Part shown: one piece after another, positions 1 to 64,000 of the stretch
Numbering within the stretch: position 1 is the first letter of the stretch
Layout of the letters: each line of letters begins with the position of its first letter
From: a virus
Taxonomy: Duplodnaviria > Heunggongvirae > Uroviricota > Caudoviricetes
Length of the DNA stretch: 64,000 bases
Virus record (IMG/VR): IMGVR_UViG_3300045988_155334
Strand: one strand, 5' to 3'
Position numbers and translations under genes: made by a program
The notes under the pieces: generated by a model
What the model saw: the letters and a program-made list of their open reading frames with translations, nothing else
What the model was told of the DNA's origin: nothing
The model's database searches: none

Positions 1-112
1 TCAGAAGAAAATGCTGCTCCGTTACATTTCAGCCACCCCGTTGGCGGTGTTTCTAAGGGCCATGGAACAGGTACACCAACGGGCAGCGCCGAGCCTTCCC
101 CCAAACCAACGT
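1..112 (-). repeat. Start-less second copy of a tail-fibre C-terminal linker segment (direct repeat of 518-629), cut by the window edge
   Basis: About 92% identical to 518-629; minus strand encodes VGLGEGSALPVGVPVPWPLETPPTGWLKCNGAAFSSE versus S residues LGLGEGSALPVGVPVPWPSATPPTGWLKCNGAAFSSE; begins just after the S stop in a different frame with no start codon. Confidence 0.5.
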
Positions 113-114
113 TT

Positions 115-1974
115 TTATGCCGCCCTTACGATGTAATTAAACGCAATGTTGCGTGGGCGATTTTCATTTGCTGTTGGAACAATTTTTGAAGCATCAAGGC
201 CGATCACTTTTGGGTAAACAGCGCCGTCTGCCCTTTCAGTCACCATACTTTTGACTAAGGAGAAATAACTATTGTTTGTGGAGGGATTTAAAGGCACCAC
301 AGCCCCCTTAAACGTGCTCATTCCTTCCCATATTGAATAATTTTCAGTATTTACAGTTCTGAACTCACCATAGATATTACGTATGGCATCGCCCTGAGCT
401 GATAATATTGCTCTCCCCGCATCCACACCACGCCCATCATCCCAGCCACGGATAAATTCACCGCGTAAATCAGGCAATTTATTTGTCGGGTAAGCCTTTG
501 CCAATTCCGGGTATTCTTCAGAAGAAAATGCTGCGCCGTTACATTTCAGCCACCCCGTTGGCGGTGTGGCTGAGGGCCATGGAACAGGTACACCAACGGG
601 CAGTGCCGAGCCTTCTCCTAAACCAAGGTAATCAAGAACGCTCTGAATACTGGTCTTACCAAGAATGGCGCGTCCAACACTTGTCAATGCAGTTAACGCG
701 GCACGATCAACACCTGTGAAATAAGGGAGTTTATCTGCTGCTGTAGCTAGTGCCGCTAGAGCAGTGAGCGTAGCGTCTGCCGCTTGCTTTCCATTAGCCA
801 AATCATATGCAGCCTTGACAGCTTTCGGTGTGGCGGCCAGCACTTCGGACGTGCTATTGGTAGCACTACTGAGCTGAACTATCCCTTTTTGTGTCGTGGT
901 TGCATCCTGGGCTGTATACTTCCCGTTAGCCAGGTCGTATGCAGCCTTGACAGCTTTCGGTGTGGCGGCCAGCACTTCAGACGTGCTGTTAGTGGCACTA
1001 CTGAGCTGAGTGATGCCTTTCGCTGTCAATGAAGCTGTTGGTACACCAGTGATCTGATTCCAGGGATGTGTATGACTGGATGGTGCCTTTCCGGCTGCTA
1101 GATCGTATGCAGCTTTAACCGCTTTTGGAGTTGCAGCTAATGTTTCAGAAGTGCTGTTGGTGTCGCTACTGAGCTGAACTATCCCTTTTTGAGCCGTGGT
1201 TGCATCCTGGGCTGTATACTTCCCGTTAGCCAGGTCATATGCAGCCTTGACAGCTTTCGGTGTGGCGGCCAGCACTTCAGACGTGCTGTTAGTGGCACTA
1301 CTGAGCTGAACTAATCCCTTTTGCGTTGTGCTTGCATCCTGCGCCGTATACTTGCTTTTCGCCAGATCGTAGGCTTTTTTAACTGCCAGCGAACTCGCAG
1401 CAACATCACTTCTGGTACTGGTTACAGAGTCTGAAATATCAATGCCGATCGTGCGGTTGATACGCTCGGATGTATCAATCATCTCTTGAGTAATGGTAGA
1501 TACGCCAGCAGGGATATTCACCGTACAAACCAGCAGTTCCCCATCACCTAACTGATATGAATCGGTATAGGTTCTGGCAACAAATTCAGCTGCATGAATA
1601 TGTGACGCGGTATTCACCTGATAGGTATCTTCTCCAAGAAGGTATCTTCCCTTCAGCACAATTGCATATTTCTTGCCTGCGTTAAGTGCAAGAGAGATAT
1701 CCTTACGATGCTGAATAGTTACCTGGTAGAATTCACCAATATCCACTGACGCTGCGCCAGCGGTTTTATCTCCATCCACTGAGGTGATTAACAGGTTCAT
1801 CCCACCGCCAGGCTTAGGCAAGAAACCAGCATAAAATCCCGGGTCAACAATTCCCCTGAATTTTCGGTTTAGAGCGGCTGACAGATATGGTTCGTGGTAT
1901 TGCACATCAGACACCAGAGCCAACGACTCGGGTGATGGGTAAGTAACCGATGTAACAACTGTAACGTCATTCAT
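115..1974 (-). CDS. Tail fibre protein (S-like) with tandem phage tail-fibre repeats and tail-collar-like C-terminus
   Basis: ORF 115-2061; ATG at 1974 preceded by AGGA and 12 nt after upstream stop; 4-5 repeats of ~35-40 aa (GIVQLSSATNSTSEVLAATPKAVKAAYDLANGKYTAQDATT); C-terminal LPDLRGEFIRGWDDGRG motif. Confidence 0.8.
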   Translation of the reverse strand: MNDVTVVTSVTYPSPESLALVSDVQYHEPYLSAALNRKFRGIVDPGFYAGFLPKPGGGMNLLITSVDGDKTAGAASVDIGEFYQVTIQHRKDISLALNAGKKYAIVLKGRYLLGEDTYQVNTASHIHAAEFVARTYTDSYQLGDGELLVCTVNIPAGVSTITQEMIDTSERINRTIGIDISDSVTSTRSDVAASSLAVKKAYDLAKSKYTAQDASTTQKGLVQLSSATNSTSEVLAATPKAVKAAYDLANGKYTAQDATTAQKGIVQLSSDTNSTSETLAATPKAVKAAYDLAAGKAPSSHTHPWNQITGVPTASLTAKGITQLSSATNSTSEVLAATPKAVKAAYDLANGKYTAQDATTTQKGIVQLSSATNSTSEVLAATPKAVKAAYDLANGKQAADATLTALAALATAADKLPYFTGVDRAALTALTSVGRAILGKTSIQSVLDYLGLGEGSALPVGVPVPWPSATPPTGWLKCNGAAFSSEEYPELAKAYPTNKLPDLRGEFIRGWDDGRGVDAGRAILSAQGDAIRNIYGEFRTVNTENYSIWEGMSTFKGAVVPLNPSTNNSYFSLVKSMVTERADGAVYPKVIGLDASKIVPTANENRPRNIAFNYIVRAA

Positions 1975-1985
1975 CAAGCATATCC

Positions 1986-2420
1986 TTATGCTGTAGTCGT
2001 GTTTATGGCCATAACTGCGGTATATGTTTTGCCCACATACAGCGAGTCTTCTTGGACACAAATAATGGCGATTGGCTTATTCTCGTTATCCAGAACAACC
2101 AGAGTGTTGAATGGGTAGTTTTTCCCTTCCTGCAACTGACTTTGATCAAGGTCCATTCGGACAGTAATTATCCCGCCTGAGTAGGTTGGGACGAGGTTGA
2201 TGGTGCAAAATTGACTGGTCAGTTCTGCCAGATCGAAAGCCTTTGGCAGTTCTCCAATCTCATAATTGCCATCTCCTTTCTTAGTAACCAGTGAACTGGT
2301 ACCGAAAACGGCCTTGCTGATTAAAAATCGAGAGCCTTTGTTAATGGACGATTCAGCGCGCCGCTGATAGTAATAGTCCAACAACTGACTCTTATAGAGG
2401 TTTGTTGAGACGTCAGACAT
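1986..2420 (-). CDS. Tail fibre/baseplate-associated protein (P1 R-like by position)
   Basis: 144-aa ORF immediately upstream of the tail fibre gene in the same operon. Confidence 0.45.
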   Translation of the reverse strand: MSDVSTNLYKSQLLDYYYQRRAESSINKGSRFLISKAVFGTSSLVTKKGDGNYEIGELPKAFDLAELTSQFCTINLVPTYSGGIITVRMDLDQSQLQEGKNYPFNTLVVLDNENKPIAIICVQEDSLYVGKTYTAVMAINTTTA

Positions 2421-2471
2421 GATTTTCCCTAATCAATGTTGTGAAGCCTCATTGTAAGATAAGTAACTTGT

Positions 2472-2493
2472 CACCCCGCCCTGCGGACGGGGT
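2472..2493 (-). other. GC-rich intercistronic hairpin between the gp16-like gene and the R-like gene
   Basis: caccccg...cggggtg 7-bp stem; weak T-run, so probably attenuator or processing site rather than terminator. Confidence 0.3.
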
Positions 2494-2498
2494 GATTG

Positions 2499-3338
2499 TC
2501 ACGCATCGCTATCCAACAGCAAATCATCTGCGCGGGTGCGATCAAACGTAGGCGTTGCTTTCACAATAGTGCCGCCCGGCGTTGCAGTGATCGGGGCGTT
2601 AATCGACGTAACTTCAGTAAGCGAAGTTGTATCCGAAGTTTCAAACCAGCAGAATGCTTTTTCGGTATCAGAAATCTCATTCAAAGTGATCATGTCGGCC
2701 TGTTCATTTACAACAACCGACAAATAGAGCGTAAGCCCATCAAACACTATATGCAGTGGCAGTAGAGGCTTTACGAACTGATTAAACTTTCTGAGAATTT
2801 CTTCTGTAATTGCGGACTGATCTATCGATCCAGTAATACCCATTGTCCGGGCCAGGTCGTTTATGGGAATACTGATCATTCCTCTGGAAGTCAGAAACAT
2901 CTCGCCGAATGTGCCGCCGGTGGTTTCCAGTGTGCTTTCTGGAATCAGGACCGTGCCATAGGGATGTCGTTCAAAGTCCACCGGAGCATATATGGGATCC
3001 CATAAAACCGATATACCGTTAAATTCGCGATAAATTGTCTGGTTTATAGGGCGTTCAGTACCCTTAAAATGGATCTCATCAAACCGCTGTTGTAACAACA
3101 TCGGAACGGAAGATGAATTCGACGTTCTGATAGTAAAAAACTGGCCAAGTTCATTTGTCCTGGTCTCCAGATCCTCCTTGCTCATGGAGAAAATAGACTT
3201 CCGGTTGGTAATTCGCTCCAACCATGGGTCAACAAAGGTGTCCATCATTGACTGAACCAAATCAGCCAATGATTTATAAAGCAATGACTTTTGCTTAGCT
3301 GATGTAAGCCGGTTATTAAACCAGGAACGTTGCATCAC
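2499..3338 (-). CDS. Baseplate wedge protein, gpI-like (P1 gp16-like by position)
   Basis: 279-aa ORF following the gpJ-like gene, the typical W-J-I baseplate order of P2/Mu-type myoviruses. Confidence 0.45.
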   Translation of the reverse strand: MMQRSWFNNRLTSAKQKSLLYKSLADLVQSMMDTFVDPWLERITNRKSIFSMSKEDLETRTNELGQFFTIRTSNSSSVPMLLQQRFDEIHFKGTERPINQTIYREFNGISVLWDPIYAPVDFERHPYGTVLIPESTLETTGGTFGEMFLTSRGMISIPINDLARTMGITGSIDQSAITEEILRKFNQFVKPLLPLHIVFDGLTLYLSVVVNEQADMITLNEISDTEKAFCWFETSDTTSLTEVTSINAPITATPGGTIVKATPTFDRTRADDLLLDSDA

Positions 3339-4768
3339 TCCTCCTCATACGAAATATTGAAGGTGGAGTTTTCTGTATCCAGATAAACGAAATCGTAAAA
3401 GCCGTTGGACTCATACCACTCGACAAACTCCAGATAAAAGTCGCGGAAATAGCCCAGCGTTTCGATAAACGCCCAAACGTCTTTTTTCTTAATCAGGATG
3501 TACTTTCCGACGCGGTTCGGATCAAAGAAAGTTGAGTCGCGCCCAAATTTTTTTTCCAGTGCCGACTTCAGCTCATCGGTCACATTCTCAATGGTCAGGC
3601 TTGCCGATATCCGTCCGGTGATGGTTATCTTAAATGGTAGTTTTCTGACCTCTTTATAAGAGAATTTCTTGTTCAGTTCATTCGGTACCTTCTTAAAGGC
3701 AGCCAGGATCATTTCTTCAAGCTCTGACTGACTTTTATTCGGATGCCATCCTGAAATAAATATCTTATTGATATTCTGAACATTATAAGCACCATCTAAT
3801 TTTTCTTGCTGACCCTCGCCCCATGCCTTTACCCAGGACAGTCCCGGGATGTTACGCACCAGAAAATACGTATAGTCCCCGCCCCATACGACCTGATCAT
3901 CATAGGCAAGGTAATATTGTGCACGGTTACGTGTGATCTCCGTTGTTTCGGCATCGGTACCTGTGGTTATAGGTGTCGTTGTCTTAACTGAAATCAAATT
4001 AGCTAAATTAGCCGCAGAATCGACAGGCGTCAGGTTTTGGCCAGCAACCAGGGTTATATCGCCGTTGGTGCACCATACCTTAAGCGTAATTGTCGAGCCT
4101 TCTGGCGGTATTTGCCCAATTAGCCCATCGCCGAATCGAACTCCCAACTGCTCGGATGGTTTATAAAACTCAACGTAGACCTGGCTTTTACTACCGGCTA
4201 ACCGGAACATAGTGCTGGAAGACCACTGCGTGGTCTTACCATCGGTCGTCACGAATACTTCCAGCTTATAGCAGACAGCAGTGAGAGCCTTTGATAACAC
4301 GACTTCCAGAAATTCTTTGGCTGCCGTAACGGTATATGTCACCTCCTGGATTTCCAACTGTGCCACTTCTACCGTACCGGTGCCGTCAACCAACCTGCAT
4401 ACATCCATAGTCATGTAAGGGTACTGGTCGTCAGATATTAAAGGCGTGTTTTTGGGGATTACCGCTGGAGCATCTTCACTTGTGGCTGTGATCTCAACCA
4501 TCCCGGATGACGGTGTTGGCTTGGTACCAACGTAACTATTCGTTTCTGCCGCTGCCAAGATAGAGGAACGCCGCGTCGCGGTCGATATAAAGCCTTCAGC
4601 CAGCGCCGCATCGGCATACTGAAAGCACCTGTAGACAATCTGGGTAATAAACAATGTCAGCATCGAGACAAATTGAGAGCCGACAAACTTCGACCAGAAT
4701 GAATCTTTCTCGACAAGCTCTTCAAACTCTGCACGAATACTGTCTTTAGTCGGTGTTGTTTTACTCAT
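3335..4768 (-). CDS. Baseplate J-like protein (P1 BplA-like)
   Basis: 477-aa ORF between the gpW-like and gpI-like genes, start overlaps upstream stop. Confidence 0.5.
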   Translation of the reverse strand: MSKTTPTKDSIRAEFEELVEKDSFWSKFVGSQFVSMLTLFITQIVYRCFQYADAALAEGFISTATRRSSILAAAETNSYVGTKPTPSSGMVEITATSEDAPAVIPKNTPLISDDQYPYMTMDVCRLVDGTGTVEVAQLEIQEVTYTVTAAKEFLEVVLSKALTAVCYKLEVFVTTDGKTTQWSSSTMFRLAGSKSQVYVEFYKPSEQLGVRFGDGLIGQIPPEGSTITLKVWCTNGDITLVAGQNLTPVDSAANLANLISVKTTTPITTGTDAETTEITRNRAQYYLAYDDQVVWGGDYTYFLVRNIPGLSWVKAWGEGQQEKLDGAYNVQNINKIFISGWHPNKSQSELEEMILAAFKKVPNELNKKFSYKEVRKLPFKITITGRISASLTIENVTDELKSALEKKFGRDSTFFDPNRVGKYILIKKKDVWAFIETLGYFRDFYLEFVEWYESNGFYDFVYLDTENSTFNISYEEE

Positions 4769-5124
4769 AGCACCACGTCCTGTGTGATAGTTATATCCCT
4801 GATACGAATGGATATTTTCAACTTATCAAAAGCATCTCCCTCGGCTACTGACAAGCCAGAAATCGGTATGTCAGGTAAATCTACCGTCAGTTTTTGCAAC
4901 AGCATTGCCTCAACCGCAATTTGAACATGCGACAAGTTGGTCGGTTCGTGTTTAAACTGCGGTAAAACATTGCCCCATGACGGATCTCCGTATACCTCAC
5001 CCTGATAAGTGTTTAGCCACTCATATAAACGAGCGCCCCAGGCCTCCTCCTGGGACTCATACGTTTTTACGCCGGATAACTCCAGCGTCAGCAAAGGATC
5101 AATTTCGTTATTGTTGGCCATCAA
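4765..5124 (-). CDS. Baseplate gpW/gp25-like protein (P1 PmgA-like)
   Basis: 119-aa ORF directly after sit, overlapping stop/start. Confidence 0.4.
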   Translation of the reverse strand: MMANNNEIDPLLTLELSGVKTYESQEEAWGARLYEWLNTYQGEVYGDPSWGNVLPQFKHEPTNLSHVQIAVEAMLLQKLTVDLPDIPISGLSVAEGDAFDKLKISIRIRDITITQDVVL

Positions 5125-8100
5125 TCAACTCTCGCGTAGTCATTCATCAACGGATCATCAATTGACAGTGGTACCGTGCGCATAACGCCCGGCTGAGGCG
5201 TGCTGACCTTTACGACAGTTCCCTGGCCTTTCGCCGAGTCTTTGGTGTGCTCTTCAATCCTGGCAAGCAATGAGGTCATCTGCGCAAACAGCCGCTTCGT
5301 TTCACCATCAAGTGAAACGGTATTATCAGCCAACTGCATTGTCGGCTTGGCACCGGAACCGCCAAGGTCACTAATAACCTGCCCGTCTATCTGCATACGA
5401 CCGGTTGGTTGCTGCAAATCGTTGGCGGCAGTCGTCACCTGGGACGTGGAGGCTGGTTCAGGCGCATTATTTTTCCGCATCCCCGGCGAGTTGCGGAGTT
5501 TATCGAATAGTCCATCAATCCCCATTTGTGCGCCGAGATGGTCAAAGTAACTTGAGTTGTTGGCCACCGGACGCGCCTCTTCAACTGGCATCGGGGTATC
5601 AACATACACATTGCCAGCTGCTGTTGCGGTCCCCTTCCCTCGTGCACGTTCTTCGAGCGTTCCCTGAACGACTTCCCGACGCATCCCCCGGCCATTCATG
5701 AATTTGTTGACCAGATCGTTAACGCCAACAGCATTGCCGATTTTGTCTACCAGACCGCCTTTCTCAAACGGGCTATCACCAGGGGTAAACGCCAGGCCAG
5801 TAGACTGATCGATAACAGCGTTATCAGGCAGTGGTCCCCTCACTCCATATTGCGCCCCACCCTGTGCTCCTGCTCCAGGTGTATAGATTTCACCACCTAA
5901 ATAGCGAGCACGATGAGTATTGACCTTGATCGCGTACTCACGGTTTTCTTTCGATAAGTCACCTGTGCCTTTTTTCCACTTATTAATAGTGCCAAACCCA
6001 GCATTATATGCAGTGATGGCCTCGTTTAAGTCTCCATTGGCTTGCTTCAGATACTTGCTCATGAGAAGAGCCGCAGCTTCTGCCGATTTCACAGGATCAA
6101 ACGATTCACCTTCAGCTAAGCCAGTCTCTTCACGAGCAATCCCCGTGAACTGAAACATCCCCAGAGCACCGGTTTGGGATTTTGCATACGGATTACCACC
6201 AGATTCAGTTGCAGCAATCGCGTAAAGAGTGCCTTCTGGAAGACCGTATTTATTCTCTAGTTCAGCAAAATACGGAGCCAACTTATCGAGATTTGCCTTA
6301 CCTTCAGCGCCAAGACTTCCGACTTTTACATCCAAGTTGCCATTGTTGTAGGTATCCGCAGCTTTCTGAATGTCATTCCTGGTACCAGTGGTATTAAGCG
6401 ACGATGATGACGAGCTATTTTGACCAATAGCTTTATCAATTTTCTGCAACGCGCTATTGCCCGTTTCTACGGCATTTGCATTGATAATCTGATTGGCAGT
6501 TTGTTTAACTGTTTTATTGCTATCTTTCGCTGTGTCCAGTGCCGCATTTATCACGCGGGTAGCAATATTACTCTGTTTGGCATCGGATTCAGTTTTAGAA
6601 TCAGACGTCTCCTGGTGGCTATTAACCGGAGCTTTTAACTCTGGAGTGATTTCTTTCGCATTAGCCTCGCCGATCGGATTGGGTATTTTTGATACAATCA
6701 TTGCCGCAGGGGTATTTTTAACGGCATCAACCGCTGCATCTAATGCTTTACCTGGTAAATTTTTAACCCCATCCCAAATATTACCAGCCGCCTCTTTAAT
6801 GTGTTTCCCTGGGTTCTTAATGAAATCAATTGCACTATCAATTGCATCACTGAAAACCTGTTTCAGGTTATCGACAGTAAAGAAGTCTTTGATGGCATCC
6901 AGCTTTTCAAGCAGCTTATTAGATGTATCGCTAAACCATGCTGAAACAGCATCACCAATCTTTGCTGTGTAATCATCGAACTTGGTAGAAATGGTGTCGC
7001 CAAGGTTAGAAATATATGTTTCTAAGTTGGTAATCCCACTATCAATGGTCTGGGCAATACTTTCCGTCGAAAATGATTGCAACATATTGCCGATATCCTC
7101 AAATCCAAGTGATTTGAGAACCTCACCAATGGCGCTGCTAATACCAGATACCAGTCCCCCCATATCAAGAACATTAGCTAACGTATAAGCGGCTTTTTGC
7201 TGGAATGATGGATCTTGTCCTGATTTAAGCCCAAACGCTCGACGTTGCGCTTCTGTATCATTCCAACCGGTTACCGCATCATAAATACCTCCAGCCACTG
7301 TGCCGACTAGGGGAATTGCGCGTAACGCCCCTTTACCAACTGCCTTTAATCCAAGTTTACCTGCTGCCCGGGCAGCCAAATCTCCGCCTTCATGGGCGAG
7401 AGTCTTCTTGCCACCACCGCGTAGCATTCCTACAAGTTTCTTTGCCCCCAGAGCGCCAAAAGCGAGTGCTCCAGCTTTTTTCAGCATGCCACGCCCCATT
7501 AACAACGACGCGACGCCACCGGCCCCCTTCCCTAACAGGCTAAATAGTTTGGACAGCAAGCCGCCCTTCCTTTTCCCGGTGTTTTTGGCTATCTGATCAA
7601 GGGCGCTGAGAATCTTGTCATTGCCCTCTTTAATTTCGCTGGTCTGCTCCTGAAGTTCCTGAACCGTCCGTTTTTGGGTGTTAACCTGAACGACATCGGC
7701 ACTATTTTGCGATTTACGCCTAAAAAAACCTTTTCTACGGCTGTTATCGTCATTGCCACGAATCACATCGGCAATAGACTTTCTGGCACCATTAAGCGAT
7801 CCACCAACTTCTTTTGATATCCCGCCAAGCTCCTTCCCTGCTGCCCACAATGGACCAGCAACGGCATAACCTAACGCATCGACGGCACGAGTCTCTGAAG
7901 GGTTACCTATGCCTTCAGCTACTTTTGACAGTTTTTTTAATAAACCTGATTCAGCATTTAGACGCTCATCATCCTCTTTGCGCCTGGCCTTTTCAGCACG
8001 TTCAGCACGGGCATCTTCCGCTGCGGCCTTACTCCCTGACTTTCCAATAAAACGACCACGCGCATCGCGTTGGTTTTGGCTTTTTTGCGCACCGCCTTTT

Positions 8101-8513
8101 TGACCGAACATTTCGCGAGCGTGTTCGGCTGCTTCGGTCCGTTGCGCCTTTACATCTTCTGTTATAGCCTTCTTGCGTCGTTTTTTACCCTTTCGCGTAG
8201 TTGATTTGGCCTGCGGTTCCTGTAGAGCAACATCCTCCTGAACTACACGAGAAACGTCCCCTAAATTAAGCCGTTTCATTGCCTCAACAATAGGGTCCAC
8301 TGATGGCGCATTGGCCACAAAGTCTGGCCGGGAATTTTCGATTGTGCGATTTAATGCCGACACACTGCGAGAGACAGGATCAACAGTTGCAACGCGCCCC
8401 CCTTTCAAATCTTCAACAGCTTCCCGGATACCTGCAAGCTCTTCCAGCTCTTTTGCGCTGGCGGTTTCAACTGTCCTTATAACATCGTCAATGTTGGCGT
8501 TTTTTCTTTCCAT
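5121..8513 (-). CDS. sit: Sit: tape-measure-like injected protein with soluble lytic transglycosylase domain
   Basis: 1130-aa ORF; SLT motifs ...AIAATESGGNPYAKSQTGALGMFQF...AYNAG...; long low-complexity Gly/Lys/Ala-rich N-terminal half. Confidence 0.85.
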   Translation of the reverse strand: MERKNANIDDVIRTVETASAKELEELAGIREAVEDLKGGRVATVDPVSRSVSALNRTIENSRPDFVANAPSVDPIVEAMKRLNLGDVSRVVQEDVALQEPQAKSTTRKGKKRRKKAITEDVKAQRTEAAEHAREMFGQKGGAQKSQNQRDARGRFIGKSGSKAAAEDARAERAEKARRKEDDERLNAESGLLKKLSKVAEGIGNPSETRAVDALGYAVAGPLWAAGKELGGISKEVGGSLNGARKSIADVIRGNDDNSRRKGFFRRKSQNSADVVQVNTQKRTVQELQEQTSEIKEGNDKILSALDQIAKNTGKRKGGLLSKLFSLLGKGAGGVASLLMGRGMLKKAGALAFGALGAKKLVGMLRGGGKKTLAHEGGDLAARAAGKLGLKAVGKGALRAIPLVGTVAGGIYDAVTGWNDTEAQRRAFGLKSGQDPSFQQKAAYTLANVLDMGGLVSGISSAIGEVLKSLGFEDIGNMLQSFSTESIAQTIDSGITNLETYISNLGDTISTKFDDYTAKIGDAVSAWFSDTSNKLLEKLDAIKDFFTVDNLKQVFSDAIDSAIDFIKNPGKHIKEAAGNIWDGVKNLPGKALDAAVDAVKNTPAAMIVSKIPNPIGEANAKEITPELKAPVNSHQETSDSKTESDAKQSNIATRVINAALDTAKDSNKTVKQTANQIINANAVETGNSALQKIDKAIGQNSSSSSSLNTTGTRNDIQKAADTYNNGNLDVKVGSLGAEGKANLDKLAPYFAELENKYGLPEGTLYAIAATESGGNPYAKSQTGALGMFQFTGIAREETGLAEGESFDPVKSAEAAALLMSKYLKQANGDLNEAITAYNAGFGTINKWKKGTGDLSKENREYAIKVNTHRARYLGGEIYTPGAGAQGGAQYGVRGPLPDNAVIDQSTGLAFTPGDSPFEKGGLVDKIGNAVGVNDLVNKFMNGRGMRREVVQGTLEERARGKGTATAAGNVYVDTPMPVEEARPVANNSSYFDHLGAQMGIDGLFDKLRNSPGMRKNNAPEPASTSQVTTAANDLQQPTGRMQIDGQVISDLGGSGAKPTMQLADNTVSLDGETKRLFAQMTSLLARIEEHTKDSAKGQGTVVKVSTPQPGVMRTVPLSIDDPLMNDYARVD

Positions 8514-8594
8514 GATCTTATCGCCTACCGTTTCGGTTTAAGTTTTTCTTCCAGTTTCTCCAACAGGAAAAACGCATAGGATTCAGTAAGCCTT

Positions 8595-9476
8595 TCAGCG
8601 TCCTGAATCGGTATACCCCCATACAAAACCAGGTTGGACACTAAGGTCTGATAGCTTTTCAATCCCCACCTGTGGAATGAAGTCGGTAGCCCGAAAGGGC
8701 ACCCACAGACGGGTATATGCACCCTCTGTGGACTCCTTTTTATCCTGATTTGGGCATTTATGCGGCGGGAGACGAAGACGCATTTCACCTTTATCGATGT
8801 AGCACGGTAAACCATGTTCGAGCTTTTCATGAGCCAGTCGGATGTGTGCCGCCAGCTTCATAAATTCAGTATCAATGGCCATCCGTTTAATCGTTTCATA
8901 ACGACGCTCAGCCTGATCTTCACGAGTACCGCTAACATCGTTATAAAGCTCACACTGATAAGCGAATTCCCAAAAACGCAAATCAACGATCGCTTCTTTG
9001 AATTCCGCGTCGTCTTCAGGTGGCAATGCTGCACGGCGCATCTCCAGCATTTCCATTGCCCAACCATCAAGCGGCACGATACGCCATTGATAAGGTACTC
9101 CCTCGACAGACACCTCAATATCGTCAATGAAAGGTTCCACTTCCAGGACCTGGATATCTTCAGCCAGAGCATTCATATCGCAATCGTAATAATGCTCTTT
9201 ACCGCAATGTTTACAGGTGTAGGTGAATGTCTCGACCGGTGTTTCACGGGAGCCGGTAAATATCCACCATAACGCGGTAATCCGGTCCTGCGCCGTCCAT
9301 GTCAGGGGATCATGTTTCGCAGGTTCAGCCAGCAAGGCTTTTAAATACGCCGTTGTCTGTTGTTCTTGTTCCTCCGGTGTTATCGAGTTGAAACGCATCG
9401 CATCAGCAATATTTGGCTGACGGAACTGGATCAATTCAGTTGGCCGCGATGGTAGCGGGAAAAGAGGTAAAAGCAT
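8595..9476 (-). CDS. Putative morphogenetic protein (PmgB-like by position)
   Basis: 293-aa ORF in the sit operon; contains CxxC pair. Confidence 0.4.
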   Translation of the reverse strand: MLLPLFPLPSRPTELIQFRQPNIADAMRFNSITPEEQEQQTTAYLKALLAEPAKHDPLTWTAQDRITALWWIFTGSRETPVETFTYTCKHCGKEHYYDCDMNALAEDIQVLEVEPFIDDIEVSVEGVPYQWRIVPLDGWAMEMLEMRRAALPPEDDAEFKEAIVDLRFWEFAYQCELYNDVSGTREDQAERRYETIKRMAIDTEFMKLAAHIRLAHEKLEHGLPCYIDKGEMRLRLPPHKCPNQDKKESTEGAYTRLWVPFRATDFIPQVGIEKLSDLSVQPGFVWGYTDSGR

Positions 9477-9490
9477 CCTTGCTCCTTAAT

Positions 9491-10102
9491 TCAAAGAGAA
9501 AAACTAAAGCCCAGAAGGGAAGCCAAAGAACTTGAGGATTGGTTAAACGTGCTGTGCAATGCGAAGGTCATTGGGAATGACTTAAATTCAGTAACCTGAT
9601 CTCGCGCATAGGTGACATCGCCGGTAGTGACCGGGAATACCGTCATCTCATTTTCCAGTTTGGTTAAGCCGGAAGACAGCAACCGATAAATACGCACATT
9701 GAGCAAATATTTAGACGGTATATTCCCGGTACCGTCCGGATTGATCACCCGACTTTTTGCCGTCTTAAACCAGTCCAAAACGAGGCCATCAACGGTATCC
9801 CTGACCATCATTGTTATCTGCCCTGGCGAACGCTCCGTTGGTTGAAGGATATTCCCTCCGCCGATTTTAATCGTTTCATATTCGATGCTGTAATCGTGGT
9901 AGGTAATATCTTTGGCAAAGAAGTCTGCCCCCTCCAGTCCATCAACTTCGACAGAGAACTGCCATCCTTGCGCGAACAGCATTTTGTTCATGATGATTGA
10001 CGTCAGCTTACCAACTTCCCGTTCACCAACGCCGGAGCCAAATAATGTCGTCGTTAATGCCGAAGATACATAAGACTTTACTGAAGCAACATTAAACCCC
10101 AT
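9491..10102 (-). CDS. Putative tail tube-like structural protein (Tub-like by position)
   Basis: 203-aa ORF in the sit operon. Confidence 0.35.
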   Translation of the reverse strand: MGFNVASVKSYVSSALTTTLFGSGVGEREVGKLTSIIMNKMLFAQGWQFSVEVDGLEGADFFAKDITYHDYSIEYETIKIGGGNILQPTERSPGQITMMVRDTVDGLVLDWFKTAKSRVINPDGTGNIPSKYLLNVRIYRLLSSGLTKLENEMTVFPVTTGDVTYARDQVTEFKSFPMTFALHSTFNQSSSSLASLLGFSFSL

Positions 10103-10112
10103 ATCAGCCCTC

Positions 10113-10730
<618 letters not shown>

Positions 10731-10737
10731 TGACAGG

Positions 10738-11214
10738 TCATTTTGCGCGCTTTAGGCAGCCATCTTCAGGTGCCGCGTTGAAAAGCTCTGCGGCCTTACG
10801 TAGCGTAAATGTTGCGATTTTTTTTCCGTCTACGTATGCATCGAATGTTTTAACTTCCATATCAGGGGTATCTGACCAAAAACCATACCAGTAACTATCA
10901 CCCACAGAGGAACCGATAGAACTGATAGGATATTCATCATCACCAACTTTCAGCGTTATTTGTTCTTTTTTAGCATCAAATGACTCACCGCCAGGTTCTG
11001 TTTTCATGAGAGTGAGTAGTCGTGTTCCTACTTGATTGGGATCCGTATTATTAAATCCAACATCGCACTCAAATGTAAGCGTATAATTATCTTTGCTGGA
11101 AACAGCATAAGAACGAACACCATGAGTCTCGCCGGTTGACCATTTGCTTACATTTGCCATTGATGAAAACGGAGTAAGCAAAGCAAGAATTAGAAAATAT
11201 AGTTTAATGCGCAT
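10738..11214 (-). CDS. Secreted protein with N-terminal signal peptide (superimmunity-like locus)
   Basis: 158 aa; MRIKLYFLILALLTPFSSMA signal peptide. Confidence 0.5.
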   Translation of the reverse strand: MRIKLYFLILALLTPFSSMANVSKWSTGETHGVRSYAVSSKDNYTLTFECDVGFNNTDPNQVGTRLLTLMKTEPGGESFDAKKEQITLKVGDDEYPISSIGSSVGDSYWYGFWSDTPDMEVKTFDAYVDGKKIATFTLRKAAELFNAAPEDGCLKRAK

Positions 11215-11265
11215 TAATTTATCTCCTTTGGATATTAATATTTTAATTAGTTAACCACCATATAT

Positions 11266-11913
11266 TCACCATTCATAGGGTAAATTAAGCGCTTTTAAAC
11301 CTTGCTGGAAAGTATTAAGAGAGCCATTTTTTTGTTGTTCCATTTTTTCGCGTGCAGCTTTCTCATACTGCTCCATCCGTTGGTTATACTCTTGCAATTC
11401 CTCCGGGGAGAGGTTTCCCATTGGGGAGTTTGTACCCGGCCCCCTGGCCCGTTCTTCAAGCGTACCCTGAACGTTTTGATGGCGCATTCCCGGGGCGTTT
11501 CTGATTGAATCAATGCCATTTCTTCCAACGTCTTCTTTATTAACAGCATTGCTCGCCACCAGTACGCCCCAGCTAGGGATAGCAAAATCAGGAGCGGTTT
11601 CGCATGCCTTTACCATATAATCGAAAGAGCTTCGATTAATCTCGTTTGCGTCGGGATTTAATAGGCGAGAATATTGATATTTAGCATTTTCGTTGGTTGC
11701 GACTTTATACAGTTCTTGCTGCACCATCGCTTCAGAAAGTTTAAGGCGTTTCATATCTGACAGTAACTTCTTGCGCATGGATTCGTCTTGACTGACAGCA
11801 AAGCCGTAAACGTGCCCAAGGTATTTCGTATAATCGGTACAAATCTCCTTTACACTTGATGCTGCATTAACAGTCCCAGCCATAAATAATAACGGTAGTA
11901 ATAGTTTTCTCAT
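11266..11913 (-). CDS. Secreted protein with signal peptide that shares a motif with the Sit C-terminus (SimC-like)
   Basis: ORF 11266-11940; likely start ATG 11913 with GGTGAGG ribosome-binding site; MRKLLLPLLFMAGTVNA signal; GMRHQNVQGTLEERARGPGT matches Sit GMRREVVQGTLEERARGKGT. Confidence 0.5.
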   Translation of the reverse strand: MRKLLLPLLFMAGTVNAASSVKEICTDYTKYLGHVYGFAVSQDESMRKKLLSDMKRLKLSEAMVQQELYKVATNENAKYQYSRLLNPDANEINRSSFDYMVKACETAPDFAIPSWGVLVASNAVNKEDVGRNGIDSIRNAPGMRHQNVQGTLEERARGPGTNSPMGNLSPEELQEYNQRMEQYEKAAREKMEQQKNGSLNTFQQGLKALNLPYEW

Positions 11914-12009
11914 TATAACCTCACCTGCCTTATAACTCATTTAGGGTACATATTTTCGCCTTTAAAAAAAAGAGGTTATTAGATCCATTTGTGTGTTTAT
12001 TATACAATT

Positions 12010-12026
12010 AATGCTCTAATAAATTT
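12010..12026 (+). promoter_or_regulatory. C1 repressor operator (Op51-like) overlapping a promoter
   Basis: AATGCTCTAATAAATTT, 16/17 match to the P1 operator consensus ATTGCTCTAATAAATTT as recalled. Confidence 0.6.
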
Positions 12027-12204
12027 GTATTTTTAAGTCACGAATGCTATCTTTTCGCATCATATTGACCTTTTAATCGTTCAGGCTTATAGTTCCGCCG
12101 TCGTAGCAAATTCTGCGACCGGGTTTAGCAGCCTGAATGATTGTGCGGACAGCCGCAGATATCCGATATTGCGGTATTTTTGTGTCCGTAAAACCGCGTT
12201 ACGC

Positions 12205-12325
12205 CCAAATTATGGTGGGGCGTGATGGGGAGGCTTCGGCCTGCTGGTTTCACAATCGCCAGTCTGCTAACCCCGTCACGTCCTGCCACCTGTTTAGCAG
12301 CGGGTAGCAGGTTGTTAAACCTGAT
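12205..12325 (+). ncRNA. c4-like antisense immunity RNA region (approximate bounds)
   Basis: Non-coding, hairpin-rich stretch between the operator/promoter and icd; position matches P1 c4; exact ends not determinable here. Confidence 0.3.
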
Positions 12326-12340
12326 TGTGAGGCCGTAACT

Positions 12341-12562
12341 ATGGTTAATGCCAATCCTTGCGCACGCCAAGAATTCATCTGGCGTTTCTATTCCTGTAAA
12401 AAACACCACTATCACTTCGTTATCGCAGCAACTGAAGACGAAGCACGCTCTCAATTGCCTGATGGCCCCTGCATTTTTACTGCCCGTTTTTCAACTAACT
12501 CGCGCAATTCACTTAGTTACTGGAGCCTCCCCTTCTCTGCCGACGTTCAGGGGGGTTTATGA
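12341..12562 (+). CDS. icd: Icd-like cell-division inhibitor
   Basis: 73-aa ORF whose stop overlaps the ant start (ATGA), as in the P1 c4-icd-ant operon. Confidence 0.6.
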   Translation: MVNANPCARQEFIWRFYSCKKHHYHFVIAATEDEARSQLPDGPCIFTARFSTNSRNSLSYWSLPFSADVQGGL

Positions 12563-13596
12563 AAACACCTCTCGTCACCCGTAATGACATAGCCGAAGCG
12601 ATCGCCCTGCATACTGCCTGTATGCCGACACGGGAGATCCCCGGCGCAATTGCCAACTATTTCATGATAACCAGACGTTTTTATACCCGAACAGATAAGG
12701 CTGTGATCAACAAGCTACTGATAGCCGAGATCAGGGATTATTTGATTGAACAAGGACGTCTACGTTACGCAACAGTGGCAGCAGAAATGAGAAAGGAGGC
12801 ACATAGAATGACCGGTAATAATTTAAATGTTGAAAAACCAGCACCTGTTGCTTCAGCTACGCCAGCACCAGCCGTGAATATCATCCCCAACACCGGAGAC
12901 ACAATCGACAGCCTGACACTGTTAAAGATGGTCAATGAAGCGCGTAAGTTATGTGGGGAACCAGAGGTTCGGAACAACAAATTCATCGAAAAAATACTCG
13001 ATGAGCTTGATGGTGAGCACTACACAAAAAGTGTAGTGGAAAAAATGAACAAAACATCAATGCTTGTCATAACCATGACTTTCAAACAAGCCCTGCGAGT
13101 CGCCGCGCGCGAGTCAAAAGCGGTCCGCCGTTCGCTGATCGACAAACTGGAAGAATTACAGCAGGCAAACTCACCTACCCCATCGATCCCCCAGACATTA
13201 CCAGAAGCCCTACGCCTGGCTGCCGAGTTAGCAGAACAGAAAATGCAGTTGGAACAACAGCTGGTGGCCGCAGCCCCTAAAGTCGATTTTGCCGACCGGG
13301 TATCAGTGGCCAATGGAATCCTGATCGGGAACTTTGCAAAGGTCGTTGGACTTAAGCAAAACGCCCTTTTCTCATGGTTGCGCCAGAACGGCATTCTCAT
13401 GGCTTTTGGTGCGCGCAAAAACGTACCGCGCCAACAGTACATCAACGCCGGGTATTTCACGGTGAAAGAAGTGGTACTGGATGATGAAAATGGCTACCAG
13501 ATACGGCTGACGCCCCAATTAACGGGTAAAGGCCAGCAGTGGTTAACTCGCAAGCTACTTGATGCTGGTTTGTTAAAACCAGTAGCAATAGGTTAA
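12559..13596 (+). CDS. ant1: Antirepressor Ant (KilAC/ANT C-terminal domain)
   Basis: 345 aa; C-terminal ~125 aa paralogous to the KilA C-terminus (LPEALRLAAELAEQK...GKGQQWL...LLDAG). Confidence 0.75.
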   Translation: MKTPLVTRNDIAEAIALHTACMPTREIPGAIANYFMITRRFYTRTDKAVINKLLIAEIRDYLIEQGRLRYATVAAEMRKEAHRMTGNNLNVEKPAPVASATPAPAVNIIPNTGDTIDSLTLLKMVNEARKLCGEPEVRNNKFIEKILDELDGEHYTKSVVEKMNKTSMLVITMTFKQALRVAARESKAVRRSLIDKLEELQQANSPTPSIPQTLPEALRLAAELAEQKMQLEQQLVAAAPKVDFADRVSVANGILIGNFAKVVGLKQNALFSWLRQNGILMAFGARKNVPRQQYINAGYFTVKEVVLDDENGYQIRLTPQLTGKGQQWLTRKLLDAGLLKPVAIG

Positions 13597-13607
13597 CAAA
13601 AGAAAAA

Positions 13608-13635
13608 AACCTGCCAGCAAACTGGCAGGTTTCTG
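13608..13635 (+). terminator. Stem-loop terminator after ant
   Basis: aacctgccag-caaa-ctggcaggtt followed by a T-containing tract. Confidence 0.45.
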
Positions 13636-13674
13636 AGCAGATCGACCAACCCGATCTGGATCGAGTTAGAAAAA

Positions 13675-13691
13675 TTTGCTCTAATAAATTT
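13675..13691 (+). promoter_or_regulatory. C1 operator (Op53-like) overlapping the kilA-repL promoter
   Basis: TTTGCTCTAATAAATTT, 16/17 match; embedded TTGCTC as -35 with a -10-like TAAGTG 17 bp downstream. Confidence 0.6.
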
Positions 13692-13760
13692 CGTTTTCTA
13701 AGTGCAAAGAATCACCATTTCGAGCTGGTGATTGAAGGTTGATGCAAATTTGGAGAAAAA

Positions 13761-14561
13761 ATGCAACAAACATTCAATGCGGATATGAATATATCAAACC
13801 TTCATCAAAATGTCGATCCTTCAACCACTCTGCCTGTTATTTGTGGTGTTGAAATTACGACCGACCGCGCTGGCCGTTACAACCTTAATGCTCTACACAG
13901 AGCGAGCGGACTCGGTGCCCATAAAGCGCCAGCTCAATGGCTAAGAACGCTGTCAGCCAAACAGCTCATCGAAGAGCTTGAAAAAGAAACTATGCAGAAT
14001 TGCATAGTTTCGTTCGAAGGCCGTGGCGGCGGCACTTTTGCCCATGAATTGCTCGCTGTGGAGTACGCAGGCTGGATTTCTCCCGCATTTCGGCTGAAGG
14101 TAAACCAGACATTTATCGACTATCGAGCCGGAAGATTACAACCTGCTATTCCGCAGAGTCTCCCTGAAGCTCTCCGTTTGGCTGCCGACCTGGCAGAGCA
14201 AAAGCAACGGCTGGAGCAAAAAATGCTTATGGATGCACCTAAAGTCGAATTCGCCGAACGCGTTGCTACCGCCAGCGGGGTTCTAATCGGCAACTATGCC
14301 AAAGTGCTCGGCCTGGGCCAAAACTATCTCTTCACCTGGTTGCGTGATAACGGAATTCTGATCGCAACCGGTGAACGCAGGAACGTCCCCAAACAAGAAT
14401 ACATATCCCGTGGGTACTTCACCCTCAAAGAAACCGTGATCGATACAAGCAACGGAAGCAGGATTTCTTTCACGACTCGTATAACCGGCAAAGGTCAGCA
14501 GTGGCTAATGAAGCGATTGCTTGATGCTGGTGTGCTGGTACCTGTCGCAGCTACGCGCTAA
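13761..14561 (+). CDS. kilA: KilA (KilA-N plus KilAC domains)
   Basis: 266 aa; C-terminal domain paralogous to Ant; sits between operator and repL. Confidence 0.75.
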   Translation: MQQTFNADMNISNLHQNVDPSTTLPVICGVEITTDRAGRYNLNALHRASGLGAHKAPAQWLRTLSAKQLIEELEKETMQNCIVSFEGRGGGTFAHELLAVEYAGWISPAFRLKVNQTFIDYRAGRLQPAIPQSLPEALRLAADLAEQKQRLEQKMLMDAPKVEFAERVATASGVLIGNYAKVLGLGQNYLFTWLRDNGILIATGERRNVPKQEYISRGYFTLKETVIDTSNGSRISFTTRITGKGQQWLMKRLLDAGVLVPVAATR

Positions 14562-14590
14562 CAGACGTAGTAAGAACCACCAGCATTGTA

Positions 14591-15436
14591 ATGCTGGCTA
14601 AAGTCACTTTCCTGAGCTGTATAACGATGAGCGATTTTACTTTTTCTGGCTATGAATTAGCCTGCTTTGTAACACACTCCGGTCTATCCCGTAGCGCCGG
14701 GCATATCCTGTCGCAATGTGCAAATCTCGCGGCAACAACCAGTGAATACTTCATTCACAAGCCTCACCGCATGATCGCGGCAGAAACTGGTTATAGCCAA
14801 TCAACCGTCGTTCGCGCATTCCGTGAAGCTGTAAACAAAGGAATCCTGTCGGTAGAGATTGTTATCGGCGATCACCGTGAACGCCGCGCTAACCTGTACC
14901 GGTTTACACCATCCTTTTTAGCCTTTGCTCAACAAGCCAAAAATGCGCTGATTGAAAGCAAATTAAAGATCTCTTCAGCCGCAACCAAGGTTAAAGCTGT
15001 TCTCGCTAAGACATTGGCTTTATTTGATTTTTTATCCACACCCCCATGTCAAAATGATACCCCCTCCCCCTGTCAGGATGACGTGGCAATAAAGAATAAG
15101 AAGTCACAAGTTAAAAAAACAAAAAGATCAATTTCCGGCGGTGCCGGAACGACCAGACTCAAAAAATTGACTTCATGGATCGCTGAGGCAAAAGCAAAGG
15201 CTGACAATCTGCGGTTATCCAAAAAACGCGCTCAAAAACATGAGTTCAAGCAGAAAGTAGAGGCGGCAGCGCGGAAATATGCTTACCTGAAGAACAAGCG
15301 TTCTCCTGATATTGGCGGGGTATCAAACTTCGATAATCTGCCGCATTGCATGACGGTAAACGAAGCTCTTAATGCGGTTTTAGCCAAAAATAAAGATAAC
15401 GAACAATGGGGTATACCGGCAGGATTCAGAGGGTGA
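14591..15436 (+). CDS. repL: RepL-like lytic replication initiator
   Basis: 281 aa with helix-turn-helix-like segment; position and size match P1 RepL; the lytic origin is expected inside the gene. Confidence 0.55.
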   Translation: MLAKVTFLSCITMSDFTFSGYELACFVTHSGLSRSAGHILSQCANLAATTSEYFIHKPHRMIAAETGYSQSTVVRAFREAVNKGILSVEIVIGDHRERRANLYRFTPSFLAFAQQAKNALIESKLKISSAATKVKAVLAKTLALFDFLSTPPCQNDTPSPCQDDVAIKNKKSQVKKTKRSISGGAGTTRLKKLTSWIAEAKAKADNLRLSKKRAQKHEFKQKVEAAARKYAYLKNKRSPDIGGVSNFDNLPHCMTVNEALNAVLAKNKDNEQWGIPAGFRG

Positions 15437-15732
15437 TAGATTGCTCTAATCTGGAGTCACCTGGCGTTTTCAGTTTGAGGTCGGAGATGCAATCTGATTT
15501 TTTACAGTTAGCGATCGCTTTTGCAGGATATGTTTGTATTGGCTTCTGTGTATACATGATCAGCCGAAAAATGCTTGTCGATATCGACCGCAAAGAACGA
15601 GCAGAGGAGATCTTAGTATGGATTTTCTTTGGCGCGGTCTGGCCATTAGGGATCATGTTTGCTGCAACATTTCTTCTGATGTGGATATTCACCCTTCCAG
15701 GTGATTTCTATAGAAAAAAAGCCAGACATTGA
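15406..15732 (+). CDS. Small two-helix membrane protein (RlfA-like by position)
   Basis: ORF 15406-15732; probable start at an internal Met near 15487; two hydrophobic segments. Confidence 0.35.
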   Translation: MGYTGRIQRVIDCSNLESPGVFSLRSEMQSDFLQLAIAFAGYVCIGFCVYMISRKMLVDIDRKERAEEILVWIFFGAVWPLGIMFAATFLLMWIFTLPGDFYRKKARH

Positions 15733-15855
15733 TACAATCGTTGCGGGTGCTTGAGGCTATCTGCTTCAGGCATTACCCGAAAAGCAGATAGAAGAAAGCC
15801 CCAGATAACATTACGCGTCCTGCAAGACGCTTAACATTAATCTGAGGCCATATCT

Positions 15856-16062
15856 ATGCTTAGCATACGTAGATTAGCCTCTTACCGACCAAAAGGTCAA
15901 GGAGAAGCAGGCTATGAAGCAGCAAAAAGCGATGTTAATCGCTCTGATCGTCATCTGTTTAACCGTCATTGTGACGGCACTGGTAACGAGGAAAGACCTC
16001 TGCGAGGTACGAATCCGAACCGGCCAGACGGAGGTCACTGTCTTCACAGCCTACGAATCTGA
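15856..16062 (+). CDS. mok-like overlapping reading frame of the hok locus
   Basis: 68-aa ORF that starts upstream of and overlaps the hok-like ORF in another frame, the typical hok/mok arrangement. Confidence 0.35.
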   Translation: MLSIRRLASYRPKGQGEAGYEAAKSDVNRSDRHLFNRHCDGTGNEERPLRGTNPNRPDGGHCLHSLRI

Positions 16063-16069
16063 AAGGTAA
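15914..16069 (+). CDS. hok: Hok/Gef-family type I toxin (small membrane peptide)
   Basis: MKQQKAMLIALIVICLTVIVTALVTRKDLCEVRIRTGQTEVTVFTAYESER (51 aa), near-identical in pattern to Gef/HokC; ribosome-binding site AAGGAG upstream. Confidence 0.8.
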   Translation: MKQQKAMLIALIVICLTVIVTALVTRKDLCEVRIRTGQTEVTVFTAYESER

Positions 16070-16143
16070 GAGACCTGGCGGGGAGAGATCCCCGCCACTC
16101 TTCGTGTGTCAGGTATCCTCAATGCACCCTTTCCTCTCCAAAT

Positions 16144-16170
16144 AAAAAAGCTCCCGAAGGAGCTTTAAAA
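16144..16170. terminator. Bidirectional intrinsic terminator between the hok locus and the convergent tail operon
   Basis: aaaaag-agctcc-cgaa-ggagct-ttaaaa; T-run on the minus strand and A/T tract on the plus strand. Confidence 0.7.
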
Positions 16171-16185
16171 TACAAGGGATGACTC

Positions 16186-16695
16186 TTAATCCCACTCAAT
16201 CCAGTTGTAGACGATACGAAGTGACGGGCGCACAGCGGCAGTCACATCTTCGGTACTAAAGTCGATTGCATCACTGTAGATTTTGCAGTCCAACATTTCA
16301 ATTGTTGTAGCAGCTTTTGTCACAGCGTTAACCCCGGAAGATTTGGATTCAGGGGTAGCAGCCATCGTGATATCAACATAGTCCTTCGCCGCAATGCGAT
16401 CCTTAATGAACTGAAGAATATCGCCTTCGATAGTCTCCACGCACTGGACCTGGATTTCCCCAGAGTTTCGAATTGGTCCGTGCTGGTTGAACTTCACACC
16501 ATTCGGACCATAGTCCTCCACATCCTCGCGAGTCATTTCAGGGATTTGCGACGTACGAACAAGTACACTGATATCTTCATGGCCTGCAAAAGTGAGCTGG
16601 AATTCAGAAGATACCAGTCGTTCGCCTTTGGCCGCGTTGGCAGTATAGCGGCCCTTAATAAATTTACGGTTTCCCTTAGTGTTATTGTGCCCCAT
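16186..16695 (-). CDS. Tail/baseplate structural protein (BplB-like by position)
   Basis: 169-aa ORF, last gene of the capsid-sheath operon. Confidence 0.35.
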   Translation of the reverse strand: MGHNNTKGNRKFIKGRYTANAAKGERLVSSEFQLTFAGHEDISVLVRTSQIPEMTREDVEDYGPNGVKFNQHGPIRNSGEIQVQCVETIEGDILQFIKDRIAAKDYVDITMAATPESKSSGVNAVTKAATTIEMLDCKIYSDAIDFSTEDVTAAVRPSLRIVYNWIEWD

Positions 16696-16706
16696 ATAAA
16701 ATCCTT

Positions 16707-17288
16707 TTACTGGAACGCCCGAACAATATCGGAGCTGTTATATATCGAAGAACCGGTCAACTGGAGGTTGACGGTGTTTTTCAGGAAATGCCCATTGCTG
16801 TCCCTGGGCGCATCGAGATCGAAACTTATGTCCTGGATAGCGACATCAATGATGTTGATCCGGCGACCAATGTTTAGCGTCACACGCTCCGGGATTCGAC
16901 CACCAATACTGGCATCTTTAAGTTCCGGGCTAATCATCGCTGACAATGCGGCGATAGCTCCTGAAACCTCCGTGAATGGGTCAAACAAAGCGATGAAAGT
17001 TACTGGCAGCGTGAACGTCGGCGGTGTTCCCCCCTCCCAAACCATTAAGCTGTTCCAACGGGCCACCGACGTTGTTTCAGTACCAACCTGCGCAAAACCA
17101 CTGAAGGCACCAGCAACAGACCCCATGGACATACCGGTAAACGGCGCTTCCCAATTCTGGGCCATGTTCATTGCTGCCCCCTGGCTGATATATCCGGTAA
17201 CCTGGTACTGAGAGTTCGTTAAAGTAACTTTCAGAAATGGCGATACACCATCAGCCTGGCTGTAAACCCCATAAGGTATAGGTGCCAT
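16707..17288 (-). CDS. Phage structural protein (PmgG-like by position)
   Basis: 193-aa ORF in the capsid-sheath operon. Confidence 0.3.
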   Translation of the reverse strand: MAPIPYGVYSQADGVSPFLKVTLTNSQYQVTGYISQGAAMNMAQNWEAPFTGMSMGSVAGAFSGFAQVGTETTSVARWNSLMVWEGGTPPTFTLPVTFIALFDPFTEVSGAIAALSAMISPELKDASIGGRIPERVTLNIGRRINIIDVAIQDISFDLDAPRDSNGHFLKNTVNLQLTGSSIYNSSDIVRAFQ

Positions 17289-17323
17289 TCAAGTTAAAGG
17301 CCGGAGTTGTCCGGCCCCCTCCT

Positions 17324-18139
17324 TTAGCCAAGGCGCTTACGGCGCAGTTTCATTGACTTTTTGCGGGCAAGTTTTGCCGCGCCGGTCTGGGCTTTTCGAC
17401 GCGCTTTTTTCAGCGCCGATTTTTGAGCCGCAGTCAGACGTTTTTTACGCAGGCGTTTACGGATGAGTTTGATCTCACCGTTACGAACAACCTTCTTAAA
17501 TGCTTCAGTCAGCATTTCATCAGAAGTGCCAGCAACAACAAACGCCGCTTCCAGTTCGTCACGGTCGTCGCTATCTAAACCAGCGATAGAGGCACCAACA
17601 TCAGCAGCTGCGTCGTCGTCTTCATCGTCAGCCAGTGCTTCGATCAGGTCATCATCTACACCGCATGCTGCGAGGAAGTCAGCAACATTTGCCCATGCTT
17701 CGTTATAGGCATCGTCCTGTTCTTCTGTAACTTCGGAGTCGTCGTCATCAGAGATACCAGCGATAGCCTGAACGAAACCATCAAGGGAGTCGAAAGTCAG
17801 ATCACCGCTATCAGCCCAGGCGAAAACGGCGTCGGCCGCATCACTCAACGCATTCTGCATAGCACTTCGATTTGCAGCTTCCAGAATCATCTGGTGCGCC
17901 TGTTCGACGGTCCATTCTTTACCGTCTTTCCCTTCCAGGATTTGCTCAGGAGCCGGGGCAGATGGAACGTTATCGTTAGTCTGTGCCGCCGGTTCCGGAT
18001 TATTATTAATAACCGGATCTGTTGGCGGTTCGGCGCTTACTCGGGCAGACTCCATCAGCTGCACAGGATCAGAGTTCAAAGCGAAACGAGACAGTCCATT
18101 CCCCAAAAATGCCCCGGATTGAAAAAAGTTTTTGCTCAT
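17324..18139 (-). CDS. Acidic structural/assembly protein with a strongly basic C-terminal tail (gp21-like by position)
   Basis: 271 aa; Asp/Glu-rich middle, KR-rich C-terminus (LIRKRLRKKRL...RRKRLG). Confidence 0.35.
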   Translation of the reverse strand: MSKNFFQSGAFLGNGLSRFALNSDPVQLMESARVSAEPPTDPVINNNPEPAAQTNDNVPSAPAPEQILEGKDGKEWTVEQAHQMILEAANRSAMQNALSDAADAVFAWADSGDLTFDSLDGFVQAIAGISDDDDSEVTEEQDDAYNEAWANVADFLAACGVDDDLIEALADDEDDDAAADVGASIAGLDSDDRDELEAAFVVAGTSDEMLTEAFKKVVRNGEIKLIRKRLRKKRLTAAQKSALKKARRKAQTGAAKLARKKSMKLRRKRLG

Positions 18140-18148
18140 TGTATTCCC

Positions 18149-19738
18149 TTACTTAATAAGCAGCGGTACGCCCTGGATACGACGGGCTACGCCAGTCGGG
18201 CAGCAGGCCCAGACTACTTCCCATTTATCGAATTCCGCCTGCGTAACTTTCAGCACATACGGTTCTGTACCGTCAGCATCAGGATCACGAGGAGCCACCA
18301 GAGCGCCGGAGGCGACAAAGCGATCTAAAAGTTTGGTCATCCCTTTAGTCAGGCCAGCCGCAGTAATACCGTCCGGGCTATGCTTCATCTGGCGGGCTAA
18401 CTGGACAAAGAAACGGCTGATTGCATTCATCAGGGATGGGACGTGCTGGAAGTGCAGATAGTTATCCTGCGTGCAGCAAGTTAAAGCATCGTCGATGATC
18501 ATCTGGCCAGAGGTGCCAACAGATACTTTATTGAGACGGCCCTTGACCATTGCTTCTTCGTCCGGGGTATCTTCCGGATACAGCGGTTGAATTGACGCAC
18601 GAGCAATGACGGCACGTTCTTCACCAGCCGGTGAGTAATGCCAACCGCCGACATCAGAGTTTTTCTTGACGCCACGAGCTTTCGCCGCGTACGCCACGCC
18701 AGACAGACCAAAGACCACACGGGATTGGGTCCATTTGTCTTTGCAGGAGAACGGGTAGTGATAGACAGAACAGCTTACATAATCGGTACCAAGTAAACCG
18801 GTATCTTCAACAGCAGACAGCGCTTCCGTGTACGTCAATGTCGGTTTAACATCAAAGAAGCCATCAATCAGGCGATCAGAACAGATATTACCTAACGCAG
18901 TGATCGCCGCATTGTCATAGCAGCCCAGGCCAAGAACAGCGGTGTACATGTACGGGGCATTGTTCAGCACTTTCACCGCACGCAGGTACGCAGCAGTTGA
19001 GATTTTCGATTGATCACCGTTGGTACCACCGGTGAACGCCAACGATTTTTTGTTTGTTACTTTCGCTGTCGAAATCAGCTCTTCATTAACAACCGCGCGC
19101 AGATATTTAGAACGGGCTTCCAGAGCCGTAGGCAGATAACACAAGCGGCCCATGTCATCTTTCGCTTCTTCCGCCAAAGACACAGTGTGTGTCTCCAGGG
19201 TCGTTACCACACCGAGCGAAGTCGTCTGGGTCAGTTTTAAGAGGAAGCGTTCATTGCCCGCACTGTCCGCTGTTGCCGTTTCGATGGTTAACTCACGGGT
19301 AGGTGAAATACACGGATCACCATCATCAACGTAGATAGCAAAGGCTTCGCCGCTATCAAGTTCAATTTCAGAACCGTATGGCAACGCACTGTAAGCTGGT
19401 TCGCCTGATTCATCGAACATAATAATCGGGAATTTCGCATCATCCGGAACAGCACGAACAACATAACCAGACGTTTGCTGAATAGCTTCGTACACATGAC
19501 GAATTGGTTCGAACTGTGAGCCGGAAGATGGCTTCAGCGGTTCGCCGAGAACATCTTCGTAATTAGACTCATTAACAGCGAGAACAGTAAACGGCTTGCC
19601 ACGCGCAAATACGCCAATACCAGCCCACAAGCTGCTATTTAATGCAACACCGGTAGATAACGTCGCATCGGCATTGATCGGGCTAACCGCGACGCCGGAT
19701 GCATTACCTAATGACTGTTGAATTGAATATTGAGACAT
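18149..19738 (-). CDS. Tail sheath protein (gp22-like)
   Basis: 529-aa ORF directly downstream of the capsid gene; size and position match the P1 sheath gene. Confidence 0.55.
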   Translation of the reverse strand: MSQYSIQQSLGNASGVAVSPINADATLSTGVALNSSLWAGIGVFARGKPFTVLAVNESNYEDVLGEPLKPSSGSQFEPIRHVYEAIQQTSGYVVRAVPDDAKFPIIMFDESGEPAYSALPYGSEIELDSGEAFAIYVDDGDPCISPTRELTIETATADSAGNERFLLKLTQTTSLGVVTTLETHTVSLAEEAKDDMGRLCYLPTALEARSKYLRAVVNEELISTAKVTNKKSLAFTGGTNGDQSKISTAAYLRAVKVLNNAPYMYTAVLGLGCYDNAAITALGNICSDRLIDGFFDVKPTLTYTEALSAVEDTGLLGTDYVSCSVYHYPFSCKDKWTQSRVVFGLSGVAYAAKARGVKKNSDVGGWHYSPAGEERAVIARASIQPLYPEDTPDEEAMVKGRLNKVSVGTSGQMIIDDALTCCTQDNYLHFQHVPSLMNAISRFFVQLARQMKHSPDGITAAGLTKGMTKLLDRFVASGALVAPRDPDADGTEPYVLKVTQAEFDKWEVVWACCPTGVARRIQGVPLLIK

Positions 19739-19753
19739 AACTTTCCCTGTTAT

Positions 19754-19772
19754 GCGCCCCGCACGGGGGCGC
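19754..19772 (-). other. GC-rich intercistronic hairpin between capsid and sheath genes
   Basis: gcgcccc-gcac-gggggcgc; no U-tract, so likely attenuator or processing site. Confidence 0.35.
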
Positions 19773-19798
19773 TATGTTAAACGGAGAACTTCCCCTGA

Positions 19799-21526
19799 TT
19801 ACTCAGAGTCACCGGCATCAATCGTGTCGCCGCTTATGAAGTTAAGCCCGCCTTTTTTGGCCATTGTCAGCGTTACACGAGTGAAGTAATCAGCGCCGTT
19901 GCGTGGGTGCATATCGTTGATAGCCGAACCCCACAGTGTGGTACGGTTGACCAGCGCCGGAGTGGTCGGATGCTGGAACGGGATCGCCGGGACAGCATCA
20001 CCAGTCACGAAGCCTGCTTTACCCGGATTTTCATCACGGACGTAGCACAGCACATCCATCGAGCTGAACTGAATGTTCTCTGTCGTTAAGTTCTTACAAA
20101 TACCAGCAGGTACTTCGTACACTTTCACGTTACCGAACAGGGTACCGATGTAGTGAACATACGGAGTCTGGATATAGTCTTCGGCTGGCTGGAAGAAATC
20201 CTTCGGCAACTGTTTGAAGAAAGATGCTGCATCAGCACCAGCAAACATCCCCATCGCACCAGAAGATTTAACGCGCTCAATAATGTCGCGATATACAGTC
20301 TGGAATTTGCCACGAATGATGGTTGCCCATACATCAAAGGACTGGTTAACCGGCAGAGCGATGTCAAAGGTGTCGGTCGCAAGAGTGCGCCAGATCATGA
20401 TGCGAAGACGCAGCATATCCTGTTCATGAGACAGGTATTCCTTCAGGGTGCGGAACTGTAGGGAACCCAGGTCCAGACCAAACTCACGCTGTGCTTCATA
20501 CGCCGCCTGTACCGTGTGCTCAGCCGCGATAACGAACTGGCTTGGGAACAAGGTGTATTTCTTCATTTCGTGGTTGATCAGCGGGATCAGCTCAGGAGCG
20601 GCTTCAATATTGATTTCCGTCTCAATTGCGATCTCAGTGCCTTTATCCGGCGCTTTGGAGAACGACAGGGCAATCTGACCAATGTTGTAGTTCAGAGAGC
20701 AGGTAACAGTGATTTGCTCACCAGCTGCATTAGTAAACGAGTGAAGTAGGCTGCCGGAACCGTTATCAACAACAGACTTAATACGGTTAACGTAGATGTT
20801 AGTGCGACCTTTTCGGATTGGTACATTCTGGCCTTCGAAGTCTTCCATCTTGAAGGTTGCGGTTTTGCTAGTGCCATCGGAGCTTGCCACCAGCACATAG
20901 CGGCGACGTAACTGGCTGTACACACCAACGGATTGCATGTCCAGAACATCACCAGCAGCATAAGAACCAAAAGAGGAACCTGCCACGTTAAAGACTTCAT
21001 AGATGTCGGACTGGTCACGCGTAACCGGAATGAAGGTACACGCATCAGCGGTAGCTGCCCCCAACTGAACAGGCAGGATCATCGCGAGGAATAAAGGCAG
21101 ACGCATAACACCGTCAGAAACGCTCATCATCTCTGCTGCGACGGATTCCAGCATCGCTTTATTAGTGGCATCCATGCTATTGCGGGTGGACTCAATCAGG
21201 CAGTTTTCCAGCGTCTGGTGGCAGGAGGCCAGAATTTCCGGACGCGGCATAGATTTATGTGCTGCGGCGTAGTCAGCCAGTGCACTTGCCCACGCTGTAG
21301 CGATTTGAGCGGTGGCATTATCAGAGATACCCGCAAAAATTGGGTCTTTACGTGCAGCTTCAAGGATAGATGCGGCACGCGCGGCATCATCTTTAATGAA
21401 TTGGTTATCAGTACCGAACTGCGCAGTGCTTGCCCAGCCAAGCACAGCTTTAGAGCGTTTTGCGATATCTGCAATACGATTCTGGTATTCGCGTAAGTTA
21501 CTCAATTTACTCTTCCTTAAACACAA
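19799..21526 (-). CDS. Major capsid protein precursor (gp23-like)
   Basis: 575-aa ORF, first gene of the late operon; size matches the P1 head protein precursor. Confidence 0.55.
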   Translation of the reverse strand: MCLRKSKLSNLREYQNRIADIAKRSKAVLGWASTAQFGTDNQFIKDDAARAASILEAARKDPIFAGISDNATAQIATAWASALADYAAAHKSMPRPEILASCHQTLENCLIESTRNSMDATNKAMLESVAAEMMSVSDGVMRLPLFLAMILPVQLGAATADACTFIPVTRDQSDIYEVFNVAGSSFGSYAAGDVLDMQSVGVYSQLRRRYVLVASSDGTSKTATFKMEDFEGQNVPIRKGRTNIYVNRIKSVVDNGSGSLLHSFTNAAGEQITVTCSLNYNIGQIALSFSKAPDKGTEIAIETEINIEAAPELIPLINHEMKKYTLFPSQFVIAAEHTVQAAYEAQREFGLDLGSLQFRTLKEYLSHEQDMLRLRIMIWRTLATDTFDIALPVNQSFDVWATIIRGKFQTVYRDIIERVKSSGAMGMFAGADAASFFKQLPKDFFQPAEDYIQTPYVHYIGTLFGNVKVYEVPAGICKNLTTENIQFSSMDVLCYVRDENPGKAGFVTGDAVPAIPFQHPTTPALVNRTTLWGSAINDMHPRNGADYFTRVTLTMAKKGGLNFISGDTIDAGDSE

Positions 21527-21639
21527 GGCACTTGTGTGAATCCCTTTTCGGAAGAGATTTTATTGAAAGTCACTTGTTGACTTTCTCGTGACAAGCAATT
21601 TTTTTATTTTTTTCGGGAGTAGGGGAGGAAGGTAAAATC

Positions 21640-21728
21640 CAAGGTGAAATCGTGGCGATTTCACCTTGAAATTTTAGAGGTATTTACTTTAAAAACAGTA
21701 GGTTAATAGTGAAATTTGAATGGCGAAA
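21640..21728. promoter_or_regulatory. parS partition site (ParB box A/B motifs around an AT-rich IHF-like core)
   Basis: gtgaaat, tggcga, atttcac ... AT-rich core ... gtgaaat, tggcga, immediately downstream of parB. Confidence 0.75.
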
Positions 21729-21730
21729 GT

Positions 21731-22732
21731 TTAAGGCTTCGGTTTTTTATCGAGGCTCTTTCTAAGGATATGCCCAATCATCCTGTCGAGTTCTTCCTGT
21801 AGCTCTTTTGAAAGTCGATTAAACTCATAAGAAAATGCACGGCCTTTCACGCGCTTCCTTGCAAAGCGATCCTTGTCCTCAAATTTCCATAATTCAGTAA
21901 CTACGGACTTATCTTTAGAACCTTTATCCGTGAGTAGTGAGGCTTCCTTTGTTATCAAGCGCAGGATTTTATTTTTAACTTCATCTTCGGCCATTTCTTC
22001 AATGGATAAGATGTCGTTTATTTCCGGGGATATGTTTTGAATAAGCTGATCAAACTCTAAATTCTTGTTCCCCATTTCGTCGCCAACAGCACAAAGCGTT
22101 TTGTAGTCCGAAAAGGTTAATTCCGACTGCACAGGGAAAAGGGCGACTAATTCTTCCGGAGCACTCGCTGCCTGGAGAGCACGCGTGACCTTCGCCTGAG
22201 ACAGCCCTTCTTTGGCTGCAATATCCTTCTGACTCATCCCATCATTTTTCATTCGCATCAAACGCAGACCTATTTCTCGAATGCTGTGCTGCAATGCTGT
22301 CTGAACGTCTTTCGCTAAATTTTGCGCTTCCTGAACGCTGATCTCCTGGTCCGTGACTAAAACCCGCAACCCTACGTTCTCTAAGATGGCAGAAGCTCGA
22401 CGCCGGGAACCATCCAAAATTTCAATTTTCCCTGTAGCCCGTCTAACACCTATTGCAGGGTAAAATTGCTGATGCTTAATAGTGCTTCGGATACTTTTTA
22501 ATGATTTTGGCGTAAGAGATGCCTGGTCACGCCCGTTGTTATGCTGATCAACAAAGGTATCGCTTTCTACCTGGTTCGGAGGTATTACCTCTTCAATAAA
22601 TGTGGCCTGGCGACCAGTTGATAACTTGAATACCTGCTCGACTCGATCGCCAGAGGCTGAAGAACTATCAAATCCGCTTAATATTGAAGGATTAAGGGTT
22701 CGCCCAATTGTTGGTCTGTTTTTCTTTGACAT
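21731..22732 (-). CDS. parB: ParB partition protein
   Basis: 333 aa, downstream of parA and upstream of parS. Confidence 0.9.
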   Translation of the reverse strand: MSKKNRPTIGRTLNPSILSGFDSSSASGDRVEQVFKLSTGRQATFIEEVIPPNQVESDTFVDQHNNGRDQASLTPKSLKSIRSTIKHQQFYPAIGVRRATGKIEILDGSRRRASAILENVGLRVLVTDQEISVQEAQNLAKDVQTALQHSIREIGLRLMRMKNDGMSQKDIAAKEGLSQAKVTRALQAASAPEELVALFPVQSELTFSDYKTLCAVGDEMGNKNLEFDQLIQNISPEINDILSIEEMAEDEVKNKILRLITKEASLLTDKGSKDKSVVTELWKFEDKDRFARKRVKGRAFSYEFNRLSKELQEELDRMIGHILRKSLDKKPKP

Positions 22733-22748
22733 GGGGGTTTCTTACTCC

Positions 22749-23945
22749 TCAGTTAGATCTGATAAATTCAATACGGTCAAAAACTGCTTTAGCAAAATCT
22801 TCCGCGGCAATTCGCGCGTTCTTCAATGCATCAGCACTACCAACATACGTTGCCGGGTTAGCTGAAATAACAGTGTCAAAAGACTCGCCGCAACGTTCAA
22901 AACCGTCAAGGCGAGGGAGGACGACATCGAGCATATCCCCACCGAACACTTCTTTAGCCAGGCTATGGCAATACTTATGATCTGCCTTGTTACTCAACTT
23001 GGACATAAAACCAATGTTAGTCGCAAGCTGGCACTCGCAGCCTTCATCCGAAATGAGTTTTACCAACTCAGGAAGGCGGGCAACGTATTTAAGCGATGAG
23101 TGGAAATCGACAGTTGCTGGCGGCAGAGGTGTAAACAGTATATTGGCCGAGGCCAAAGCATTTTTCAGGAAGGCGTCAAGGTGAGGACCACTATCAACGA
23201 GGATAAAGTCATAATCGCTCTTCAGCTTATCAATCACATTTTCTTTCAGGACAGCATGGATGTTCTGACCCGGTAGATGCTCATTGCACAGCTCTCTCCA
23301 ATCGGATGCAATAAAGGCATCGTCAATCGACGCAGGCATAACGTCAACCCCAGGTACAACAGAAGGAACAATAAACTCCTCTAACAGCTCTTCACGGCTT
23401 ACATTCTGCAACATAGCCTGTGCAGATGTTGCGTTTACGATACCAATAGAGTGTTTATGGCTTAAAAACATCGTTGCTGAAGATTGCGGATCAAGGTCAA
23501 TAACCAGAATCCTTAAATCTTCCATCAGAAGATGAGGGTGGGCACGCATTGCATGCGCCAGAGAAACCGTCGATACAGTTTTTGACACACCGCCTTTAAG
23601 ATTGGAGATGAAAATCACATACGCTTCGCTGTAGCGATCCCGGTATTTTGGCACTCCGCGATGTTCATATATGTCAATGATGTTCTGAATTGACATCGCA
23701 TATTTCATTGAAGAGCCAGCAGGGCGTTTATCGAAAACATAACCCTTTTCTTCCATTTCACTTACGGCATAGTCAACGTTCGCTCGAGTCAGTAGAGGCA
23801 ATTTTGCCAGTGCCGCTTTCGCATAGACCTGGTAAAACTCGTTCGCGTGTAGCTCATCCTTTTGCAACTGTACTTGTTCAGTCAGAACATTGAGCATTCT
23901 GTTTGCTCTTTGAGCAACCTTGTGAAGCTGGCTGGAATCACTCAT
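22749..23945 (-). CDS. parA: ParA partition ATPase (type Ia with N-terminal DNA-binding extension)
   Basis: 398 aa; Walker A KGGVSKT. Confidence 0.9.
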   Translation of the reverse strand: MSDSSQLHKVAQRANRMLNVLTEQVQLQKDELHANEFYQVYAKAALAKLPLLTRANVDYAVSEMEEKGYVFDKRPAGSSMKYAMSIQNIIDIYEHRGVPKYRDRYSEAYVIFISNLKGGVSKTVSTVSLAHAMRAHPHLLMEDLRILVIDLDPQSSATMFLSHKHSIGIVNATSAQAMLQNVSREELLEEFIVPSVVPGVDVMPASIDDAFIASDWRELCNEHLPGQNIHAVLKENVIDKLKSDYDFILVDSGPHLDAFLKNALASANILFTPLPPATVDFHSSLKYVARLPELVKLISDEGCECQLATNIGFMSKLSNKADHKYCHSLAKEVFGGDMLDVVLPRLDGFERCGESFDTVISANPATYVGSADALKNARIAAEDFAKAVFDRIEFIRSN

Positions 23946-23949
23946 CGAA

Positions 23950-23990
23950 AGTCATCCTTTATGCTGTATTTTTGAATTTAATTAAAAATG
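23950..23990. promoter_or_regulatory. par operon promoter/operator (AT-rich imperfect palindrome)
   Basis: atgctgtatttttgaatt...aattaaaaatgctgcat immediately upstream of parA. Confidence 0.45.
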
Positions 23991-24218
23991 CTGCATAAAA
24001 TAATAATGTATGCGTAGATGCTTGTACATAGCATTCTCTGCATGCTTACTCCTTTGCAAGGTGTGTCACAACATGCTTTGGCATCCTCCACGCATAAAGG
24101 ACGCGGATTTCTTCTACGTTCAGGTTGTAGCCTGAATCATTTTGGTGATTTCCTGCTTCAACGGGCAGCCAGGCTTCACTCTCTATCAACTGGTGAGAAC
24201 GGCTTGCCCGGCAGCTTC

Positions 24219-24502
24219 GATGTGTGCTGGAGGGAGAATAAAAGTTTAAGATGTGCGATAGAGGGAAGTCGCATTGAATTATGTGCTGTGGAGGGATCAC
24301 TGGTATCAAATATGTGTGCTGGAGGGAAAGACAGAGAATTACATGTGCACTGGAGGGAAAAACGGATGTACAGATGTGTGCTGGAGGGAAAGTCTGAGCA
24401 AACTGCGGGGCGTCCCCCTCCAGCGCACATCAAAAACGGGAAATTGGACAAGCCTTCCCGGCAGCACACATTTTTTGAATGCAGCTGCCCTCCAGCACAC
24501 AC
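24219..24502. repeat. incA copy-control locus: nine 19-bp RepA iterons
   Basis: Six copies of ~GATGTGTGCTGGAGGGAAA followed by three in reverse orientation (..CCTCCAGCACACA..), abutting the repA stop. Confidence 0.85.
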
Positions 24503-25363
24503 TTATTCGGGGAGTTTCAGCTTTGGATTGCGAGAATGGACGATTACAAAACTTTCCCGGCCTTTCTTCTCAATTGAACAGTCGAGATAGCCGATTGTTT
24601 TAAGCTGTTCTATCGCTTTCTTAATGATACGGTTTTGCTCGCCAACAGCTGACTGCAAAGCCAGGCGCTCACGGATTCGCGCGAACGATAGCGGCAACGG
24701 ATTCTGCGGAAGGCTTTCGATAAAAGTGTAAATGGCTTGTGCAGCTTCTTTCTTCGGAAGGGCACGCAAGGCGTGGTGCTGCAACAGGACGCGATAATCA
24801 AGCTGGAACAGCTCCCACAGCTTCGAGTCGGCTTCCAGCTCGATCAGATCGAGGTCAGCATCGAAACGTCCGACCTTCAACAGACCAGTCTGGTAGCCAC
24901 CTTTAGCATCTTTACCACGCTTAAAAGCGATACCCTTGTTACGCAAGCGGCCAAGTGATTCATGAATGGTTAAACGCAGTTTCGCATCCAGACGTTTTGA
25001 GGGGAAACCGCAGGCTTTAGCGAATTCCTGAAACGATAACTGGATGGTGTTTGAGGACAAGCCGTATTTGCTGAACGCGTAGATAACACCGATCCACGTT
25101 TTGAAATCAGTATCCATATCGAGTCGAGGACCGGTGATTTTAATGTCATCGTAACCTTCTGCTTTAGCTATCTCCAGCTGGGAAAACGCTTTGGTGGCAT
25201 CAATCTCTTTACTTTCTCCTTTGCTCTTTGATGGCTTCGGCACGAATACCCCCAAGCGCATCAACGCTACAGGCTGCACAGTGTTGTTTGAATTAACTGT
25301 TAATTCTTTTGCCTTACTTTCAATGTCTGCGTAAAGAATATCGGAGATAAAAGATTGATTCAT
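24503..25363 (-). CDS. repA: RepA plasmid replication initiator
   Basis: 286 aa, flanked by iteron arrays on both sides. Confidence 0.9.
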   Translation of the reverse strand: MNQSFISDILYADIESKAKELTVNSNNTVQPVALMRLGVFVPKPSKSKGESKEIDATKAFSQLEIAKAEGYDDIKITGPRLDMDTDFKTWIGVIYAFSKYGLSSNTIQLSFQEFAKACGFPSKRLDAKLRLTIHESLGRLRNKGIAFKRGKDAKGGYQTGLLKVGRFDADLDLIELEADSKLWELFQLDYRVLLQHHALRALPKKEAAQAIYTFIESLPQNPLPLSFARIRERLALQSAVGEQNRIIKKAIEQLKTIGYLDCSIEKKGRESFVIVHSRNPKLKLPE

Positions 25364-25379
25364 ATTACTTTTTCCGAAT

Positions 25380-25645
25380 TATGTGGATAGTTTTTATAAG
25401 CGGTGATAACTACCCAGGCTTTCCCGTCAGCACACATCCTATATCCCGCCAGCACACATTAGCAACCCGTCAGCACACATTTTTATCCCTCCAGCACACA
25501 TCGTTTTCCCTCCAGCACACATCGTGATACACTTCTAAGCCAGACGTGGCGCGGCCTGCAACGATCAGGGATCTATATGGATCTAATTGGGATCTGTATG
25601 GACCTAATTATTGGATCTATCCAGTGGATAATGTGGATAAGTGAA
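25380..25645. other. oriR plasmid origin: DnaA boxes, five incC iterons (25420-25524), five GATC sites in short repeats, tandem DnaA boxes
   Basis: tgtggatag at 25382; five iterons (..CC-N-CAGCACACAT); GATC at ~25563-25615; agtggataa-tgtggataa at 25623-25640. Confidence 0.85.
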
Positions 25646-25681
25646 AAACCGGCCAACAAAGCCGGTTGGAAGGAAGCCGTA

Positions 25682-26074
25682 TTATTCTACGCTTTCGATG
25701 AGAAGGCCATGTTCATAACATTTAAGCTCATCGCCTTCGTACAGGAATTGGTATCCAATACCACCATTTTCATGGACATTAGGGAATAACTCATAACTCA
25801 CTGAAGAGCAAATCACACCAATGCAGCGATCAACGCCTTCTCGTTCTTCAGTACTGAAAAAATCCTCTTCGGTAAGAACATGAGTACATTGCTCATCAGC
25901 ATAGATCGGAAATACATGCTCGATGCAATCCGGGTGTTTTAAACCAAGCTGATCGGCAAGCTCGAAAGCATGACGGTATTGTTCAGATCCTGGCTTGCCA
26001 ACAGTGATGTGCTCAATTTTGTAGATTGAAGTCGCTTTGTTGATAGTTTGCTTTACTGTTACTTTATCAGACAT
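25682..26074 (-). CDS. Hypothetical protein (UpfA-like by position)
   Basis: 130-aa ORF adjacent to oriR. Confidence 0.4.
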   Translation of the reverse strand: MSDKVTVKQTINKATSIYKIEHITVGKPGSEQYRHAFELADQLGLKHPDCIEHVFPIYADEQCTHVLTEEDFFSTEEREGVDRCIGVICSSVSYELFPNVHENGGIGYQFLYEGDELKCYEHGLLIESVE

Positions 26075-26085
26075 AAAAATCCCTT

Positions 26086-26418
26086 TTAGTTACCGCTGAT
26101 AGCGCGGTTGTAATCATTAACGTTGCGATTCTTCCTGTTAATCCCCATCAGCATCGTTTCTGTATCGAGGATATACGCTGGCAGATCATCAAAATATTCA
26201 CTGCTAAACTCTGGCATCCTGCACATAAACGCACTTTTGGGGGCAGGGTGGTTAACCTTTGTCGGCGTCGGCGTTAAATTCGCTGATCGACTCCCGGAGC
26301 AACCGCTGAGTGTCAGCAGGAATGCGCTGGCGAACATTACCCGCCGCAACCAGTTGTTTCTGAACTTCTGCTTTTCGTTCCATTTGCCTGTCAGCATACT
26401 TGGCTTGTTCTGATTCAT
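26086..26418 (-). CDS. Lipoprotein (Mlp-like)
   Basis: Lipobox LTLSGC after a hydrophobic segment; AGGAAG ribosome-binding site before the 26418 start; alternative start at 26337. Confidence 0.5.
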   Translation of the reverse strand: MNQNKPSMLTGKWNEKQKFRNNWLRRVMFASAFLLTLSGCSGSRSANLTPTPTKVNHPAPKSAFMCRMPEFSSEYFDDLPAYILDTETMLMGINRKNRNVNDYNRAISGN

Positions 26419-26701
26419 TTTTCACTTCCTGGCTGTGAAAATGTTGCTCTGCTTTGTTCATCGTCTCAATGGTCTGGTTAAGATCCATTATGGACTTATC
26501 ACGTTCCTTAACAGCCTGATCAAGACTGCCAATTTTCTCCATGGCTTGCTTTAGCTGATGACGTTCCCATGCAAACCCAGCACCAACAAGTGCGCAAATC
26601 AGAACAAGAACACCAGTAGCAGCAAGTTTCTCCTTCAAAGACAAAGCTGTTTTTAACGTAGAAAAGAATGACATGTCTTCCTCCTGAAGAAAAATTATCA
26701 A
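26252..26701 (-). CDS. Membrane-anchored coiled-coil protein (PpfA-like)
   Basis: 149-aa ORF; one transmembrane segment (VLVLICALVGAGFAW) then coiled coil; 3' end overlaps the mlp-like ORF in another frame. Confidence 0.4.
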   Translation of the reverse strand: MIIFLQEEDMSFFSTLKTALSLKEKLAATGVLVLICALVGAGFAWERHQLKQAMEKIGSLDQAVKERDKSIMDLNQTIETMNKAEQHFHSQEVKNESEQAKYADRQMERKAEVQKQLVAAGNVRQRIPADTQRLLRESISEFNADADKG

Positions 26702-26713
26702 TGAAGTCCTTTG

Positions 26714-27559
26714 TTACTGTGCCGCTTTGTTTAATTCATCAAGAACAGAATCAGGAACCAAAGCGGCGACTGCGCTGGCTGTGCTGGCCTTATTTGCTGA
26801 TGCTTCCGCAAGCGCAGTACCGATAGCATGGTTATAAGCAGTTATGGCTACGTTGGCGCTTTCATTCGCTCGTTCATACTGCTGTTGTAACGCAGTTGTG
26901 GGCGCTGTTGTCCGGTTGAAAACAACCCCAAACTGTTCAGTTGCTACTTTCAGAGATTCAATTTGTTCTTCTGTTAGTGCTGGTGGGGGAGTGGCAGTTC
27001 CGCCGCCTGAACCAGAGTCTGACGAGCTTCCTGAGCCAGTGTTAAGGGTCTGGTTAATCTCCCCCATAGCAGCGACTAAACTTGATGTATTAAGCGCGTT
27101 AACAGCGTCCTCAAGCGATTTAGTAATATTCACATCACCAATGGCAATAGAGATCGGCAGTTCTGATACTTCTCGCTCATTAGCACGGCAGTAAACATCC
27201 CAACCAATATCGAGTTGAAGCAGCATTGACAGATCTGCATAACCAGCCAACAGGTCCGCGTGCTTAGTTGCCAGTTCTCCAATGTTCGTTAAGCCGGTTA
27301 TGGTTGTTCTGATCGTCGAAACATAGCTGGTAATAGTGTCGGGATAGACAATTGTATCCAAAATTAATCCGGTCAATTCTTCTGCAAGCTGTTTTGCCGT
27401 GTTAGCACTGTTTCGTGCCGATGTTATGGCACCAGGTGTTTTCATCCCACCGGCGGCGGCCAATTTTTTATATGCGGATAACTGGTAGTCTTTTTCCAGC
27501 ATGATATCTCCTAACTTACCTGAACTAGGCCGTCTCCTGATGCTACGGTAGAGCCGCAT
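26714..27559 (-). CDS. Hypothetical protein with Gly/Ser-rich linker (UpfB-like)
   Basis: 281-aa ORF; probable start at an internal Met; central GSGSSSDSGSGGG linker. Confidence 0.4.
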   Translation of the reverse strand: MRLYRSIRRRPSSGKLGDIMLEKDYQLSAYKKLAAAGGMKTPGAITSARNSANTAKQLAEELTGLILDTIVYPDTITSYVSTIRTTITGLTNIGELATKHADLLAGYADLSMLLQLDIGWDVYCRANEREVSELPISIAIGDVNITKSLEDAVNALNTSSLVAAMGEINQTLNTGSGSSSDSGSGGGTATPPPALTEEQIESLKVATEQFGVVFNRTTAPTTALQQQYERANESANVAITAYNHAIGTALAEASANKASTASAVAALVPDSVLDELNKAAQ

Positions 27560-27795
27560 GAAACAGGGTCACCAACGCATACGACCCCTTTACCATTGAC
27601 GGTAAACCATGCCCTGGTTGATATAGCTTGCCCACCGTGCGTACTGTTTCCATCGGTATGCTGTGCATATTGCTTACCATCAACTAACACTTCTACTCCG
27701 TTGACTTTAAGTAATGGTTCACTCTCTACAGGAGGCCTGGATGGGAATCCTCCGTGCCCCGAACAAATGCTGTCTTTTGTTGCAATACTTGCCAC
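27511..27795 (-). CDS. PAAR-like spike-tip protein (UpfC-like by position)
   Basis: 94 aa, GTG start; ICSGHGG, VNGVEV, THGG and VNGKGVVCVGDPVSCGS motifs typical of PAAR-repeat proteins. Confidence 0.45.
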   Translation of the reverse strand: MASIATKDSICSGHGGFPSRPPVESEPLLKVNGVEVLVDGKQYAQHTDGNSTHGGQAISTRAWFTVNGKGVVCVGDPVSCGSTVASGDGLVQVS

Positions 27796-27886
27796 GTTAT
27801 CACCAATGATTTGCTCTGATTTTCGTTATTTTAACTTAGGTTGTTTGTGGTCTGCATGGCGTTTACTTATTATAAAATTGCTCTAA

Positions 27887-27903
27887 TAAATATTGTTTTT
27901 TAT
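27887..27903 (+). promoter_or_regulatory. C1 operator overlapping the promoter of uhr-hrdC-dmt
   Basis: ATTGCTCTAATAAATAT, 16/17 match; -35 TTGCTC and -10-like TATGTC. Confidence 0.6.
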
Positions 27904-27964
27904 GTCGTGTTTTCGGTACCATTCAGCCATCGCCCTTCAATGGGCATTTGTTTGGAGTCGTCAG

Positions 27965-28249
27965 ATGCAGATGGAGCTAATAAGCCGCAAGGAGTTCGAT
28001 AGCCGTGTAACCAGCGGTGAACTCGACAACTTGCAGGCTATCAAGGTGAAAGAAGGCTTTTGCCTCATTGGGAATCAGAGCGGAACAAATCGCGTTTTTA
28101 TGCTTCGCCGTACGGATTTGAAGCCATTTGTCTGGAAGAACGAAATTGGTCCCAGCTCATACGCTCAAACGAGGGGGTGCCACAACCTGGCCTTTTTCTA
28201 CAAAGACGAGCTTTCTGTGGTTGATATTCAAGGGTTACAACATGTTTAA
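27965..28249 (+). CDS. Small protein upstream of hrdC (Uhr-like)
   Basis: ORF 27893-28249; likely start ATG 27965 after a GGAG ribosome-binding site; stop overlaps the hrdC start. Confidence 0.4.
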
Positions 28250-29147
28250 GCACTGGAAAAACATTACTATTTATAAACTTTCTCGTGAGGCGGATCTGAC
28301 CGACTTAGAAGATAAAAAGAAAATGATCCTTTTCACGCCATGCGGTAGTCAGGATATGGCCAAGTTCGGTTTTGTATCGCCATTTGGTGATAATTCCGAA
28401 GTTATCGCTATGCATGGAAATGGTTTTATCCTTGTTGAAGCAAAGCGCGAAACAAAAATTCTTCCCCCGCCGGTTATCCAGCGAGCTATTCAAGAAAAAA
28501 TTGAAAAACTTGAGCAAGAACAAGCGCGTAAACTGAAGAAAACAGAGAAGGACTCCCTGAAAGACGAAGTTCTGCATTCTCTTCTGCCACGGGCTTTTTC
28601 AAAGTTTTCTGTTATCCAGGCGATCTACGACGGTTCAACTAAACGTATCTATATCAATGCCAGCGCGCGGCAGGCTGAGGATATGCTCGCGCTTATGCGT
28701 AAGTCTCTGGGTTCTCTTCCTGTTGTTCCCCTGAGTGTTGAAAATCCCATTGAATTAACGCTGACCGACTGGGTACGTGATGGTAGTGCTCCACAGGGAT
28801 TTCAAATGGGGGATGCGGCAGAACTTAAGGCAGTGCTTGAGGATGGCGGTATTGCCCGAGTGAAAAAGCAGGATTTGGGAAGCGATGAAATTTCCACACA
28901 CCTGGAAGCTGGCAAGCTCGTCACTAAGTTGGCACTCGACTGGCAGAACCGCATTAAATTTACACTGGACCATAACTTCAGCCTTACCAGCGTCAAATTT
29001 GCGGATGAATTGCTTGAGCAGAACTCTGATATTGATAGTGAAGATGTTGCGCAGCGACTGGACGCAGATTTCTTCCTGTTGACCAGTGAAATTTCGTGCC
29101 TGGTTGATGCTCTGGTAAATGCCCTTGGTGGAGAGGCTAAGCAGTGA
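28242..29147 (+). CDS. hrdC: HrdC, RdgC-like recombination-associated DNA-binding protein
   Basis: ORF 28128-29147; likely start ATG 28242 (301 aa); [16 protein letters not shown] and [45 protein letters not shown] resemble RdgC. Confidence 0.75.
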
Positions 29148-41777: not shown

Positions 41778-42356
41778 GTGTTGCGCTTTACTGAGCAAGA
41801 GTATCTGGCTTTCAGTAAGCGCAGGAAGAAAGGATGGGCTAAGCCAAAGCCCAAAAAGGATCCGTTCTTATCACTTGCCCCGGTAAAAGAAGTTTCGCCA
41901 CATGCGAAGGCGCTTGCAGCACTGGCAAAAAATCCTGATCTGCGAGTAGGAAATTGCGAGCACTACGAACAGGTTTTCATTTTTGATTACTTCGAGCGCA
42001 ATTACCCTGAAATTTATGAGCTGTTGCATGCAACGCCTAACGGAGGGAAGCGTTCAAAAGCAACCGCCGGGAAAATGAAGGCTGAAGGGCAGAAAAAAGG
42101 TTATCCGGACATGAGTCTCGATAAAGCATGCGGTATTTATCACGGCATGCGAATTGAGCTTAAAGAACCAAATGGTAAAGCCCCGACGAAAGAGCAGATT
42201 GCCTGGATGCGCAGGCTTAGAGAGGAAGGTTACTACGTTGTTCTTGCGTATGGTGCAGAACAAGCGATTACCGCCATCCTGGAATACATAAGCCTTAAAA
42301 AGGGTGAGGCTATTGAGCATGTATTGAACGGCGATAAGTGGTTGTATGCTGCTTAA
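41778..42356 (+). CDS. VRR-NUC domain nuclease (PD-(D/E)xK fold)
   Basis: 192 aa; GYPDMSL...ELKEPNGKAPTKEQIAWMRRLREEGYYVVLAYG pattern typical of VRR-NUC. Confidence 0.55.
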   Translation: MLRFTEQEYLAFSKRRKKGWAKPKPKKDPFLSLAPVKEVSPHAKALAALAKNPDLRVGNCEHYEQVFIFDYFERNYPEIYELLHATPNGGKRSKATAGKMKAEGQKKGYPDMSLDKACGIYHGMRIELKEPNGKAPTKEQIAWMRRLREEGYYVVLAYGAEQAITAILEYISLKKGEAIEHVLNGDKWLYAA

Positions 42357-42389
42357 AATAATAAATTAATTAGTGCATATTGTCTCTTT

Positions 42390-42578
42390 ATGGTAGTGCA
42401 CATCAACATCGGGAGAGTAATCGTGTCATCCAAGGTTAATTATGAGTCGCTGGCATCGGTCATGCCGCGTAATGAACAGGAAACAGATGCTGTAGTGGAC
42501 CCTGTAATCGCTGAAATGAATGCTCGCCTGGAGGCTGAATTTGCAGCTGAGAATGAACATACCACCCAGGGCGACTAG
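42390..42578 (+). CDS. Small acidic protein
   Basis: 62-aa ORF; 3' end overlaps the next gene by 26 nt. Confidence 0.3.
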   Translation: MVVHINIGRVIVSSKVNYESLASVMPRNEQETDAVVDPVIAEMNARLEAEFAAENEHTTQGD

Positions 42579-43182
42579 GACTGTTTTTTGTGTCGGTAGC
42601 GGTCCGTCACTCACTCGTGAGGACTGTGCTGCTATAGAAAAAACTGGCTGTTCAATCATCGCGGTTAACAATTCCTGGCAGATGTTCGATGACATTTATG
42701 CCTTATACGCCGGTGATTTGTCATGGTGGAAGCAATACGGTTCCACCATACCGGGAGGGAGGTTCCGCAAAGTGACAGCCAACCTGGCGGCGGCGAAATC
42801 ATTTTCGTTGGAGTACAGGCGATATTGTGGACCGGCGGAAGGGGTAAATAGCGGCGCGCAGGCTATCAGTCTGGCGGCTGAATCAGGGGCTGAAGTAGTT
42901 GTATTAGTCGGCTATGACTGTTCTCTGCAAAACGGCCTTCATTGGCATGGCGCGCATCCTCAAGCACTACGGAATCCAACGCAGGTGTCTATTTCAAAAT
43001 GGCAACAGCAGTTCCTGGATACCCGCAAAAAACACGCAGATTTACATATTTTGAATGCAAGTAGGAGCAGTGCAATTCAATGTTTCCCAAGAATAAATTT
43101 AGAGGCAGTGATCGCGTTATTATCGTCGGCAGTGGCCCAAGCGCCGCAAACTTTGTTGCGCCGCGCGGAGTGCCGATTATAG
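42553..43182 (+). CDS. Glycosyltransferase-like protein, paralog 1 (GxGPS Rossmann-like motif)
   Basis: ORF 42520-43182; likely ATG 42553; VFCVGSGPSLTRE...IIAVNNSW motif; paralogous to 43080-43706. Confidence 0.45.
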   Translation: MNIPPRATRTVFCVGSGPSLTREDCAAIEKTGCSIIAVNNSWQMFDDIYALYAGDLSWWKQYGSTIPGGRFRKVTANLAAAKSFSLEYRRYCGPAEGVNSGAQAISLAAESGAEVVVLVGYDCSLQNGLHWHGAHPQALRNPTQVSISKWQQQFLDTRKKHADLHILNASRSSAIQCFPRINLEAVIALLSSAVAQAPQTLLRRAECRL

Positions 43183-43706
43183 CGGTCAATGGGGCCATCG
43201 ACTGGCTTAACCGCGCTTCTTATTTTTTCACACTTGATCCATCGCCAGACAATATGCGGCGCGTTGGTCGTGGCCGCCGTCGCCGTGGTGTTTGTTATTG
43301 CATGGCACTACCCGATGTTAAAGAACGTGAAGTCATAGATGGCGTTCTGTGCTTCCGTCGTGTGGCTGAACGCGGCACGGAGCCAAAAAATACGAATTCT
43401 CCCGAGTGGTGGGCATGGCGCTGGTCCGCACATTTCGGCCTTTGCGAAGATGAGAATGAAATTGCCAGCGGCAATAGTGCATATGGTGCTCTGAACCTGG
43501 CCTTCCATATCGGATTCAAACATGTAGCCCTGGTGGGCGTTGATGCTACACAAGAACCACGCGTTCACTCCGGCGGCACGCCAAAAAATCTAAGTCACCT
43601 GCCTTTGTTATTCCAGTCTGCGCGTGAACAGATTGACGTTGTTTCATGCGGGAAAATGGGAGGTATTCCGCAGATGACTCTTAAAGAATGGCTGAAGAAT
43701 ACATGA
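43080..43706 (+). CDS. Glycosyltransferase-like protein, paralog 2, overlapping paralog 1 by 103 nt
   Basis: 208 aa; [13 protein letters not shown]...[10 protein letters not shown]; the start must lie inside the preceding ORF to keep the motif. Confidence 0.45.
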
Positions 43707-44380
43707 TGGCACCCACAATTTATCACCGTATCGACGGTACCAAATACAGGAATGTCTGGGTTGTTGGTGATCTGCATGGTTGCTACACCAGACTGATGTC
43801 CGAACTCCATCGTGTGGATTTTGACCCGGCGCAGGATTTACTGATATCGGTCGGCGACCTTATCGATCGCGGTACTGAAAATGTCGAATGTCTGGAACTA
43901 TTGCAGATGCCCTGGTTCAGGGCAGTGATGGGGAACCATGAGCGGTTGATGCTCGATGCGTTAAGTCCTGATGGCAACGTGAATAACTGGCTAATGAATG
44001 GTGGACAATGGTTCTTCATGTTGGACACTGATCAGGAAATATTAGCCAGGGCGCTGGTGGAGCTGGTAAGACGTCTGCCCTATATCATTGAGTTGAACAC
44101 CGGGCAAGAAACTATCGTTATAGCCCATGCCGACTATCCGGATAATGAATATCAATTCGGTAAGGAGGTGCCGCTTTTCAACGTTGTCTGGGCACGCGAG
44201 CGTATCAGTGATTCGATGGATGATATTGGTGGCGAAATTTCGGGCGCAGATCGTTTTATCTTTGGTCACACTCCGGTGAAAAGCCCGAAGACATTCTGGA
44301 ATCAGCATTATATCGACACTGGTGCCGTATTTTGCGGAAACCTGACATTGATGAAAGTGAAAGGTGATGGTGCAGCATGA
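43688..44380 (+). CDS. ppp: Ser/Thr protein phosphatase (calcineurin-like metallophosphatase)
   Basis: 230 aa; GDLHGCY, GDLIDRG, GNHE metallophosphatase motifs. Confidence 0.85.
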
Positions 44381-45078
44381 AGATTGCTTTAGTTCTTCGC
44401 TCTGGTGGTGACTATAACGCTTCCGATGTGCAGTGGCTGGTTAATCAACTGCCAAAAGGCTATGAAATTATTTGCCTGACAGACCTGAAGCGTTTACATG
44501 TACCTGGCGTCAAAGTTATCCCATTGATCAACCAGTGGCAAAAGTGCCGTGGCTGGTGGGCGAAAATCGAGTTGTTCCGACCGGATATAACCGATGATCT
44601 GTTCTATCTGGATTTGGACACGGTTATTGCCGGTGATATACGCCCAATCCTTGAGAACCCACCAACCAGTTTCACCATGCTTAGGGATTTTTACCATCCA
44701 CAATATCGTGGTAGCGGTGCCCTGTGGATACCAAATAGTGTAAAAGCGCATATCTGGAGTGCATTCTGGCAAGATCCGGAAGGTTGGATTGCTCGTTGTG
44801 TTACTACTGAATGCTGGGGTGATCAGGGGTTTTTGCGGAAGGTTATGGGTGATGATACACCAGCATTTCAGGATCTGTATCCAGGATGGTTTGTAAGTTA
44901 CAAGGCCGATGTTGTGGAACCTGGTTCAAAATATGCGAGCGCGCGTTACTCCAGGGGGAATGGGACATTACCAAAGGACTGCCGAATAATCTTTTTCCAC
45001 GGCAAACCGCGGCCTCGCGAAGTGTCAGAGGATTGGCTTCCCCTCATTAGCTCGTTTTTTGAGCGAGAATCAGAATAA
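44377..45078 (+). CDS. Putative GT-A-like glycosyltransferase with DxD motif
   Basis: 233 aa; FYLDLDTVI DxD-type motif; start overlaps the ppp stop. Confidence 0.4.
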
Positions 45079-45079
45079 T

Positions 45080-45096
45080 ATTGCTCTAATAATTCC
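45080..45096 (+). promoter_or_regulatory. C1 operator-like site (left copy of an inverted pair)
   Basis: ATTGCTCTAATAATTCC, 14/17 match. Confidence 0.45.
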
Positions 45097-45104
45097 ATAT
45101 TTTT

Positions 45105-45134
45105 AAAACGTGATGTACACTCATCACGTTTTTT
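45105..45134. terminator. Intrinsic terminator bracketed by inverted C1 operator-like sites
   Basis: aaaacgtgatg-tacact-catcacgtttttt. Confidence 0.65.
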
Positions 45135-45145
45135 ATTAGAGCAAT
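45129..45145 (-). promoter_or_regulatory. C1 operator-like site (right, inverted copy)
   Basis: Reverse complement reads ATTGCTCTAATAAAAAA, 14/17 match. Confidence 0.45.
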
Positions 45146-45159
45146 CCATAAGGTGCACT

Positions 45160-45378
45160 ATGTGGCCATTCCGACGGAAATATCACTACTGGCTGATCGC
45201 CTTTGTTACGCCGACCGGCGGTATCAGGCATGTCATCACCAGGTATCGCAACAAGAGACTCACCTTAGCCAGAATTTTACAGGCTGCCATAGGTGAGGGA
45301 CTGGATACAAATTGCGTAGTCCTTCCACCTTCATACTTAGGAAAAATGACCGAAGCACAAGCTAATACGGAACTTTGA
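45160..45378 (+). CDS. Small hypothetical protein
   Basis: 72-aa ORF with AAGGTG ribosome-binding site. Confidence 0.4.
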   Translation: MWPFRRKYHYWLIAFVTPTGGIRHVITRYRNKRLTLARILQAAIGEGLDTNCVVLPPSYLGKMTEAQANTEL

Positions 45379-45379
45379 A

Positions 45380-46642
45380 ATGAGCACTTCAGCACAAAAC
45401 CAATCAATCGAAAATGTATCTATCCCTGATGTCCTGAATGCCGGTATCCCGGCCATTATCCAGAACATCCGGGCCGCGCAACGCCGCGTTAGTTGTGATG
45501 ACCTCACAGCACGTTTTTTTGATAATGCGGTTCAGTCAGCGGAGATGCTTCACGCACAGCTTATTGATGTTTATAACGCAGAAGCTGATAGCCATAACTC
45601 CCTGGTAGATGCAGCTGAAAATATGCAGTTGGATCTCGGTCTGAAGGGTAAAGAAATTGAAGAGCTTCAGCTGCAAATTGAACATTTGAAACGCCAGCAA
45701 CAGGACGCGATCGACGATGCGACGCATGACGCCAACCAGCGTGCTGATAATGCCGAACGTATAAGCATTGAGCTGGAAACAAAACTCAATGAAATGACCG
45801 CGATGGTTGAACTGCGGAACTCACAGATTTCAACGCTAAAATCTCAATATAAAGAGATCATGAAACTTGATCCTTTTAACCTTGAGAAACGCTATAACAA
45901 AGCTAAAAGCGAGCGACAGGAACTGCGTAAGCAGGTCGCCGACCTTAACCAACAGCTCAAAAAAACTATTAAAGATGCAAGCGAGGCGCGCGTGGCATTT
46001 GCTAATAAAAAAGCAGAGGTTACCGCGCTGGTTAATGAGAATGCCAAATTTGCGACGCTCAAGAAGGAAATGTATGGCATTACTGAGCGCCGTTTCCCTG
46101 CAAGCAAACTTCATCCGACGTTAGGGCAAATCTCCTTCTTCCCGCGCCTCCTGGCTTATGGGATCTCATCGCCTAAAGAGTTCAATAACGAGCGTCCTTA
46201 TATCGTTTCTAAGCTGGACTTTGCTTATCAGTTCTGCTGCGACATGGGCTATGCCATTGATATCCGAATCAACGAATGGTTGATGCCAAACTTCCAGCCG
46301 TTGGCAATTTTCCGCGAGTTCCAGCCGGAAGGTTGGGTAGAGTTCTTCCATGAATTGATCTGTAAAGAAATGGAAAGCCGCCGCCCGGAATTGGTCCGTC
46401 GAGTTGAGTGGGCGCAAGAGGTTATGTTGGCAGATGCAGAGCTGCCGTTCGAACCGGAATTCATTGATGATCTGGCAACTAAAGGGTTGCATACCCTGTT
46501 TGATGTGGTTACCCGCCGTCATGAGCAGTTGGTTGTCGAATTGGGTTTAGAGGAAACAGCGGCAAGAAGACTTCTCGATGTTTGCTATGCACGTAGCGAT
46601 GCATGGGAAAAAGAGAACGGCGGCACTATTTACGTTCGCTGA
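45380..46642 (+). CDS. Coiled-coil protein with C-terminal globular domain (PmgS-like by position)
   Basis: 420 aa; long heptad-rich region at residues ~60-230. Confidence 0.45.
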   Translation: MSTSAQNQSIENVSIPDVLNAGIPAIIQNIRAAQRRVSCDDLTARFFDNAVQSAEMLHAQLIDVYNAEADSHNSLVDAAENMQLDLGLKGKEIEELQLQIEHLKRQQQDAIDDATHDANQRADNAERISIELETKLNEMTAMVELRNSQISTLKSQYKEIMKLDPFNLEKRYNKAKSERQELRKQVADLNQQLKKTIKDASEARVAFANKKAEVTALVNENAKFATLKKEMYGITERRFPASKLHPTLGQISFFPRLLAYGISSPKEFNNERPYIVSKLDFAYQFCCDMGYAIDIRINEWLMPNFQPLAIFREFQPEGWVEFFHELICKEMESRRPELVRRVEWAQEVMLADAELPFEPEFIDDLATKGLHTLFDVVTRRHEQLVVELGLEETAARRLLDVCYARSDAWEKENGGTIYVR

Positions 46643-46663
46643 TAGTTACAGTGTCACTTTTAA

Positions 46664-46697
46664 TGCTGGTGGAGTGCGTCCCACCAGCATTTTTTTC
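46664..46697 (+). terminator. Intrinsic terminator after the coiled-coil gene
   Basis: gctggtgg-agtgcgtc-ccaccagc followed by TTTTTTT. Confidence 0.7.
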
Positions 46698-46715
46698 GTC
46701 CAATGAGGAGGGCAT

Positions 46716-47222
46716 TTGAGTATTTTCAATAAACACGCACACCAGGAACGTCCGTACATCGTCATAGTAGATATTGATGGGACGATATCAGAGGCAACGG
46801 AAGACAGGCTGCATTTGCTTCCACCACCTGGCAAAGGTGCATTAACAGAGCACTGGAACGAGTTTAACCTTGCCTGTGACACCGATACTCCCATCACTCC
46901 AGTTATTGATATGGTGCGCCAGTTATTTAACGTTTACACGGTCTGGTTTGTAACCGGGCGCTGTGAGATCGCAAGGGATAAAACACGAGCCTGGCTGCGG
47001 AAGTACGTAACAAACGGGGCTGAGCCTTTGCTATCTATGCGTCCTGCCACCGATGACAGAAATGACGGCCCAGCAAAGATTGATCTCCTTAAGAAAATTG
47101 GTCTAAGTAAAATCGCGTTCGCGCTGGAAGATAAGATTGAAGTGGCGCGTGTTTTCAGAAGTCACGGTGTACTTACGTTAATGGTCAGGGAGTATGAAAA
47201 CGCGCTTCTTCATCAACAATAA
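46716..47222 (+). CDS. HAD-superfamily phosphatase-like protein
   Basis: 168 aa; motif I VDIDGTI; fold resembles polynucleotide 3'-phosphatase or nucleotidase. Confidence 0.55.
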   Translation: MSIFNKHAHQERPYIVIVDIDGTISEATEDRLHLLPPPGKGALTEHWNEFNLACDTDTPITPVIDMVRQLFNVYTVWFVTGRCEIARDKTRAWLRKYVTNGAEPLLSMRPATDDRNDGPAKIDLLKKIGLSKIAFALEDKIEVARVFRSHGVLTLMVREYENALLHQQ

Positions 47223-47238
47223 TTGCTCTAATAAATCT
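47222..47238 (+). promoter_or_regulatory. C1 operator overlapping the promoter of the rightward accessory operon
   Basis: ATTGCTCTAATAAATCT, 16/17 match. Confidence 0.6.
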
Positions 47239-47320
47239 TGATTTTTAAAACAGAGAAAGTGAAAATAAAAACATGCCGCAAGGCGCGGCATGTATCCAAT
47301 CAATCACAGGAGCTGAAAAT

Positions 47321-47407
47321 ATGAACACGGCATTCAAAATCATTATGGCCGCGATCTATTTCTGGCTGTTCTCTATCACTTTTGGCGGCATCGTCGCACA
47401 TGGGTAA
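47321..47407 (+). CDS. 28-aa hydrophobic peptide, first ORF of a C1-operator-fronted operon
   Basis: MNTAFKIIMAAIYFWLFSITFGGIVAHG; strong ribosome-binding site CAGGAG 8 nt upstream. Confidence 0.4.
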   Translation: MNTAFKIIMAAIYFWLFSITFGGIVAHG

Positions 47408-47416
47408 GGGGGATGC

Positions 47417-48142
47417 ATGAAAGGCGAAGTGAAAGAGCGCGGCATGATTTTCAACGATGAGATGGTCCGGGCCATCCTCGAAGGAAGGAAAACGCAGACG
47501 CGGCGGATAATGAAAAATCAGCCTGCGGAAGTTGGTCCAGAAGCACCAGTGATGGTTAGAAAAATTGGTGCAGGTTTTCAGTGGTACGGGGCTGATGGTG
47601 TAAGCAGTGTTTTCAATTGCCCCTTTGGTATCGTCGGCGATCGAATTTGGGTTCGTGAAACATGGGCGATATTAGGCAATGAGGATGGTTGCAGTGTGGA
47701 CTGGAACGACAACCTTTGTCGTGGCGATGAGAAGAACGCAGCAAGGATTTATCGGGCCAGTTGCGAGCAAAAACCTGGTGATTACGGCTTATGGTCGATA
47801 CCCGATGATGCCGACTGGAAACCTCACACTGTGAATGAAAAGTTTGATGGTGGGTGGCGTCCATCAATTCACATGCCGCGATGGGCATCACGCATCCTGT
47901 TGGAAATTACCAACGTGCGCGTTGAGCGGTTGAACGATATCAGCGAATGCGATGCAAGGGATGAGGGCGTTCCGCCTGCTGGAAGTTTGCTTCCTGATCA
48001 CCCGGGAACATTCCTTACTCCCAAGGGGGATTTCGCAATGGCCAAGGTTGCGTTCCAGCGCCTGTGGGAATCCATCTACGGCGAAGAAAGCTGGAGTGCT
48101 AATCCCTGGGTTTGGGTAATCGAGTTTGAGCGTATTCAGTAG
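47417..48142 (+). CDS. ASCH-domain (PUA-like) protein
   Basis: 241 aa; FNDEMVRAILEGRKTQTRR N-terminal signature. Confidence 0.5.
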   Translation: MKGEVKERGMIFNDEMVRAILEGRKTQTRRIMKNQPAEVGPEAPVMVRKIGAGFQWYGADGVSSVFNCPFGIVGDRIWVRETWAILGNEDGCSVDWNDNLCRGDEKNAARIYRASCEQKPGDYGLWSIPDDADWKPHTVNEKFDGGWRPSIHMPRWASRILLEITNVRVERLNDISECDARDEGVPPAGSLLPDHPGTFLTPKGDFAMAKVAFQRLWESIYGEESWSANPWVWVIEFERIQ

Positions 48143-48151
48143 GGCGAGCGT

Positions 48152-48373
48152 ATGCAATCAGTTATTTGTGAGGAAGTCGGCCTGAATAAAGCATCCCCAG
48201 CAGAGTTAAGAACAAGTCTCGAAATGGCGCATAGCCTTGCTCAAATTGGTGTCAGGTTTGTACCAATTCCAGTTGAAACAGATGAAGAATTTCACAGGTT
48301 AGCGGCATCGGCAGCACAAAAGCTGGAAATCATGGCAGCGAAAGTAGAGAAAGCTGAAGGAGCGACAAAATGA
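48152..48373 (+). CDS. Small hypothetical protein
   Basis: 73-aa ORF, translationally coupled to the next. Confidence 0.35.
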   Translation: MQSVICEEVGLNKASPAELRTSLEMAHSLAQIGVRFVPIPVETDEEFHRLAASAAQKLEIMAAKVEKAEGATK

Positions 48374-48585
48374 GCAAGCCAACCGACGAAGAAATAGTTC
48401 GGGTGTTGGAAGAACACGGGCGCTGTATGACTTACGTCGTGACCAACTGGCTTAGGGATAAATATCGCACACTCAAAACGGCATACGTTTTGCGTCGTCT
48501 AAAGAAACTGGAGTTCGACGGGAAAGTAAAGCGCGTTAACAGTTCTTATATAAGACAAATTTGCTGGGAGGCATCCAGTGAGTAA
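48370..48585 (+). CDS. Small winged-helix-like DNA-binding protein
   Basis: 71-aa ORF. Confidence 0.35.
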   Translation: MSKPTDEEIVRVLEEHGRCMTYVVTNWLRDKYRTLKTAYVLRRLKKLEFDGKVKRVNSSYIRQICWEASSE

Positions 48586-49222
48586 CCGTTTTTACATGAT
48601 GTGCTTGCGTGAAACTGTGGGTAATAACGCCTCATTCCATTGCCATAACGGCAATGGTTACAGTTCTGATATCGATCGCGCTCATGTTTACACGCTGGAA
48701 GAAGCCCAAAAAGCCTGGAATTGTGGGCGAGATATCGATCAGCCTGTTTGTGCCGATAGTGTGGATGCAATGGCTGTGTGGCACGTTGATTGCCAGTACA
48801 TCCCTACAGAAAGCCTGATTGAGTCAGATTGCACTGAGTATGTGGCCTACAAAAAAGGTAGCTGGAACGGCAACGATGTTTACTGGCTTCAACACGGTGG
48901 ATTGCCAACAGATGACTTCAGTAAAGCGACCATCTTTAGCGTCGCCAACAAAAACGAACCAGGAATAGTTTGGTTGCCATTTTCCATTGCTGATGCAGCA
49001 AAGCGCCGGACGTTCAATATCAATAACTTTAACCGCAGAACAATGGTTCAGGGCGCAGGTTTGGTCATGCCTGACTGGTTGAAAGAGCAGAACAGAAGAA
49101 AGAAGTCGCGAAGCGGGAAGGTGCGTTGGAATTGTCCGCATTGCGGAAAAATAACCTGGCAGTACAGCCCATATGATTTTGAAGGCTGTAGTGATTACAA
49201 CTGTGAAGGATGGCGAGAATGA
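48578..49222 (+). CDS. Cys-rich protein with C-terminal zinc ribbon
   Basis: 214 aa; ...CPHCGKITW...CSDYNCEGW. Confidence 0.4.
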   Translation: MSNRFYMMCLRETVGNNASFHCHNGNGYSSDIDRAHVYTLEEAQKAWNCGRDIDQPVCADSVDAMAVWHVDCQYIPTESLIESDCTEYVAYKKGSWNGNDVYWLQHGGLPTDDFSKATIFSVANKNEPGIVWLPFSIADAAKRRTFNINNFNRRTMVQGAGLVMPDWLKEQNRRKKSRSGKVRWNCPHCGKITWQYSPYDFEGCSDYNCEGWRE

Positions 49223-49899
49223 CAATTGACTATCAGGTACTGCGTGAGGCGGCAGAAAAGGCAACACCAGACGAATGGGTCGCATTTATTTCGACGGATA
49301 CTGGTACTTATGCGGTGCACACGCCCGGTGATGAACGATGTGAAGACGTTATCAAATGGACCGGCTTTGATGGACAGAAAAATGCAGAGAACAACGCTCG
49401 TCATGTTGCCGCGTTCAACCCAAAGGTTGCACTGGAGCTGCTTGGTGAAATTAAGTGCCTGGAGGACACAAATATTGATGCTATGTGTCGAATTGCAGAG
49501 CTTGAGACTAATCTCGCGGCGCTGGTGGCGGAGAATGCGGGGCTAAAGGCGATATGTGATGACCGTCGCAGATTCATCATGAATGGGGTGCAGATGGGTT
49601 ATATCAAGGTGCCAGCAGCGGAAACAGATCCAGACCTTGAGACAATTCGCATTGCTATATCACCACAAAAGCCCATTCCAGCCACTGATGCTTTCCTGTC
49701 TGAAGTGCGGGCGCAGGGGGTGGATGCTGCTATAGAAGCTGCAAAAAATCTGGTGGTCCAAGAATATGAGTATAAGGATTTCAAAGCGGCGCAGAGTGAT
49801 TGCTGTATGCACCCTGGTTCAGACCTGGTAGGGAAGGTTGAAATGACTGAGTGGTTAGTTGACTTTGCTGCCCAGCTTCGCAAAGGAGGCAACCAGTGA
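49210..49899 (+). CDS. Ead/Ea22-like protein, paralog 1
   Basis: 229 aa; N-terminus IDYQVLREAAEKATPDEW; coiled coil. Confidence 0.45.
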   Translation: MARMTIDYQVLREAAEKATPDEWVAFISTDTGTYAVHTPGDERCEDVIKWTGFDGQKNAENNARHVAAFNPKVALELLGEIKCLEDTNIDAMCRIAELETNLAALVAENAGLKAICDDRRRFIMNGVQMGYIKVPAAETDPDLETIRIAISPQKPIPATDAFLSEVRAQGVDAAIEAAKNLVVQEYEYKDFKAAQSDCCMHPGSDLVGKVEMTEWLVDFAAQLRKGGNQ

Positions 49900-50522
49900 G
49901 CGAAATTAATTACCAGGCATTGCGTGAGGTGGCGGAACGTGCAATTCCAGCAATGGAACGCCTGTTAATGTTGCCAGCTGATGATGATTTGTTAAGTGAA
50001 CAGGAACTTAAAGATTACGGTGTGGATATTGATGCGCTCAACGCCTTCAAATTTCTGACCGGACCAGAAACCGTGCTGGCGCTGCTGGATGAACGGGAAA
50101 GAAACCAGCAATACATAAAACGCCGCGACCAGGAGAACGAGGAAATTGCGCTAACTGTAGGGAAGCTGCGTGTTGAGCTGGAAGCCGCAGAGAAGCGCAA
50201 CGCAAAATTACAAAGCGAGAATGCATACATCCGCAACCGGTTCAAAGAGCTGGACCTGTTAATCGGGAAAAACATTCTGGTCATGCAGGCTGCGATTATC
50301 GAATGGCAGGCAACTGGCGACGCTAAAAGCGGACTGGCATGGATTTATAACACACTGTTTGGCCCAGGCGAATTGCCGGACGAATCTGAGAAAGATGCTC
50401 AGGCCTACTTTAATCGCAAATATGCACCGATTGACGAAAAGCTTATGGAGCTTCACAAGTGGTTTTGGGAACAAAGTGAAGCCGAGCGCGCCGCTGGCAT
50501 TCGCATCAAAGGAGGTGAGTAA
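49896..50522 (+). CDS. Ead/Ea22-like protein, paralog 2
   Basis: 208 aa; N-terminus INYQALREVAERAIPAME; coiled coil. Confidence 0.45.
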   Translation: MSEINYQALREVAERAIPAMERLLMLPADDDLLSEQELKDYGVDIDALNAFKFLTGPETVLALLDERERNQQYIKRRDQENEEIALTVGKLRVELEAAEKRNAKLQSENAYIRNRFKELDLLIGKNILVMQAAIIEWQATGDAKSGLAWIYNTLFGPGELPDESEKDAQAYFNRKYAPIDEKLMELHKWFWEQSEAERAAGIRIKGGE

Positions 50523-50694
50523 TGCGTGTGGCATTTTTCGGCTTGTTACCGTACCCGCCTTGTTTTTGGACTTCTGCGCTAATTGCAAAGCCGCATGTCC
50601 TGATGGCTGACAACATCATCCCGGCACCAAAGCGCCGCCATACCGGTATTGCGGCTGCACGACGCGAAGCAAAGAAACGCAGGAGAGCAAAACG

Positions 50695-50883
50695 ATGAAA
50701 AACCGTAAAGCAAAGATTCTGTTAGTTCGTAGAAACGCTCCTGGCGTCTGGCAGTGGGTGAGACTCAGCAACCGACGGATGGGGTTGATGAAATATTACG
50801 GGATGATGGATTGTGGTTTTTGCAAAAAGCCCAGCGCGGCGCAAAACCGCTGGAAAAACCACTTGCGCACTAAAGGAGAGTGA
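50695..50883 (+). CDS. Small basic protein
   Basis: 62-aa ORF; start overlaps a preceding 58-aa ORF (50522-50698). Confidence 0.25.
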   Translation: MKNRKAKILLVRRNAPGVWQWVRLSNRRMGLMKYYGMMDCGFCKKPSAAQNRWKNHLRTKGE

Positions 50884-51104
50884 TGTGCCGACATTATTCA
50901 GAAAAGAATATCCGCGAAAAAGTAGAGCGACAGAATTTCTGTTTCTCATTCTGTTTATCGTGTTGATGACACCGATATCCCCGCTAATTTTTGTCTGGGT
51001 AATCGGGAAAATAATTGAGCCAGTTATTGAATTGTATAACGACGTGGTATGGGCGTCGTTCAATACACTGCACAATAAAATTAATCCATATAAGGAAAAC
51101 TGAA

Positions 51105-51470
51105 ATGGCACTGACGAAAAAACAACGTGCAGAGCTGCGCATGAAGTTCGGCGGTCGCTGTGCTTATTGTGGCTGTGAACTTGGCGAAAAGTGGCATGCA
51201 GACCATGTAAAACCGGTCATTCGTTTTGCTGGGAATATGCTTCACCAGGAACGTGACGATATATCCAACCTGGTTCCGGCATGCCACCCATGCAATCTGC
51301 ACAAGCATTGCAGTAGCCTGGAAGATTATCGGCGAATTATCAGTGATGGTCGTCGTGAATTCCTTGCGTCCGGGAAAGGCAAAGCGCTGGTTCGTATGGG
51401 ATTGGTTGAAATGAAATCTGACCCGGTTGTGTTCTGGTTTGAAAAATATCAAGAAGGGGATACGGCATGA
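51105..51470 (+). CDS. HNH endonuclease
   Basis: ORF 51015-51470; likely ATG 51105 after AAGGAAAA; CAYCGCEL...HADHVKPV...NLVPACHPCNLHKH. Confidence 0.7.
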   Translation: MALTKKQRAELRMKFGGRCAYCGCELGEKWHADHVKPVIRFAGNMLHQERDDISNLVPACHPCNLHKHCSSLEDYRRIISDGRREFLASGKGKALVRMGLVEMKSDPVVFWFEKYQEGDTA

Positions 51471-51853
51471 CCACTATTACCAAAGAGCGACTGCTGACAA
51501 TCAAGCAGTGGCGCGAAACATACGGACCTGGTAGCAACGTTGTACTGCCAGCAGAAGAAGCGGAAGAACTGGCACGAATTGCTCTGGCATCGCTGGAAGC
51601 AAAACCAATAGGTGCTTTCCACATTGCAGAACAGCAGGTCGATGGCACAAGTGACTACATCAAGGATGGGGAATGGCCTATTGATAATGGAATTATTGAG
51701 GTCTACGCCGCTCCACCCGTTCCAGTAGTACCGGAAGAAAAACCAATGCCTAATCCTCTTAGCATGTACGCGGTTGATGCTGTTGCCGCTATTGCAGAGG
51801 TAAGAGGCTGGAACGCCTGCCGTGCCGCTATGCTTGAGGGTAAAGGAGAGTGA
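51467..51853 (+). CDS. Hypothetical protein, paralogous to the N-terminus of the DUF551-like protein
   Basis: 128 aa; shares IALASLEA and GWNACRAAML with 52063-52947. Confidence 0.4.
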   Translation: MTTITKERLLTIKQWRETYGPGSNVVLPAEEAEELARIALASLEAKPIGAFHIAEQQVDGTSDYIKDGEWPIDNGIIEVYAAPPVPVVPEEKPMPNPLSMYAVDAVAAIAEVRGWNACRAAMLEGKGE

Positions 51854-51854
51854 T

Positions 51855-52052
51855 ATGGACAAAAACACACCTGCTTACTGGAGTTTATCACTTGATACTG
51901 AATGCCCAAAATGCGGCCACAATTTCGATCTGCTTTGCGATGCTGATTTCTGGGAATTTTCTGGAGCAAAACAGGCATGTGAAGAAATAAAAGGTTACGA
52001 AACATGCTGCCCAGAATGTAACCATGAATTTAAAACAGATTTTGTGTATTGA
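51855..52052 (+). CDS. Small zinc-ribbon protein
   Basis: ORF 51822-52052; likely ATG 51855 after AAAGGAGAG; CPKCGHNF...CCPECNHEF. Confidence 0.4.
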   Translation: MDKNTPAYWSLSLDTECPKCGHNFDLLCDADFWEFSGAKQACEEIKGYETCCPECNHEFKTDFVY

Positions 52053-52062
52053 GGCATAACGA

Positions 52063-52947
52063 ATGACCACTTTTACTAAAGAACAATTAATAGAGATAAT
52101 TAAGCGCAATATAACGGTTATGGATCGTTATCCTGATTTAGTAACTGCACAAATGGATCTGGAAGTATACAAAATCGCGCTGGCATCACTGGAAGCAGAA
52201 CCAGTTGCTTATATTTTCAAACATCCGGCCGGGAAATTATTCTGGGCTTTAACGGATGAAAGCAATAAAGAGCAATCGGACGTTATTCCTGTTTATGCTG
52301 ACTCACCTGCGCCGGTTGTGCCGGATGAAATAGACGTAAACGATGTACCAAGGGCGGTGACATATTTCAAGACACACAGAGATTGTTACGCAGATGGCTG
52401 GAACGCCTGCCGCGCCGCCATGCTTCAGTCCGGAAACTTTCGGGAAAACAAGAATTCGTCAACCAATAATTTTCGGGAAATCGCGGAAACGTCAACCAAC
52501 TATCCGGTAATTCCTAGTGAGGTGTTGTCCGCAATCCTGAAGGTTGCCAAGATTCGTGCCGATTTCGATGATTTTGACGGTGACAGGCGAGGTATCGGTG
52601 ATTGTCTGGATGAGGCTGAGCAAGAGCTTATCGTTACCATTAACAAATATGCCAGTCAGTTGGCAGCAGAACCGATAGCGACTAATGACGTTCGAGAGCA
52701 GACAGCCATTCCGCAAGTTCCGGTAACTCCGGATGGTTGGATAAGCTGTAGTGAGCGAATGCCGAATACCAAAACAGCCGTGCTTGTTGCCGTGGAGTTT
52801 GACAGGAAAGGTGACTGGCGAATGAAATGGGCTACTTACATCCCGGGGCATCCTGACGCTAATGATGGGTGGATAATTCCTGGTGCGTCGTGGAAACCGT
52901 CACACTGGATGCCGCTACCAGAACCGCCGCAGGAGGTGAATCAATGA
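52063..52947 (+). CDS. Protein with DUF551-like C-terminal domain
   Basis: 294 aa; C-terminus PDGWISCSERMPNTKTAVLV...HWMPLPEPP typical of lambdoid-phage DUF551. Confidence 0.5.
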   Translation: MTTFTKEQLIEIIKRNITVMDRYPDLVTAQMDLEVYKIALASLEAEPVAYIFKHPAGKLFWALTDESNKEQSDVIPVYADSPAPVVPDEIDVNDVPRAVTYFKTHRDCYADGWNACRAAMLQSGNFRENKNSSTNNFREIAETSTNYPVIPSEVLSAILKVAKIRADFDDFDGDRRGIGDCLDEAEQELIVTINKYASQLAAEPIATNDVREQTAIPQVPVTPDGWISCSERMPNTKTAVLVAVEFDRKGDWRMKWATYIPGHPDANDGWIIPGASWKPSHWMPLPEPPQEVNQ

Positions 52948-53029
52948 GCTGGCCTGAAGCATTCACCACGGTAGGAATTGTGATGGCGGCAGCGCTGGGT
53001 TTGTATTCAATTTGTCGCTGGTGGTAACG

Positions 53030-53263
53030 ATGGGGAAATTAACTTTTGTAGTCGAATTTGAGGATGGTAAAGAGCCACCTGTTAGCGCCAATCTTGATGT
53101 TGCTGGTGGCAGGCTTGTTTCGGTTCTATTTGGTGACTACCGAGATGACTTCTTCCAACCAGAAGAAGTTGATGTAGTGCGAGAGGCATTAAACGAGTTA
53201 AGTGTTGACAACGATGATGCTCATGCGGAAATCATCCAAAAAATGGAACTGCTAACTCACTAA
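53030..53263 (+). CDS. Small acidic hypothetical protein
   Basis: ORF 53012-53263 (TTG); likely ATG 53030. Confidence 0.3.
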   Translation: MGKLTFVVEFEDGKEPPVSANLDVAGGRLVSVLFGDYRDDFFQPEEVDVVREALNELSVDNDDAHAEIIQKMELLTH

Positions 53264-53441
53264 ATTAGAAATTATGGTGCTATCACCTACGACACCGAGA
53301 GAAAATTTATAATGTCAAAAGTAAATGTTTTGATTTTTTCAGCAATTGTTGGCTTTGGTTTTACTGCCGGAGTGCAGATTTATATTACGTGGGAAAAAAT
53401 CATCAACTACGCATGGAGTTGTTTTATTAAGTGAGGTAAGT

Positions 53442-53735
53442 ATGTGGAGAGGTAATAGTCATGGCAAAAGCCAGATGATACTTACCGAATATCAGCTCGA
53501 CCACAAAACCAATAAATCACGCTCAGTATATTTGCTCCGGCACAATAGCCGTGTAAGAAATACCGTGCTGGAACAAAATCTGACAGTTGAAATGGATAAT
53601 TACGGGGGCTTCAAGCCAACAATTTCGCTTGATGATTTTCCTCGTGGTTTAAGCGAAAGAGAAGCAATGCTGAAATTAGCAGAATGGCTACAAAGATTAA
53701 GCATTGCTATTGAAGATAACTGGTCTGAACCTTAA
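53442..53735 (+). CDS. Small hypothetical protein
   Basis: ORF 53346-53735; likely ATG 53442 after GTGAGGTAAG. Confidence 0.35.
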   Translation: MWRGNSHGKSQMILTEYQLDHKTNKSRSVYLLRHNSRVRNTVLEQNLTVEMDNYGGFKPTISLDDFPRGLSEREAMLKLAEWLQRLSIAIEDNWSEP

Positions 53736-53741
53736 ATTTAT

Positions 53742-54116
53742 ATGATGACACTAAAACATTTTCTTGACCGCCCATTATGGGCGGCAGCCGCAGGCTATGA
53801 CTTTAATTATATGGATTGCATGTCTTATACTGCCAATGCATACGACCATTCGTTCACCCTGCTGTTTAATTCTTTAAGAATATTGCCGGAAACAGAAGTT
53901 GGAGAGCTTCATTTATGGCTATTGGGCTTTATCGCGGCTGTCGTTGGCATTGCTGTATGGCCTTTTATTTTCTGGCTGGTGGCTGTTGTAGTGTGGTTTA
54001 AGTGCAAGACATACCGGAAAAAGTATTTCTTGGGTGACGGAATGACTGATATTGCCAAAATGAACATTGAAAAATGGACTAAGGAATGTGAAAAGAAATG
54101 GCGCAAAAAGAAATGA
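53742..54116 (+). CDS. Small membrane protein
   Basis: 124 aa; two hydrophobic helices (LWLLGFIAAVVGIAVWPFIFWLVAVVVWF). Confidence 0.4.
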   Translation: MMTLKHFLDRPLWAAAAGYDFNYMDCMSYTANAYDHSFTLLFNSLRILPETEVGELHLWLLGFIAAVVGIAVWPFIFWLVAVVVWFKCKTYRKKYFLGDGMTDIAKMNIEKWTKECEKKWRKKK

Positions 54117-54778
54117 CTACTCTAACGACAGCATACTTACAGCAATTGGTATTTTTTGCAGGCGAGGCTACTTGTCATCCTGACACAAACTATTTATTGG
54201 AATTTGAGAGGTTAGCGTCACCCGGTATCGTTCTGGAACTGGCCCAACAGGTACTGGCCTTGAGACAAAAAGAGCAACATGAAAGTAATACGTGTAGATT
54301 GAATTTTGAGCAGTGGCTGGAACAGCAACGCGGAAAAATCGATGTGGACTGTGGTTGTGTGTCCACTGAAACATTCATGCACTGGCTGCGGGTAGCTTAC
54401 GAGGCTGGCAACTATCCGGATATTCCGGATAGTTCGGTGTCAGCGCCAGGAAAGGGCGTCACCGGTGGACGTATCCGCATTAAGCCGCATGTTTATCGCG
54501 AACTGGTTAACCGTCTCCACGATACAGCGATCAAGTGTGCTGGCACCCAGCAATTACGAGAAAGAATTAGCCGTGTTTTGGGCGACGTTATTACGCCAGA
54601 TCATCATAAACAAGCCGAGAAAAGTGGCTTGGAAAGGTGTCACCTTGAGGCGGCATTAAACATTAAGCCGGGGCATACGCTTGGCATTATTGATGCACTA
54701 TTGGTTCATAAGATGGCCAGGGCTTTATTGCCGCTGGTGGCTGAAAAGCATGAGGCGGACCATGCCAACGAAAGCTGA
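54098..54778 (+). CDS. Hypothetical protein
   Basis: 226-aa ORF; start overlaps the preceding gene. Confidence 0.4.
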   Translation: MAQKEMTTLTTAYLQQLVFFAGEATCHPDTNYLLEFERLASPGIVLELAQQVLALRQKEQHESNTCRLNFEQWLEQQRGKIDVDCGCVSTETFMHWLRVAYEAGNYPDIPDSSVSAPGKGVTGGRIRIKPHVYRELVNRLHDTAIKCAGTQQLRERISRVLGDVITPDHHKQAEKSGLERCHLEAALNIKPGHTLGIIDALLVHKMARALLPLVAEKHEADHANES

Positions 54779-55046
54779 GTTACAGGCGCGCATAGAGATT
54801 CTTGAAAAAGAGAATGCGAGTCTAAAAGGAATGCTGGCGCGGGCGGAAAGGGAATTATCAGGCAAATTATTGCCAGAAGAGCTGCCACCAGCAGATATAC
54901 CTGATCGAGTGTCCTGGTGGATGAAGTATTTCCGTGCACCGTGGGAGGCGTTTTGGTGCTACGACCATCGCAGATGGTGTGATGAGCTTGATAGCAGTTT
55001 CCCCTATTTTGCGGAAGGGAACTCTTGCCCTGAATGTAGGAGTTAA
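54762..55046 (+). CDS. Coiled-coil protein with C-terminal Cys motif, paralog A
   Basis: ORF 54681-55046; likely ATG 54762; C-terminus PWEAFWCYDHRRWCDELDSSFPYFAEGNSCPECRS. Confidence 0.4.
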   Translation: MPTKAELQARIEILEKENASLKGMLARAERELSGKLLPEELPPADIPDRVSWWMKYFRAPWEAFWCYDHRRWCDELDSSFPYFAEGNSCPECRS

Positions 55047-55351
55047 TGATGACCGGCGAGCTTTATTTTAAAATGGCACGGGAGCGGCGTGTGCATCTGG
55101 ATCGGATATTTCATCTCCAGAAGAGAGTAGAAGAACTGGAACGTCGTCTGAACTGTTATCCTGTTGATATGGTGTCTGCAATACCGCCGATTCCAATAGA
55201 AATGCAGATCCGCCTATGGATGGAAGAATATGGAATGCCGTGGGAGATATTTTTCTGCTTCGACCATAAACAGTGGGTAGATGAGCTGGATAATAGTTTC
55301 CCATATTTCACAGAGAACACATGCCCAGTATGCAGGAAGAACGGAATATGA
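55046..55351 (+). CDS. Coiled-coil protein with C-terminal Cys motif, paralog B
   Basis: 101 aa; C-terminus PWEIFFCFDHKQWVDELDNSFPYFTENTCPVCRK. Confidence 0.4.
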   Translation: MMTGELYFKMARERRVHLDRIFHLQKRVEELERRLNCYPVDMVSAIPPIPIEMQIRLWMEEYGMPWEIFFCFDHKQWVDELDNSFPYFTENTCPVCRKNGI

Positions 55352-55872
55352 CAAAATTTGGAAAGCTGGAAGCTCATTTGCTAACTCGTAACTACCGCCA
55401 TGATATACACCCATATAGACAGTGGATCGATGAAAGCGAAGGAGTAGTTACATTCCCTCTATACAGGTTTGATGGGATGTTGGCTGGGTATCAGACATAT
55501 AGACCAGGTGCTCCTAAGCAGCATAGCAATCCGAAGATGGCCCGGTATTTCACGCGATCACACGGCAGACAGTTACTTTGGGGAACCTATCTTCCTTTAA
55601 AAGATGGCCCAATATGGATAACTGAGTCTATTTTTAAGAGCGCAGCTGTACACAATGCGGGCGGCAATTCGTGGGCGCTGTTAGGTTCGACTTTCTCCGC
55701 AGGATTACGCCGTCAACTTGCGATGCTGCCGTATGACTTTCGTGTAATAGGTGACAATGATGCGGCTGGTAAATTACTTGTGAAGTCTTTCGGAAAAGGT
55801 TTTGTGGCCCCGGATCTTGACGAGCTACAACCACATGAAGTGTCTCATTTGATTTTTAGCCATAGCAAATAA
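55348..55872 (+). CDS. Standalone Toprim-domain protein
   Basis: ORF 55321-55872; likely ATG 55348 (ATGA overlap with the upstream stop); conserved Glu in ITESIFKS and DxD in VIGDNDAAGK. Confidence 0.5.
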   Translation: MTKFGKLEAHLLTRNYRHDIHPYRQWIDESEGVVTFPLYRFDGMLAGYQTYRPGAPKQHSNPKMARYFTRSHGRQLLWGTYLPLKDGPIWITESIFKSAAVHNAGGNSWALLGSTFSAGLRRQLAMLPYDFRVIGDNDAAGKLLVKSFGKGFVAPDLDELQPHEVSHLIFSHSK

Positions 55873-55932
55873 GCATCTCTCCCCTTTGAGGCCACAATTA
55901 GTGGCCTTAAACAATGTGTTTTCTACCTCGAT

Positions 55933-56514
55933 TTAGCCTCTATTATCGTTTTGCATTTCTCTAATCCGGTTCAGAACTACTTCATGCTGGGCTTGGATAG
56001 CGGCTTTTTCGTTTTCAAGTCGGGCAATAGACATCTCTAATTCTTTGCTGTACCAGGCGAGTTGGGCCAGGTTCATCCGGTTGTGGTCGAGAGTTGGAGA
56101 CACGTCGACGCGCTCCCTTTCTTCCTGCTTTAATGAGAAGAGATTCATCTCATCCCTTGAGGAAAATTCAGCAACAATTTCTTGTTGATGATCCGGTCGC
56201 TGCGGCATCCTCGCCAGTATAAATGGCGGTTCTTTTGAAAACATGAATGTCGGCTGTGACCGTGTTTTCACCCATCTAGCCTGCTGCCCTTCGGCAAGTT
56301 CACAGGCTTCATCATAGTTATTTGCCAAACCAAGCACGGATGGACGGTCCCACGCGCCACCATTCAGACAATAAACAACAATTTTCCCGTCAGGTTGTGT
56401 AACCCCATAGGGATGGTCCCACCAGACGTCCAGCTGAGCTTTAGAGCGTTTCTCGTTAGGAGTGCAGTCAAAATTTTTGGGCAATACAGGATCGAGAGGA
56501 ATGCGGGCAGGCAT
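55933..56514 (-). CDS. Hypothetical protein divergent from humD (Lxr-like by position)
   Basis: 193-aa ORF; LexA box lies in the shared upstream region. Confidence 0.35.
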   Translation of the reverse strand: MPARIPLDPVLPKNFDCTPNEKRSKAQLDVWWDHPYGVTQPDGKIVVYCLNGGAWDRPSVLGLANNYDEACELAEGQQARWVKTRSQPTFMFSKEPPFILARMPQRPDHQQEIVAEFSSRDEMNLFSLKQEERERVDVSPTLDHNRMNLAQLAWYSKELEMSIARLENEKAAIQAQHEVVLNRIREMQNDNRG

Positions 56515-56652
56515 AGCTAATTCCTTATTAACTGATTGGCAACGAGGTTACGCTGATCCGTTGGTGATGAATAGTAGCAAAGCGCACAAAATCATCAGCG
56601 GTGGTTGATGTACGTAACGCGTTTGCACCAAAGGTGTCTCTTTAATGTATAC

Positions 56653-56668
56653 TGTATAAATGAACAGT
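56653..56668. promoter_or_regulatory. LexA (SOS) box
   Basis: CTGTATAAATGAACAG, perfect CTGT-N8-ACAG, 21 bp upstream of humD. Confidence 0.75.
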
Positions 56669-56688
56669 ATTGTTGAGGTGAAAACGCT

Positions 56689-57078
56689 ATGGGCTTCCCT
56701 TCTCCTGCGGCGGATTATGTTGAAAGCCGAATTTCTCTTGATCAGCAACTAATCAGGCATCCATCAGCGACCTACTTCATGCGGGCGGCAGACAGCCATC
56801 ACCGTGAGGGAATATTGCAGGGTGCTTTGCTGGTGGTTGATTCCTCGCTTACTCCGGTTGATGGTTCGCTGCTTGTCTGCGCTATGGAGGGTGAATATCG
56901 CATAAAGAGATACCGAAAGTATCCGCGCCAGCACCTGGAGGATTTAAGCACCGGGAAGAAAGAGGCGTTACCAGTAGATGACGATGGTTACACGGGTAGT
57001 AATGCTGTTTTTGGTGTGATCACTCATGTCATCAATGATGCCCGAAGTGGGGAATTTGATGATTGTCCGGTGATTTAA
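56689..57078 (+). CDS. humD: HumD, UmuD'-like translesion-synthesis accessory protein
   Basis: 129 aa; UmuD C-terminal-domain-like, lacking the cleavable N-terminus. Confidence 0.8.
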   Translation: MGFPSPAADYVESRISLDQQLIRHPSATYFMRAADSHHREGILQGALLVVDSSLTPVDGSLLVCAMEGEYRIKRYRKYPRQHLEDLSTGKKEALPVDDDGYTGSNAVFGVITHVINDARSGEFDDCPVI

Positions 57079-57144
57079 GCTGCAAAGTGCTGGTGCTTTA
57101 TGCCTGTGAAGTTTATAATTGTGTACACATAACGAGTACACGAG

Positions 57145-57372
57145 GTGTTTATGCAATCCATTAACTTCCGTACCGCGCGCGGCAACCTTTCTGAAGTGCT
57201 CAACAATGTTGAAGCCGGGGAAGAGGTTGAAATCACCCGCAGAGGCCGTGAGCCAGCAGTAATTGTCAGCAAGGCTACTTTCGAAGCCTACAAAAAAGCG
57301 GCGCTGGATGCTGAATTTGCATCCCTGTTTGACACCCTGGACTCCACCAACAAGGAACTGGTTAACCGATAA
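57145..57372 (+). CDS. phd: Phd antitoxin
   Basis: 75 aa, [39 protein letters not shown]...; stop overlaps the doc start. Confidence 0.9.
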
Positions 57373-57752
57373 TGAGGCATATATCACCGGAAGAACTGAT
57401 AGCGCTTCATGATGCGAATATAAGCCGCTACGGCGGCCTGCCTGGTATGTCAGATCCGGGCAGGGCAGAGGCCATTATCGGGAGAGTCCAGGCCAGAGTT
57501 GTGTACGAAGAGATTACCGACCTTTTCGAAGTCTCCGCAACCTACCTGGTGGCTACTGCGAGAGGGCATATATTCAATGATGCCAATAAGCGTACCGCGC
57601 TAAACAGTGCGCTGCTATTCCTACGCCGTAACGGGGTGCAGGTATTTGACTCACCTGAACTGGTAGACCTTACCGTAGGGGCTGCAACTGGTGAAATCGC
57701 CGTATCTTCAGTCGCAGAAAAGCTACGTGAACTATATGGTTCCAAGACCTGA
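57372..57752 (+). CDS. doc: Doc toxin (Fic-fold kinase)
   Basis: 126 aa; Fic-like [11 protein letters not shown] motif. Confidence 0.9.
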
Positions 57753-57771
57753 GTAGTGGAGTTACGAAACA

Positions 57772-58047
57772 ATGTCGAAAATTAACTTAAGGACCGAATC
57801 TGCGGTGTTCAAGAATCCTACGTTTAACGTACCCAAACAAACGCTTGATGAACTTGTGCCGATTGATAGTAGGTTTGTTATTCCTGCGGAACTGGTCGAG
57901 AACTGCAAAGAGAAGCAAAAGTCGTTAAAGGAAATATCGCTTTCTGAACTCCTCTCCCGCAGTGATGTAAGTAAGGAGGAGATTTTAAGGGCGATATCTG
58001 CATCTACTGCTACCACGCTACGTAGATTGTATGGTTCCGCGGAGTAG
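57772..58047 (+). CDS. Post-doc small protein (PdcA-like)
   Basis: 91 aa; C-terminus LRRLYGSAE echoes the Doc C-terminus LRELYGSKT. Confidence 0.4.
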   Translation: MSKINLRTESAVFKNPTFNVPKQTLDELVPIDSRFVIPAELVENCKEKQKSLKEISLSELLSRSDVSKEEILRAISASTATTLRRLYGSAE

Positions 58048-58231
58048 ATTAATGGCACGTAAATACAACAAATTGTCCCGTGAAGCGTTAAAGATGCTTC
58101 TTGATGGCGTGAGTCGCCGCAAGGTAAAGCAATACCTGGTTGGTAAGCAAATTGGAGCCAGGACTGCTATTGCTGTGTTATGCCGTCAGGAAATGGTTGT
58201 GCTTAAACAGAGAATGCCGGGCAGCAGATAA
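58031..58231 (+). CDS. Small basic protein, possible helix-turn-helix
   Basis: 66-aa ORF; probable start at internal Met (MARKYNKLSREALKML...). Confidence 0.3.
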   Translation: MVPRSRLMARKYNKLSREALKMLLDGVSRRKVKQYLVGKQIGARTAIAVLCRQEMVVLKQRMPGSR

Positions 58232-58258
58232 AGCCCAATCAGTGATGAAAGGTGTGAT

Positions 58259-59302
58259 GTGAAAGCCGTAATTACTCCCTTTGTACAAAAAGAGCTTGGC
58301 GTCGCCACATTCAAAGTGGATCAGGAAGTCAGAAAGCTGGTGGAGGCTGGCCGTAAATTTATTATGGAGCCGGTGCCGCGTGAGTTAATCGAGCACATGG
58401 ACGACGGCCTCGTTGTTTCCGAGCAAACTATGGCAACAAATGAGGCGTTGCAGCCGTTTTTTAACAGCGATGAACTGTTTCGCCGTATTGGTGGAATTGA
58501 CGCGCTGGTGGCGTGGTTGCGCAGGAAAGAGGGGCAATGCCAGGCCGCAGATCGTAGCTGGTGTGACAACCATATTGTCCACGCAGAACGAGACAATAGC
58601 GCGGTGTTGTTGTGCTGGCATCACGATAACCATTACAGGATGCGTGGTTTTAATGAGCTGAAAGAAACGCTGCATAATAATCGCGTTAACTGGATACTGG
58701 ATGTCGCCCGTCAGGAAATGGGGCTTTCAGATGGCCATGATTTAAGTATTCAGGAACTGTGCTGGTGGGCTTTCATGCGCGACATGATGCACCTTATGCC
58801 GGAAGAAGTCTGCCGTATATCAATAAATAAGATTAAGGCAGCAACGCAGGATAGCGGACCTCTGAAAGAGGCGGATATTCGCCCGTATGACGATCGCGCT
58901 ACAGCATATGTTCAGATGATGGAAGAACGCGCCGCGCCGATGCGAGCAAAAGTATGCCCTGTGGATGTTGACTCCGACCCTGGCATGGCGCATTTCAAAA
59001 TACCAAAACTGCAATCGCTAAAATTACCTGAGTACATGGACTTTGTTGCTTCCCGTCCATGCTGTGGGTGTGGAGCTGCGGGAGCTGGCGCTCACATTAC
59101 GCCTTATATCGTTCGTCATAGTCGATTATGCGCGCATGACATTTATGCGATTCCTCTGTGCCAGTCATGCCAGCGTGATATTGAGCGTGACCGCGATAAT
59201 TGGGAGAAAACACACGGCAGGCTGGCGATGCATCAACGATTGTTCTTTGATTACGCGCTTGGAGTCGGCGCTATCACAAGTCATTCGTCGAGCGTTAGAT
59301 AA
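58259..59302 (+). CDS. Cys-rich hypothetical protein (PdcB-like by position)
   Basis: 347 aa; several Cys clusters including [12 protein letters not shown]. Confidence 0.4.
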
Positions 59303-59319
59303 AATTGCTCTAATGTGTT
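59303..59319 (+). promoter_or_regulatory. Weak C1 operator-like site upstream of lpa
   Basis: ATTGCTCTAATGTGTTG, 11-12/17 match. Confidence 0.3.
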
Positions 59320-59390
59320 GCTATTTCTTTAATCGAGGGTATTATATTCCACGTTGATTAGTTGACATGGGCTAATCAGTAGGTGACAGG

Positions 59391-59843
59391 ATGTTACTTA
59401 ACTGGCAGGGACGCCACTTCATGGAAATAAATCACTCACGAATAACATCGTATGAGATTGCGGATTACATGATCCGCACTAAATCTCTTCTATCAGCGAA
59501 AGAACTCGCAGCAATCCTTGAAAAGGAATACCCGCATCTGGATGTCGATAAGCGCGACGTTTATCTGCGCTTAAAGGCTATCGCTGTGTCTAAGTATTCG
59601 TCTGTTTTGATTGATGACAGTACACGCCCACGTAGATTTCAGATCCACTCTCTGAACCCTGAATTCTTTCGCCGCAGCCGCGCACCGCGCCGGTTTGATG
59701 AAAAACTCCAGAACGAACTCTATATGACGCAGGACGAAAAGGAACGCCGGGAGCACCAGCCTTGGGTAATGGCGCGTCAACTTTTCAATAAGGTGGCCCG
59801 TCAGCACCGTAATTACGGTAATGCCACATCCGCACGTATCTGA
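59391..59843 (+). CDS. lpa: Lpa-like late promoter activator
   Basis: 150-aa ORF (alternative start at 59418) between the addiction module and pacA, as in P1. Confidence 0.5.
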   Translation: MLLNWQGRHFMEINHSRITSYEIADYMIRTKSLLSAKELAAILEKEYPHLDVDKRDVYLRLKAIAVSKYSSVLIDDSTRPRRFQIHSLNPEFFRRSRAPRRFDEKLQNELYMTQDEKERREHQPWVMARQLFNKVARQHRNYGNATSARI

Positions 59844-59928
59844 TTGATTGCTTGCCCGTTCCGGGCCTTTTGACATGTGACTTTCGTTACCCTCGCGTCA
59901 AAAAGAGTTTTTACGAAAGGAAGCATAA

Positions 59929-61122
59929 GTGACCTGGGACGATCACAAGAAGAATTTTGCTCGCCTGGCGCGAGATGGTGGTTACACCATCGCACAGTAT
60001 GCCGCCGAGTTTAATCTTAACCCTAATACCGCACGTCGTTATCTCCGTGCCTTCAAAGAAGACACCAGGACAGCGGACAGCCGCAAGCCAAATAAGCCAG
60101 TCAGGAAGCCACTAAAAAGCATGATCATTGATCACTCTAATGATCAACATTCAGGTGATCACATTGCGGCGGAAATAGCGGAAAAACAAAGAGTTAATGC
60201 CGTTGTCAGTGCCGCAGTAGAGAATGCGAAGCGCCAAAATAAGCGCATAAATGATCGTTCAGATGATCATGACGTGATCACCCGCGCCCACCGGACCTTA
60301 CGTGATCGCCTGGAACGCGACACCCTGGATGATGATGGTGAACGCTTTGAATTCGAAGCTGGCGATTACCTGATAGATAACGTTGAAGCGCGGAAGGCCG
60401 CGCGCGCTATGTTGCGTCGGTCCGGGGCCGATGTTCTGGAAACCACTCTTCTTGAAAAGTCTCTTTCTCATCTCCTTATGCTGGAGAACGCCAGGGATAC
60501 GTGTATTCGCTTGGTGCAGGAAATGCGCGATCAGCAAAAAGCCGATGATGAAGGTACTCCGCCTGAATACCGTATCGCGAGCATGCTAAACAGCTGTTCC
60601 GCGCAGATAAGCAGCCTGATCAACACCATTTACAGCATCCGGAATAACTATCGAAAAGAAAGCCGGGAGGCGGAAAAGCACGCTTTATCTATGGGGCAAG
60701 CTGGCATTGTTAAGCTGGCATACGAACGAAAGCGTGAAAATAACTGGTCAGTGCTGGAAGCGGCTGAATTCATCGAGGCGCATGGAGGGAAAGTGCCGCC
60801 CCTGATGCTGGAACAAATCAAAGCCGATCTGCGTGCTCCTAAGACAAATACCGATGATGAGGAAAGGCAAACTGCCGTCGGTGGCCCTTCTCTTGAAGAT
60901 CTGGACAAAGTTGCGCGAGAACGGGCCGCCAACCGCCGCGCCGATGCTGCATTGTGGATTGAGCAACGTAGGGAAGAAATCGCCGATATCGTTGATACAG
61001 GCGGTTATGGAGATGTTGATACTGAAGGTGTATCAAACGAACCATGGCTGGAACAAGACCTGGACGAAGACGAGGAGGAAGACGAAGAAGTTACCCGCAA
61101 GCTATACGGGGATGATGATTAA
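59929..61122 (+). CDS. pacA: PacA, terminase small subunit (contains pac site)
   Basis: 397 aa, GTG start; pac hexamer clusters lie within the 5' third; acidic C-terminus. Confidence 0.85.
60121..60281 (+). other. pac packaging site: four TGATCA hexamers, spacer, three TGATC(A/G) hexamers
   Basis: TGATCA at 60122, 60129, 60141, 60157; TGATCG at 60252, TGATCA at 60264 and 60275; each holds a Dam GATC site. Confidence 0.8.
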
Positions 61123-62606
61123 TGGCCAGAAGTTGCGTAACGGATCCACGTTGGCGCGAGCTGGTGGCGCTATATCGTTATGACTGGATTGCGGCCGCTG
61201 ATGTTTTGTTCGGCAAAACACCTACCTGGCAGCAGGATCTGATTATTGAGTCTGTGCAGGAACAGGGTAGCAAGACATCTGTTTCGTCTGGTCACGGTAC
61301 CGGGAAATCAGACATGACTTCTATCATGATCATGTTGTTCATAATCATGTATCCCGGTGCCCGTGCCATTATCGTTGCGAACAAAATTCAGCAGGTAATG
61401 ACCGGTATATTCAAGTACATCAAGATAAACTGGGCTACGGCCACCAGCCGTTTTCCATGGCTTGCTGATTATTTTGTTCTGACAGAAACCGCTTTTTATG
61501 AAGTTACTGGTAAAGGTGTATGGACTGTAGTACCGAAGGGCTTTCGTCTGGGAAGTGAAGAAGCTCTCGCAGGTGAACACGCAGATCATCTTCTGTATAT
61601 TATCGATGAAGCCTCCGGTGTCAGTGATAGAGCTTTCGGTATCATCACCGGTGCTCTTACCGGACAGGATAACCGCATCTTATTGCTGTCACAGCCTACA
61701 CGCCCAAGCGGCTATTTCTACGATACTCACCATAAACTGGCCAAGCGTCCTGGTAACCCTGATGGCGTTTATACGGCGATCACGCTTAACAGTGAGGAAT
61801 CACCGCTGGTAACGCCAGCATTTATCAAAATGAAGCTGGCGGAGTACGGCGGGCGTGATAACCCTATGTACATGATTAAGGTACGCGGCCTATTCCCTAA
61901 ATCACAGGATGGCTTCCTTCTTGGACGTGATGAGGTTGAACGTGCAACGCGGCGGAAAGTCAAGATTGCCAAAGGATGGGGCTGGCTTGCATGTGTGGAC
62001 GTTGCTGGTGGTACGGGACGGGATAAGTCCGTTATCAATATCATGATGGTGTCCGGCCAGCGAAATAAACGCCGTGTAATCAACTATCGAATGCTGGAAT
62101 ACACAGACGTTACAGAAACGCAGCTTGCCGCCAAAATTTTCGCAGAATGTAATCCTGAGCGATTCCCAAATATCACCATAGCGATAGACGGCGATGGCCT
62201 GGGTAAAGCAACGGCGGATCTGATGTACGAGTATTATGGTATTACCGTACAGCGTATACGCTGGGGTAAAAAGATGCATAGCCGTGAAGATAAGAGCCTG
62301 TACTTTGATAAACGTGCTTATGCCAACGTTCAAGCCGCAGAGGCCGTAAAATCTGGTCGTATGAGACTGGATAAGGGTAATGAAACTATTGAGGAAGCGT
62401 CGAAAATCCCTGTAGGGATTAACTCCGCAGGTCAATGGAAGGTGATGAGTAAGGAGGATATGAAGAAAAAACTCAACCTGCACTCACCAGACCATTGGGA
62501 TACATATTGTTTCGCTATGCTGGCTGATTATGTTCCCCAGGATGAAGTGCTTAGCGTCGAAGACGAAGCGCAGGTTGATGAAGCTCTGGCATGGCTTAAT
62601 GAATAA
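61122..62606 (+). CDS. pacB: PacB, terminase large subunit
   Basis: 494 aa; start overlaps the pacA stop; Walker A-like SSGHGTGKS. Confidence 0.85.
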
Positions 62607-62630
62607 CTCATTGACCATGCCGGATAGAAA

Positions 62631-63482
62631 CTATTGCGCGCTTTCGGGGTTGTCGTTTACTGGCTGCCCCTTCTTAGTTTTACGGCTGCGCGTAACTGAT
62701 GCGGCTGATTTGACCTTTTTCTCTTCGCGAGTGATGGCAATTTGTTTTTTTACATTTTCAATATCTGCCAGGCGATATATTTTTGCCTGCGGCCAGCGGT
62801 CGCAGATGATCGGTTCTATAGAGTCATAAAGGCTAAATTTTGCTTTCTCGAATTCACCGTTGATGATGATTCCATCACGGAGAGTTTCATCGCAGATAAA
62901 CACACCACACAGCGGCACATGGTAACTAACTGATTTACCATCATTGTAGTTAGGGCTACTGGAAATGTAATGGACGCGCAGCATTGTTTCGCTAAAGCCG
63001 TGTACACGCATACGGAATTTTTCATCCTCCGGGTACTGCTTCATTAGCTCTTTTGTTGCTTCCAGGTTCTCTATGTATTTCGCACTGTGCTCATTGATCC
63101 CCGCGCTTTTCTGGATGCGAATGTCCTTATCAATCAGATGAATAATGCGGCCAGCGGTCATGTTGACGCTGTTCACAGCTTCTGTCTGATAAGTTGTAAC
63201 CTTACGCACACCGCGAAGGATGTTAGGCACTGGATATAAAATAGTCTTTGGGATATTGAGGTCTGGGTACTGTTCCAGTTCCCGCGCCATTAAAGTCCAT
63301 TTATCAATTTCAGCCTGAATGCTGTCCGTTTCTTTGAACGGCAGAACGACAACCGGGCGTACAGGACGACCGTCGCTGGCGGCATCAACGTGTTGGGCGC
63401 GTGCAACAGCTTTTTTTAGAAAGAGATCCCTGAAGCTGACGAACTCCTGGTACAGTTGTTCGCCGTAGACATAATTTATCAT
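62631..63482 (-). CDS. c1: C1 repressor of lysogeny
   Basis: 283 aa; size, position next to coi and the operator network match P1 C1. Confidence 0.85.
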   Translation of the reverse strand: MINYVYGEQLYQEFVSFRDLFLKKAVARAQHVDAASDGRPVRPVVVLPFKETDSIQAEIDKWTLMARELEQYPDLNIPKTILYPVPNILRGVRKVTTYQTEAVNSVNMTAGRIIHLIDKDIRIQKSAGINEHSAKYIENLEATKELMKQYPEDEKFRMRVHGFSETMLRVHYISSSPNYNDGKSVSYHVPLCGVFICDETLRDGIIINGEFEKAKFSLYDSIEPIICDRWPQAKIYRLADIENVKKQIAITREEKKVKSAASVTRSRKTKKGQPVNDNPESAQ

Positions 63483-63577
63483 TGATCCTCCTCCAGAATT
63501 GACATGGCCAACAACTCACAGCGGATTACACTGGGAGTTGTTGGCCACCATTATAGAAGGATCCAACGAAAATAATA

Positions 63578-63594
63578 GATTTATTAGTGCATTT
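63578..63594 (-). promoter_or_regulatory. C1 operator-like site between coi and c1
   Basis: Reverse complement AATGCACTAATAAATCT, 14/17 match. Confidence 0.4.
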
Positions 63595-63802
63595 ATTGTG
63601 AGTCTGGCTGGTTAGTGGCCATGAGATATTCGATTGTGTCAGTGAGATCATCCAGGTCGTCTTGGGTGATGCGGTACTCCTGATTGGATATCTTTGAGTA
63701 GTGTTCAGCAATGGCGCGGGCAGCGTCGGTTTCGGCGGGGTCTACAGATAAAGCGTTAGAGCAATGTCTAACGTCGTCGATGGTTGGTGGAATGAAAGCC
63801 AT
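63593..63802 (-). CDS. coi: Coi, C1 inactivator
   Basis: 69-aa ORF immediately upstream of c1 on the same strand. Confidence 0.75.
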   Translation of the reverse strand: MAFIPPTIDDVRHCSNALSVDPAETDAARAIAEHYSKISNQEYRITQDDLDDLTDTIEYLMATNQPDSQ

Positions 63803-64000
63803 AATTATGCCTCACTGTATTGACAACACAGAGCCTGAAGCTCTGACCTACTGTTTCACCCATGATCCATGCTGGGGTAATCTAACAACATTGCGCTGTG
63901 TGTAAGATGAGCAATGCATAGCTGTAATGCCGTTGTATAAGGTTTCCCTGTTTGCTCATTTCCTTCTGAGCCGCTCTACAACGCTGAAGACACATTAAAT

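Follow-up and report, generated by a model that had tools for sequence, protein, structure and literature searches.

Inversion of tail-fibre gene segments by invertases of the Din type is textbook knowledge. Din-family invertases that work with a Fis-bound enhancer, such as Hin, Gin and Cin, strongly favour crossover sites in inverted orientation. The Min system of the Escherichia coli 15T- plasmid p15B was reportedly described by Sandmeier, Iida and Arber in 1990 and 1992. Min is a serine-recombinase shufflon of tail-fibre 3' ends and is related to Cin and Gin (PMC6109161). The mix sites of p15B, six in number, are tabulated in Table 3 of PMC3241671; judging by the names of the sites (mixQ''R', P''Q', O''P' and N''O'), p15B in its reference configuration carries silent cassettes that are directly oriented behind gene S.

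Other described systems are related to Min to varying degrees. The C segment of P1 is a single 4.2-kb segment with two inverted sites, two Mu-like Sv+U sets and inverted repeats of 0.6 kb. PacBio reads of strain EC958 showed the inversion of tail-fibre genes with Phage_fibre_2 and Collar domains in E. coli prophages, and the inversion sites read ...TTACCTT GGTTTAGGAGAA and ...AAACGTT GGTTTGGGGGAA (PMC4134206). The R64 shufflon, which depends on Rci, and the bifidobacterial Rin shufflon resemble the locus discussed below in that a constant 5' gene is combined with several alternative 3' ends through overlapping inversions; unlike it, they employ tyrosine recombinases and unrelated sites (short asymmetric sfx/rix). 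Recent experimental work has dissected tail-fibre shufflons in which the inversions depend on Gin-like enzymes (PMC13418256).

The stretch of DNA analysed here, referred to as the window, is 64 kb long. Its left end carries three genes on the minus strand, namely gene 16 (2499-3338), R (1986-2420) and the tail-fibre gene S (115-1974), which encodes 619 aa and terminates with TAA at 117-115. The gene 16/R/S region is 95-98% identical to P1, P7 and SJ46 from ~1228 rightwards, and the window is therefore taken to belong to a P1-like phage-plasmid. The homology to P1 and P7 ends at ~1228, and the 3' part of S does not resemble that of P1. The features of S and of its 3' flank are summarized in Table 1. 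The Phage_fiber_2 match in the constant part, Sc, has an E-value of 2.4e-89 (Pfam), and Sc terminates inside a Leu codon, CTT (627-625), which spans the crossover dinucleotide. The expressed variable cassette, Sv 'a', is composed of a conserved head, a Collar domain (S residues 461-508, E=7.7e-15, Pfam), a variable middle and the conserved tail NYIVRAA followed by the stop codon. It is related to solved structures of short and long tail-fibre proteins, including 9cuy (E=5e-26) and T4 gp37 (2xgf, E=8e-18). Neither S nor the invertase of the relatives described below has an NCBIfam match above the cutoff.

Table 1. Features at the left end of the window.
Feature	Position	Strand	Basis
Sc, constant 5' part of S, about 449 codons, five Phage_fiber_2 repeats	627..1974	-	ORF, translation, Pfam
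Expressed variable cassette Sv 'a', 169 aa + stop	115..624	-	Translation, Pfam Collar
Repeat copy within S: variable-side half of crossover site + conserved cassette head	518..629	-	Repeat comparison
5' head of silent Sv cassette (GLGEGSALPVGVPVPWPLETPPTGWLKCNGAAFSS...), cut by window edge	1..107	-	Translation; identity to relatives' heads
Mix-type 26-bp crossover site at Sc/Sv junction, TTCTCCTAAACC AA GGTAATCAAGAA, central AA 625-626	613..638		Half-site comparison, pattern scan
Second mix-type site, TTCCCCCAAACC AA CGTTTTTATGCC, central AA 108-109	96..121		Half-site comparison, pattern scan

The first 112 nucleotides of the window repeat an internal part of S. A direct repeat of ~92% between 1-112 and 518-629 had been pointed out in an earlier note on this DNA, and the alignment bears it out, with 104 of 112 positions identical (92.9%) in direct orientation and without gaps (BLAST within the window, E-value 3e-44). 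The same search returned no third copy across the 64 kb. The longest unbroken identity is 32 bp, and the pattern of the 8 differences is not adenine-specific. The earlier note also described the copy as beginning right after the S stop codon, in another frame, lacking a start codon and running off the window, which agrees with the frame analysis: the reading frame of 1-112 stays open up to the window edge, is offset by 1 base relative to that of S (517 = 3x172+1), has an in-frame stop immediately upstream and contains no ATG. The length of 112 nt is dictated by the window edge, as the conserved cassette head of complete relatives measures about 210-225 nt (first ~75 aa). Two details of the earlier description need correction. 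Translation places 518-629 at S residues 449-486 rather than ~479-515, and the segment is not a linker in front of the receptor-binding domain, since it takes in a crossover site, roughly 10 residues and the opening ~25 residues of the Collar domain (Pfam).

The identity of the two copies halts at the central AA of a 26-bp crossover site, and the flanks past this AA are unrelated. The two sites share one orientation, and the site at 96-121 overlaps the stop codon of S. A degenerate mix-site pattern has 2 matches in the 64 kb, against 0.07 expected by chance, and both are these sites. Their half-sites were compared with the mix half-sites of p15B (Table 3 of PMC3241671). The site behind S is built from exact p15B half-sites: TTCCCCCAAACC occurs in mixN''O', mixQ''R' and mixMl''L', and CGTTTTTATGCC occurs in mixMr''N', mixO''P' and mixP''Q'. 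At the junction of Sc, the Sc-side half GGTAATCAAGAA is identical to its counterpart, the Sc-side half of mixQ''R', while the variable-side half TTCTCCTAAACC differs at two bases from the TTCCCCCAAACC of the same p15B site, so that three of the four half-sites in the window are identical to published ones and the fourth has two mismatches. The invertase-proximal flank CGTTTTAGTCTT of mixMl''L' (PMC3241671) is also present in the relatives.

The junction site additionally aligns with cixR of P1, TTCTCTTAAACC AA GGTATTGGATAA, which lies at the end of Sc as well, and the annotated Cin crossover of P1 falls between the two central A residues of cixR. Read on the coding strand, the point of exchange falls within a Leu codon (...GAT TAC C/TT/ GGT TTA GGA GAA), and joining Sc to any cassette at this point preserves the frame (D-Y-L-G-L-G-E-G). 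To judge from its sequence, the cassette in the window, which has neither promoter nor start codon, would thus be able to fuse in frame to Sc at the central dinucleotide.

These observations, together with the relatives discussed below, indicate that window 1-112 is very probably the beginning of an alternative, silent 3' cassette of S in a multiple DNA-inversion system of the p15B Min type on a P1-like phage-plasmid. As in p15B, a constant Sc on a P1-like backbone is fused to one of several alternative 3' cassettes of ~0.5 kb, and some isomers have silent cassettes directly oriented behind S. On this reading the feature is an ordinary state of Min, a system described since 1990. The earlier note had likewise called the copy a silent cassette, and this part of it stands; the copy has neither a start codon nor a promoter. 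The window itself holds two sites in one orientation, and tblastn with P1 Cin detects no Cin-like gene in it; the multiplicity of cassettes, the inverted sites and the invertase are therefore deduced from relatives.

The closest relatives were reached through an exact-protein look-up, in which the identical 619-aa S protein was found to be encoded on four contigs. All four run on downstream of S into further Collar-domain cassettes, which lack promoters and measure about 0.5 kb each. Behind S, the two long contigs carry 7-8 more cassettes, then one assembly gene and finally an intact invertase gene. The cassette 'genes' called in these two contigs have 136-167 aa and match only Collar in Pfam, and the single tail-fibre assembly gene U belongs to Caudo_TAP (Pfam). 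Complete plasmids show the same layout, and in all complete relatives the invertase lies directly beyond the array; the order beyond it is holin, lydB and darA, as in P1. Crossover sites occur in both orientations in the long contigs, with 8 sites in one (L002) and 9 in the other (L003), and also in four further relatives (L001, L007, L010 and L012). The recombinase of the relatives is a protein of 190 aa with serine Resolvase and HTH_7 domains (Pfam) and is 74% identical to P1 Cin. At its 5' end, within the first 90 bases of the gene, 58 of 72 positions are identical to the annotated inversion enhancer of P1. This very protein belongs to the UniRef cluster that bears the name of Q05517_ECOLX, 'DNA-invertase', and at least 1000 contigs encode it. 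A Din-family serine invertase adjacent to the array and a central segment with an assembly gene, both seen here in the relatives, are further features held in common with p15B. By analogy with the relatives that encode the identical S, we infer that the invertase and further cassettes lie to the left of position 1 in this genome, and that inversion is active.

The earlier note had suggested that the rest of the cassette, together with a chaperone, an invertase or a reverse-transcriptase gene, might be sought to the left. In the identical-S relatives this expectation holds for cassettes, found there in both orientations, for the assembly gene and for a serine invertase. It does not hold for a reverse transcriptase: neither this nor any other diversifier is present among the genes called within 10 kb downstream of the identical S gene. 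A diversity-generating retroelement is rejected on this ground, and also because the differences between the repeat copies are not adenine-specific. A shufflon of the tyrosine-recombinase kind (R64 Rci, Rin) is rejected as well, since the recombinase of the relatives belongs to the serine Resolvase family and the sites are of the Din type.

The locus shares with the Cin system of P1 and P7 the gene S and the location of the crossover site where Sc ends and, in the relatives, a homologous invertase with a putative enhancer inside its 5' coding region. Unlike the P1 C segment, the relatives have many short Collar cassettes, one assembly gene and sites pointing both ways. The P1/P7 Cin C segment was rejected as an identification, given that the sites of the window are direct, the cassettes are of the Collar type, the relatives possess a single assembly gene and the identity to P1 and P7 ends at ~1228. 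The earlier note was right in stating that this is not a C segment of the P1 type, as the units are short Collar cassettes rather than Mu-like Sv/U sets. Phi2 of EC958 (PMC4134206) is alike in its domain architecture and in the sequences of its sites; it differs in being a two-site, single-segment switch in a chromosomal prophage, whereas the present system is a many-site array on a P1-like plasmid.

The anatomy of the cassettes was established by mapping all sites and translating all cassettes in the window and in six relatives; the locus L009/L011 was read from the annotation table alone. A cassette starts with the right half-site GGTTTRGGRGAA, followed by the head GLGEGSALPVGVPVPWP(S/L)(A/E)TPPTGWLKCNGAAFSS... 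The conserved Collar domain reaches about residue 75 of the cassette and is followed by a variable middle of 50-85 residues. The cassette ends with the tail RPRN(I/V)AFNYIVRAx and a stop codon, and then with the left half-site ...AAAACG. Cassettes of the relatives have 143-178 aa. The TTG 'starts' that are called for them correspond to the Leu codon of G-L-G-E-G. The minus strand shows nothing resembling a promoter or a terminator from S to the silent head of the window, which led us to reject the reading of the copy as an independent gene.

It may be asked whether the 112-nt copy is no more than a defunct vestige, in a genome whose array or invertase has been lost or truncated to the left of the window. 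Truncation or rearrangement of cin and C segments is on record for P1-like plasmids (PMC6906374). Moreover, the exact junction of the window, which consists of the tail of 'a', the mix site and the 1-112 head, has 0 matches in the viral and genome contig collections and is absent from the loci of the relatives compared, including the four identical-S contigs; the best match among complete E. coli or plasmid records reaches no more than 95.8% identity. A dead relic is nevertheless most unlikely. The mix site is perfect, and the silent head is identical over all 112 nucleotides to the head of the first silent cassette in L001 and is also identical to the heads of cassettes C and E in L003, that is, to heads of intact relatives. 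In addition, every one of the four identical-S contigs continues into cassettes, and the two long ones reach an intact invertase.

The arrangements of the relatives are informative about the way in which such a cassette would be used. If cassettes are labelled by their variable parts, with U for the assembly gene and min for the invertase, the two long identical-S contigs read Sc>a>B>C>D>E>F U G<H<I<min (L003) and Sc>a>F U G<C<D<B<E<I<min (L002). The other mapped relatives read Sc>a'>C>D>J>B>E>F U G<I<min (L001), Sc>a>H>E>F U G<I<B<D<J<min (L007), Sc>J>C>H>F U G<I<min (L012) and Sc>a'>I>B>H>I>J>D>K>D>C>G U' F<K<min (L010). Every mapped relative thus has its own order and orientation of a shared set of cassettes under one grammar, in which forward cassettes lie on the S side of U and reverse cassettes on the invertase side, and F and G flank U in every case. 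Cassette J is silent in L001, L007 and L010 and is fused to Sc in L012, from which it follows that silent cassettes reach the expression site. A site-by-site check in L002 and L003 shows that the left half-site of each site is that of the tail of the preceding cassette, as is predicted by exchange at the central dinucleotide. These arrangements are the products expected of reciprocal exchange between one forward and one reverse site. The differences among isolates show past inversion, not present activity.

In the proposed mechanism, Min, a Din-family serine invertase closely related to Cin, Gin and Hin, would exchange strands at the central AA/TT. The partners would be the site where Sc ends and any site that is inverted relative to it; everything between them would flip, and a new cassette would be joined to Sc in frame (...D-Y-L/G-L-G-E-G...). 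The unit that is moved would comprise the right half-site, the conserved head, a variable receptor-binding middle, the tail with its stop codon and the left half-site, and the central block of cassette F, U and cassette G would flip in every inversion. A forward silent cassette such as that at 1-112 would not be usable directly. A first inversion would have to carry it past the centre, where it would be inverted, and a second inversion could then fuse it to Sc.

The consequences of this scheme were enumerated in a model in which every inversion pairs one forward with one reverse site. Six sites, corresponding to four free cassettes and the F-U-G centre, give 240 isomers, which is the isomer number of p15B. 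A nine-site array like that of L003 gives 80,640 isomers, and L003 minus cassette H is converted to L002 in four model inversions. Every model inversion flips the centre, in agreement with the occurrence of U in both orientations: of the plasmids sampled, 11 have it co-oriented with S and 3 have it reversed (L010, L016 and L018).

The earlier note had proposed a different reaction, in which the direct repeats recombine, the current C-terminal domain is deleted and S becomes fused in frame to another downstream domain. In terms of the array, the direct heads or the two direct sites would recombine, the 517-bp expressed cassette would be lost and Sc would be joined to the next cassette. Several observations are compatible with such a deletion. 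The copies are colinear without gaps, so that a crossover inside them would yield an in-frame fusion, and their 32 bp of uninterrupted identity is about the minimum for RecA. The relatives also vary in the number and content of their cassettes: they carry 6 to 13 sites per locus, cassette H is missing from L002, and three cassettes are duplicated in L010, which implies that whole cassettes are lost and gained over evolutionary time. Together with the variable pairing of heads and bodies described below, this points to crossovers of the proposed kind, or to gene conversion, on an evolutionary scale. As the main programmed switch, however, deletion is very unlikely. It cannot be undone and would deplete the repertoire, yet arrays of 6-13 units persist in hundreds of plasmids; the differences between plasmids are permutations and changes of orientation that obey the inversion grammar, not nested deletions. 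The preference of Din-family invertases for inverted sites also speaks against it, and deletion is not needed to reach the silent cassette. Deletion between the direct copies may still occur as an in-frame, rare and irreversible event. Of the host-range switch that the earlier note envisaged, the outcome is retained, as an exchange would change the receptor-binding tip; the mechanism by deletion is not, because the arrangements of the relatives fit inversion.

The possibility of an assembly artefact also deserves consideration, as reads of mixed inversion isomers could have been misjoined into a junction that is present in no molecule. Mixed isomers are known to cause spurious contigs and duplications (PMC4134206), the duplicates of three cassettes in L010 are suspicious, L015 and L021 are odd linear records, and the window starts exactly inside the repeat, as would a contig broken at a repeat. 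Even so, this explanation is barely conceivable. The succession of tail, mix site and head is the normal one at every cassette boundary in all loci, so that even a chimeric join would mimic a configuration that the system can adopt. The interpretation as a Min-type cassette is, besides, independent of which cassette follows S.

One respect in which the relatives differ from p15B is the size of the array, with 6 to 13 sites in the former as against six in the latter. We also note that the heads, which occur in PSATPP and PLETPP variants, are not always paired with the same bodies, and recombination other than exchange at the mix core therefore also occurs. It is possible, though we put it forward as a tentative and rather doubtful proposal, that Min-type arrays are now far larger than that of p15B, that they undergo turnover by non-programmed recombination in the heads, and that selection favours isomers in which U is co-oriented with S. 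The first part draws on the relatives, which have up to 13 sites as against the six of the p15B prototype, and on the figure of about 80,000 isomers for a nine-site array. If the second were true, homologous or unequal recombination in the direct heads of ~210 nt would delete cassettes, duplicate them and re-pair heads with bodies; this would be the very reaction that the earlier note proposed. If the third were true, selection would act at infection, the sample at hand comprising 11 forward and 3 reversed orientations.

The configuration also has practical implications for the reading of genome records. Annotation pipelines call the silent cassettes 'phage tail protein' genes with false TTG starts. 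Assemblers break or misjoin at the cassettes, and a contig that ends inside a cassette head, as the window does, is thus to be expected. Cassette-like sequence was detected in 1561 of 5426 complete E. coli genomes. With the system being this common, as the count of contigs carrying the invertase also indicates, a single assembly does not reveal which tail-fibre tip a P1-like phage-plasmid expresses. Related cassettes also sit on chromosomes in many E. coli genomes.

Two variants of the cassette head, …WPSATPP… and …WPLETPP…, are present in six of the relatives' loci carrying a Min-type array (L001, L002, L003, L007, L010 and L012), and in these loci neither the head variant nor the right half-site variant is bound to a particular cassette body. 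Body D, for example, follows a PSATPP head in L001 and a PLETPP head in L002, L003 and L007. Since heads and right half-sites are not tied to bodies, the comparison of sequences implies that the conserved heads would undergo gene conversion or homologous exchange, besides exchange at the mix core, the central dinucleotide of the 26-bp crossover site.

Of 5426 complete E. coli genomes, 1561 contain sequence resembling positions 1-700 of the window, and 2501 such places lie on chromosomes. Judged by this distribution, Collar-cassette tail-fibre switches of this type are widespread not only on P1-like plasmids but also among chromosomal prophages.

The constant part of the tail-fibre gene S contains a direct repeat of ~223 nt in three copies; measured against the reference copy, the other two show 87% and 71% identity. 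These code for the Phage_fiber_2 repeats of S (five Pfam stretches). The wide spread of annotated S lengths among relatives, from 538 to 1007 aa, suggests that the number of fibre-shaft repeats varies between them.

Among the sampled plasmids, the single tail-fibre assembly gene has the same orientation as S in 11 loci (L001, L002, L003, L007, L009/L011, L012, L013, L015, L017, L019 and L020) and is reversed in three (L008/L010, L016 and L018), whereas the inversion model predicts ~50:50 (two-sided binomial p ~0.06). The excess of the co-oriented arrangement may mean that isomers in which the chaperone is co-transcribed are favoured by selection at infection, or it may be due to sampling. The start of the assembly gene overlaps the stop codon of cassette F only (ATAATG).

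Cassettes I, D and K are each present twice in the array of L010, the K copies in opposite orientations; either they are truly duplicated, or mixed inversion isomers were wrongly assembled, a hazard noted in PMC4134206. L021, in which a P1-like U/U' layout is joined with several Collar cassettes, is a hybrid of the Cin and Min types. The additional gene R of L015 is possibly an assembly artefact.

Coordinates of shaft repeats, unusual arrays and recombinase remnants
Locus	Record	Coordinates	Feature
Window		787-1441	~223-nt repeats
L010	NZ_CP196102.1	57800-68900	13-site array; record marked linear
L021	NZ_CP173482.1	1-12041	two convergent assembly genes, several Collar cassettes
L015	NZ_CP027133.1		linear record; second gene R copy, inverted, beyond array
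L008		1098-1275	recombinase pseudogene fragment
L020		2778-2906	recombinase pseudogene fragment

In L008 and L020, the intact invertase gene is closely followed, on the other strand, by a short fragment of a second recombinase/DNA-invertase pseudogene.

Follow-up and report, generated by a model that had tools for sequence, protein, structure and literature searches.

The cassette between pmgC and the immunity region

The window, that is, the whole 64,000-nucleotide stretch analysed here, belongs to a P1-like phage (Punavirus) and has the gene order of P1: a tail fibre and further on sit, pmgB, tub and pmgC (10113-10679, - strand), then two cassette genes and, beyond them on the + strand, the c4/icd/ant immunity region. 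In P1, the slot between pmgC/LPsit and c4-icd-ant holds simC-simB-simA. This sim slot has been described as variable region 4 of P1-like phage-plasmids (PMC9603915) and as non-essential in P1 (PMC10695390), and a sim gene of P1 confers superinfection exclusion, according to the part of PMC9177967 that cites Kliem and Dreiseikelmann 1989. Across positions 10600-12100, the only match over the full length was to Escherichia phage vB_EcoM-Ro157c2YLVW (98% identity); P1, P7 and others match in both flanks only. Homology to P1 and P7 stops at 10736 on the left and restarts at about 11774-11805 on the right, and the replaceable cassette runs from 10737 to about 11800 (Table 1). The upstream leader and promoter region and the flanks are common with P1, and the cassette alone differs. 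On the basis of the P1 alignment and the P1 annotation, a predicted promoter, PsimA, adjoins Oc4 (the operator of C1) and the divergent promoters of c4 in the leader region; PsimA is no more than a prediction in the P1 record, and a simple consensus promoter scan of the region did not recover it.

Table 1 Features of the sim-slot cassette and of sit in the window
Feature	Positions	Strand	Basis or description
sit, tape-measure/injection protein, 1130 aa	5121..8513	-	Pfam SLT E 9e-27; phrog_2533 over full length
Sit copy 2, partial internal repeat: IDGLFDKLRNSPGMRKNN	5457..5516	-	tblastn E 0.01
Sit copy 1, residues 932-969: NDLVNKFMNGRGMRREVVQGTLEERARGKGTATAAGNV	5607..5720	-	in all P1-like Sit proteins examined
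Late promoter LPsit	10711..10729	-	homology to P1 annotation; left edge of replaceable cassette
158-aa secreted protein, probable YfjT family (PF27224; phrog_3429)	10738..11214	-	ORF; phrog_3429 E 8e-80
simA-long, 215-aa secreted protein (phrog_3933, 'SimA domain protein')	11266..11913	-	ORF; phrog_3933 match
Variable C-terminal tail of SimA-long	11290..11406	-	one long predicted helix, residues 170-208
Sit-like peptide of SimA-long, residues 131-168: RNGIDSIRNAPGMRHQNVQGTLEERARGPGTNSPMGNL	11410..11523	-	BLASTP, PHROG, tblastn
Conserved helical domain of SimA-long, residues ~20-130	11524..11856	-	two invariant Cys, C25 and C104
Sec signal peptide of SimA-long (MRKLLLPLLFMAGTVNA, predicted cleavage before A)	11863..11913	-	sole hydrophobic stretch; -3/-1 rule obeyed
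5' leader and promoter region	11914..12110	-	near base-for-base common with P1 sim operon

The initial annotation had placed a 215-amino-acid signal-peptide protein and a second secreted protein of 158 amino acids at a superimmunity locus. Both ORFs are present, and each product begins with a hydrophobic stretch typical of a signal peptide. The position is that of the P1 sim locus, but both proteins are unrelated to SimB and SimC, as BLASTP comparisons of SimB and SimC with the two window proteins gave nothing better than an E value of about 1. SimC is the P1 protein annotated as conferring superimmunity; because SimA-long, as we refer to the 215-aa protein, is unrelated to it, homology offers no basis for extending the phenotype of the P1 locus to the window.

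SimA-long matches phrog_3933 with an E value of 4e-137 (residues 1-215 against profile positions 1-213). Its gene starts at the ATG at 11913, with the Shine–Dalgarno sequence AGGTGAGG 5 nt ahead, and homologues begin at the equivalent Met; an alternative upstream ATG at 11940 would yield 224 aa. The SimA protein of P1 (52 aa, MSYKAGEVIMRKLLLPLLFMAGTVNAASSVKEICTDYTKYLGHVYAFAINDY) corresponds to the N terminus of this ORF, with 85% identity across residues 1-48 in a tblastn comparison. Identity to P1 simA is ~95-100% in the first ~37 residues and in the region upstream. At the DNA level, P1 and the window align almost base for base from the side nearest c4, across the leader and as far as codon ~37, the alignment breaking at ~11805, and the start of P1 simB (ATGCGTAGGAG) aligns with an in-frame ATGCGCAAGAAG of simA-long. 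Because the alignment breaks at that point, P1 'SimA' reads as a stub produced by cassette replacement and the window gene as full length. On this alignment, the 215-aa gene is the full-length counterpart of what P1 retains as the 52-aa 'SimA', and the simA-long cassette is an alternative to simB-simC in the sim slot.

The 158-aa partner has a single N-terminal hydrophobic stretch with a predicted cleavage site of the AXA type between SMA and N, no lipobox and two invariant Cys, and its gene is preceded by the Shine–Dalgarno sequence AAGGAG. Precomputed annotations place PF27224 on its 98%-identical cluster representative (P0047), on 16 of 16 relatives and on neighbours in related loci; our local Pfam search did not report it for the 158-aa protein, the local copy probably being without this newer model. 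A literature search for a function of the YfjT family (PF27224) found nothing. In E. coli K-12, yfjT sits in a cryptic prophage. A YfjT-like gene follows SimA-long in 14 of the 15 reconstructed locus types, the exception (L050) pairing SimA-long with a SimC-like gene. At some sim-slot loci, a small membrane protein or an SH3-domain protein is encoded in addition, and all cassette proteins of the slot are secreted or membrane proteins. SimB, SimC, the SH3 protein, the small membrane protein and the YfjT-like protein had no match among the virion proteins of the window.

When 1.84 billion representative proteins were searched exhaustively with a profile, SimA-long had 11 matches, all of the same family. 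A word-indexed search yielded 28 clusters of homologues, whose sources are E. coli, Salmonella and Klebsiella; many lie on contigs of ~90 kb. In PLSDB, the N-terminal stretch of SimA occurs in 267 plasmids. The majority carry the P1-type stub only (residues 1-48), 84 match at least 80% of the SimA-long query, which amounts to essentially the full-length protein, and further plasmids match residues 1-161, corresponding to a variant of 163 aa. The C-terminal part of Sit that follows its SLT domain was found in P1-like phages only when a phage collection was searched. Since the searches find each of the two only in P1-like phages, both sides of the match described below are specific to the P1 clade.

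Anatomy of SimA-long

SimA-long is composed of a signal peptide, a helical domain, a Sit-like peptide and a variable tail. The signal peptide is the only hydrophobic stretch of the protein, in which no 19-residue window exceeds a Kyte–Doolittle hydropathy of 1.6. It has an AXA-type site (VNA followed by A) at which it is presumably cleaved, and all family members have N16 and A17. SimA-long is not a lipoprotein, because there is no Cys at +1, and a scan of hydropathy and sequence found no membrane anchor in the form of either a transmembrane helix or a lipobox Cys. From these features, the mature protein is predicted to be soluble and periplasmic.

An AlphaFold2 model based on a 17-sequence alignment gave an all-helical domain for residues 20-130, with pLDDT above 90; searches with structure and sequence found no informative relatives of this domain. 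The two invariant Cys, C25 and C104, probably form a disulfide in the periplasm. In the same model, the Sit-like peptide (~139-165) had pLDDT below 50, and the helix spanning residues 170-208 was predicted with moderate confidence. In other lineages, the tail is swapped for Cys-containing modules or is absent. The family alignment shows conservation of the helical domain and of a core, N-x-x-G-M-R-x-Q, downstream of which the forms vary: a QGTLEERARG-G-T extension in the window, Cys-containing modules, or nothing. Two tailless proteins, the 163-aa variant and P0041 (NAPGMRHQAVKGSMAERARGDGT..., the most divergent member found), both terminate directly after the full peptide. Because these short variants stop after the peptide, the conserved unit consists of signal peptide, helical domain and peptide.

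SimA-long scored 26.6 bits against PTP-like phytase (PF14566; gathering threshold 27 bits), an assignment that is also precomputed in the database; we rejected it because every defining feature fails, including the catalytic C-x5-R loop. Sequence-profile searches of the PDB with the SimA-long and 158-aa families found no match, PADLOC returned no family for either protein at E ≤ 0.1, and no defence family of Pfam or NCBIfam matched.

A peptide common to SimA-long and Sit

Sit, the tape-measure protein of P1, is the source of the tail-associated muralytic activity, and cryo-EM structures do not resolve it (PMC9024508, PMC12810830). Its SLT lytic transglycosylase domain occupies residues 748-857. 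The initial annotation had pointed to a motif that the 215-aa protein has in common with the C-terminal region of Sit; this motif is genuine and conserved, and it lies about 75 residues beyond the SLT domain. BLASTP aligned residues 122-168 of SimA-long with residues 927-969 of Sit (49% identity, E 6e-9), and independent PHROG profiles cross-match: phrog_3933 is found on Sit 929-970 (E 4.6e-6) and phrog_2533 on SimA-long 129-171 (E 8e-8). A six-frame tblastn search of the window with a 42-aa segment recovered Sit copy 1 (E 3e-9) and the partial copy 2 (E 0.01); the next-best match, at E 0.25, is noise, and within the window the peptide match is unique to Sit. In the alignment of the three copies, SimA-long reads GIDSIRNAPGMRHQNVQGTLEERARGPGTNSPMGN and Sit copy 1 reads NDLVNKFMNGRGMRREVVQGTLEERARGKGTATAAGN. 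The shared peptide is ~35 residues long, and the N-x-x-G-M-R-x-Q core is invariant or nearly so in the SimA-long family.

A similarity had also been proposed for the DNA. The matching positions lie close to those first indicated, but they hold no likeness beyond that of the peptide: SimA-long and Sit copy 1 are 58% identical across 114 nt and use the same codon for 7 of the 19 identical residues. As these values add nothing to the protein match, there is no separate DNA-level repeat. When the motif was sought outside the SimA and Sit families, the exhaustive profile search (E ≤ 0.001) returned only SimA-family proteins, a result to be read in the light of the fact that a 35-residue motif alone cannot attain significance in searches of a billion sequences. 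We found no mention of the SimA/Sit similarity or of a full-length SimA in the literature, which is weak evidence, as older P1 papers and the P1 genome paper fell outside the scope of that search. A head protease site of P1 was considered as the origin of the motif and set aside; the paper examined says nothing relevant to it.

All P1-like Sit proteins examined, from E. coli, Salmonella, Klebsiella and Cronobacter lineages, have copy 1, which ranks among the best-conserved stretches of the C-terminal region, with G-M-R, G, R-A, G and G invariant in the alignment. Copy 2, apparently a partial duplication within Sit, lies in an insertion that is confined to Sit of the E. coli lineage. In that lineage, the last 230 residues of the protein hardly vary; diversity is about 0 at copy 1 and has a local peak at copy 2 (pi 0.095), which is suggestive of pressure on that site, although it is not a test of it. 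When the last 400 residues of Sit were modelled with AlphaFold2 (7-sequence alignment), the SLT domain alone was confident and the peptide region had pLDDT below 50. The models place the peptide in low-confidence, probably disordered regions of both proteins, a call that we make tentatively because both alignments are shallow (17 and 7 sequences). Disorder on both sides is what would be expected of linear motifs that become folded when they bind a partner.

Between lineages, pS of the peptide is 0.7-1.0, that is, saturated, whereas pN is 0.2-0.4 in SimA-long and 0.07-0.3 in Sit; for the SimA-long peptide, pN/pS is 0.2-0.57, to be read with pS at saturation. By these measures, purifying selection acts on the peptide in both sit and simA-long. 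Because synonymous sites are saturated, the similarity dates back to the split of these lineages or earlier. A recent transfer of DNA, or gene conversion, between sit and simA-long was rejected on account of the 58% nucleotide identity, the 7 of 19 codons and the pS of 0.68-0.81 between the peptide of SimA-long and that of Sit in the same genome.

We also compared SimA peptides with those of their cognate Sit proteins. Identity matrices and permutation gave no significant association (12 of 120 and 1284 of 5040 permutations reached the observed value). The SimA peptide of the window is nearer to Klebsiella/Salmonella-type Sit (23/34) than to its own Sit (19/34), and NAP-type SimA was found alongside NAR-type Sit copy 2 as well. 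On the basis of the permutation tests and these mixed combinations, co-evolution of the SimA peptide with its cognate Sit was rejected. Early hints of a cognate match had been P or R at position -1 of GMR and the presence of EERARG in both window proteins. Some members of the SimA family have the N-x-x-G-M-R-x-Q core only, without the QGTLEERARG half.

Possible roles in superinfection exclusion

We consider interference with the Sit-dependent DNA injection of superinfecting relatives, through mimicry of the peptide, to be the most likely function of SimA-long, and put it forward tentatively. The peptide copy suggests a decoy-type block of related phages. In its specific form, which we regard as possible but doubtful, SimA-long would be a periplasmic mimic that displays a copy of its own phage's tape-measure motif and thereby competitively blocks injection by related phages. 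The two genes would form a periplasmic two-protein cassette, expressed from the prophage, in the simB-simC slot of P1. SimA-long would be exported by Sec, its helical domain (probably disulfide-bonded) bearing a flexible copy of ~35 residues of Sit. At injection, the region of Sit that carries the peptide, just past the transglycosylase domain, would be the first to enter the periplasm. There, the resident SimA-long copy may occupy, or compete for, the envelope partner of the Sit peptide, which could be a host protein or another ejected virion protein. The incoming relative would then fail in cell-wall passage or channel formation, and its DNA would stay outside. The YfjT-like partner probably acts together with SimA-long.

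The idea of exclusion is consistent with the evidence because the gene lies in the sim slot, its product carries a secretion signal, the peptide is under purifying selection, both proteins are predicted to be disordered at the peptide and both families are restricted to the P1 clade. A decoy can be reconciled with the lack of covariation, provided that the peptide binds a conserved component of the host or the virion, but one possible line of support is lost.

The missing cognate covariation would also fit a conserved generic partner, and it is possible, if in our view not probable, that the peptide is a shared utility module with no functional tie to Sit: a generic envelope-targeting element or a protease site that the two proteins use independently. 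Such a peptide might bind peptidoglycan or a membrane component, and the cassette might serve envelope modification, defence against unrelated phages or host fitness. The assignment of the cassette partner to the YfjT family and the existence of SimA variants with the short core only agree with such a role. A generic module would not be expected to be confined to two P1-clade families, however, as the peptide is in the searches made here, even though a 35-residue motif falls below significance at a billion sequences; moreover, simA-long takes up the slot of the P1 exclusion genes, beneath the same upstream region.

Known systems provide further points of comparison. The simA-simB-simC operon of P1 has the same slot, upstream region and first ~37 codons, and all of its products have signal peptides; it differs in the content of its cassette, and SimB and SimC have no peptide in common with Sit. 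Exclusion proteins that act on tape-measure proteins include T4 Imm (bioRxiv 10.64898/2026.03.06.709160) and, as summarised in PMC10883804, HK97 gp15 and TP-J34 Ltp. These are phage envelope proteins that block genome entry, the same process that we propose as the target of SimA-long. They are, however, anchored in the membrane, as integral proteins or lipoproteins, and bind the tape-measure protein; copying of a part of it is not reported for any of them, whereas SimA-long is predicted to be soluble in the periplasm and shares sequence with its presumed target. No similarity of sequence or fold was found between SimA-long and Imm, gp15 or Ltp. Other periplasmic proteins—T4 Sp (spackle), Ivy and MliC/PliC—neutralise muralytic enzymes. 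Sit carries the muralytic domain of P1, but the peptide lies outside SLT, and neither SimA-long nor the 158-aa protein had a Pfam or PDB-sequence match to Ivy, MliC/PliC or PliG.

Both groups of proteins offer parallels for a direct capture of Sit, as T4 Imm binds gp29 and T4 Sp inhibits the gp5 lysozyme. Here, SimA-long would bind ejected Sit and block the transglycosylase or the channel-forming step, and the peptide would be either a self-association element of Sit or a ligand of the SimA-long helical domain, with the protein's own copy acting as an internal pseudo-ligand. This is unlikely in our assessment. It draws on the same evidence of context and conservation as the decoy model, on the direct binding of tape-measure proteins by known exclusion proteins and on the position of the peptide ~75 residues past SLT. 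However, AlphaFold2 docked the peptide on neither the helical domain of SimA-long nor the SLT domain of Sit (pLDDT below 50), there is none of the cognate-specific covariation that fast-evolving binding partners might show, and Pfam revealed no likeness to known inhibitors of lysozymes or transglycosylases.

That the peptide is a fragment of sit captured once by a moron gene and functionless today is very improbable: phage genomes are mosaic, the sim slot is a recombination hot spot (PMC9603915) and P1 itself has a truncated simA, but the core does not vary among members whose overall identity is 45-65%, pN/pS is low against saturated synonymous sites, the most divergent member keeps the full peptide and truncated variants stop after the peptide rather than before it.

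Exclusion by mimicry of the tape-measure peptide, if true, would differ from exclusion by receptor masking or by binding of the tape-measure protein; no such case was found in the literature searched. We hypothesise that the cassette represents envelope-level exclusion aimed at the tape-measure step. To our knowledge, no host factor beyond LPS has been established for the entry of P1, and the mechanism of P1 superimmunity has been a question since the 1980s. A peptide common to an injection protein and a secreted prophage protein offers a handle on both DNA entry and superimmunity, and it defines a Sit element of ~35 residues for mutation and for use as bait for a partner. If mimicry is true, it would point to a peptide with a function in Sit and to an envelope partner required by P1 for DNA entry. 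As P1-like phage-plasmids spread resistance genes among Enterobacteriaceae, the type of sim cassette that is carried could influence which elements enter an occupied cell.

Variation within Sit

Sit is the tape-measure/injection protein. An insertion of approximately 45–65 residues, which contains a partial duplicate (copy 2) of the motif common to Sit and SimA-long, the 215-aa secreted protein, is found in the Sit of the E. coli lineage and is missing from that of Salmonella, Klebsiella and Cronobacter. The insertion comes in at least two allelic forms (FDKLRNSPGMRKNN and YDKLINARGMRSNN), and the C-terminal 230 residues of Sit, invariant elsewhere, vary only here. P1-like elements of E. coli that are nearly identical elsewhere differ in the SLT transglycosylase region of Sit, which is mosaic among them (pi ~0.3), and the SLT domain occurs as two alternative alleles (for example, ...GTINKWKKGTGDLSK... 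versus ...IAAYHAGMGHVDK...). A separate tail-fibre-like ORF carries several repeats of ~37 residues in tandem (YTAQDA.T.QKG.VQLSS.TNSTSE.LAATPKAVKAAYDLA).

Features by position, in the window unless a locus is named
Feature	Nucleotides (strand)	Residues or codons
Tail-fibre-like ORF	115-2061 (-)	
Sit insertion	5400-5600	~972-1038
Sit mosaic SLT region	~5826-6446	~690-896
Inverted repeat	10687-10721	
PF14566 match in SimA-long	11524-11856	24-109
Cassette junction in simA	~11795-11810; P1 (L001) 47904-47912	~37-46
Extended -10-like element	11999-12007 (-)	
Extra sim-slot genes	L003 9704-11662; L005 9581-11258; L007 10768-11121	

Cassette exchange in the sim slot

Judged by sequence comparison, the 52-aa ‘SimA’ of P1 is a truncated stub of the 215-aa gene. 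The alignment at the cassette junction places the P1 simB start, ATGCGTAGGAG, over an in-frame ATGCGCAAGAAG in the full-length gene, a pattern suggestive of recombination within a short homologous segment.

Other P1-like elements have extra genes in this slot; one encodes a product of 116–119 aa with predicted membrane segments and another a product of 325–394 aa with a C-terminal SH3 domain. A further locus (L050) has SimA-long together with a SimC-like gene. Fragments of SimA and Sit also occur in short contigs labelled as Paenibacillus or Bacillota MAGs and Bacillus altitudinis (L082, L083 and protein record P0038); the likeliest explanation is contamination, or incorrect binning of phage-plasmid DNA from Enterobacteriaceae.

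Upstream of simA-long lies an extended -10-like element, TTGTATAAT; its P1 counterpart, TTGTTTAAT, is annotated in the P1 record as the -35 of the predicted promoter PsimA, and this difference might alter cassette expression. A perfect 11-bp inverted repeat (CTCGTAGAATC ... GATTCTACGAG), also kept in P1/P7, overlaps the pmgC leader as well as the -10 of the late promoter LPsit. The absence of a T-run after it sets it apart from typical terminators.

A phytase-like match in SimA-long

SimA-long matches the PTP-like phytase family (PF14566) in Pfam near threshold (26.6 versus 27 bits), and the same family is a precomputed annotation on close homologues in a large protein collection. The match looks spurious and could spread into annotations.

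What the first reader, a model, noticed from the sequence alone, without database searches (positions are those of the whole stretch)
15830..16172. hok/mok-type type I toxin locus between the lytic replicon and the tail operon terminator
A 51-aa ORF (15914-16069) encodes a clear Hok/Gef-family peptide, with a mok-like overlapping frame starting upstream (15856) and a stem-loop at its 3' end. I do not recall a hok locus in the P1 reference, so this may be strain-specific, giving the element a second addiction or abortive-infection module besides phd-doc. The antisense Sok RNA should be encoded on the minus strand around 15830-15910 but cannot be delimited by eye.
Basis: partly seen in the sequence, partly recalled or inferred. 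Interest (0 to 1): 0.55.

Follow-up and report, generated by a model that had tools for sequence, protein, structure and literature searches.

The report
Intact hok/sok toxin–antitoxin cassette
This is a complete, ordinary hok/mok/sok "killer peptide plus antisense RNA" cassette carried by a P1-like phage-plasmid where phage P1 itself has three other genes; the same cassette is already annotated (as hokD) in hundreds of related plasmids.

Summary
Window 15711-16131 holds a complete hok/mok/sok type I toxin-antitoxin cassette. It has a 51-aa Hok/Gef peptide (15914-16069; Pfam 78.7 bits, cut-off 22), the overlapping mok frame (15856-16062) and the hok mRNA leader (Rfam RF01794, 114.9 bits, cut-off 59). 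It also has the long-range 5'-3' (tac-fbi) and ucb-dcb pairings typical of hok mRNAs, a 3' hairpin, and an antisense Sok gene. Sok lies on the minus strand at about 15864->15794, with its promoter at 15900-15871.

P1 has rlfA-rlfB-pmgF where this element has a 693-bp substitute (15451-16143), and no hok was found anywhere in a P1 genome. phd-doc is also in the window (57151-57752).

The cassette is not new. A 100% identical copy is annotated hokD in RefSeq. At least 262 PLSDB plasmids carry it at this site, and a 2019 paper already noted the substitution by an "antibacterial toxin". Its 87-88% identical relative hokW-sokW of Stx2 phage Sp5 is experimentally proven.

The molecular mechanism is well supported. 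The biological role (plasmid addiction, lysis assistance on induction, or phage exclusion) is inferred. Interest is low.

The parts
15451..16143 (.). Segment that replaces P1 rlfA-rlfB-pmgF. It consists of a small membrane-protein ORF followed by the hok cassette.
   Evidence: BLAST against P1 NC_005856: backbone homology stops at 15450 and resumes at 16144, and P1 has 1826 bp here.
15711..15738 (+). hok promoter candidate: -35-like TAGAAA 15711-15716, 16-nt spacer, extended -10 TGaTACAAT 15730-15738.
   Evidence: Consensus scan, 9 of 12 with TG. The -10 aligns with TAGAAT of other hok cassettes. Not mapped experimentally.
15745..16131 (+). Predicted full-length hok mRNA. The 5' end is inferred from the -10 and from the start of the Rfam model. 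The 3' end is not determined and could extend to the hairpin at 16147-16166.
   Evidence: Rfam model position 1 = 15745. MFE = centroid, -157.7 kcal/mol, z -8.9. Homology to other hok loci ends at 16129.
15745..15756 (+). tac element (GGGUGCUUGAGG), the 5' partner of the fold-back helix.
   Evidence: Pairs with 16117-16129 in the MFE. Invariant in 57 cassettes.
15794..15864 (-). Sok antisense RNA, about 71 nt: 15-nt single-stranded 5' tail, long hairpin, U-rich 3' end. It covers the mok SD (GAGG 15844-15847) and the mok AUG.
   Evidence: Coordinates transferred from the sokW feature of 933W through alignment A1. Fold -29.1 kcal/mol, z -4.8. sokW shown to be a 71-nt antitoxin in Sp5 (PMC8621323).
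15871..15900 (-). Sok promoter candidate: -35 TTGACC (15900->15895), 18-nt spacer, -10 TAATCT (15876->15871).
   Evidence: Read from the sequence. It scores 8 of 12, so it fell below the scan threshold. Both hexamer regions are conserved in 57 cassettes. Not mapped.
15856..16062 (+). mok reading frame (68 codons plus stop), overlapping hok.
   Evidence: ATG kept in 56 of 57 relatives and the frame is open for 68 or 70 codons, but the amino-acid sequence is not conserved.
15879..15886 (+). ucb element (CUCUUACC).
   Evidence: Pairs with dcb 16065-16072 in the full-length MFE. It is also complementary to tac.
15899..15904 (+). hok Shine-Dalgarno sequence AAGGAG, 9 nt before the ATG.
   Evidence: Sequence. 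Invariant region in A2.
15914..16069 (+). hok CDS, 51 aa: MKQQKAMLIALIVICLTVIVTALVTRKDLCEVRIRTGQTEVTVFTAYESER.
   Evidence: Pfam PF01848 78.7 bits. 47 of 51 residues identical to HokW of 933W and 48 of 51 to the commonest prophage form. Variable columns by codon position 5/6/12.
16052..16055 (+). Tyr47 codon TAC followed by G, the TadA A-to-I editing motif that recodes the homologous Tyr to Cys in hokC/D/E.
   Evidence: Sequence. Invariant in 57 cassettes. Editing reported for K-12 hokD at 6% (PMC5630033, PMC12214031). Not tested here.
16065..16072 (+). dcb element (GGUAAGAG), spanning the hok stop codon.
16076..16097 (+). 3' hairpin (9 bp, loop GAGA). In some relatives it is the target of an IS186/IS421 insertion.
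   Evidence: One compensatory pair in A2. IS junction after 16092 in relatives.
16117..16129 (+). fbi element (CCUCAAUGCACCC), the 3' partner of tac.
   Evidence: 12 bp with one bulge. 100% of cells paired in 57 cassettes, with only G-C to G-U changes.
16147..16166 (.). P1-backbone hairpin (AAAGCTCC-CGAA-GGAGCTTT), terminator of the bplB/tail operon on the minus strand. Possibly also ends hok transcription.
   Evidence: The terminator scan flags it on the minus strand only. It lies in sequence shared with P1.

Best explanation
Window 15711-16131 is an intact hok/mok/sok type I toxin-antitoxin cassette of the HokD/HokW subgroup, carried as cargo in the variable repL-bplB interval of a P1-like phage-plasmid.

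Mechanism, shown at sequence level: a weak constitutive promoter makes a stable hok mRNA of about 387 nt. Its extreme 5' end (tac) pairs with its 3' end (fbi), and ucb pairs with dcb. This locks the mok and hok ribosome sites in an inert fold.

Mechanism, inferred from the R1 hok/sok and Sp5 hokW/sokW work: slow 3' trimming removes fbi and the RNA refolds into a translatable form. The short-lived Sok RNA is made from the opposite strand. It binds through its 15-nt 5' tail across the mok SD and AUG, blocks mok translation and so the coupled hok translation, and the duplex is cut by RNase III. When Sok supply stops, either through loss of the plasmid prophage or through a transcription shut-off, the stored mRNA is translated. 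Hok then inserts into the inner membrane and kills or arrests the cell.

Most likely role in a roughly single-copy plasmid prophage: post-segregational killing, i.e. a second addiction module beside phd-doc. A contribution to lysis on induction, as shown for HokW, is a real possibility.
For: Peptide: Pfam HOK_GEF 78.7 bits, E 2.4e-22.

Leader: Rfam RF01794 114.9 bits against a gathering score of 59, full length 1-157.

Fold: the MFE equals the centroid and closes with a 12-bp tac-fbi helix and an 8-bp ucb-dcb helix; z = -8.9. Across 57 distinct cassettes 92.5% of cells are paired, against 36-43% when partners are slid. The tac-fbi helix is 100% paired. Compensatory changes occur in 10 pairs, among them pairs of the 5' hairpin, the Sok-target hairpin and the 3' hairpin.

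Sok: the predicted RNA has a 15-nt free tail, a long hairpin and a U-rich end, z = -4.8. Promoter-like hexamers sit in conserved sequence.

Selection: the first 41 Hok residues are nearly invariant. Outside residues 42-51 only 3 variable columns change the amino acid; the rest are synonymous, all but one of them at third positions. mok keeps its ATG and open frame but not its protein sequence.

Relatives: the cassette is 87-88% identical to hokW/mokW/sokW of 933W/Sp5 (86.75% by blastn and 87.8% by megablast). That locus was shown to be a working type I TA with a 71-nt Sok (PMC8621323). HokD was found toxic in a large survey (bioRxiv 10.1101/2025.08.07.668861).

Carriage: the cassette is kept at >=98.6% identity in the full-length matches listed, among at least 262 PLSDB plasmids that carry it.
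Against: No expression, stability or toxicity data exist for this copy. The Sok promoter matches the consensus in only 8 of 12 positions and was missed by the scan. The hok -35 is poor. The 3' end of the mRNA is undefined, because the only nearby terminator scores on the other strand. The tac-ucb pairing expected for the activated RNA is possible (7 + 3 bp) but costs +6.1 kcal/mol over the predicted MFE of the truncated RNA. As cited in the Hok survey, the chromosomal hok loci tested (hokA, hokB, hokC) did not give post-segregational killing, and PSK has not been tested for this subgroup. Most E. coli genomes carry related cassettes whose Sok might cross-protect. NCBIfam's Hok subfamily model scores below its cut-off (49.5 against 73).
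Confidence: 0.85

Rival explanations
1. Same cassette, but its main role is in the lytic cycle rather than in plasmid addiction. On induction Sok disappears, Hok is made and permeabilises the membrane early, which speeds lysis and raises phage release, as shown for hokW-sokW in Stx2 phage Sp5. A trigger specific to this element is possible. hok lies directly downstream of, and in the same orientation as, the kilA-repL lytic operon, which in P1 is repressed by C1 (my own knowledge). Read-through from that operon would collide with the convergent Sok promoter.
For: Deleting hokW-sokW delayed growth arrest by about 40 min and halved Sp5 release. sokW RNA vanished on induction in a RecA-dependent way (PMC8621323). 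[quoted passage not shown]
Against: A terminator-like hairpin at 15689-15704 on the + strand lies between repL and hok and could block read-through. P1 has its own holin, antiholin and endolysin set (lydA, lydB, lyz). The effect in Sp5 was only two-fold. Nothing has been tested in a P1-like element.
Confidence: 0.3
2. Same cassette, acting mainly as an abortive-infection or phage-exclusion module. A superinfecting lytic phage shuts off host transcription, Sok decays, and Hok kills the cell before the invader matures.
For: R1 hok/sok on a high-copy plasmid reduced T4 plating by 42% and plaque size by about 85%, as cited in PMC8621323. P1-like elements carry variable cargo in this interval.
Against: The reported effect was weak and needed a high copy number, whereas this element is presumably single-copy. 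The Hok survey found no enrichment of hok next to defence systems. Not tested for this subgroup.
Confidence: 0.12
3. The cassette is an inert passenger: structurally complete but not active in its natural context, as reported for several chromosomal hok loci. It is kept only because it is small and rides with the backbone.
For: [quoted passage not shown] Relatives show decay of this very locus: IS186/IS421 inserted in the 3' hairpin, and the hok CDS deleted with only the leader left in 673R5 and RCS47.
Against: In this window every element is intact. The peptide shows purifying selection and non-coding elements such as tac, fbi and ucb are invariant across 57 cassettes. The close relative hokW-sokW is active. 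HokD peptide is toxic.
Confidence: 0.12

Closest known systems
hokW-mokW-sokW of Stx2 phages 933W / Sp5 (E. coli O157:H7)
   Same: About 87-88% nucleotide identity over the whole cassette, window 15733-16129. Same order of promoter, tac, Sok target, mok, hok, 3' hairpin and fbi. 51-aa peptide with 47 of 51 residues identical. Sok of about 71 nt in the same position. Carried by a temperate phage.
   Different: The host element is an integrated lambdoid prophage, not a plasmid prophage. The Sok 5' tail and the first mok codons differ. mok has 70 rather than 68 codons. Function is proven there (PMC8621323) and untested here.
hokD (relF) of E. coli K-12
   Same: Same peptide subgroup. PGAP names the identical plasmid copies of this locus hokD.
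   Different: The K-12 copy matches only cassette positions 168-397 at 91%. It therefore lacks the promoter, tac, the Sok gene and the mok start. It is described in the literature as lacking canonical TA components. The window copy is complete.
hok/sok (parB) of plasmid R1, the founding member
   Same: Same architecture and regulatory logic: mok-coupled translation, tac/fbi/ucb/dcb elements, cis-antisense Sok. Pfam and Rfam family membership.
   Different: Takada et al. give 44% for HokW against R1 Hok. The carrier is a conjugative plasmid. Post-segregational killing is proven for R1 only.
phd-doc of P1 (also present in this window, 57151-57752)
   Same: Plasmid-prophage addiction by a stable toxin and an unstable antidote.
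   Different: It is a type II protein-protein system (Doc, with a Fic-type HxFx[D/N][A/G]NKR motif, and the Phd antitoxin) and is unrelated in sequence and mechanism.

Membership tests
[quoted passage not shown] | Peptide of about 50 aa with an N-terminal membrane helix that matches the Hok/Gef profile | tested here: met
   Pfam PF01848 78.7 bits against cut-off 22, residues 6-47 covering profile positions 1-42 of 42.
[quoted passage not shown] | hok mRNA leader with the family's sequence and secondary structure | tested here: met
   Rfam RF01794 114.9 bits against gathering score 59, model 1-157 of 157, at 15745-15919 on the + strand.
[quoted passage not shown] | Overlapping mok frame that starts upstream of hok, with its ribosome site inside the Sok target | tested here: met
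   ATG 15856, SD GAGG 15844-15847, 68 codons. ATG present in 56 of 57 relatives and the frame always open for 68-70 codons.
[quoted passage not shown] | Long-range pairing of the mRNA 5' end (tac) with the 3' end (fbi) | tested here: met
   15745-15756 pairs with 16117-16129 (12 bp, 1 bulge) in both MFE and centroid, z -8.9. 100% paired in 57 cassettes. There is no covariation because both sides are nearly invariant.
[quoted passage not shown] | ucb-dcb pairing in the inert full-length RNA | tested here: met
   15879-15886 pairs with 16065-16072, 8 bp. 7 of the 8 pairs hold in all 57 cassettes; the eighth pairs only in the four P1-like copies (88% of cells paired overall).
[quoted passage not shown] | tac-ucb pairing in the 3'-processed, active RNA | tested here: inconclusive
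   Complementarity of 7 + 3 bp exists, but enforcing it costs +6.1 kcal/mol over the MFE of 15745-16097.
[quoted passage not shown] | cis-encoded antisense Sok gene with its own promoter and terminator, complementary to the mok translation start | tested here: met
   Minus strand: TTGACC, 18-nt spacer, TAATCT, then an RNA of about 71 nt with a free 5' tail, a hairpin and a U-rich end. The position is homologous to annotated, experimentally supported sokW. This is sequence level only; no transcript data.
[quoted passage not shown] | Stable toxin mRNA versus labile Sok, 3' processing, RNase III cleavage, peptide toxicity, post-segregational killing | not testable with these tools
   Needs Northern blots, rifampicin chase, induction and plasmid-loss assays.
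NCBIfam NF007279 (Hok family toxin, subfamily model) | Score at or above the curated cut-off | tested here: not met
   49.5 bits against cut-off 73. RefSeq nevertheless names identical copies hokD, so the name does not come from this HMM.

The most novel reading that the evidence does not exclude
In P1-like phage-plasmids the cassette may be wired to the lytic switch. It sits immediately downstream of the kilA-repL operon, which in P1 is repressed by C1 (my own knowledge), and in the same orientation. Induction-driven read-through would silence the convergent Sok promoter by transcriptional interference and release Hok as an early lysis or host-shut-down helper. One module would then serve both addiction in lysogeny and phage release in lytic growth. 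The hypervariable Sok 5' tail would keep it insulated from the many chromosomal prophage hok/sok copies.
Probability: 0.15. Interest if true: 0.4.

Novelty: already known. Interest (0 to 1): 0.15.

Why it matters
It matters little beyond correct annotation. The element carries two unrelated addiction-type modules (phd-doc and hok/sok). That bears on the stability of P1-like phage-plasmids, which spread resistance genes. It also shows that the repL-bplB interval is a cargo-exchange site. The locus would be a convenient natural system to ask whether a phage-plasmid uses hok/sok for plasmid maintenance, for lysis, or for both.

Tried and rejected
1. Chance ORF: rejected by Pfam and Rfam E-values of 1e-22 to 1e-25 and by the fold z-score.

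2. Sok on the + strand, as a naive reading of the Rfam 'sok' hit would suggest: rejected. The model starts with the hok mRNA 5' end and ends at the hok start codon, so it describes the sense leader. The annotated sokW is on the opposite strand.

3. A hok locus elsewhere in P1: none found in a full P1 genome by Rfam or tblastn. The isolate used lacks res/mod.

4. The consensus promoter scan did not find the Sok promoter (8 of 12 is below its threshold). I located it by reading the sequence, guided by my recollection of the R1 Sok promoter layout.

5. Covariation support for tac-fbi: not obtainable, because both arms are nearly invariant among the 81-100% identical cassettes available. I did not collect more distant hok loci.

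6. tac-ucb as the MFE of the truncated RNA: not predicted.

7. A local tRNA-Arg-like hairpin around the TACG editing motif: no stable local hairpin predicted.

8. Literature search for a description of hok in P1-like elements: I found only the remark 'antibacterial toxin' in Venturini 2019. Two other hits concerned hok on other plasmids.

9. Pfam and NCBIfam gave nothing significant for the neighbouring 108-aa ORF or for Mok.

Full report
**What is there**

The window is a P1-like phage-plasmid. It has the C4 antisense RNA at 12208-12293, three tRNAs, kilA at 13761-14561, repL at 14591-15436, and bplB at 16186-16695 on the minus strand.

It encodes the 51-aa peptide MKQQKAMLIALIVICLTVIVTALVTRKDLCEVRIRTGQTEVTVFTAYESER. 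This matches Pfam HOK_GEF at 78.7 bits (cut-off 22, E 2.4e-22). The overlapping frame from ATG 15856 (68 codons) is the mok frame.

Rfam family RF01794 ('sok') matches 15745-15919 over its full length at 114.9 bits, against a gathering score of 59 (E 2e-25). That hit is on the + strand. The model begins with the hok mRNA 5' end (GGGUGCUUGAGG) and ends at the hok start codon. It therefore describes the sense leader that contains the Sok target, not Sok itself.

**Anatomy**

- *hok promoter.* A promoter-like site (TAGAAA, 16-nt spacer, TACAAT with a TG extension; 15711-15738) puts the likely start at G15745.
- *Fold of the mRNA.* The 387-nt RNA 15745-16131 folds to -157.7 kcal/mol. The MFE equals the centroid, and z = -8.9 against 100 dinucleotide shuffles.
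- *Closing helices.* The fold is closed by a 12-bp helix between the extreme 5' end (tac, 15745-15756) and 16117-16129 (fbi). An 8-bp helix joins 15879-15886 (ucb) to 16065-16072 (dcb, across the stop codon). A 9-bp hairpin lies at 16076-16097.
- *Sok.* Phage 933W annotates sokW on the strand opposite hokW. Transferring those coordinates through the pairwise alignment places Sok at 15864->15794 on the minus strand. That 71-nt RNA folds into a 15-nt free 5' tail, a long hairpin and a U-rich end (-29.1 kcal/mol, z -4.8). It covers the mok SD (GAGG 15844-15847) and the mok AUG.
- *Sok promoter.* Upstream of Sok on the minus strand are TTGACC (15900->15895), an 18-nt spacer and TAATCT (15876->15871). 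As I recall it, the R1 Sok promoter has the same layout. The match is 8 of 12, so the scan did not list it.

**Comparison with relatives**

Homology to other hok cassettes runs exactly from 15733 to 16129, i.e. from the -10 box to the end of fbi. Identity is 87-91% to hokW of 933W/Sp5, to Rac-type prophage copies and to many others.

I aligned 57 distinct cassettes from viral contigs and 933W and counted the window's predicted pairs on them:

- 92.5% of cells are paired, against 36-43% when partners are slid by 1-3 columns.
- The tac-fbi helix is paired in every sequence, with only G-C to G-U changes.
- Compensatory double changes occur in 10 pairs, among them pairs of the 5' hairpin, the Sok-target hairpin and the 3' hairpin.
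- tac, fbi and ucb are almost invariant. This says nothing by covariation, but it is notable for non-coding sequence.

In the hok frame, variable columns fall 5/6/12 by codon position. The first 41 residues are nearly invariant: outside residues 42-51 only 3 variable columns change the amino acid, and the rest are synonymous, all but one of them at third positions.

The mok frame keeps its ATG (56 of 57) and stays open for 68-70 codons, but its amino acids are not conserved. This is what is expected if mok only has to be translated.

The most variable stretch of the cassette is 15851-15870. It corresponds to the Sok 5' tail, the first mok codons and the few bases upstream of the Sok start. It shows 18 variants in 57 sequences, against 11 variants for the 53-nt hairpin part.

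**Relation to P1**

Against the P1 reference, backbone homology stops at 15450 and resumes at 16144. P1 has 1826 bp there (rlfA, rlfB, pmgF), where the window has 693 bp. A complete P1 genome (OP279344, a res/mod deletion isolate) gives no Rfam sok hit and no tblastn hit to Hok better than E 0.78.

The same interval differs again in P7, RCS47, SJ46 and 673R5. It is a cargo-exchange site.

The cassette is not strain-specific:

- 262 PLSDB plasmids hold at least 80% of 15400-16200. The full-length matches listed are 98.6-99.9% identical, and PGAP names the gene hokD.
- One RefSeq E. coli plasmid is 100% identical over the cassette.
- Six phage records of P1-like elements carry it, one of which labels it MokW.
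- Venturini et al. [quoted passage not shown]
- Related cassettes occur in 4739 of 5426 complete E. coli genomes.

**How it most likely works**

The sequence-level parts of the hok/sok mechanism are all present. The dynamic steps are inferred from the R1 system and from hokW-sokW of Sp5. These steps are a stable mRNA, slow 3' trimming that removes fbi, refolding, Sok binding at the mok start, RNase III cleavage, and Hok insertion into the inner membrane.

Takada et al. (PMC8621323) showed for hokW-sokW that:

- HokW is toxic;
- sokW, with its 71-nt complementarity, neutralises it;
- RNase III and Hfq contribute;
- on prophage induction sokW disappears, HokW is made, and phage release doubles.

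One predicted step is not supported by my folding. The tac-ucb pairing of the activated RNA is possible (7 + 3 bp) but lies 6.1 kcal/mol above the MFE of the truncated RNA.

**Biological role**

The role is the open part. For a plasmid prophage that I assume is roughly single-copy, post-segregational killing beside phd-doc (57151-57752) is the most economical reading. It has not been tested for this subgroup, and the chromosomal relatives that were tested (hokA, hokB, hokC) failed such tests (cited).

A lysis-assisting role on induction has direct precedent in Sp5. It fits the position just downstream of, and co-oriented with, the kilA-repL lytic operon, although a terminator-like hairpin at 15689-15704 lies in between. 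Phage exclusion has weak precedent. An inert passenger cannot be excluded but fits poorly with the conservation seen.

**Verdict**

The kind of system, and this very copy, are already known and annotated. Interest is low.

Noticed in passing
window 15406-15732 (+); likely real start ATG 15487: A small ORF (108 aa as listed; an 81-aa form is the commonly called one, 396 member sequences) fills the rest of the substituted segment. It has two hydrophobic stretches. Homologs of 44-49% identity exist in Salmonella phage SJ46 and an E. albertii P1-like plasmid, so it is probably a real small membrane protein. No Pfam or NCBIfam family; function unknown.
   Followed up: partly
window 15440-15450: The left breakpoint against P1 falls inside the position of P1's C1 operator Orlf. 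ATTGCTCTAAT is kept and the rest of the 17-bp site is replaced, so C1 control of what follows repL may be lost or weakened.
   Followed up: partly
window 15851-15870; alignment A2 columns about 119-140: This is the most variable stretch of the otherwise 87-99% conserved cassette: 18 variants in 57 sequences. It corresponds to the Sok 5' tail, the first mok codons and the few bases upstream of the Sok start. It could set the specificity between co-resident hok/sok copies. The window's variant is shared by the P1-like group.
   Followed up: partly
window 16092/16093; loci L015, L021, L086: In a subset of relatives an IS4-family element (annotated IS421; called IS186B in Venturini 2019, with direct repeat GGATCTCTCC, the reverse complement of 16081-16090) is inserted in the loop of the hok 3' hairpin. 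This cuts fbi off from the mRNA. The G+C-rich hairpin seems to be a preferred target.
   Followed up: partly
L004 (phage 673R5) about 1731-1877; L005 (RCS47) 2805-3064: Two P1-like relatives keep only the left part of the locus, up to window 15876-15879: hok promoter, leader, the whole Sok-complementary region and the Sok -10. The hok CDS is replaced by an unrelated minus-strand ORF (171 aa in 673R5). Whether such remnants still make Sok, which would act as a possible anti-addiction function, is unknown.
   Followed up: partly
window 16052-16055: Tyr47 of Hok is encoded TAC followed by G. This is the TadA A-to-I editing motif reported to recode the homologous Tyr to Cys in hokC/D/E, creating the partner for the conserved Cys (Cys30 here). 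It is invariant in 57 cassettes. No stable local hairpin was predicted around it.
   Followed up: partly
window 15745-15919: The Rfam family called 'sok' (RF01794) matches the strand of the hok mRNA, not the strand that encodes Sok. An automatic annotation from this hit would put the antitoxin on the wrong strand and make it 175 nt long.
   Followed up: yes
window 15689-15704 (+): A terminator-like hairpin (TCACCCTTCCAGGTGA followed by TTTCTATAGA) lies inside the 3' end of the small ORF, just upstream of the hok promoter. It may insulate hok from transcription coming from repL.
   Followed up: no
loci L030, L067, L069 (alignment A2 columns about 73-120): Three viral-contig cassettes have a different, 21-nt shorter Sok-hairpin region while the rest of the cassette is conserved. 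Several of the pairs in that region differ on both sides yet remain paired. This suggests exchange of the Sok module between cassettes.
   Followed up: no
window 57151-57752 (+): phd (73 aa from the ATG at 57151) and doc (126 aa, with a Fic-type motif matching HxFx[D/N][A/G]NKR) are present and look intact. The element therefore has two toxin-antitoxin modules.
   Followed up: partly

Follow-up and report, generated by a model that had tools for sequence, protein, structure and literature searches.

A PAAR spike-tip gene, its coupled partner and a predicted spanin pair in the upfC-upfB-ppfA-mlp-upfA cluster of a P1-type phage-plasmid

The minus strand between positions 25682 and 27795 of the window, a 64,000-nucleotide stretch of viral DNA, carries the upfC-upfB-ppfA-mlp-upfA cluster of a P1-type phage-plasmid. 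The window represents a P1-family phage-plasmid; in this region its DNA is 95–97% identical to that of P1 and P7, and the genes follow one another in the order found there. The cluster very probably joins functions for the two phage crossings of the host envelope, namely entry and exit (probability about 0.85). The genes and most of their functions have been published before, and finding the cluster re-derives annotated P1 biology while adding little to it. What is new here is the linkage of UpfA homologues to spanin genes, a conserved four-gene block, and the position of the upfB start.

Gene content and transcription signals of the cluster

The cluster contains five co-oriented open reading frames (ORFs), all of which had been located in a sequence-only reading of the same DNA. 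The longest forms of these minus-strand ORFs span 27511–27795, 26714–27559, 26252–26701, 26086–26418, and 25682–26074. The cluster is flanked by oriR/repA on one side and by the divergent uhr-hrdC-dmt operon on the other, a placement that had been proposed from the letters and agrees with the P1 reference annotation. Among the 81 P1-like loci compared, each of the five ORFs is intact in 65–74, corresponding to 97–100% of the ungapped matches that cover its full length. In these P1-like loci, pN/pS ranges from 0.06 to 0.25 across the five ORFs. All five are under purifying selection, and their intactness in P1-like loci together with the low pN/pS identifies them as real genes. A scan of positions 25300–28300 against Rfam returned no family matches.

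Features of the cluster and its surroundings, in positions of the window:
36632..37264, minus strand: gene 5, encoding the trimeric central spike capped by UpfC; a structural partner outside the cluster coordinates
27877..27893, plus strand: C1 repressor operator Odmt in the divergent intergenic region between upfC and uhr; matches 16/17 of the operator consensus and is annotated in NC_005856
27511..27795, minus strand: upfC, encoding a 94-aa PAAR-repeat spike-tip protein, GTG start; PAAR and PDB matches
26714..27502, minus strand: upfB from its probable start, encoding a 262-aa all-helical protein; Shine-Dalgarno sequence, phrog_1559 match, orthologue starts, and AlphaFold2 model
26990..27031, minus strand: Gly/Ser-rich disordered linker of UpfB, residues 158–171 (Met20 numbering), sequence GSGSSSDSGSGGGT
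26252..26674, minus strand: ppfA, i-spanin candidate, 140 aa from ATG 26674 (149 aa from TTG 26701); TMD and phrog_89 match
26086..26418, minus strand: mlp, o-spanin candidate, 110-aa outer-membrane lipoprotein precursor; lipobox, phrog_30284 and phrog_456 matches
26252..26418, minus strand: out-of-frame overlap of mlp with the 3' end of ppfA, 167 nt; mlp runs 166 nt past the ppfA stop
25682..26074, minus strand: upfA, encoding a 130-aa soluble beta-rich protein; starts 11 nt past the mlp stop
25647..25667, minus strand: terminator-like stem-loop with trailing T run, 15 nt past the upfA stop; 8-bp stem with 5 GC pairs, then TTTTCACTTAT

The stem-loop after upfA likely ends the transcription unit just before oriR. 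At the opposite end, leftward transcription of the five genes may be under the control of Odmt as well. Searches upstream of upfC identified no promoter, and late co-expression of the five genes is therefore assumed. A -22 box model of Lpa-type late promoters (AAxTGACTA, 4 nt, TAnAAT), taken from the annotated LPsit, LP23, and LP26, reached no more than an unconvincing 5/9 in the region upstream of upfC, and a consensus promoter scan found fewer sigma-70-like sites than in shuffled sequence. In the window, a leftward TATAAT is present on the minus strand at 27869–27874, beside the C1 operator; it is not conserved in reference P1, which has TGCAAT at this place. According to the P1 record, upfB contains two predicted sigma-70 promoters.

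UpfC and UpfB at the spike tip

The 94-aa product of upfC had been called PAAR-like from the letters, and profile and phmmer matches together with the conservation of metal ligands bear this out. UpfC is 98% identical to the PDB chain 9vyi_A ('UpfC') and matches phrog_281 (E 2.2e-30). In phmmer searches, it matches T4 gp5.4 (E 6.5e-8) and the T6SS PAAR protein 4jiv_D (E 2.9e-4), both with metal ligands aligned. Its score against Pfam PF05488 (26.5 bits) lies just below the cut-off of 27, and that against NCBIfam NF033420 (36 bits) lies far below the cut-off of 124. Published HHpred results likewise back UpfC as a PAAR protein, and upfC has a pN/pS of 0.06. The predicted metal ligands H14, H46, H53, and C80 align with the GH, HT, THGG, and SCG positions of gp5.4. 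In PAAR tip proteins, a tetrahedral three-His/one-Cys site links the hairpin tips, as described for the T4 gp5.4 mechanism (PMC12407873), and a site of this kind would hold UpfC together.

In the P1 cryo-EM structure, one UpfC monomer is located on the tip of the gp5 trimer (PMC12810830; also in a preprint). The gene 5 product of the window matches the corresponding PDB chain 9vzk_q 'Gp5' (E 1.6e-136) and scores 22.9 bits against PF04717. One UpfC caps the blunt end of the gp5 beta-helical spike trimer and thereby sharpens the spike, which serves in entry.

UpfC resembles T4 gp5.4 and T6SS PAAR proteins (PF05488; PDB 4KU0, 5IV5, 4JIV) in its single domain of ~95 aa, in its significant sequence similarity with conserved three-His/one-Cys ligands, and in capping a trimeric beta-helical spike as a monomer (P1 cryo-EM, PMC12810830). 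It also shares with gp5.4 (PMC12407873) that it is dispensable for plaque formation, deletion of upfC from P1 giving normal plaques in the virion LC-MS/MS study. Unlike the gene for gp5.4, upfC adjoins the plasmid origin, far from its structural partners: as had been read from the letters, the gpV-like spike gene (36632–37264) is 8.8 kb away and the wedge genes ~23 kb away, where the gpW/J/I-like genes had been placed and where the gp6/J-like wedge gene (3335–4768) lies at 22.7 kb. Moreover, upfC is followed by the coupled gene upfB, which T4 lacks, and the gp5 spike of P1 has no lysozyme domain in contrast to that of T4 (PMC12810830). UpfC also differs from many T6SS PAAR proteins in having no effector extension; the PAAR alignment spans the protein end to end (residues 4–93), without an N- or C-terminal extension domain. 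Since UpfC is all PAAR core, only a separate protein, namely UpfB, could serve as cargo.

For upfB, a 281-aa protein with a Gly/Ser linker had been proposed. The ORF for it exists at 26714–27559, but the start is most likely Met20 (ATG 27502), which yields 262 aa and would make the annotated start at 27559 probably too early by 19 codons. ATG 27502 lies 8 nt past the upfC stop and has a strong Shine-Dalgarno sequence, AGGAG, 5 nt upstream. The phrog_1559 match covers residues 20–281 of the 281-aa ORF, and UpfB database clusters measure 255–268 aa. In addition, upfB orthologues begin -4 to +9 nt from the stop of the PAAR gene in all six diverged relatives (6/6), at identities down to 25%, and upfB would be translationally coupled to upfC. 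The AlphaFold2 model of UpfB (pLDDT 89.2) contains 11 helices. The proposed linker (GSGSSSDSGSGGG) is disordered in this model, with pLDDT < 50 at residues 158–171; it joins an N-terminal seven-helix part to a C-terminal helical part, and its length differs between orthologues. According to database searches, the UpfB family is restricted to ~90-kb P1-like phage-plasmids.

The P1 cryo-EM study found three trimeric densities, the 'tripod', at the tip of the spike and assigned UpfB to them by fitting an AlphaFold3 model of the UpfB trimer into medium-resolution density (PMC12810830). UpfB, with its flexible Gly/Ser linker, is most likely attached to the tip in the form of three trimers, and it would probably go into the envelope together with the spike on sheath contraction. 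On a more speculative reading, it may be cargo that the PAAR tip carries into the envelope of the host, in the manner of T6SS effectors loaded on PAAR proteins.

A less favored but credible alternative is that UpfB is a non-structural helper and not the virion tripod: it might assist the UpfC tip as a chaperone or assembly factor, or be associated with lysis and share a transcript with the spanin genes. UpfB is mentioned nowhere in the main text of the virion LC-MS/MS study or in the table there of detected proteins, whereas the tripod would bring nine copies of this 27-kDa protein into each virion. However, gp5, gp26, and UpfC were also undetected by virion LC-MS/MS and yet are present in the structure, which bears on the non-detection of UpfB. 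The helper role is further consistent with the non-essential nature of upfB and with the use of a predicted model for the cryo-EM assignment, whereas the unassigned three-fold density at the spike tip is real and the authors report that the AlphaFold3 trimer fits it (PMC12810830). The strict coupling of upfB to the PAAR gene over deep divergence fits a physical tip partner, although it would fit a chaperone too. The tripod placement is preferred here; it is a predicted model fitted into density that puts UpfB in the virion, and its presence there is cheap to check.

PpfA and Mlp as a candidate spanin pair

The cluster had also been suggested to be a spike-tip/ejection module as a whole. This holds for upfC and, with less certainty, probably also for upfB (cryo-EM, PMC12810830; 9vyi_A), whereas PpfA and Mlp constitute a predicted spanin pair for lysis, and the five genes are not a single functional module. 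Both proteins carry the envelope signals that had been recognized in the letters, namely an N-terminal TMD in the membrane-anchored coiled-coil protein PpfA and the lipobox LSGC in the 110-aa lipoprotein Mlp.

The ppfA ATG at 26674 is preceded by AGGAGG. PpfA has a 16-residue cytoplasmic tail followed by the TMD at residues 17–35 (nt 26570–26626; Kyte-Doolittle 19-residue mean 2.35), and its periplasmic domain is helical, with 35% charged residues beyond residue 40. It matches the Rz-like spanin family phrog_89 (E 1.5e-25) and weakly TIGR03495 LysB (19 bits vs the cut-off of 92.75), and it gave no Pfam spanin matches, the lambda Rz family PF03245 included. The Mlp lipobox (nt 26299–26310) contains Cys40 with Ser at +2 (no Asp). 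Mature Mlp is composed of 71 aa with 6 Pro and a further Cys at position 27, and the protein matches phrog_30284 and phrog_456 (Rz-like spanin). The Cys at position 27 is periplasmic; PpfA has no Cys there, as is often the case in such pairs. In 507/528 two-component spanin systems, one or more Cys residues in the periplasm are available for disulfides between molecules. The overlap of the two genes follows the definition of the overlapped spanin gene architecture (PMC6139136), and an overlapped spanin pair is found after the UpfB gene in 6/6 diverged relatives.

PpfA and Mlp are thus predicted to be an overlapped two-component spanin pair that acts in lysis, and not in ejection or exclusion. 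Because they possess the full spanin anatomy and match Rz-like PHROGs, they would be synthesized by the producing cell and serve phage exit. At exit, the endolysin would clear the peptidoglycan, and the periplasm-spanning PpfA–Mlp complex would then fuse the inner and outer membranes, completing lysis. This agrees with an earlier report naming ppfA-mlp as the predicted P1 spanins, a prediction that dates from 2007 (PMC9025707). The P1 holin and endolysin genes are located in other operons, and spanin genes beside them are unreported (PMC9025707), so that P1 has no known spanin without PpfA–Mlp. In CRISPRi, ppfA and mlp both score non-essential, mlp with an EOP of 0.24; the CRISPRi paper, citing the virion LC-MS/MS study, also scores upfA, upfB, and upfC deletions as non-essential.

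In common with lambda Rz/Rz1 and P2 LysB/LysC, the pair combines a type II protein of the inner membrane, PpfA, whose periplasmic domain is charged and helical, with a lipoprotein of the outer membrane, Mlp, that is short, rich in Pro, and encoded in another frame; P2 LysB/LysC have the same overlapped architecture. The pair also resembles the lambda and P2 spanins in having a periplasmic Cys for homodimer disulfides, carried by Mlp, but differs from them in that the i-spanin PpfA lacks one. Moreover, PpfA has no detected similarity to the Rz family of lambda and weak similarity to the LysB family of P2, and ppfA-mlp lie apart from the holin and endolysin genes because the lysis genes of P1 are scattered (PMC9025707).

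An envelope-acting exclusion system, the other function suggested for the cluster, found no support: none of the five proteins matched a PADLOC-DB family at E <= 0.01, and the spanin architecture accounts for the membrane and lipoprotein signals. It is very improbable that PpfA/Mlp, perhaps with UpfA, form a prophage envelope system that excludes superinfecting phages or alters the lysogen surface like the Llp/Cor/Bor lipoproteins. The genes ppfA, mlp, and upfA do adjoin the plasmid maintenance region of the prophage, and the two sigma-70 promoters predicted inside upfB in the P1 record could drive them in lysogens. In addition, the spanin activity of PpfA/Mlp is a prediction (PMC9025707), and the cluster genes are all dispensable for plaque formation. 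However, an out-of-frame overlap combined with a type II TMD protein and a Pro-rich outer-membrane lipoprotein is a specific signature of two-component spanins, to which the matches of both proteins to Rz-like spanin PHROGs are added. The absence of PADLOC matches also argues against exclusion by PpfA/Mlp, P1 would be left without a known spanin unless ppfA-mlp counts (PMC9025707), and its known superimmunity genes, simABC, are located elsewhere in the genome.

That the five genes constitute one dedicated ejection apparatus, with virion-borne PpfA/Mlp fusing host membranes at entry, is hardly tenable: the genes are co-oriented and tightly packed, the four-gene block is kept in relatives, and the spike-tip and spanin modules both act on the envelope, but PpfA carries signals for inner-membrane insertion in the producer cell and Mlp those for lipidation and Lol sorting to the outer membrane, both proteins are absent from the virion proteome text and the cryo-EM model (PMC12810830), and UpfA homologues and spanin pairs co-occur in siphovirus-type lambdoid prophages without a contractile tail spike.

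UpfA and its linkage to spanin genes

The 130-aa protein UpfA had been grouped with the envelope-targeted proteins, but it contains neither a signal peptide nor a lipobox, and no export signal was found in its sequence. Its predicted fold is confident, and a search for known fold relatives found none. A conserved Cys cluster was considered and rejected, the Cys residues being unconserved in phiKO2-type relatives.

UpfA homologues are present in P1-like, lambdoid, and N15-like phages, positioned just after unrelated spanin families, and example loci show them beside four different lysis cassettes. In 57/69 non-P1 UpfA-homologue loci, many of which are related prophages, a spanin pair lies <=800 nt upstream on the same strand; the corresponding controls gave 0/69 and 0/61. 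A strict spanin-detection heuristic recovered 33/69 loci, and the count of 57 came from a relaxed version with homology rescue, adopted after inspection of the failures. The scan of viral contigs with the first UpfA alignment returned P1-like loci only and was redone with an alignment of the non-P1 subfamily.

In lambdoid prophages, the UpfA homologues sit directly after the spanin and before the terminase genes, like lambdoid lysis-cassette morons such as bor, which lambda presumably carries in the region after its lysis cassette. Unlike bor-type morons, the UpfA gene is co-oriented with the spanin genes at close spacing, its product has no signal peptide or lipobox and a fold without a known relative, and its position is kept beside embedded as well as overlapped spanin pairs and beside several Pfam spanin families. 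UpfA would be a small cytoplasmic protein whose gene rides at the 3' end of the spanin operons of many phages. Most likely it either assists lysis as an accessory factor or is the product of a hitch-hiking moron. The linkage could also come from a recombination hot spot instead of shared function. Of the two bolder proposals, the UpfB-cargo role set out above being the alternative, it is a speculative and rather unlikely idea that UpfA is a widespread accessory component of the spanin lysis step with a new fold. In such a role, it could time or modulate spanin or holin action via the short cytoplasmic tail of the i-spanin.

For P1 itself, the predicted spanin activity of ppfA-mlp is a point that can be checked cheaply. 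The PAAR-UpfB-spanin block adjoining partition and replication genes provides a handy marker for P1/D6-type phage-plasmids, and the position of UpfA after the spanin genes of unrelated phages points to a possible, so far unrecognized lysis-associated function.

Identity and organization of the cluster

The region from 25500 to 28000 shares 95–97.5% DNA identity over its full length with P1, P7 and other punaviruses. In the same stretch, the P1 reference record carries upfA, mlp, ppfA, upfB and upfC, every gene pointing leftward, with oriR/repA on one side and, on the other, the divergent uhr-hrdC-dmt operon under C1 control. The match in both DNA and gene order thus identifies the window as a P1-family phage-plasmid and the region as a named gene cluster. 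All five minus-strand ORFs described by the sequence-only reading were found where it placed them, and the cluster as a whole is confirmed. The distances it gave to the tail genes are also correct: the spike gene, located at 36632-37264, is P1 gene 5, encoding the trimeric central spike gp5 (PDB 9vzk_q, E 1.6e-136; PF04717, 22.9 bits), and the gp6/J-like wedge gene lies at 3335-4768. Each ORF is intact in 65–74 of the 81 P1-like loci compared (97–100% of full-length ungapped matches), and the pN/pS values among P1-like loci indicate purifying selection on all five genes.

Genes of the cluster
27511-27795, minus strand: upfC, PAAR-repeat match, pN/pS 0.06
26714-27502, minus strand: upfB with its probable start, pN/pS 0.25, the highest of the five
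26252-26674, minus strand: ppfA, i-spanin candidate, pN/pS 0.11
26086-26418, minus strand: mlp, o-spanin candidate, pN/pS 0.23
25682-26074, minus strand: upfA, pN/pS 0.16

Upstream of upfC the P1 record shows no promoter; for this cluster it lists only two predicted sigma-70 promoters, both within upfB. The P1 late-promoter (Lpa-type) signature derived from LPsit, LP23 and LP26 was not found upstream of upfC. The minus strand has a perfect TATAAT (27869-27874), separated by 2 bp from Odmt, the C1 operator at 27877-27893, and this could be a C1-controlled leftward upfC promoter; the equivalent position reads TGCAAT in reference P1 and TATGAT in JK004. At the other end, a terminator-like hairpin (25647-25667, minus strand) lies 15 nt past the upfA stop and directly precedes the DnaA-box and iteron region of oriR, where it would shield the plasmid origin from leftward transcription.

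The spike-tip gene upfC and the probable tip gene upfB

The earlier PAAR-like call for the 94-residue UpfC holds. UpfC scores 26.5 bits against Pfam PAAR_motif (PF05488; cut-off 27) and matches phrog_281 ‘PAAR motif’ (E 2e-30), T4 gp5.4 (5iv5, 4ku0; E about 1e-7) and the T6SS PAAR protein 4jiv_D (E 2.9e-4), and it shares 98% identity with PDB chain 9vyi_A, which was deposited under the name ‘UpfC’. In the alignments, its residues H14, H46, H53 and C80 fall on the conserved gp5.4 His and Cys residues that make up a tetrahedral metal site (PMC12407873). From HHpred, Gonzales et al. predicted that UpfC is the tip of the P1 spike, and they reported that upfC deletion leaves plaquing normal and that UpfC was not found by LC-MS/MS (PMC9024508). 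Two later cryo-EM studies place one UpfC monomer atop the gp5 trimer (PMC12810830; bioRxiv 10.1101/2025.07.21.665459). The best model for the role of UpfC is T4 gp5.4, which is not needed for assembly, raises fitness, and is needed on deep-rough LPS hosts (PMC12407873). The remoteness of upfC from the spike gene is no anomaly, because a tip gene may lie apart from its spike gene (PMC12407873).

The longest upfB ORF encodes 281 residues from ATG 27559 and overlaps upfC by 49 nt. This annotated start is probably wrong, the true one being Met20 at ATG 27502, which is preceded by an AGGAG Shine-Dalgarno sequence and lies 8 nt past the upfC stop. The phrog_1559 alignment begins at residue 20, the orthologues of six other phage-plasmids (D6, JK004 and four more) begin −4 to +9 nt from the stop of the PAAR gene, and database gene calls of the family span 255–268 residues. 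The UpfB family is small: it forms 81 clusters at 90% identity and has 96 representatives in a set of 1.84 billion proteins. Its named sources are either contigs of about 70–135 kb, mostly close to 90 kb, or Enterobacterales and Photobacterium plasmids, among them plasmids from Photobacterium leiognathi measuring about 92 kb. Among P1-like phages UpfB diverges faster than its neighbours, with 88–90% protein identity to P1 and P7 versus about 95–98% for UpfA and UpfC.

The spike tip anchors three trimeric ‘tripod’ densities, which have been assigned to UpfB (PMC12810830). We regard UpfB as the probable tripod protein of the virion, and grade it no higher because the assignment comes from an AlphaFold3 trimer fitted into a medium-resolution map (PMC12810830) and UpfB goes unmentioned in the main text of the LC-MS/MS study of virions (PMC9024508). 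The strict coupling of upfB to the PAAR gene over deep divergence independently supports a physical link between UpfB and the tip.

The putative spanin genes and upfA

In PpfA a cytoplasmic tail of 16 residues is followed by a single TMD (residues 17–35, Kyte-Doolittle mean 2.35) and then by a periplasmic domain in which 35% of the residues are charged. Mlp carries an LSGC lipobox with Cys40 and Ser at +2, and its mature form of 71 residues contains six prolines and one more Cys; periplasmic Cys residues occur in 507 of 528 two-component systems (Kongari et al., PMC6139136). Both proteins match Rz-like spanin PHROGs. Since mlp begins 167 nt within ppfA in a different frame and extends 166 nt beyond its stop, the predicted layout is the ‘overlapped’ two-component spanin architecture as defined by Kongari et al. 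(PMC6139136). Bednarek et al. had proposed ppfA and mlp as putative P1 spanins from predicted features, with ppfA labelled as o-spanin and mlp as i-spanin (PMC9025707). The TMD of PpfA and the lipobox of Mlp show that these labels are reversed, PpfA being the putative i-spanin (inner-membrane partner) and Mlp the putative o-spanin (outer-membrane lipoprotein). [quoted passage not shown]

UpfA showed no signal sequence or TMD and no match in Pfam, NCBIfam or PADLOC. Alignment-based search yielded a family of 125–133 residues from Enterobacterales prophages (25–50% identity). The confident AlphaFold2 model of UpfA (pLDDT 87.7) has ten strands and one helix, in a fold for which no structural relative is known. 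In Citrobacter, Klebsiella, Serratia and Pectobacterium prophages, which differ in holins, endolysins, terminases and spanin families (PF03245, or PF10828 plus PF23793), the UpfA homologue lies 37–190 nt downstream of co-oriented spanin genes. A same-strand spanin pair is found within 800 nt upstream in 57 of 69 non-P1 UpfA loci from IMG/VR (median gap 134 nt; embedded and overlapped architectures equally frequent), compared with 0/69 on the opposite strand and 0/61 for a downstream control anchor. In the window, 11 nt separate the mlp stop from the upfA start. This recurrent position makes UpfA a rider gene linked to spanins; it may either act in lysis or just occupy a favoured insertion slot. 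In the Serratia and Pectobacterium prophages (loci L013–L016, about 4444–4711), a DNA polymerase III theta-like gene (PF06440) follows the UpfA homologue; P1 also has such a gene (hot), at another place in its genome.

Proposed entry and exit functions in one conserved block

The cluster unites two functions with separate mechanisms: at entry the spike tip would attack the envelope from outside, and at exit the spanins would destroy it from inside. The interpretation in the sequence-only reading is partly right: it holds for the spike tip, and ‘envelope-targeted’ is fair as a loose description. A single ejection module is unsupported, as is an exclusion system. Essentially all of this content has been published already; the small additions made here are the corrected upfB start, the corrected spanin labels, the linkage of UpfA to spanins together with its predicted fold, and the conservation of a four-gene block. 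This block, composed of the PAAR tip, UpfB, i-spanin and overlapped o-spanin, is kept in all six diverged relatives (D6, JK004 and the four further phage-plasmids), in which UpfB identity ranges from 25% to 59%; upfA is restricted to the P1/JK004 lineage. In five of the six the block adjoins plasmid partition or replication genes, the partition systems varying in type (ParM/StbA or ParA). Its conservation indicates that the cluster is a stable unit of this phage group.

Follow-up and report, generated by a model that had tools for sequence, protein, structure and literature searches.

Three families of sugar transferases and one phage precedent bear on the genes described here. Maf proteins are flagellin nonulosonic-acid O-glycosyltransferases (PF01973, Maf_flag10/MptE-like; structure 5MU5) with three domains: N-terminal Rossmann-like, central and C-terminal helical. 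In E. coli, a Maf enzyme O-glycosylates protein with Kdo drawn from endogenous CMP-Kdo (PMC11339370; bioRxiv 10.1101/2020.06.03.131540). CstI and CstII (CAZy GT42) are alpha-2,3(/2,8)-sialyltransferases of Campylobacter jejuni, and the retaining glycosyltransferases of family GT8 include glycogenin, LgtC, the Skp1 alpha-galactosyltransferase AgtA and GlyE. The phage precedent comes from mycobacteriophages, whose virions, according to Freeman et al. 2023, are reportedly glycosylated by phage-encoded glycosyltransferases. The genes concerned, often accompanied by methyltransferase genes, are said to lie in or near structural arrays, and not to be needed for plaque formation. The system we discuss uses other enzyme families, in phages of Gram-negative rather than actinobacterial hosts; and whereas the mycobacteriophage glycans are reported on virions, the cryo-EM and proteomics papers on P1 report none.

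The P1 locus and its control

The window, by which we mean the whole 64,000-nucleotide stretch of DNA that was analysed, belongs to a P1-like phage, with 98.2% nucleotide identity to P1 (AF234172/NC_005856) across the region of interest. The four open reading frames at issue are the annotated P1 genes pmgO, pmgP, ppp and pmgQ, all on the + strand. They are not new: they are long-annotated P1 genes, dispensable for plaque formation, an identity that an earlier, sequence-only reading of this DNA had missed. Single deletions of pmgO, pmgP or pmgQ cause no plaquing or anti-restriction defect, and the three proteins are not reported as virion components (PMC9024508; table in PMC10695390); published deletions and CRISPRi agree in finding no plaque defect for the cluster genes. 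Two P1 cryo-EM papers, one of the whole virion at near-atomic resolution and one of the tail, make no mention of glycans, or of additional density, on capsid, sheath, tube, connector or baseplate; the tail fibres and tripod fall outside the parts resolved. Our search of the literature on pmgO/P/Q, hdmB/D and phage Maf/DUF115 proteins found no functional study. The features of the locus are as follows.

41423-41441, + strand: late promoter LPpmgL, upstream of pmgL (P1 record 78495-78513, mapped with an offset of 37072)
42324-42350, + strand: predicted sigma-70 promoter PpmgN (P1 annotation 79396-79422, mapped)
42363-42379, - strand: C1 repressor operator Oppp (Op83), sequence TATGCACTAATTAATTT (P1 annotation 79435-79451)
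42390-42578, + strand: pmgN, small open reading frame and first gene of the operon; 62 aa from the ATG at 42390 (51 aa from 42423 in the P1 annotation)
42520-43182, + strand: pmgO, predicted glycosyltransferase, minimal Maf/CstII-like (PF01973-fold); alternative ATG at 42553, the start taken by the earlier reading
43080-43706, + strand: pmgP, distant pmgO paralogue of the same fold, in the -1 frame, starting 103 nt within pmgO
43688-44380, + strand: ppp, Mn-dependent Ser/Thr/Tyr protein phosphatase, lambda-type (PPP-family metallophosphoesterase)
44377-45078, + strand: pmgQ, predicted retaining glycosyltransferase, GT-A fold, GT8-like, with an invariant DLD motif
45105-45132, + strand: likely intrinsic terminator (11-bp hairpin, then a T-run), ending the pmgN-pmgQ unit

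Late in infection, transcription from LPpmgL can read through into the cluster. The C1 operator neighbouring this promoter, O26, was located by an operator scan where predicted (41456-41472). Oppp, which would hold the operon silent in the lysogen, has four mismatches to the operator consensus and for that reason escaped a scan that allowed three. The hairpin after pmgQ folds at -13.4 kcal/mol (z -5.7) and has C1 operators on both sides (45080-45096 and 45129-45145); a consensus terminator scan did not detect it, probably because an A/U extension of the stem uses up part of the T-run.

Every junction between the cluster genes is an overlap, which suggests that the genes are translationally coupled. 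pmgN, which had no match in NCBIfam or PADLOC, overlaps the start of pmgO; pmgP and ppp overlap by 19 nt; and ppp and pmgQ share an ATGA. The longest overlap, between pmgO and pmgP, is exactly 103 nt (43080-43182), as the earlier reading had it. A Shine-Dalgarno sequence (AGGAG, 43063-43067) stands 12 nt 5' of the pmgP ATG, conservation among homologues with 100% query coverage extends to the first 12 residues of PmgP, and overlaps of ~70-100 nt recur in a Salmonella P1-like element (L122) and a Citrobacter rodentium lambdoid prophage (L005). We also considered a programmed -1 frameshift that would yield an O-P fusion, the frame of pmgP being -1 and the heptamer A_AAT_TTA standing at 43095-43101. 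The heptamer is probably there by chance, since it is absent from the Salmonella P1-like and C. rodentium homologues.

Folds and relatives of PmgO, PmgP and PmgQ

PmgO and PmgP share an N-terminal G-x-G-P-S nucleotide-binding loop after strand 1, noticed already in the sequence-only reading, and an (N/T)SG ... G-x-D motif. Both are invariant across 40 homologues in each family. Searches of PDB sequences with PmgO, by single sequence and by profile, returned chance matches only, so recourse was had to a fold search. Its top structural match was a Maf transferase, with 161 residues aligned against 127 for HPPK, and both proteins have the Rossmann-like fold of the Maf central domain, CstII and MptE. 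The CstII/DUF115-type relationship first proposed for these ~205-aa proteins, with fold assignment as its suggested check, thus gains support, and with it the reading of them as transferases. Neither protein reaches the Pfam gathering threshold of 34.6 bits for PF01973 (PmgO 23.4 bits, PmgP 20.9 bits, the C-terminal motif alone being aligned), although some of their homologues carry a precomputed match to that family. A fold search of BFVD found only uncharacterised viral relatives, and NCBIfam and PADLOC held nothing for PmgO, PmgP or PmgQ. PmgP belongs with phrog_2111 (3e-131).

The two proteins, at 209/220 aa (PmgO) and 208 aa (PmgP), correspond to the central domain only, the core of Maf proteins that are much larger (632 residues in the 5MU5 chain). 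Maf proteins, moreover, act on flagellin, whereas PmgO and PmgP occur in a phage, outside any flagellar glycosylation island. As to CstI and CstII, even the PmgO family profile matches no PDB chain at the level of sequence; and, to our knowledge, CMP-sialic acid is present in the host only where that is a K1-type strain. Both proteins have invariant histidines downstream of the GxD strand, candidates for the catalytic His of GT42 (His130, His132 and His135 in PmgO; His173 in PmgP), while C...C and HWHGxH are invariant in PmgO specifically. The paralogy proposed in the sequence-only reading holds at the level of families: hhalign pairs the two profiles over 156 columns (97.3% probability, E 2.7e-11), and a natural O-P fusion protein exists (P0373). 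Close kinship does not hold. Pairwise BLASTP aligns just the N-terminal 36 residues (E 0.003), and by these comparisons PmgO and PmgP are distant paralogues only.

PmgQ, the ~233-aa protein whose DxD motif had been taken as the sign of a transferase, indeed has a GT-A fold with a DxD metal-binding motif, D79-L80-D81, invariant in 45 homologues. Its family profile matches AgtA (1.1e-7), glycogenin (~1e-4) and GlyE (1.8e-4); the single sequence reaches no better than E 0.08, and there is no Pfam match of any kind, Glyco_transf_8 included. PmgQ is best called GT8-like. Most GT8 enzymes are longer than its 233 aa, and it differs from them also by a family-specific VLRSGG N-terminus and a C-terminal FHGxPRP motif. 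Matches of the profile to polyubiquitin are artefacts in which sub-threshold repeats were added up.

Gene neighbourhoods and possible targets

A first scan of viral contigs with the PmgO profile retrieved near-identical P1-like loci only, and was repeated with distant first sequences and in other collections. The trio of O, P and Q recurs in unrelated phages, either with a methyltransferase gene after O (L003) or uninterrupted (L005). In prophages, the gene after O encodes a protein with weak GT9 likeness at 19 of 35 loci, and at 14 of these 19 a SAM methyltransferase comes next. Among the 61 viral loci with a callable Q gene, O or P is present at 24, an FkbM methyltransferase at 21 and a sulfotransferase at three. 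Proteins in which O is fused to other domains are also found: to a GT9-like domain (L088, P0361 and P0479), to a TylF-type sugar O-methyltransferase (P0487) and to Ig-like Big_1 domains (P0374).

For at least 34 of the 61 Q loci, a gene identified as structural stands no more than four genes away. Placement between the genes for the major capsid protein and the connector or head-completion proteins is seen repeatedly (L125, L162, L169 and L174-180). Elsewhere the genes stand between head closure and neck genes (L086), adjoin Mu-type baseplate genes (L101) or Ig-like fibre-type proteins (L112 and L116), or lie between the lysis and terminase genes (L091). In P1 itself, the cassette does not adjoin the capsid gene. 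Capsid proteins encoded beside O or Q genes gave no signal of Ser/Thr-rich C-terminal tails, which would be a sign of an acceptor. What is new in this comparison is that the phosphatase appears to stand outside the module, that O and P look like an obligate pair, and that the family seems to reside in virion-gene arrays.

Our preferred explanation, which we hold tentatively and at somewhat less than even odds, is that pmgO, pmgP and pmgQ form an accessory cassette, expressed late, for glycosylating a protein, most likely a virion protein. The analysis shows the identity of the genes, their overlaps, folds and family relationships, and their context in other phages; we infer that the chemistry is that of a transferase and not of a kinase, and likewise which sugars are donated, a protein acceptor and cooperation between PmgO and PmgP. 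These two would be the stripped-down catalytic core of a Maf/CstII-type transferase, probably working as a pair. The donor for such an enzyme would be a CMP-activated ulosonic or nonulosonic acid sugar, which in E. coli K-12 would mean CMP-Kdo alone, and PmgQ, as a retaining, GT8-like enzyme, would use a UDP-sugar to attach a hexose. The joint product of the three, made during virion assembly, would be a short glycan on an acceptor in the cytoplasm. The likeliest acceptor is a virion protein that is flexible or exposed at the surface, for instance a component of the tail fibres. Position beside structural genes, which favours a virion protein, is only guilt by association. The cassette would be off in the lysogen by way of the C1 operator, and laboratory plaquing does not require it.

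Of the targets first suggested, namely DNA, tRNA or a host or phage protein, gene context favours a phage (virion) protein, and nothing points to tRNA. Late glycosylation of phage DNA or of a nucleotide precursor, protecting progeny DNA in the next host, has some appeal in that late-expressed DNA modifiers exist (e.g. Mu Mom), the Dar proteins of P1 being late as well. Yet ordinary restriction enzymes cut the DNA of P1, which is in use as a cloning vector and is routinely cloned and sequenced; this makes the target very improbable. We know of no DNA glycosyltransferase with a Maf/GT42 or GT8 fold, these enzymes have no DNA-binding or base-flipping domains, and their usual neighbours are structural rather than replication genes. 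Deletion of the genes, too, leaves anti-restriction behaviour unchanged (PMC9024508). The same structural neighbourhoods, together with the fusions to Ig-like, virion-type domains, point to virion proteins and away from a host cytoplasmic protein, for instance a host factor or defence protein inactivated in lytic growth in the way that GT-A toxins and effectors of bacteria act; the gene contexts showed nothing related to defence, and we judge such a target improbable.

A target in the host envelope would place Kdo and hexose on, for example, the LPS core (the P1 receptor) or another lipid-linked glycan, and could block superinfection or reduce the loss of progeny on debris. This, too, seems unlikely. 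Known receptor-converting glycosyltransferases act in lysogens, whereas C1 represses this operon there; new LPS would be slow to reach the surface relative to the lytic cycle; an informal look at the enzymes revealed no apparent membrane segments or signal peptides; and the position that the genes take in many phages, between those for capsid and connector, would be hard to account for. Alternatively, PmgO and PmgP might resemble MptE and thiamine pyrophosphokinase, pyrophosphorylating a small molecule or nucleotide and joining the GT-A protein and the phosphatases encoded nearby (Ppp and Pap) in rewiring a metabolite, possibly as counter-defence. We regard this as distinctly unlikely, given that the Maf transferase outranks HPPK as a structural match and that the family recurs beside, or fused to, glycosyltransferase-like proteins and methyltransferases or sulfotransferases (these from families that include sugar modifiers) rather than beside nucleotide-metabolism genes. 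At the loci surveyed outside P1-like phages, phosphatases do not accompany the PmgO and PmgQ families, and PADLOC gave no notable matches.

Decoration of virions by the cassette, if it occurs, would mean that an overlooked system of post-translational glycosylation is present in P1, a mainstay of E. coli genetics, and in many prophages of Enterobacterales. Host range, particle stability and immune recognition of therapeutic phages could then all be affected, as could glyco-engineering, for which a 200-aa Kdo/nonulosonate protein transferase would be a useful tool. A wider proposal, which we put forward as doubtful, is that PmgO and PmgP stand for a large family of minimal transferases derived from Maf and comprising thousands of sequence clusters. 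With GT8- or GT9-like partners and methyl- or sulfotransferases, these would let phages of Gram-negative bacteria attach O-glycans to their own virion proteins while still in the cytoplasm, drawing on host LPS-core precursors (CMP-Kdo, ADP-heptose and UDP-hexose) and giving the particle an LPS-like sugar coat. Were this so, phage virion glycosylation would extend from actinobacteriophages to the phages of enterobacteria, classical P1 included.

The phosphatase gene

The third gene of the cluster encodes a Ser/Thr phosphatase, as was recognized at the outset, and one of the lambda type. Ppp matches Pfam Metallophos at 1e-15 (59.1 bits; cut-off 21.5) and aligns with lambda phosphatase (lambda-PP, ninI/orf221; 1G5B) over its full length (E 1.4e-94; residues 11-229 aligned to 3-221), sharing with it the metal-binding motifs GDLHG, GDLIDRG and GNHE. 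It falls below the cut-offs of the NCBIfam PrpA/PrpB equivalogs, as expected of a phage orthologue. On these alignments, Ppp is an orthologue of lambda phosphatase, unrelated to the three predicted sugar transferases. The two phosphatase genes differ in genomic place: that of lambda lies in a nin-type early region, whereas ppp, flanked by two transferase genes, belongs to an operon under C1 and late control.

The single glycosylation/dephosphorylation module that the sequence-only reading proposed finds no support in the survey. No Ppp homologue was found at any of the 38 prophage and metagenome loci with the PmgO family or at the 80 viral loci that a search with the PmgQ family brought up, so that outside P1-like phages a phosphatase occurs at none of the 118 loci surveyed. 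Conversely, in phage D6 ppp occurs among other neighbours, and O, P and Q are all absent. For these reasons, ppp seems to have been inserted independently in the P1 lineage, as a passenger rather than a conserved partner, and may be an independently mobile gene that chanced into the operon between pmgP and pmgQ.

The cluster in P1 and its operon

The ~3-kb stretch around the cluster is 98.2% identical to bacteriophage P1 (AF234172 / NC_005856, 79372-82372) and 97-98% identical to P7, SJ46, RCS47 and other P1-like phage-plasmids.

Genes of the cluster and the hairpin that closes its operon
42520-43182: pmgO, annotated P1 gene (internal ATG at 42553 used in the sequence-only reading)
43080-43706: pmgP, annotated P1 gene
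43688-44380: ppp, annotated P1 gene
44377-45078: pmgQ, annotated P1 gene
45105-45132: hairpin and T-run after pmgQ, closing the operon (11 bp; -13.4 kcal/mol, z -5.7)

Public annotation already covers these genes, with their overlaps and predicted enzyme classes. The pmg genes were labelled just 'putative morphogenetic function' in 2004; RefSeq and PHROGs call PmgO 'alpha-2,3-sialyltransferase', PmgQ 'glycosyltransferase' and Ppp 'metallophosphoesterase / NinI-like phosphatase'. A misspelling in the 2004 P1 record, 'norphogenetic protein', has since passed into the NCBI and UniRef entries of PmgO and PmgP homologues by the hundred, which shows that no functional evidence underlies these names. 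The label 'morphogenetic' is clearly a misnomer for several pmg genes: in the same stretch PmgM (41778-42356) resembles VRR-NUC nucleases (Pfam 3.3e-4; Holliday-junction resolvase phrog_5702, 4e-27), and Pap (46716-47222) is a PNKP-type HAD phosphatase (PF25109, 8e-12).

In the P1 record, pmgN heads the operon, which lies downstream of the late promoter LPpmgL; on the 5' side of pmgN is a predicted sigma-70 promoter guarded by Oppp, an operator for the P1 repressor, C1. Two oppositely oriented C1 operators, OpmgRa and OpmgRb (45080-45145), bracket the closing hairpin. The same 66 bp hold both the terminator of this unit and the promoter, under repressor control, of the pmgR unit that follows.

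All of the features described in the sequence-only reading were recovered on checking, and pmgP does start inside pmgO, with an overlap of exactly 103 nt. The sequence AGGAG lies 12 nt 5' of the pmgP ATG, within pmgO, and the N-terminal dozen residues of PmgP are kept in homologues that cover the whole query. A Salmonella P1-like element (L122; ~72% protein identity) has a comparable O/P overlap of 70 nt, and a Citrobacter rodentium lambdoid prophage (L005) one of ~94 nt, from an upstream ATG at 8510. The public call of the PmgP homologue in this prophage (P0232; 8486-9130) starts at 8600 and is 176 aa long. This start clearly lies too far downstream, since the protein then lacks the conserved GxGPS loop; the mis-annotation looks systematic and due to the overlap. 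The 18-residue tail of PmgO, non-conserved and of low pLDDT, merely results from reading in the +1 frame the DNA for the conserved IIVGSGPSA segment of PmgP. The pmgP frame is -1 relative to pmgO and, 15 nt after the overlap begins, the pmgO frame contains a canonical slippery heptamer of the X_XXY_YYZ form, A_AAT_TTA (43095-43101, +). A -1 slip there would yield an O–P fusion resembling a natural one (P0373, below), but the heptamer is not conserved in L122 or L005 and so is probably due to chance. Further downstream, pmgP and ppp overlap by 19 nt, and ppp and pmgQ share an ATGA.

Two related predicted enzymes, their partners and a phosphatase

PmgO and PmgP had been proposed to be paralogues. 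Profiles bear this out at depth (156 aligned columns, 97.3% probability, E 2.7e-11), and each protein cross-matches the other's PHROG; at the level of plain sequence the likeness fades, BLASTP aligning just 14 identities in 36 residues (E 0.003). PmgO belongs to a large family: at E ≤ 1e-3 it comprises 6712 representatives of 50%-identity clusters, and 396 of these reach ≤ 1e-30. Two cysteines (C13 and C123) and an HWHGxH motif (H130, H132 and H135; numbering of the 209-aa form, 42553-43182) are invariant in this family, and PmgP lacks them; a metal site is one possible role for these residues, and holding the catalytic base another.

The O, P and Q families also keep company in phages that are otherwise unrelated, namely the C. 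rodentium prophage (O, P, Q) and a contig of an HK97-like siphophage (L003; in the order O, methyltransferase, P, Q). In 19 of 35 prophage loci of Enterobacterales and Burkholderiales, the gene after O is instead that for X, a protein of ~290 aa, and in 14 of these loci a SAM methyltransferase comes next. X belongs to an uncharacterised phage family (phrog_6804; e.g. L091, 7545-8414) with weak GT9 heptosyltransferase signals (Pfam PF01075, 1.5e-4; WaaF 1PSW, 0.0021; TibC, 0.27). Its conserved, Cys/His-rich C-terminus (C259, C261, H266 and C268) is reminiscent of the iron-finger of the autotransporter heptosyltransferase TibC. Among 61 environmental viral loci with a callable Q gene, O or P is present in 24, an FkbM methyltransferase in 21 and a sulfotransferase in three. 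Natural fusions join O to P (P0373, 376 aa; O domain 2e-62, P domain 2e-92), to X (L088, 7001-8497; P0361; P0479), to a TylF-type O-methyltransferase (P0487) and, in tandem proteins, to a second O. This evidence suggests that O and P act together, and PmgO and PmgP appear, as far as the searchable literature goes, to be newly recognized as minimal Maf-like enzymes that form a conserved pair and are in some proteins fused.

Ppp does not belong to this company. It aligns end to end with the lambda phosphatase (1G5B; E 1.4e-94), the product of a nin-region gene. No Ppp homologue was found in 38 O-family loci or in 80 loci retrieved with the Q family, and the order O–P–ppp–Q is confined to P1-like elements. 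Phage D6 carries ppp (89% nt identity) among ead/Ea22-type early genes, without O, P or Q, and lambda has its orthologue in the nin region (PMC10695390). Together, these observations reduce the 'glycosylation/dephosphorylation module' of the sequence-only reading to a juxtaposition; that ppp is a passenger in the cluster appears not to have been noted in the searchable literature.

Virion genes and the probable role in glycosylation

Relatives of O and Q separate major capsid genes from connector or head-completion genes (L125, L162, L169 and L174-180), head closure from neck proteins (L086), and lysis genes from terminase (L091 and loci like it); others adjoin Mu-type baseplate genes (L101 and L107) or Ig-like fibre-type proteins (L112 and L116-120). 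Of the 61 Q loci, 34 or more have an identified structural gene ≤4 genes away; the count is a minimum, since annotation covered no more than 13 clusters of neighbours. That the O and Q families habitually sit among virion genes in phages of Gram-negative hosts, partnered by GT9-like proteins, methyltransferases and sulfotransferases, also appears to be new to the searchable literature. PmgO-family domains are fused to (P0374), or adjoin (L112, 7792-10308; L116, 7550-10674), proteins that carry Ig-like domains (Big_1/Big_13) such as occur in the fibres and decoration proteins of phages, and these are candidates for acceptors or for anchors to the virion.

The cluster, then, probably encodes glycosylation of phage components. 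The comparisons establish gene identity, folds, homology, co-occurrence, fusions and position; for the chemistry, the donors, the acceptor and the cooperation of O with P we tentatively infer the following. During lytic growth PmgO and PmgP would act jointly, possibly as a heterodimer, transferring a CMP-activated ulosonic sugar to protein Ser/Thr or to a growing glycan. CMP-Kdo is the sole such donor available in K-12, and is used in E. coli by at least one Maf enzyme (PMC11339370; bioRxiv 10.1101/2020.06.03.131540). PmgQ would add a hexose with retention of configuration, and the acceptor would most likely be a flexible, surface-exposed component of the virion. That this amounts to an LPS-precursor-fed system of virion glycosylation, widespread in enterobacterial phages, we consider unlikely.

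Other chemistries and targets can be weighed against the same loci. The partners of the O family are glycan-building or glycan-tailoring enzymes, not enzymes of nucleotide metabolism; with the fusions, they tip the balance towards transferase chemistry for PmgO and PmgP and make small-molecule chemistry of the pyrophosphokinase type very doubtful. Modification of DNA is highly improbable. Transferases might instead act on the host, modifying the LPS core of its envelope or a cytoplasmic protein, and each of these targets seems to us quite improbable. PmgO, PmgP and PmgQ are absent from the reported virion proteins (PMC9024508), and a 2026 whole-virion cryo-EM study, in which the fibres and UpfB tripod were unresolved, makes no mention of glycans on capsid, connector, sheath, tube or baseplate.

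Dispensability of the cluster has been published. Single deletions of 24 P1 genes caused no plaquing or anti-restriction defect (PMC9024508), and these include pmgO, pmgP, ppp and pmgQ, according to a table in PMC10695390. Knock-down with dCas12a gave efficiencies of plating of 1.1, 0.72, 1.2 and 1.4, respectively (PMC10695390). Such roadblocks are polar (PMC10695390), and from the lack of effect at pmgO we therefore infer that the whole O–P–ppp–Q block is dispensable on E. coli BW25113. The upstream gene pmgN (42390-42578) scored as essential in the dCas12a screen (EOP 1.4e-2) but non-essential by deletion (PMC10695390), a discrepancy that simple polarity does not explain, because knock-downs from pmgO to pmgQ had no effect. 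A fourth putative glycosyltransferase of the phage, dbn, lies ~6 kb upstream of the cluster, downstream of ban (35587-36585, +; 332 aa); it has a weak GT-B 'Glycos_transf_1' match (PF00534, E 1.5e-5, slightly below cut-off) and an E-x7-E-like motif at its C-terminus.

Follow-up and report, generated by a model that had tools for sequence, protein, structure and literature searches.

A putative terminator hairpin nested between the two C1 operators of the pmgR-pmgS promoter in a P1-type phage-plasmid

A stretch of 66 bp located directly past pmgQ in a P1-type phage-plasmid probably works as a compact operon boundary, in which the terminator of the pmgN-pmgQ operon is nested in the C1-repressed promoter of pmgR and pmgS, the latter equipped with two operators. 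The stretch spans positions 45080-45145 of the window, a term used here for the whole 64,000-nucleotide DNA analysed (IMG/VR virus record IMGVR_UViG_3300045988_155334). In the lysogen, C1, aided by the co-repressor Lxc, would sit on each of two inverted operators, Op-a and Op-b. With Op-a covering the -35 of the pmgRS promoter, and Op-b the start or the early transcribed region, the two would jointly shut off pmgRS and also block RNA polymerase coming from upstream. The sigma-70 promoter plausibly responsible for the early expression of pmgRS would lie between the operators, either as TTGCTC-17-TAAAAC or as a candidate with its -10 in the loop of the hairpin, and hairpin and U-tract would act as a + strand intrinsic terminator for transcripts arriving from pmgQ. 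Transcripts of pmgRS would begin either within the hairpin loop or at the 3' foot of the stem, carry no 5' arm, and hence not be terminated. Three parts of this scheme are inferred: that C1 occupies each site, that transcripts terminate here in vivo, and where transcription starts. The features involved are the following.

44377-45078, + strand: pmgQ, last gene of the upstream operon (the stop codon ends at 45078, Op-a starts at 45080)
45080-45096, + strand: operator Op-a, ATTGCTCTAATAATTCC, corresponding to P1 OpmgRa (former Op86a) and P7 Op(sht a), identified by its annotated counterpart and by the match to the consensus
45081-45109, + strand: PpmgR, a predicted sigma-70 promoter of the P1 annotation, with -35 TTGCTC at 45081-45086, a 17-nt spacer and -10 TAAAAC at 45104-45109
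45093-45121, + strand: alternative promoter candidate from a PWM scan, with -35 TTCCAT at 45093-45098 (3' end of Op-a), a 17-nt spacer and -10 TACACT at 45116-45121 (hairpin loop)
45105-45132, + strand: hairpin AAAACGTGATG-TACACT-CATCACGTTTT, probable terminator of the pmgN-pmgQ (ppp) operon, as indicated by fold, covariation and position
45129-45137, + strand: U-tract TTTTTTATT, directly 3' of the stem core, invariant in all variants found
45129-45145, - strand: operator Op-b, ATTGCTCTAATAAAAAA (letters of the - strand), corresponding to P1 OpmgRb (former Op86b), annotated in P1 and P7
45160-46642, + strand: pmgR (45160-45378) and pmgS (45380-46642), the genes controlled by the cassette
46664-46696, + strand: terminator after pmgS, TGCTGGTGG-AGTGCGTC-CCACCAGCA followed by a T7 run, with the hairpin at 46664-46689 (-16.1 kcal/mol)
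62634-63482, - strand: c1, gene of the cognate repressor, located by tblastn with P1 C1

The operator pair and its surroundings

As judged by its sequence, the segment 45080-45145 is the catalogued P1 operator pair Op86a/b, or OpmgRa/b, together with PpmgR, and as such is already known. The window is that of a P1-family (Punavirus) phage-plasmid. The region 44300-46000 is matched at ~98-99 % by P1, P7, RCS47, SJ46 and others, and the 66 bp of the cassette show zero differences, base for base, from both P1 and P7. The P1 record (GenBank AF234172) reports a 'monovalent C1-controlled operator OpmgRa', former Op86a, controlling pmgR and pmgS, places OpmgRb (former Op86b) on the opposite strand, and has the predicted sigma-70 promoter PpmgR at the same spot; the same two sites are annotated as Op(sht a) and Op(sht b) in the P7 record (AF503408). 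The likeness to these entries concerns sequence, the flanking genes pmgQ and pmgR-pmgS, orientation and spacing. The P1 and P7 records have listed operators and promoter at this spot for years. The element being identical, the records differ from the present reading in two respects: the hairpin carries no terminator annotation in either (operators are listed in both, the promoter in P1), and the -10 is put at TAAAAC, not in the loop. The first-pass annotation of this DNA had overlooked the pmgR-pmgS promoter annotated at the same spot. A search of the literature for Op86, OpmgR or related names retrieved no relevant paper. The repressor encoded in the window is 99.6 % identical to P1 C1 over 283 aa (tblastn), and the C1 operators of P1 number 22, their asymmetric consensus being ATTGCTCTAATAAATTT (PMC8546580).

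The two operators share a perfect 13-nt inverted repeat, ATTGCTCTAATAA, found at 45080-45092 on the + strand and as its reverse complement at 45133-45145, with 40 nt in between. An inverted pair of C1 operator-like sites had been proposed in the first-pass annotation with exact coordinates, and the sites coincide with OpmgRa/b and Op(sht a/b) in a window that itself encodes C1. The description of the second site as the inverted counterpart of the first stands for the 13-nt core, which is perfect, and fails for the full 17-mers, which agree over 13/17 nt only, and end in TTCC (Op-a) and AAAA (Op-b). The consensus is matched by each of the two 17-mers at 14 of 17 positions. At positions 15-17, where the other good operators of the window are T-rich, Op-b alone has AAA. 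The 3' end of Op-b consists of the same bases as the + strand U-tract of the hairpin; the deviation from the operator consensus at positions 15-17 thus yields the U-tract, and is retained in all lineages.

With up to 2 mismatches allowed, the window contains 14 copies of the 13-mer where 1.85 are expected, and none of 100 shuffles reaches 14 (0/100). Five copies are perfect, operator-like sites are enriched ~7-fold in the window, and a chance origin of the 13-mer repeat is excluded. Among the weaker matches, those at 11976-11988 (-), 15440-15452 (+), 35581-35593 (-) and 59304-59316 (+) have 2 mismatches in the core and 4-6 relative to the full 17-mer, and may be degenerate operators or chance occurrences.

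The centres of Op-a and Op-b are 49 bp apart (~4.7 helical turns), and 32 bp lie between the sites. This spacing rules out a bivalent C1 operator, which is made of two overlapping inverted 17-bp sites covering ~28 bp. Bivalent operators, such as Oc1ab (Op99ab) and the Op72-like pair at 31399-31426 of the window, share with the Op86 pair inverted 17-bp sites with A/T-rich 3' ends facing each other, but overlap by ~6 bp (28 bp in total), whereas the Op86 sites are kept apart by a hairpin and a promoter core. The pair at 31399-31426 consists of overlapping inverted copies, ATTGCTCTAATAAATTT and ATTACACTAATAAATTT; as a bivalent, Op72-type operator it contrasts with the separated Op86 pair. The simplest job of Op-a and Op-b would be ordinary promoter repression, with C1 predicted to occupy both.

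The genes around the cassette all lie on the + strand and form a chain of C1-controlled units. According to the P1 annotation, pmgL and pmgM (+ strand) are driven by LPpmgL and P1/P2pmgL, with Op82, and pmgN, pmgO, pmgP, ppp and pmgQ (+ strand) by PpmgN, with Op83. The pmgN-pmgQ unit ends, and pmgR-pmgS begins, at the cassette, which fits the operon boundary that had been placed here in the first-pass annotation. pmgR starts 14 nt past Op-b, with an AAGG ribosome-binding site ahead. pmgS is followed by pap, and then by Op88, which precedes pmgT and later genes. The terminator after pmgS, located 22 nt past the pmgS stop codon, is the best candidate in the window. With the cassette hairpin upstream and this canonical terminator downstream, pmgR-pmgS are bracketed by two hairpins.

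The architecture is shared by diverged relatives. A tblastn search with PmgS led to two lineages at ~69 % identity, picked without use of the operator sequence, the Salmonella Newport plasmid pCVMN1543 and the Cronobacter phage JK004, which encodes a C1 homologue (76 %). In both, Op-a, the hairpin and the inverted Op-b directly follow the pmgQ homologue, and the 66-bp outer span is unchanged. A pattern scan of viral contigs, in which the 40-nt gap was required, identified an additional lineage (L059) besides numerous P1-type copies; the total, loci fetched earlier included, is 126 loci in 23 distinct variants. Metagenomes were scanned allowing gaps of 30-50 nt, and the gap measured 40 nt in 50 of the 51 loci found, and 41 nt in one. 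The 41-nt copy (L236, contig OBXU01000059.1, ~3643-3707) has an added T in the U-tract.

PmgS differs by 24-31 % among the four lineages. Between P1 and the Salmonella lineage, 1 of the 26 operator-core positions is changed, versus 13 of the 36 interior ones (P ~1e-4), and the comparison of P1 with all three diverged lineages gives 0-1/26 changes in the cores versus 11-14/36 in the interior. Indels occur in the flanks, and none is found inside the cassette. The core of Op-a is unchanged in the lineages at ~69 % PmgS identity, and Op-b is kept in all four lineages, position 1 excepted. The different divergence of cores and interior indicates that both operators are under purifying selection. 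Since pCVMN1543 and JK004 were found by protein homology, the conservation of the operators is no artefact of retrieval. Genome contigs searched with PmgS contained two near-identical loci only, and in viral contigs searched with the PmgS alignment all of the best 80 matches were P1-type. Upstream of a distant PmgS homologue (~20 % identity) in Citrobacter pCfr13-1 there is a terminator of the ordinary kind but no inverted pair of operators, and the locus thus has no bearing on the architecture of the cassette.

The hairpin between the operators

Inside the operator pair lies a perfect 11-bp inverted repeat, with arms at 45105-45115 and 45122-45132 separated by the 6-nt loop TACACT, and followed by TT ATT. 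The G+C-containing core of the stem (45109-45128) has 7 bp, 4 of which are G-C pairs, and a stability of -8.5 kcal/mol. For the complete hairpin the folding energy is -13.4 kcal/mol whichever strand is folded (z = -5.2 and -4.8), and none of the shuffled sequences (0/200) folds as well. It starts 27 nt past the stop codon of pmgQ, in a region where neighbouring genes are all on the + strand. Hairpin and U-tract together have all the sequence traits expected of a + strand intrinsic terminator, namely a G+C stem, a U-tract, a co-directional gene end and covariation. A standard terminator scan of the window did not flag the hairpin, probably because four A-U pairs draw part of the U-tract into the stem. 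In our own scan the 7-bp core followed by TTTTTTAT is the 18th line (duplicate entries included) of the 120 ranked terminator candidates in the window. A search of 44800-45500 against Rfam, with E values up to 1 admitted, found no family. On the - strand side the hairpin is followed by TTTT and then by A's only; this T-run, short in P1, is missing from JK004. The control of antisense transcription that had been surmised in the first-pass annotation has no support: a PWM scan of four lineages found no conserved promoter candidate on the - strand, the T-run on that strand is both short and unconserved, and the neighbouring genes all point the other way.

The stem core reads CGTGATG/CATCACG in P1 and CATGGTG/CACCATG in other lineages. 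Two stem pairs are thus fully compensated between lineages, one changing from G-C to A-U, the other from A-U to G-C. In JK004 the arm CGCCATG gives rise to a U.G pair, valid only in + strand RNA. Over 24 distinct sequences, 97.3 % of the hairpin cells are paired, versus 39-54 % when the partners are slid, and two pairs are changed on both sides. Several of the single-sequence variants break a stem pair, for 7 unpaired cells. The two swaps are common to the three non-P1 lineages, and probably reflect one event each. Being compensatory, they suggest that the pairing of the stem is under selection. Single-base transitions in the variants preserve pairing on the + strand in ~10 cases and on the - strand in 4, a difference which is not significant (own count, ~180 P1-type copies); as a sign of RNA pairing on the + strand this bias is only suggestive.

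Symmetric changes in a palindrome could instead reflect the binding of a dimeric protein to DNA, and not RNA pairing. That the repeat matters as a DNA-level palindrome, either as the site of such a protein or as a cruciform extruded to bring the operators together, is the least probable of the readings considered, and very improbable in itself. The symmetric double changes do preserve the palindrome, and the whole 66 bp form a nested one. Yet JK004 and several variants lose the symmetry of the DNA and keep G.U pairing in + strand RNA, an 11-bp A+T-rich stem would make a poor cruciform, and nothing in the repeat resembles the annotated late-promoter element. A late-promoter element was also considered on its own account, and rejected as the hairpin segment is unlike the annotated LPpmgL/LP26.

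On the comparison of the lineages, it is concluded that the hairpin is likely selected as a + strand RNA structure, and termination of transcripts leaving pmgQ, the simplest function, is probably its role. The perfect terminator hairpin of the first-pass annotation is in line with the perfect 11-bp stem, with the full set of + strand terminator features and with the two compensatory changes in relatives. A different opinion is that the cassette does nothing but repress PpmgR through a double operator, the inner palindrome having neither terminator nor RNA role. This accords with the P1 and P7 records, which list operators (P1 also the promoter) and no terminator, with the negative outcome of the standard scan, and with the singleton variants in which stem pairs are broken. 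Such plain repression is however unlikely, as pairing survives two compensatory swaps while 13/36 interior positions have diverged, the U-tract directly after the stem is invariant, and a location just past a stop codon is typical of terminators. Moreover, even the textbook terminator after pmgS is unannotated in the P1 record, so that the silence of the latter on the cassette hairpin has no weight.

Generic intrinsic terminators at the ends of enterobacterial phage operons share with the putative pmgN-pmgQ terminator a G+C stem-loop followed by a U-tract, the location just past a stop codon, and covariation. In the cassette, differently from these, the U-tract at the same time belongs to a repressor site, and the next promoter is interleaved with the stem-loop. 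In a read-through RNA (45060-45160, + strand) the operator arms can also pair, lengthening the hairpin into an interrupted helix of 24 bp (-26.9 kcal/mol) that bulges by 12 nt on the 5' side. That this helix may be a processing site is pure speculation.

Promoter candidates and early expression of pmgR-pmgS

PpmgR has its -35 inside OpmgRa, and its predicted start, at ~45116, falls in the hairpin loop. The candidate with the -10 in the loop has its predicted start at ~45128, at the edge of Op-b. Either candidate would start transcription in the hairpin or at its 3' foot, and pmgRS transcripts lacking the 5' arm would escape termination. Both candidates are weak by consensus (4-9 bits). By a simple PWM, the bit scores of TTGCTC-17-TAAAAC across the four lineages are 4.0, 2.5, -3.4 and 4.0 (4.0 in P1, -3.4 in JK004). 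The loop candidate, which has the top + strand score in all four, reaches 5.2, 7.4, 9.2 and 7.4 bits by the same measure. The loop is TACACT in P1 and TATCAT in the three other lineages (24-28 % PmgS difference), and conforms to TAnnnT in every lineage. A mere terminator loop would not need this degree of conservation, and the -10 annotated for PpmgR may be misplaced. The occurrence of TTGCTC-17-TAAAAC in the same register also at Op88 / P2pmgT favours the annotated promoter. In searchable sources no transcript 5' or 3' ends at the cassette, nor a mapping of P1 transcription starts, were found.

The P1 region Op88 / OpmgT (P2pmgT, P1pmgT; 47222-47266 in the window) resembles the cassette in that a monovalent C1 operator is located directly past a stop codon, and includes TTGCTC-17-TAAAAC. 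A second predicted promoter, with the -35 at the 3' end of the operator, is analogous to the loop candidate at Op86. Op88 differs because the operator is single, and there is no + strand hairpin before the gene, the downstream hairpin being a - strand terminator. A run of T4-5 followed by TAA/TAT is found at operator positions 20-27, in fixed register, in 5 of the 8 good C1 operators (12010, 13675, 27877, 45080 and 47222). The shared register could correspond to a weak -10, to an extended operator or Lxc contact, or to the common ancestry of the modules.

Published RNA-seq data on P1vir (Table S1, log fold change at 10 and 30 min, in wild-type and dksA hosts; PMC8201110) set the kinetics of pmgR and pmgS apart from those of the upstream genes. 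The values in the wild-type host (PMC8201110) are as follows.

pmgL to pmgQ: 5.4-8.0 at 10 min, 9.6-12.0 at 30 min, change +4.0 to +4.6
pmgQ: 7.05 at 10 min, 11.66 at 30 min, change +4.6
pmgR: 9.02 at 10 min, 10.81 at 30 min, change +1.8
pmgS: 9.99 at 10 min, 11.70 at 30 min, change +1.7

In the dksA host the same step is +5.0 for pmgQ, +1.45 for pmgR and +1.5 for pmgS (PMC8201110). The change over time within a gene is independent of gene length, and kinetics therefore shift exactly at the cassette between pmgQ and pmgR. This step supports the presence of an independent early promoter at this point. The kinetics of pmgRS are like those of other early C1-controlled genes, as an example ref and dmt (PMC8201110 data). 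By 30 min the levels of pmgR and pmgS are close to that of pmgQ, in a table which is possibly not length-normalised (PMC8201110); levels of this kind make the RNA-seq compatible with partial termination, of which it is neither proof nor exclusion. At 10 min of P1vir infection the transcripts of pmgR, pmgS, pmgT and pmgU rank near the top for the phage (9-10), with true late genes at 3-5 (PMC8201110; P1 78602-85916). The 'putative morphogenetic' units pmgR/S/T/U are expressed early.

These data also bear on the idea that pmgRS transcription starts upstream of the hairpin, for instance from a -10 located inside Op-a, and that the hairpin attenuates its own leader. A -10 of sequence AATAAT is found inside Op-a, with a start near position 21 of the cassette, and scores 5.6 and 6.6 bits in two lineages. 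Attenuation has a precedent proposed for the P1 ref gene by Windle et al. The AATAAT candidate is however not conserved, and is absent from the P1 top list; the ranking of pmgR and pmgS among the highest phage transcripts at 10 min speaks against a strong block in the leader (PMC8201110), and no alternative anti-terminator pairing is evident on folding. An attenuator is for these reasons a very doubtful option.

An extended version of the favoured scheme, the nested terminator and promoter under two operators, would have four functions in one element. The terminator loop would be the -10 of the next promoter, the U-tract the tail of an operator, and C1 both the repressor of the promoter and a roadblock on the terminator. 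This is a tentative proposal, which we would not expect to hold in full. If true, the element would halt all transcription in the lysogen, and in lytic growth would stop the upstream operon and start the downstream one, and what is new would be the -10 in the terminator loop, along with any direct effect of C1 on termination.

Possible contacts between the operators, and value of the cassette

In the first-pass annotation C1 bound at both sites was thought able to loop the DNA, or to modulate termination. According to this view, C1 on the inverted sites would loop or bridge the DNA, or C1 on Op-b would tune termination, and the read-through from pmgQ into pmgRS would be set by the level of the repressor. 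Two conserved sites at a strictly conserved distance, and the position of Op-b exactly on the U-tract, may be quoted in support, and C1-mediated looping reportedly occurs at the Op99 sites upstream of c1. Yet the distance between the centres, 49 bp, with 32 bp between the sites, is shorter than that of well-documented repressor loops, and the fixed spacing is already explained by promoter spacer, hairpin and U-tract sharing bases. As to tuning, upstream promoters have their own operators (Op82, Op83), so that in the lysogen little transcription would arrive to be modulated, and polymerase coming from upstream would meet C1 on Op-a first. Taken as a whole, control of read-through by the repressor level is improbable: looping between Op-a and Op-b is unlikely, and a C1-dependent tuning of termination possible. 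The control region of c1/coi (Oc1a-e, or Op99a-e) is similar in having several monovalent C1 sites on one transcription unit, but there the sites are ~170-560 bp apart, and looping is physically easy, in contrast to the Op86 centres. P1 RepA, and not C1, was assayed in the loopometer paper.

The cassette has little general significance, and a modest value for the annotation or engineering of P1-type phage-plasmids. pmgR-pmgS come out as a self-contained, early-expressed unit set between two terminators, the upstream one putative. pmgR has been reported as essential for the production of infectious particles, and both the start of its transcript and its insulation from the upstream operon matter when deletions or insertions in the region are designed. 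What is added to the catalogued element is small: a conserved, covarying hairpin nested in the Op86 pair, and perhaps a -10 in the loop of that hairpin.

A further hairpin is found on the - strand at 47272-47292, just downstream of Op88 (47222-47238) and right past the predicted -10 of P1pmgT. It is terminator-like, with CATGCCGCGCCTTGCGGCATG followed by TTTTTATT and a stability of -13.6 kcal/mol, and would either stop leftward transcription from pmgT, or form the 5' end of the pmgT mRNA.
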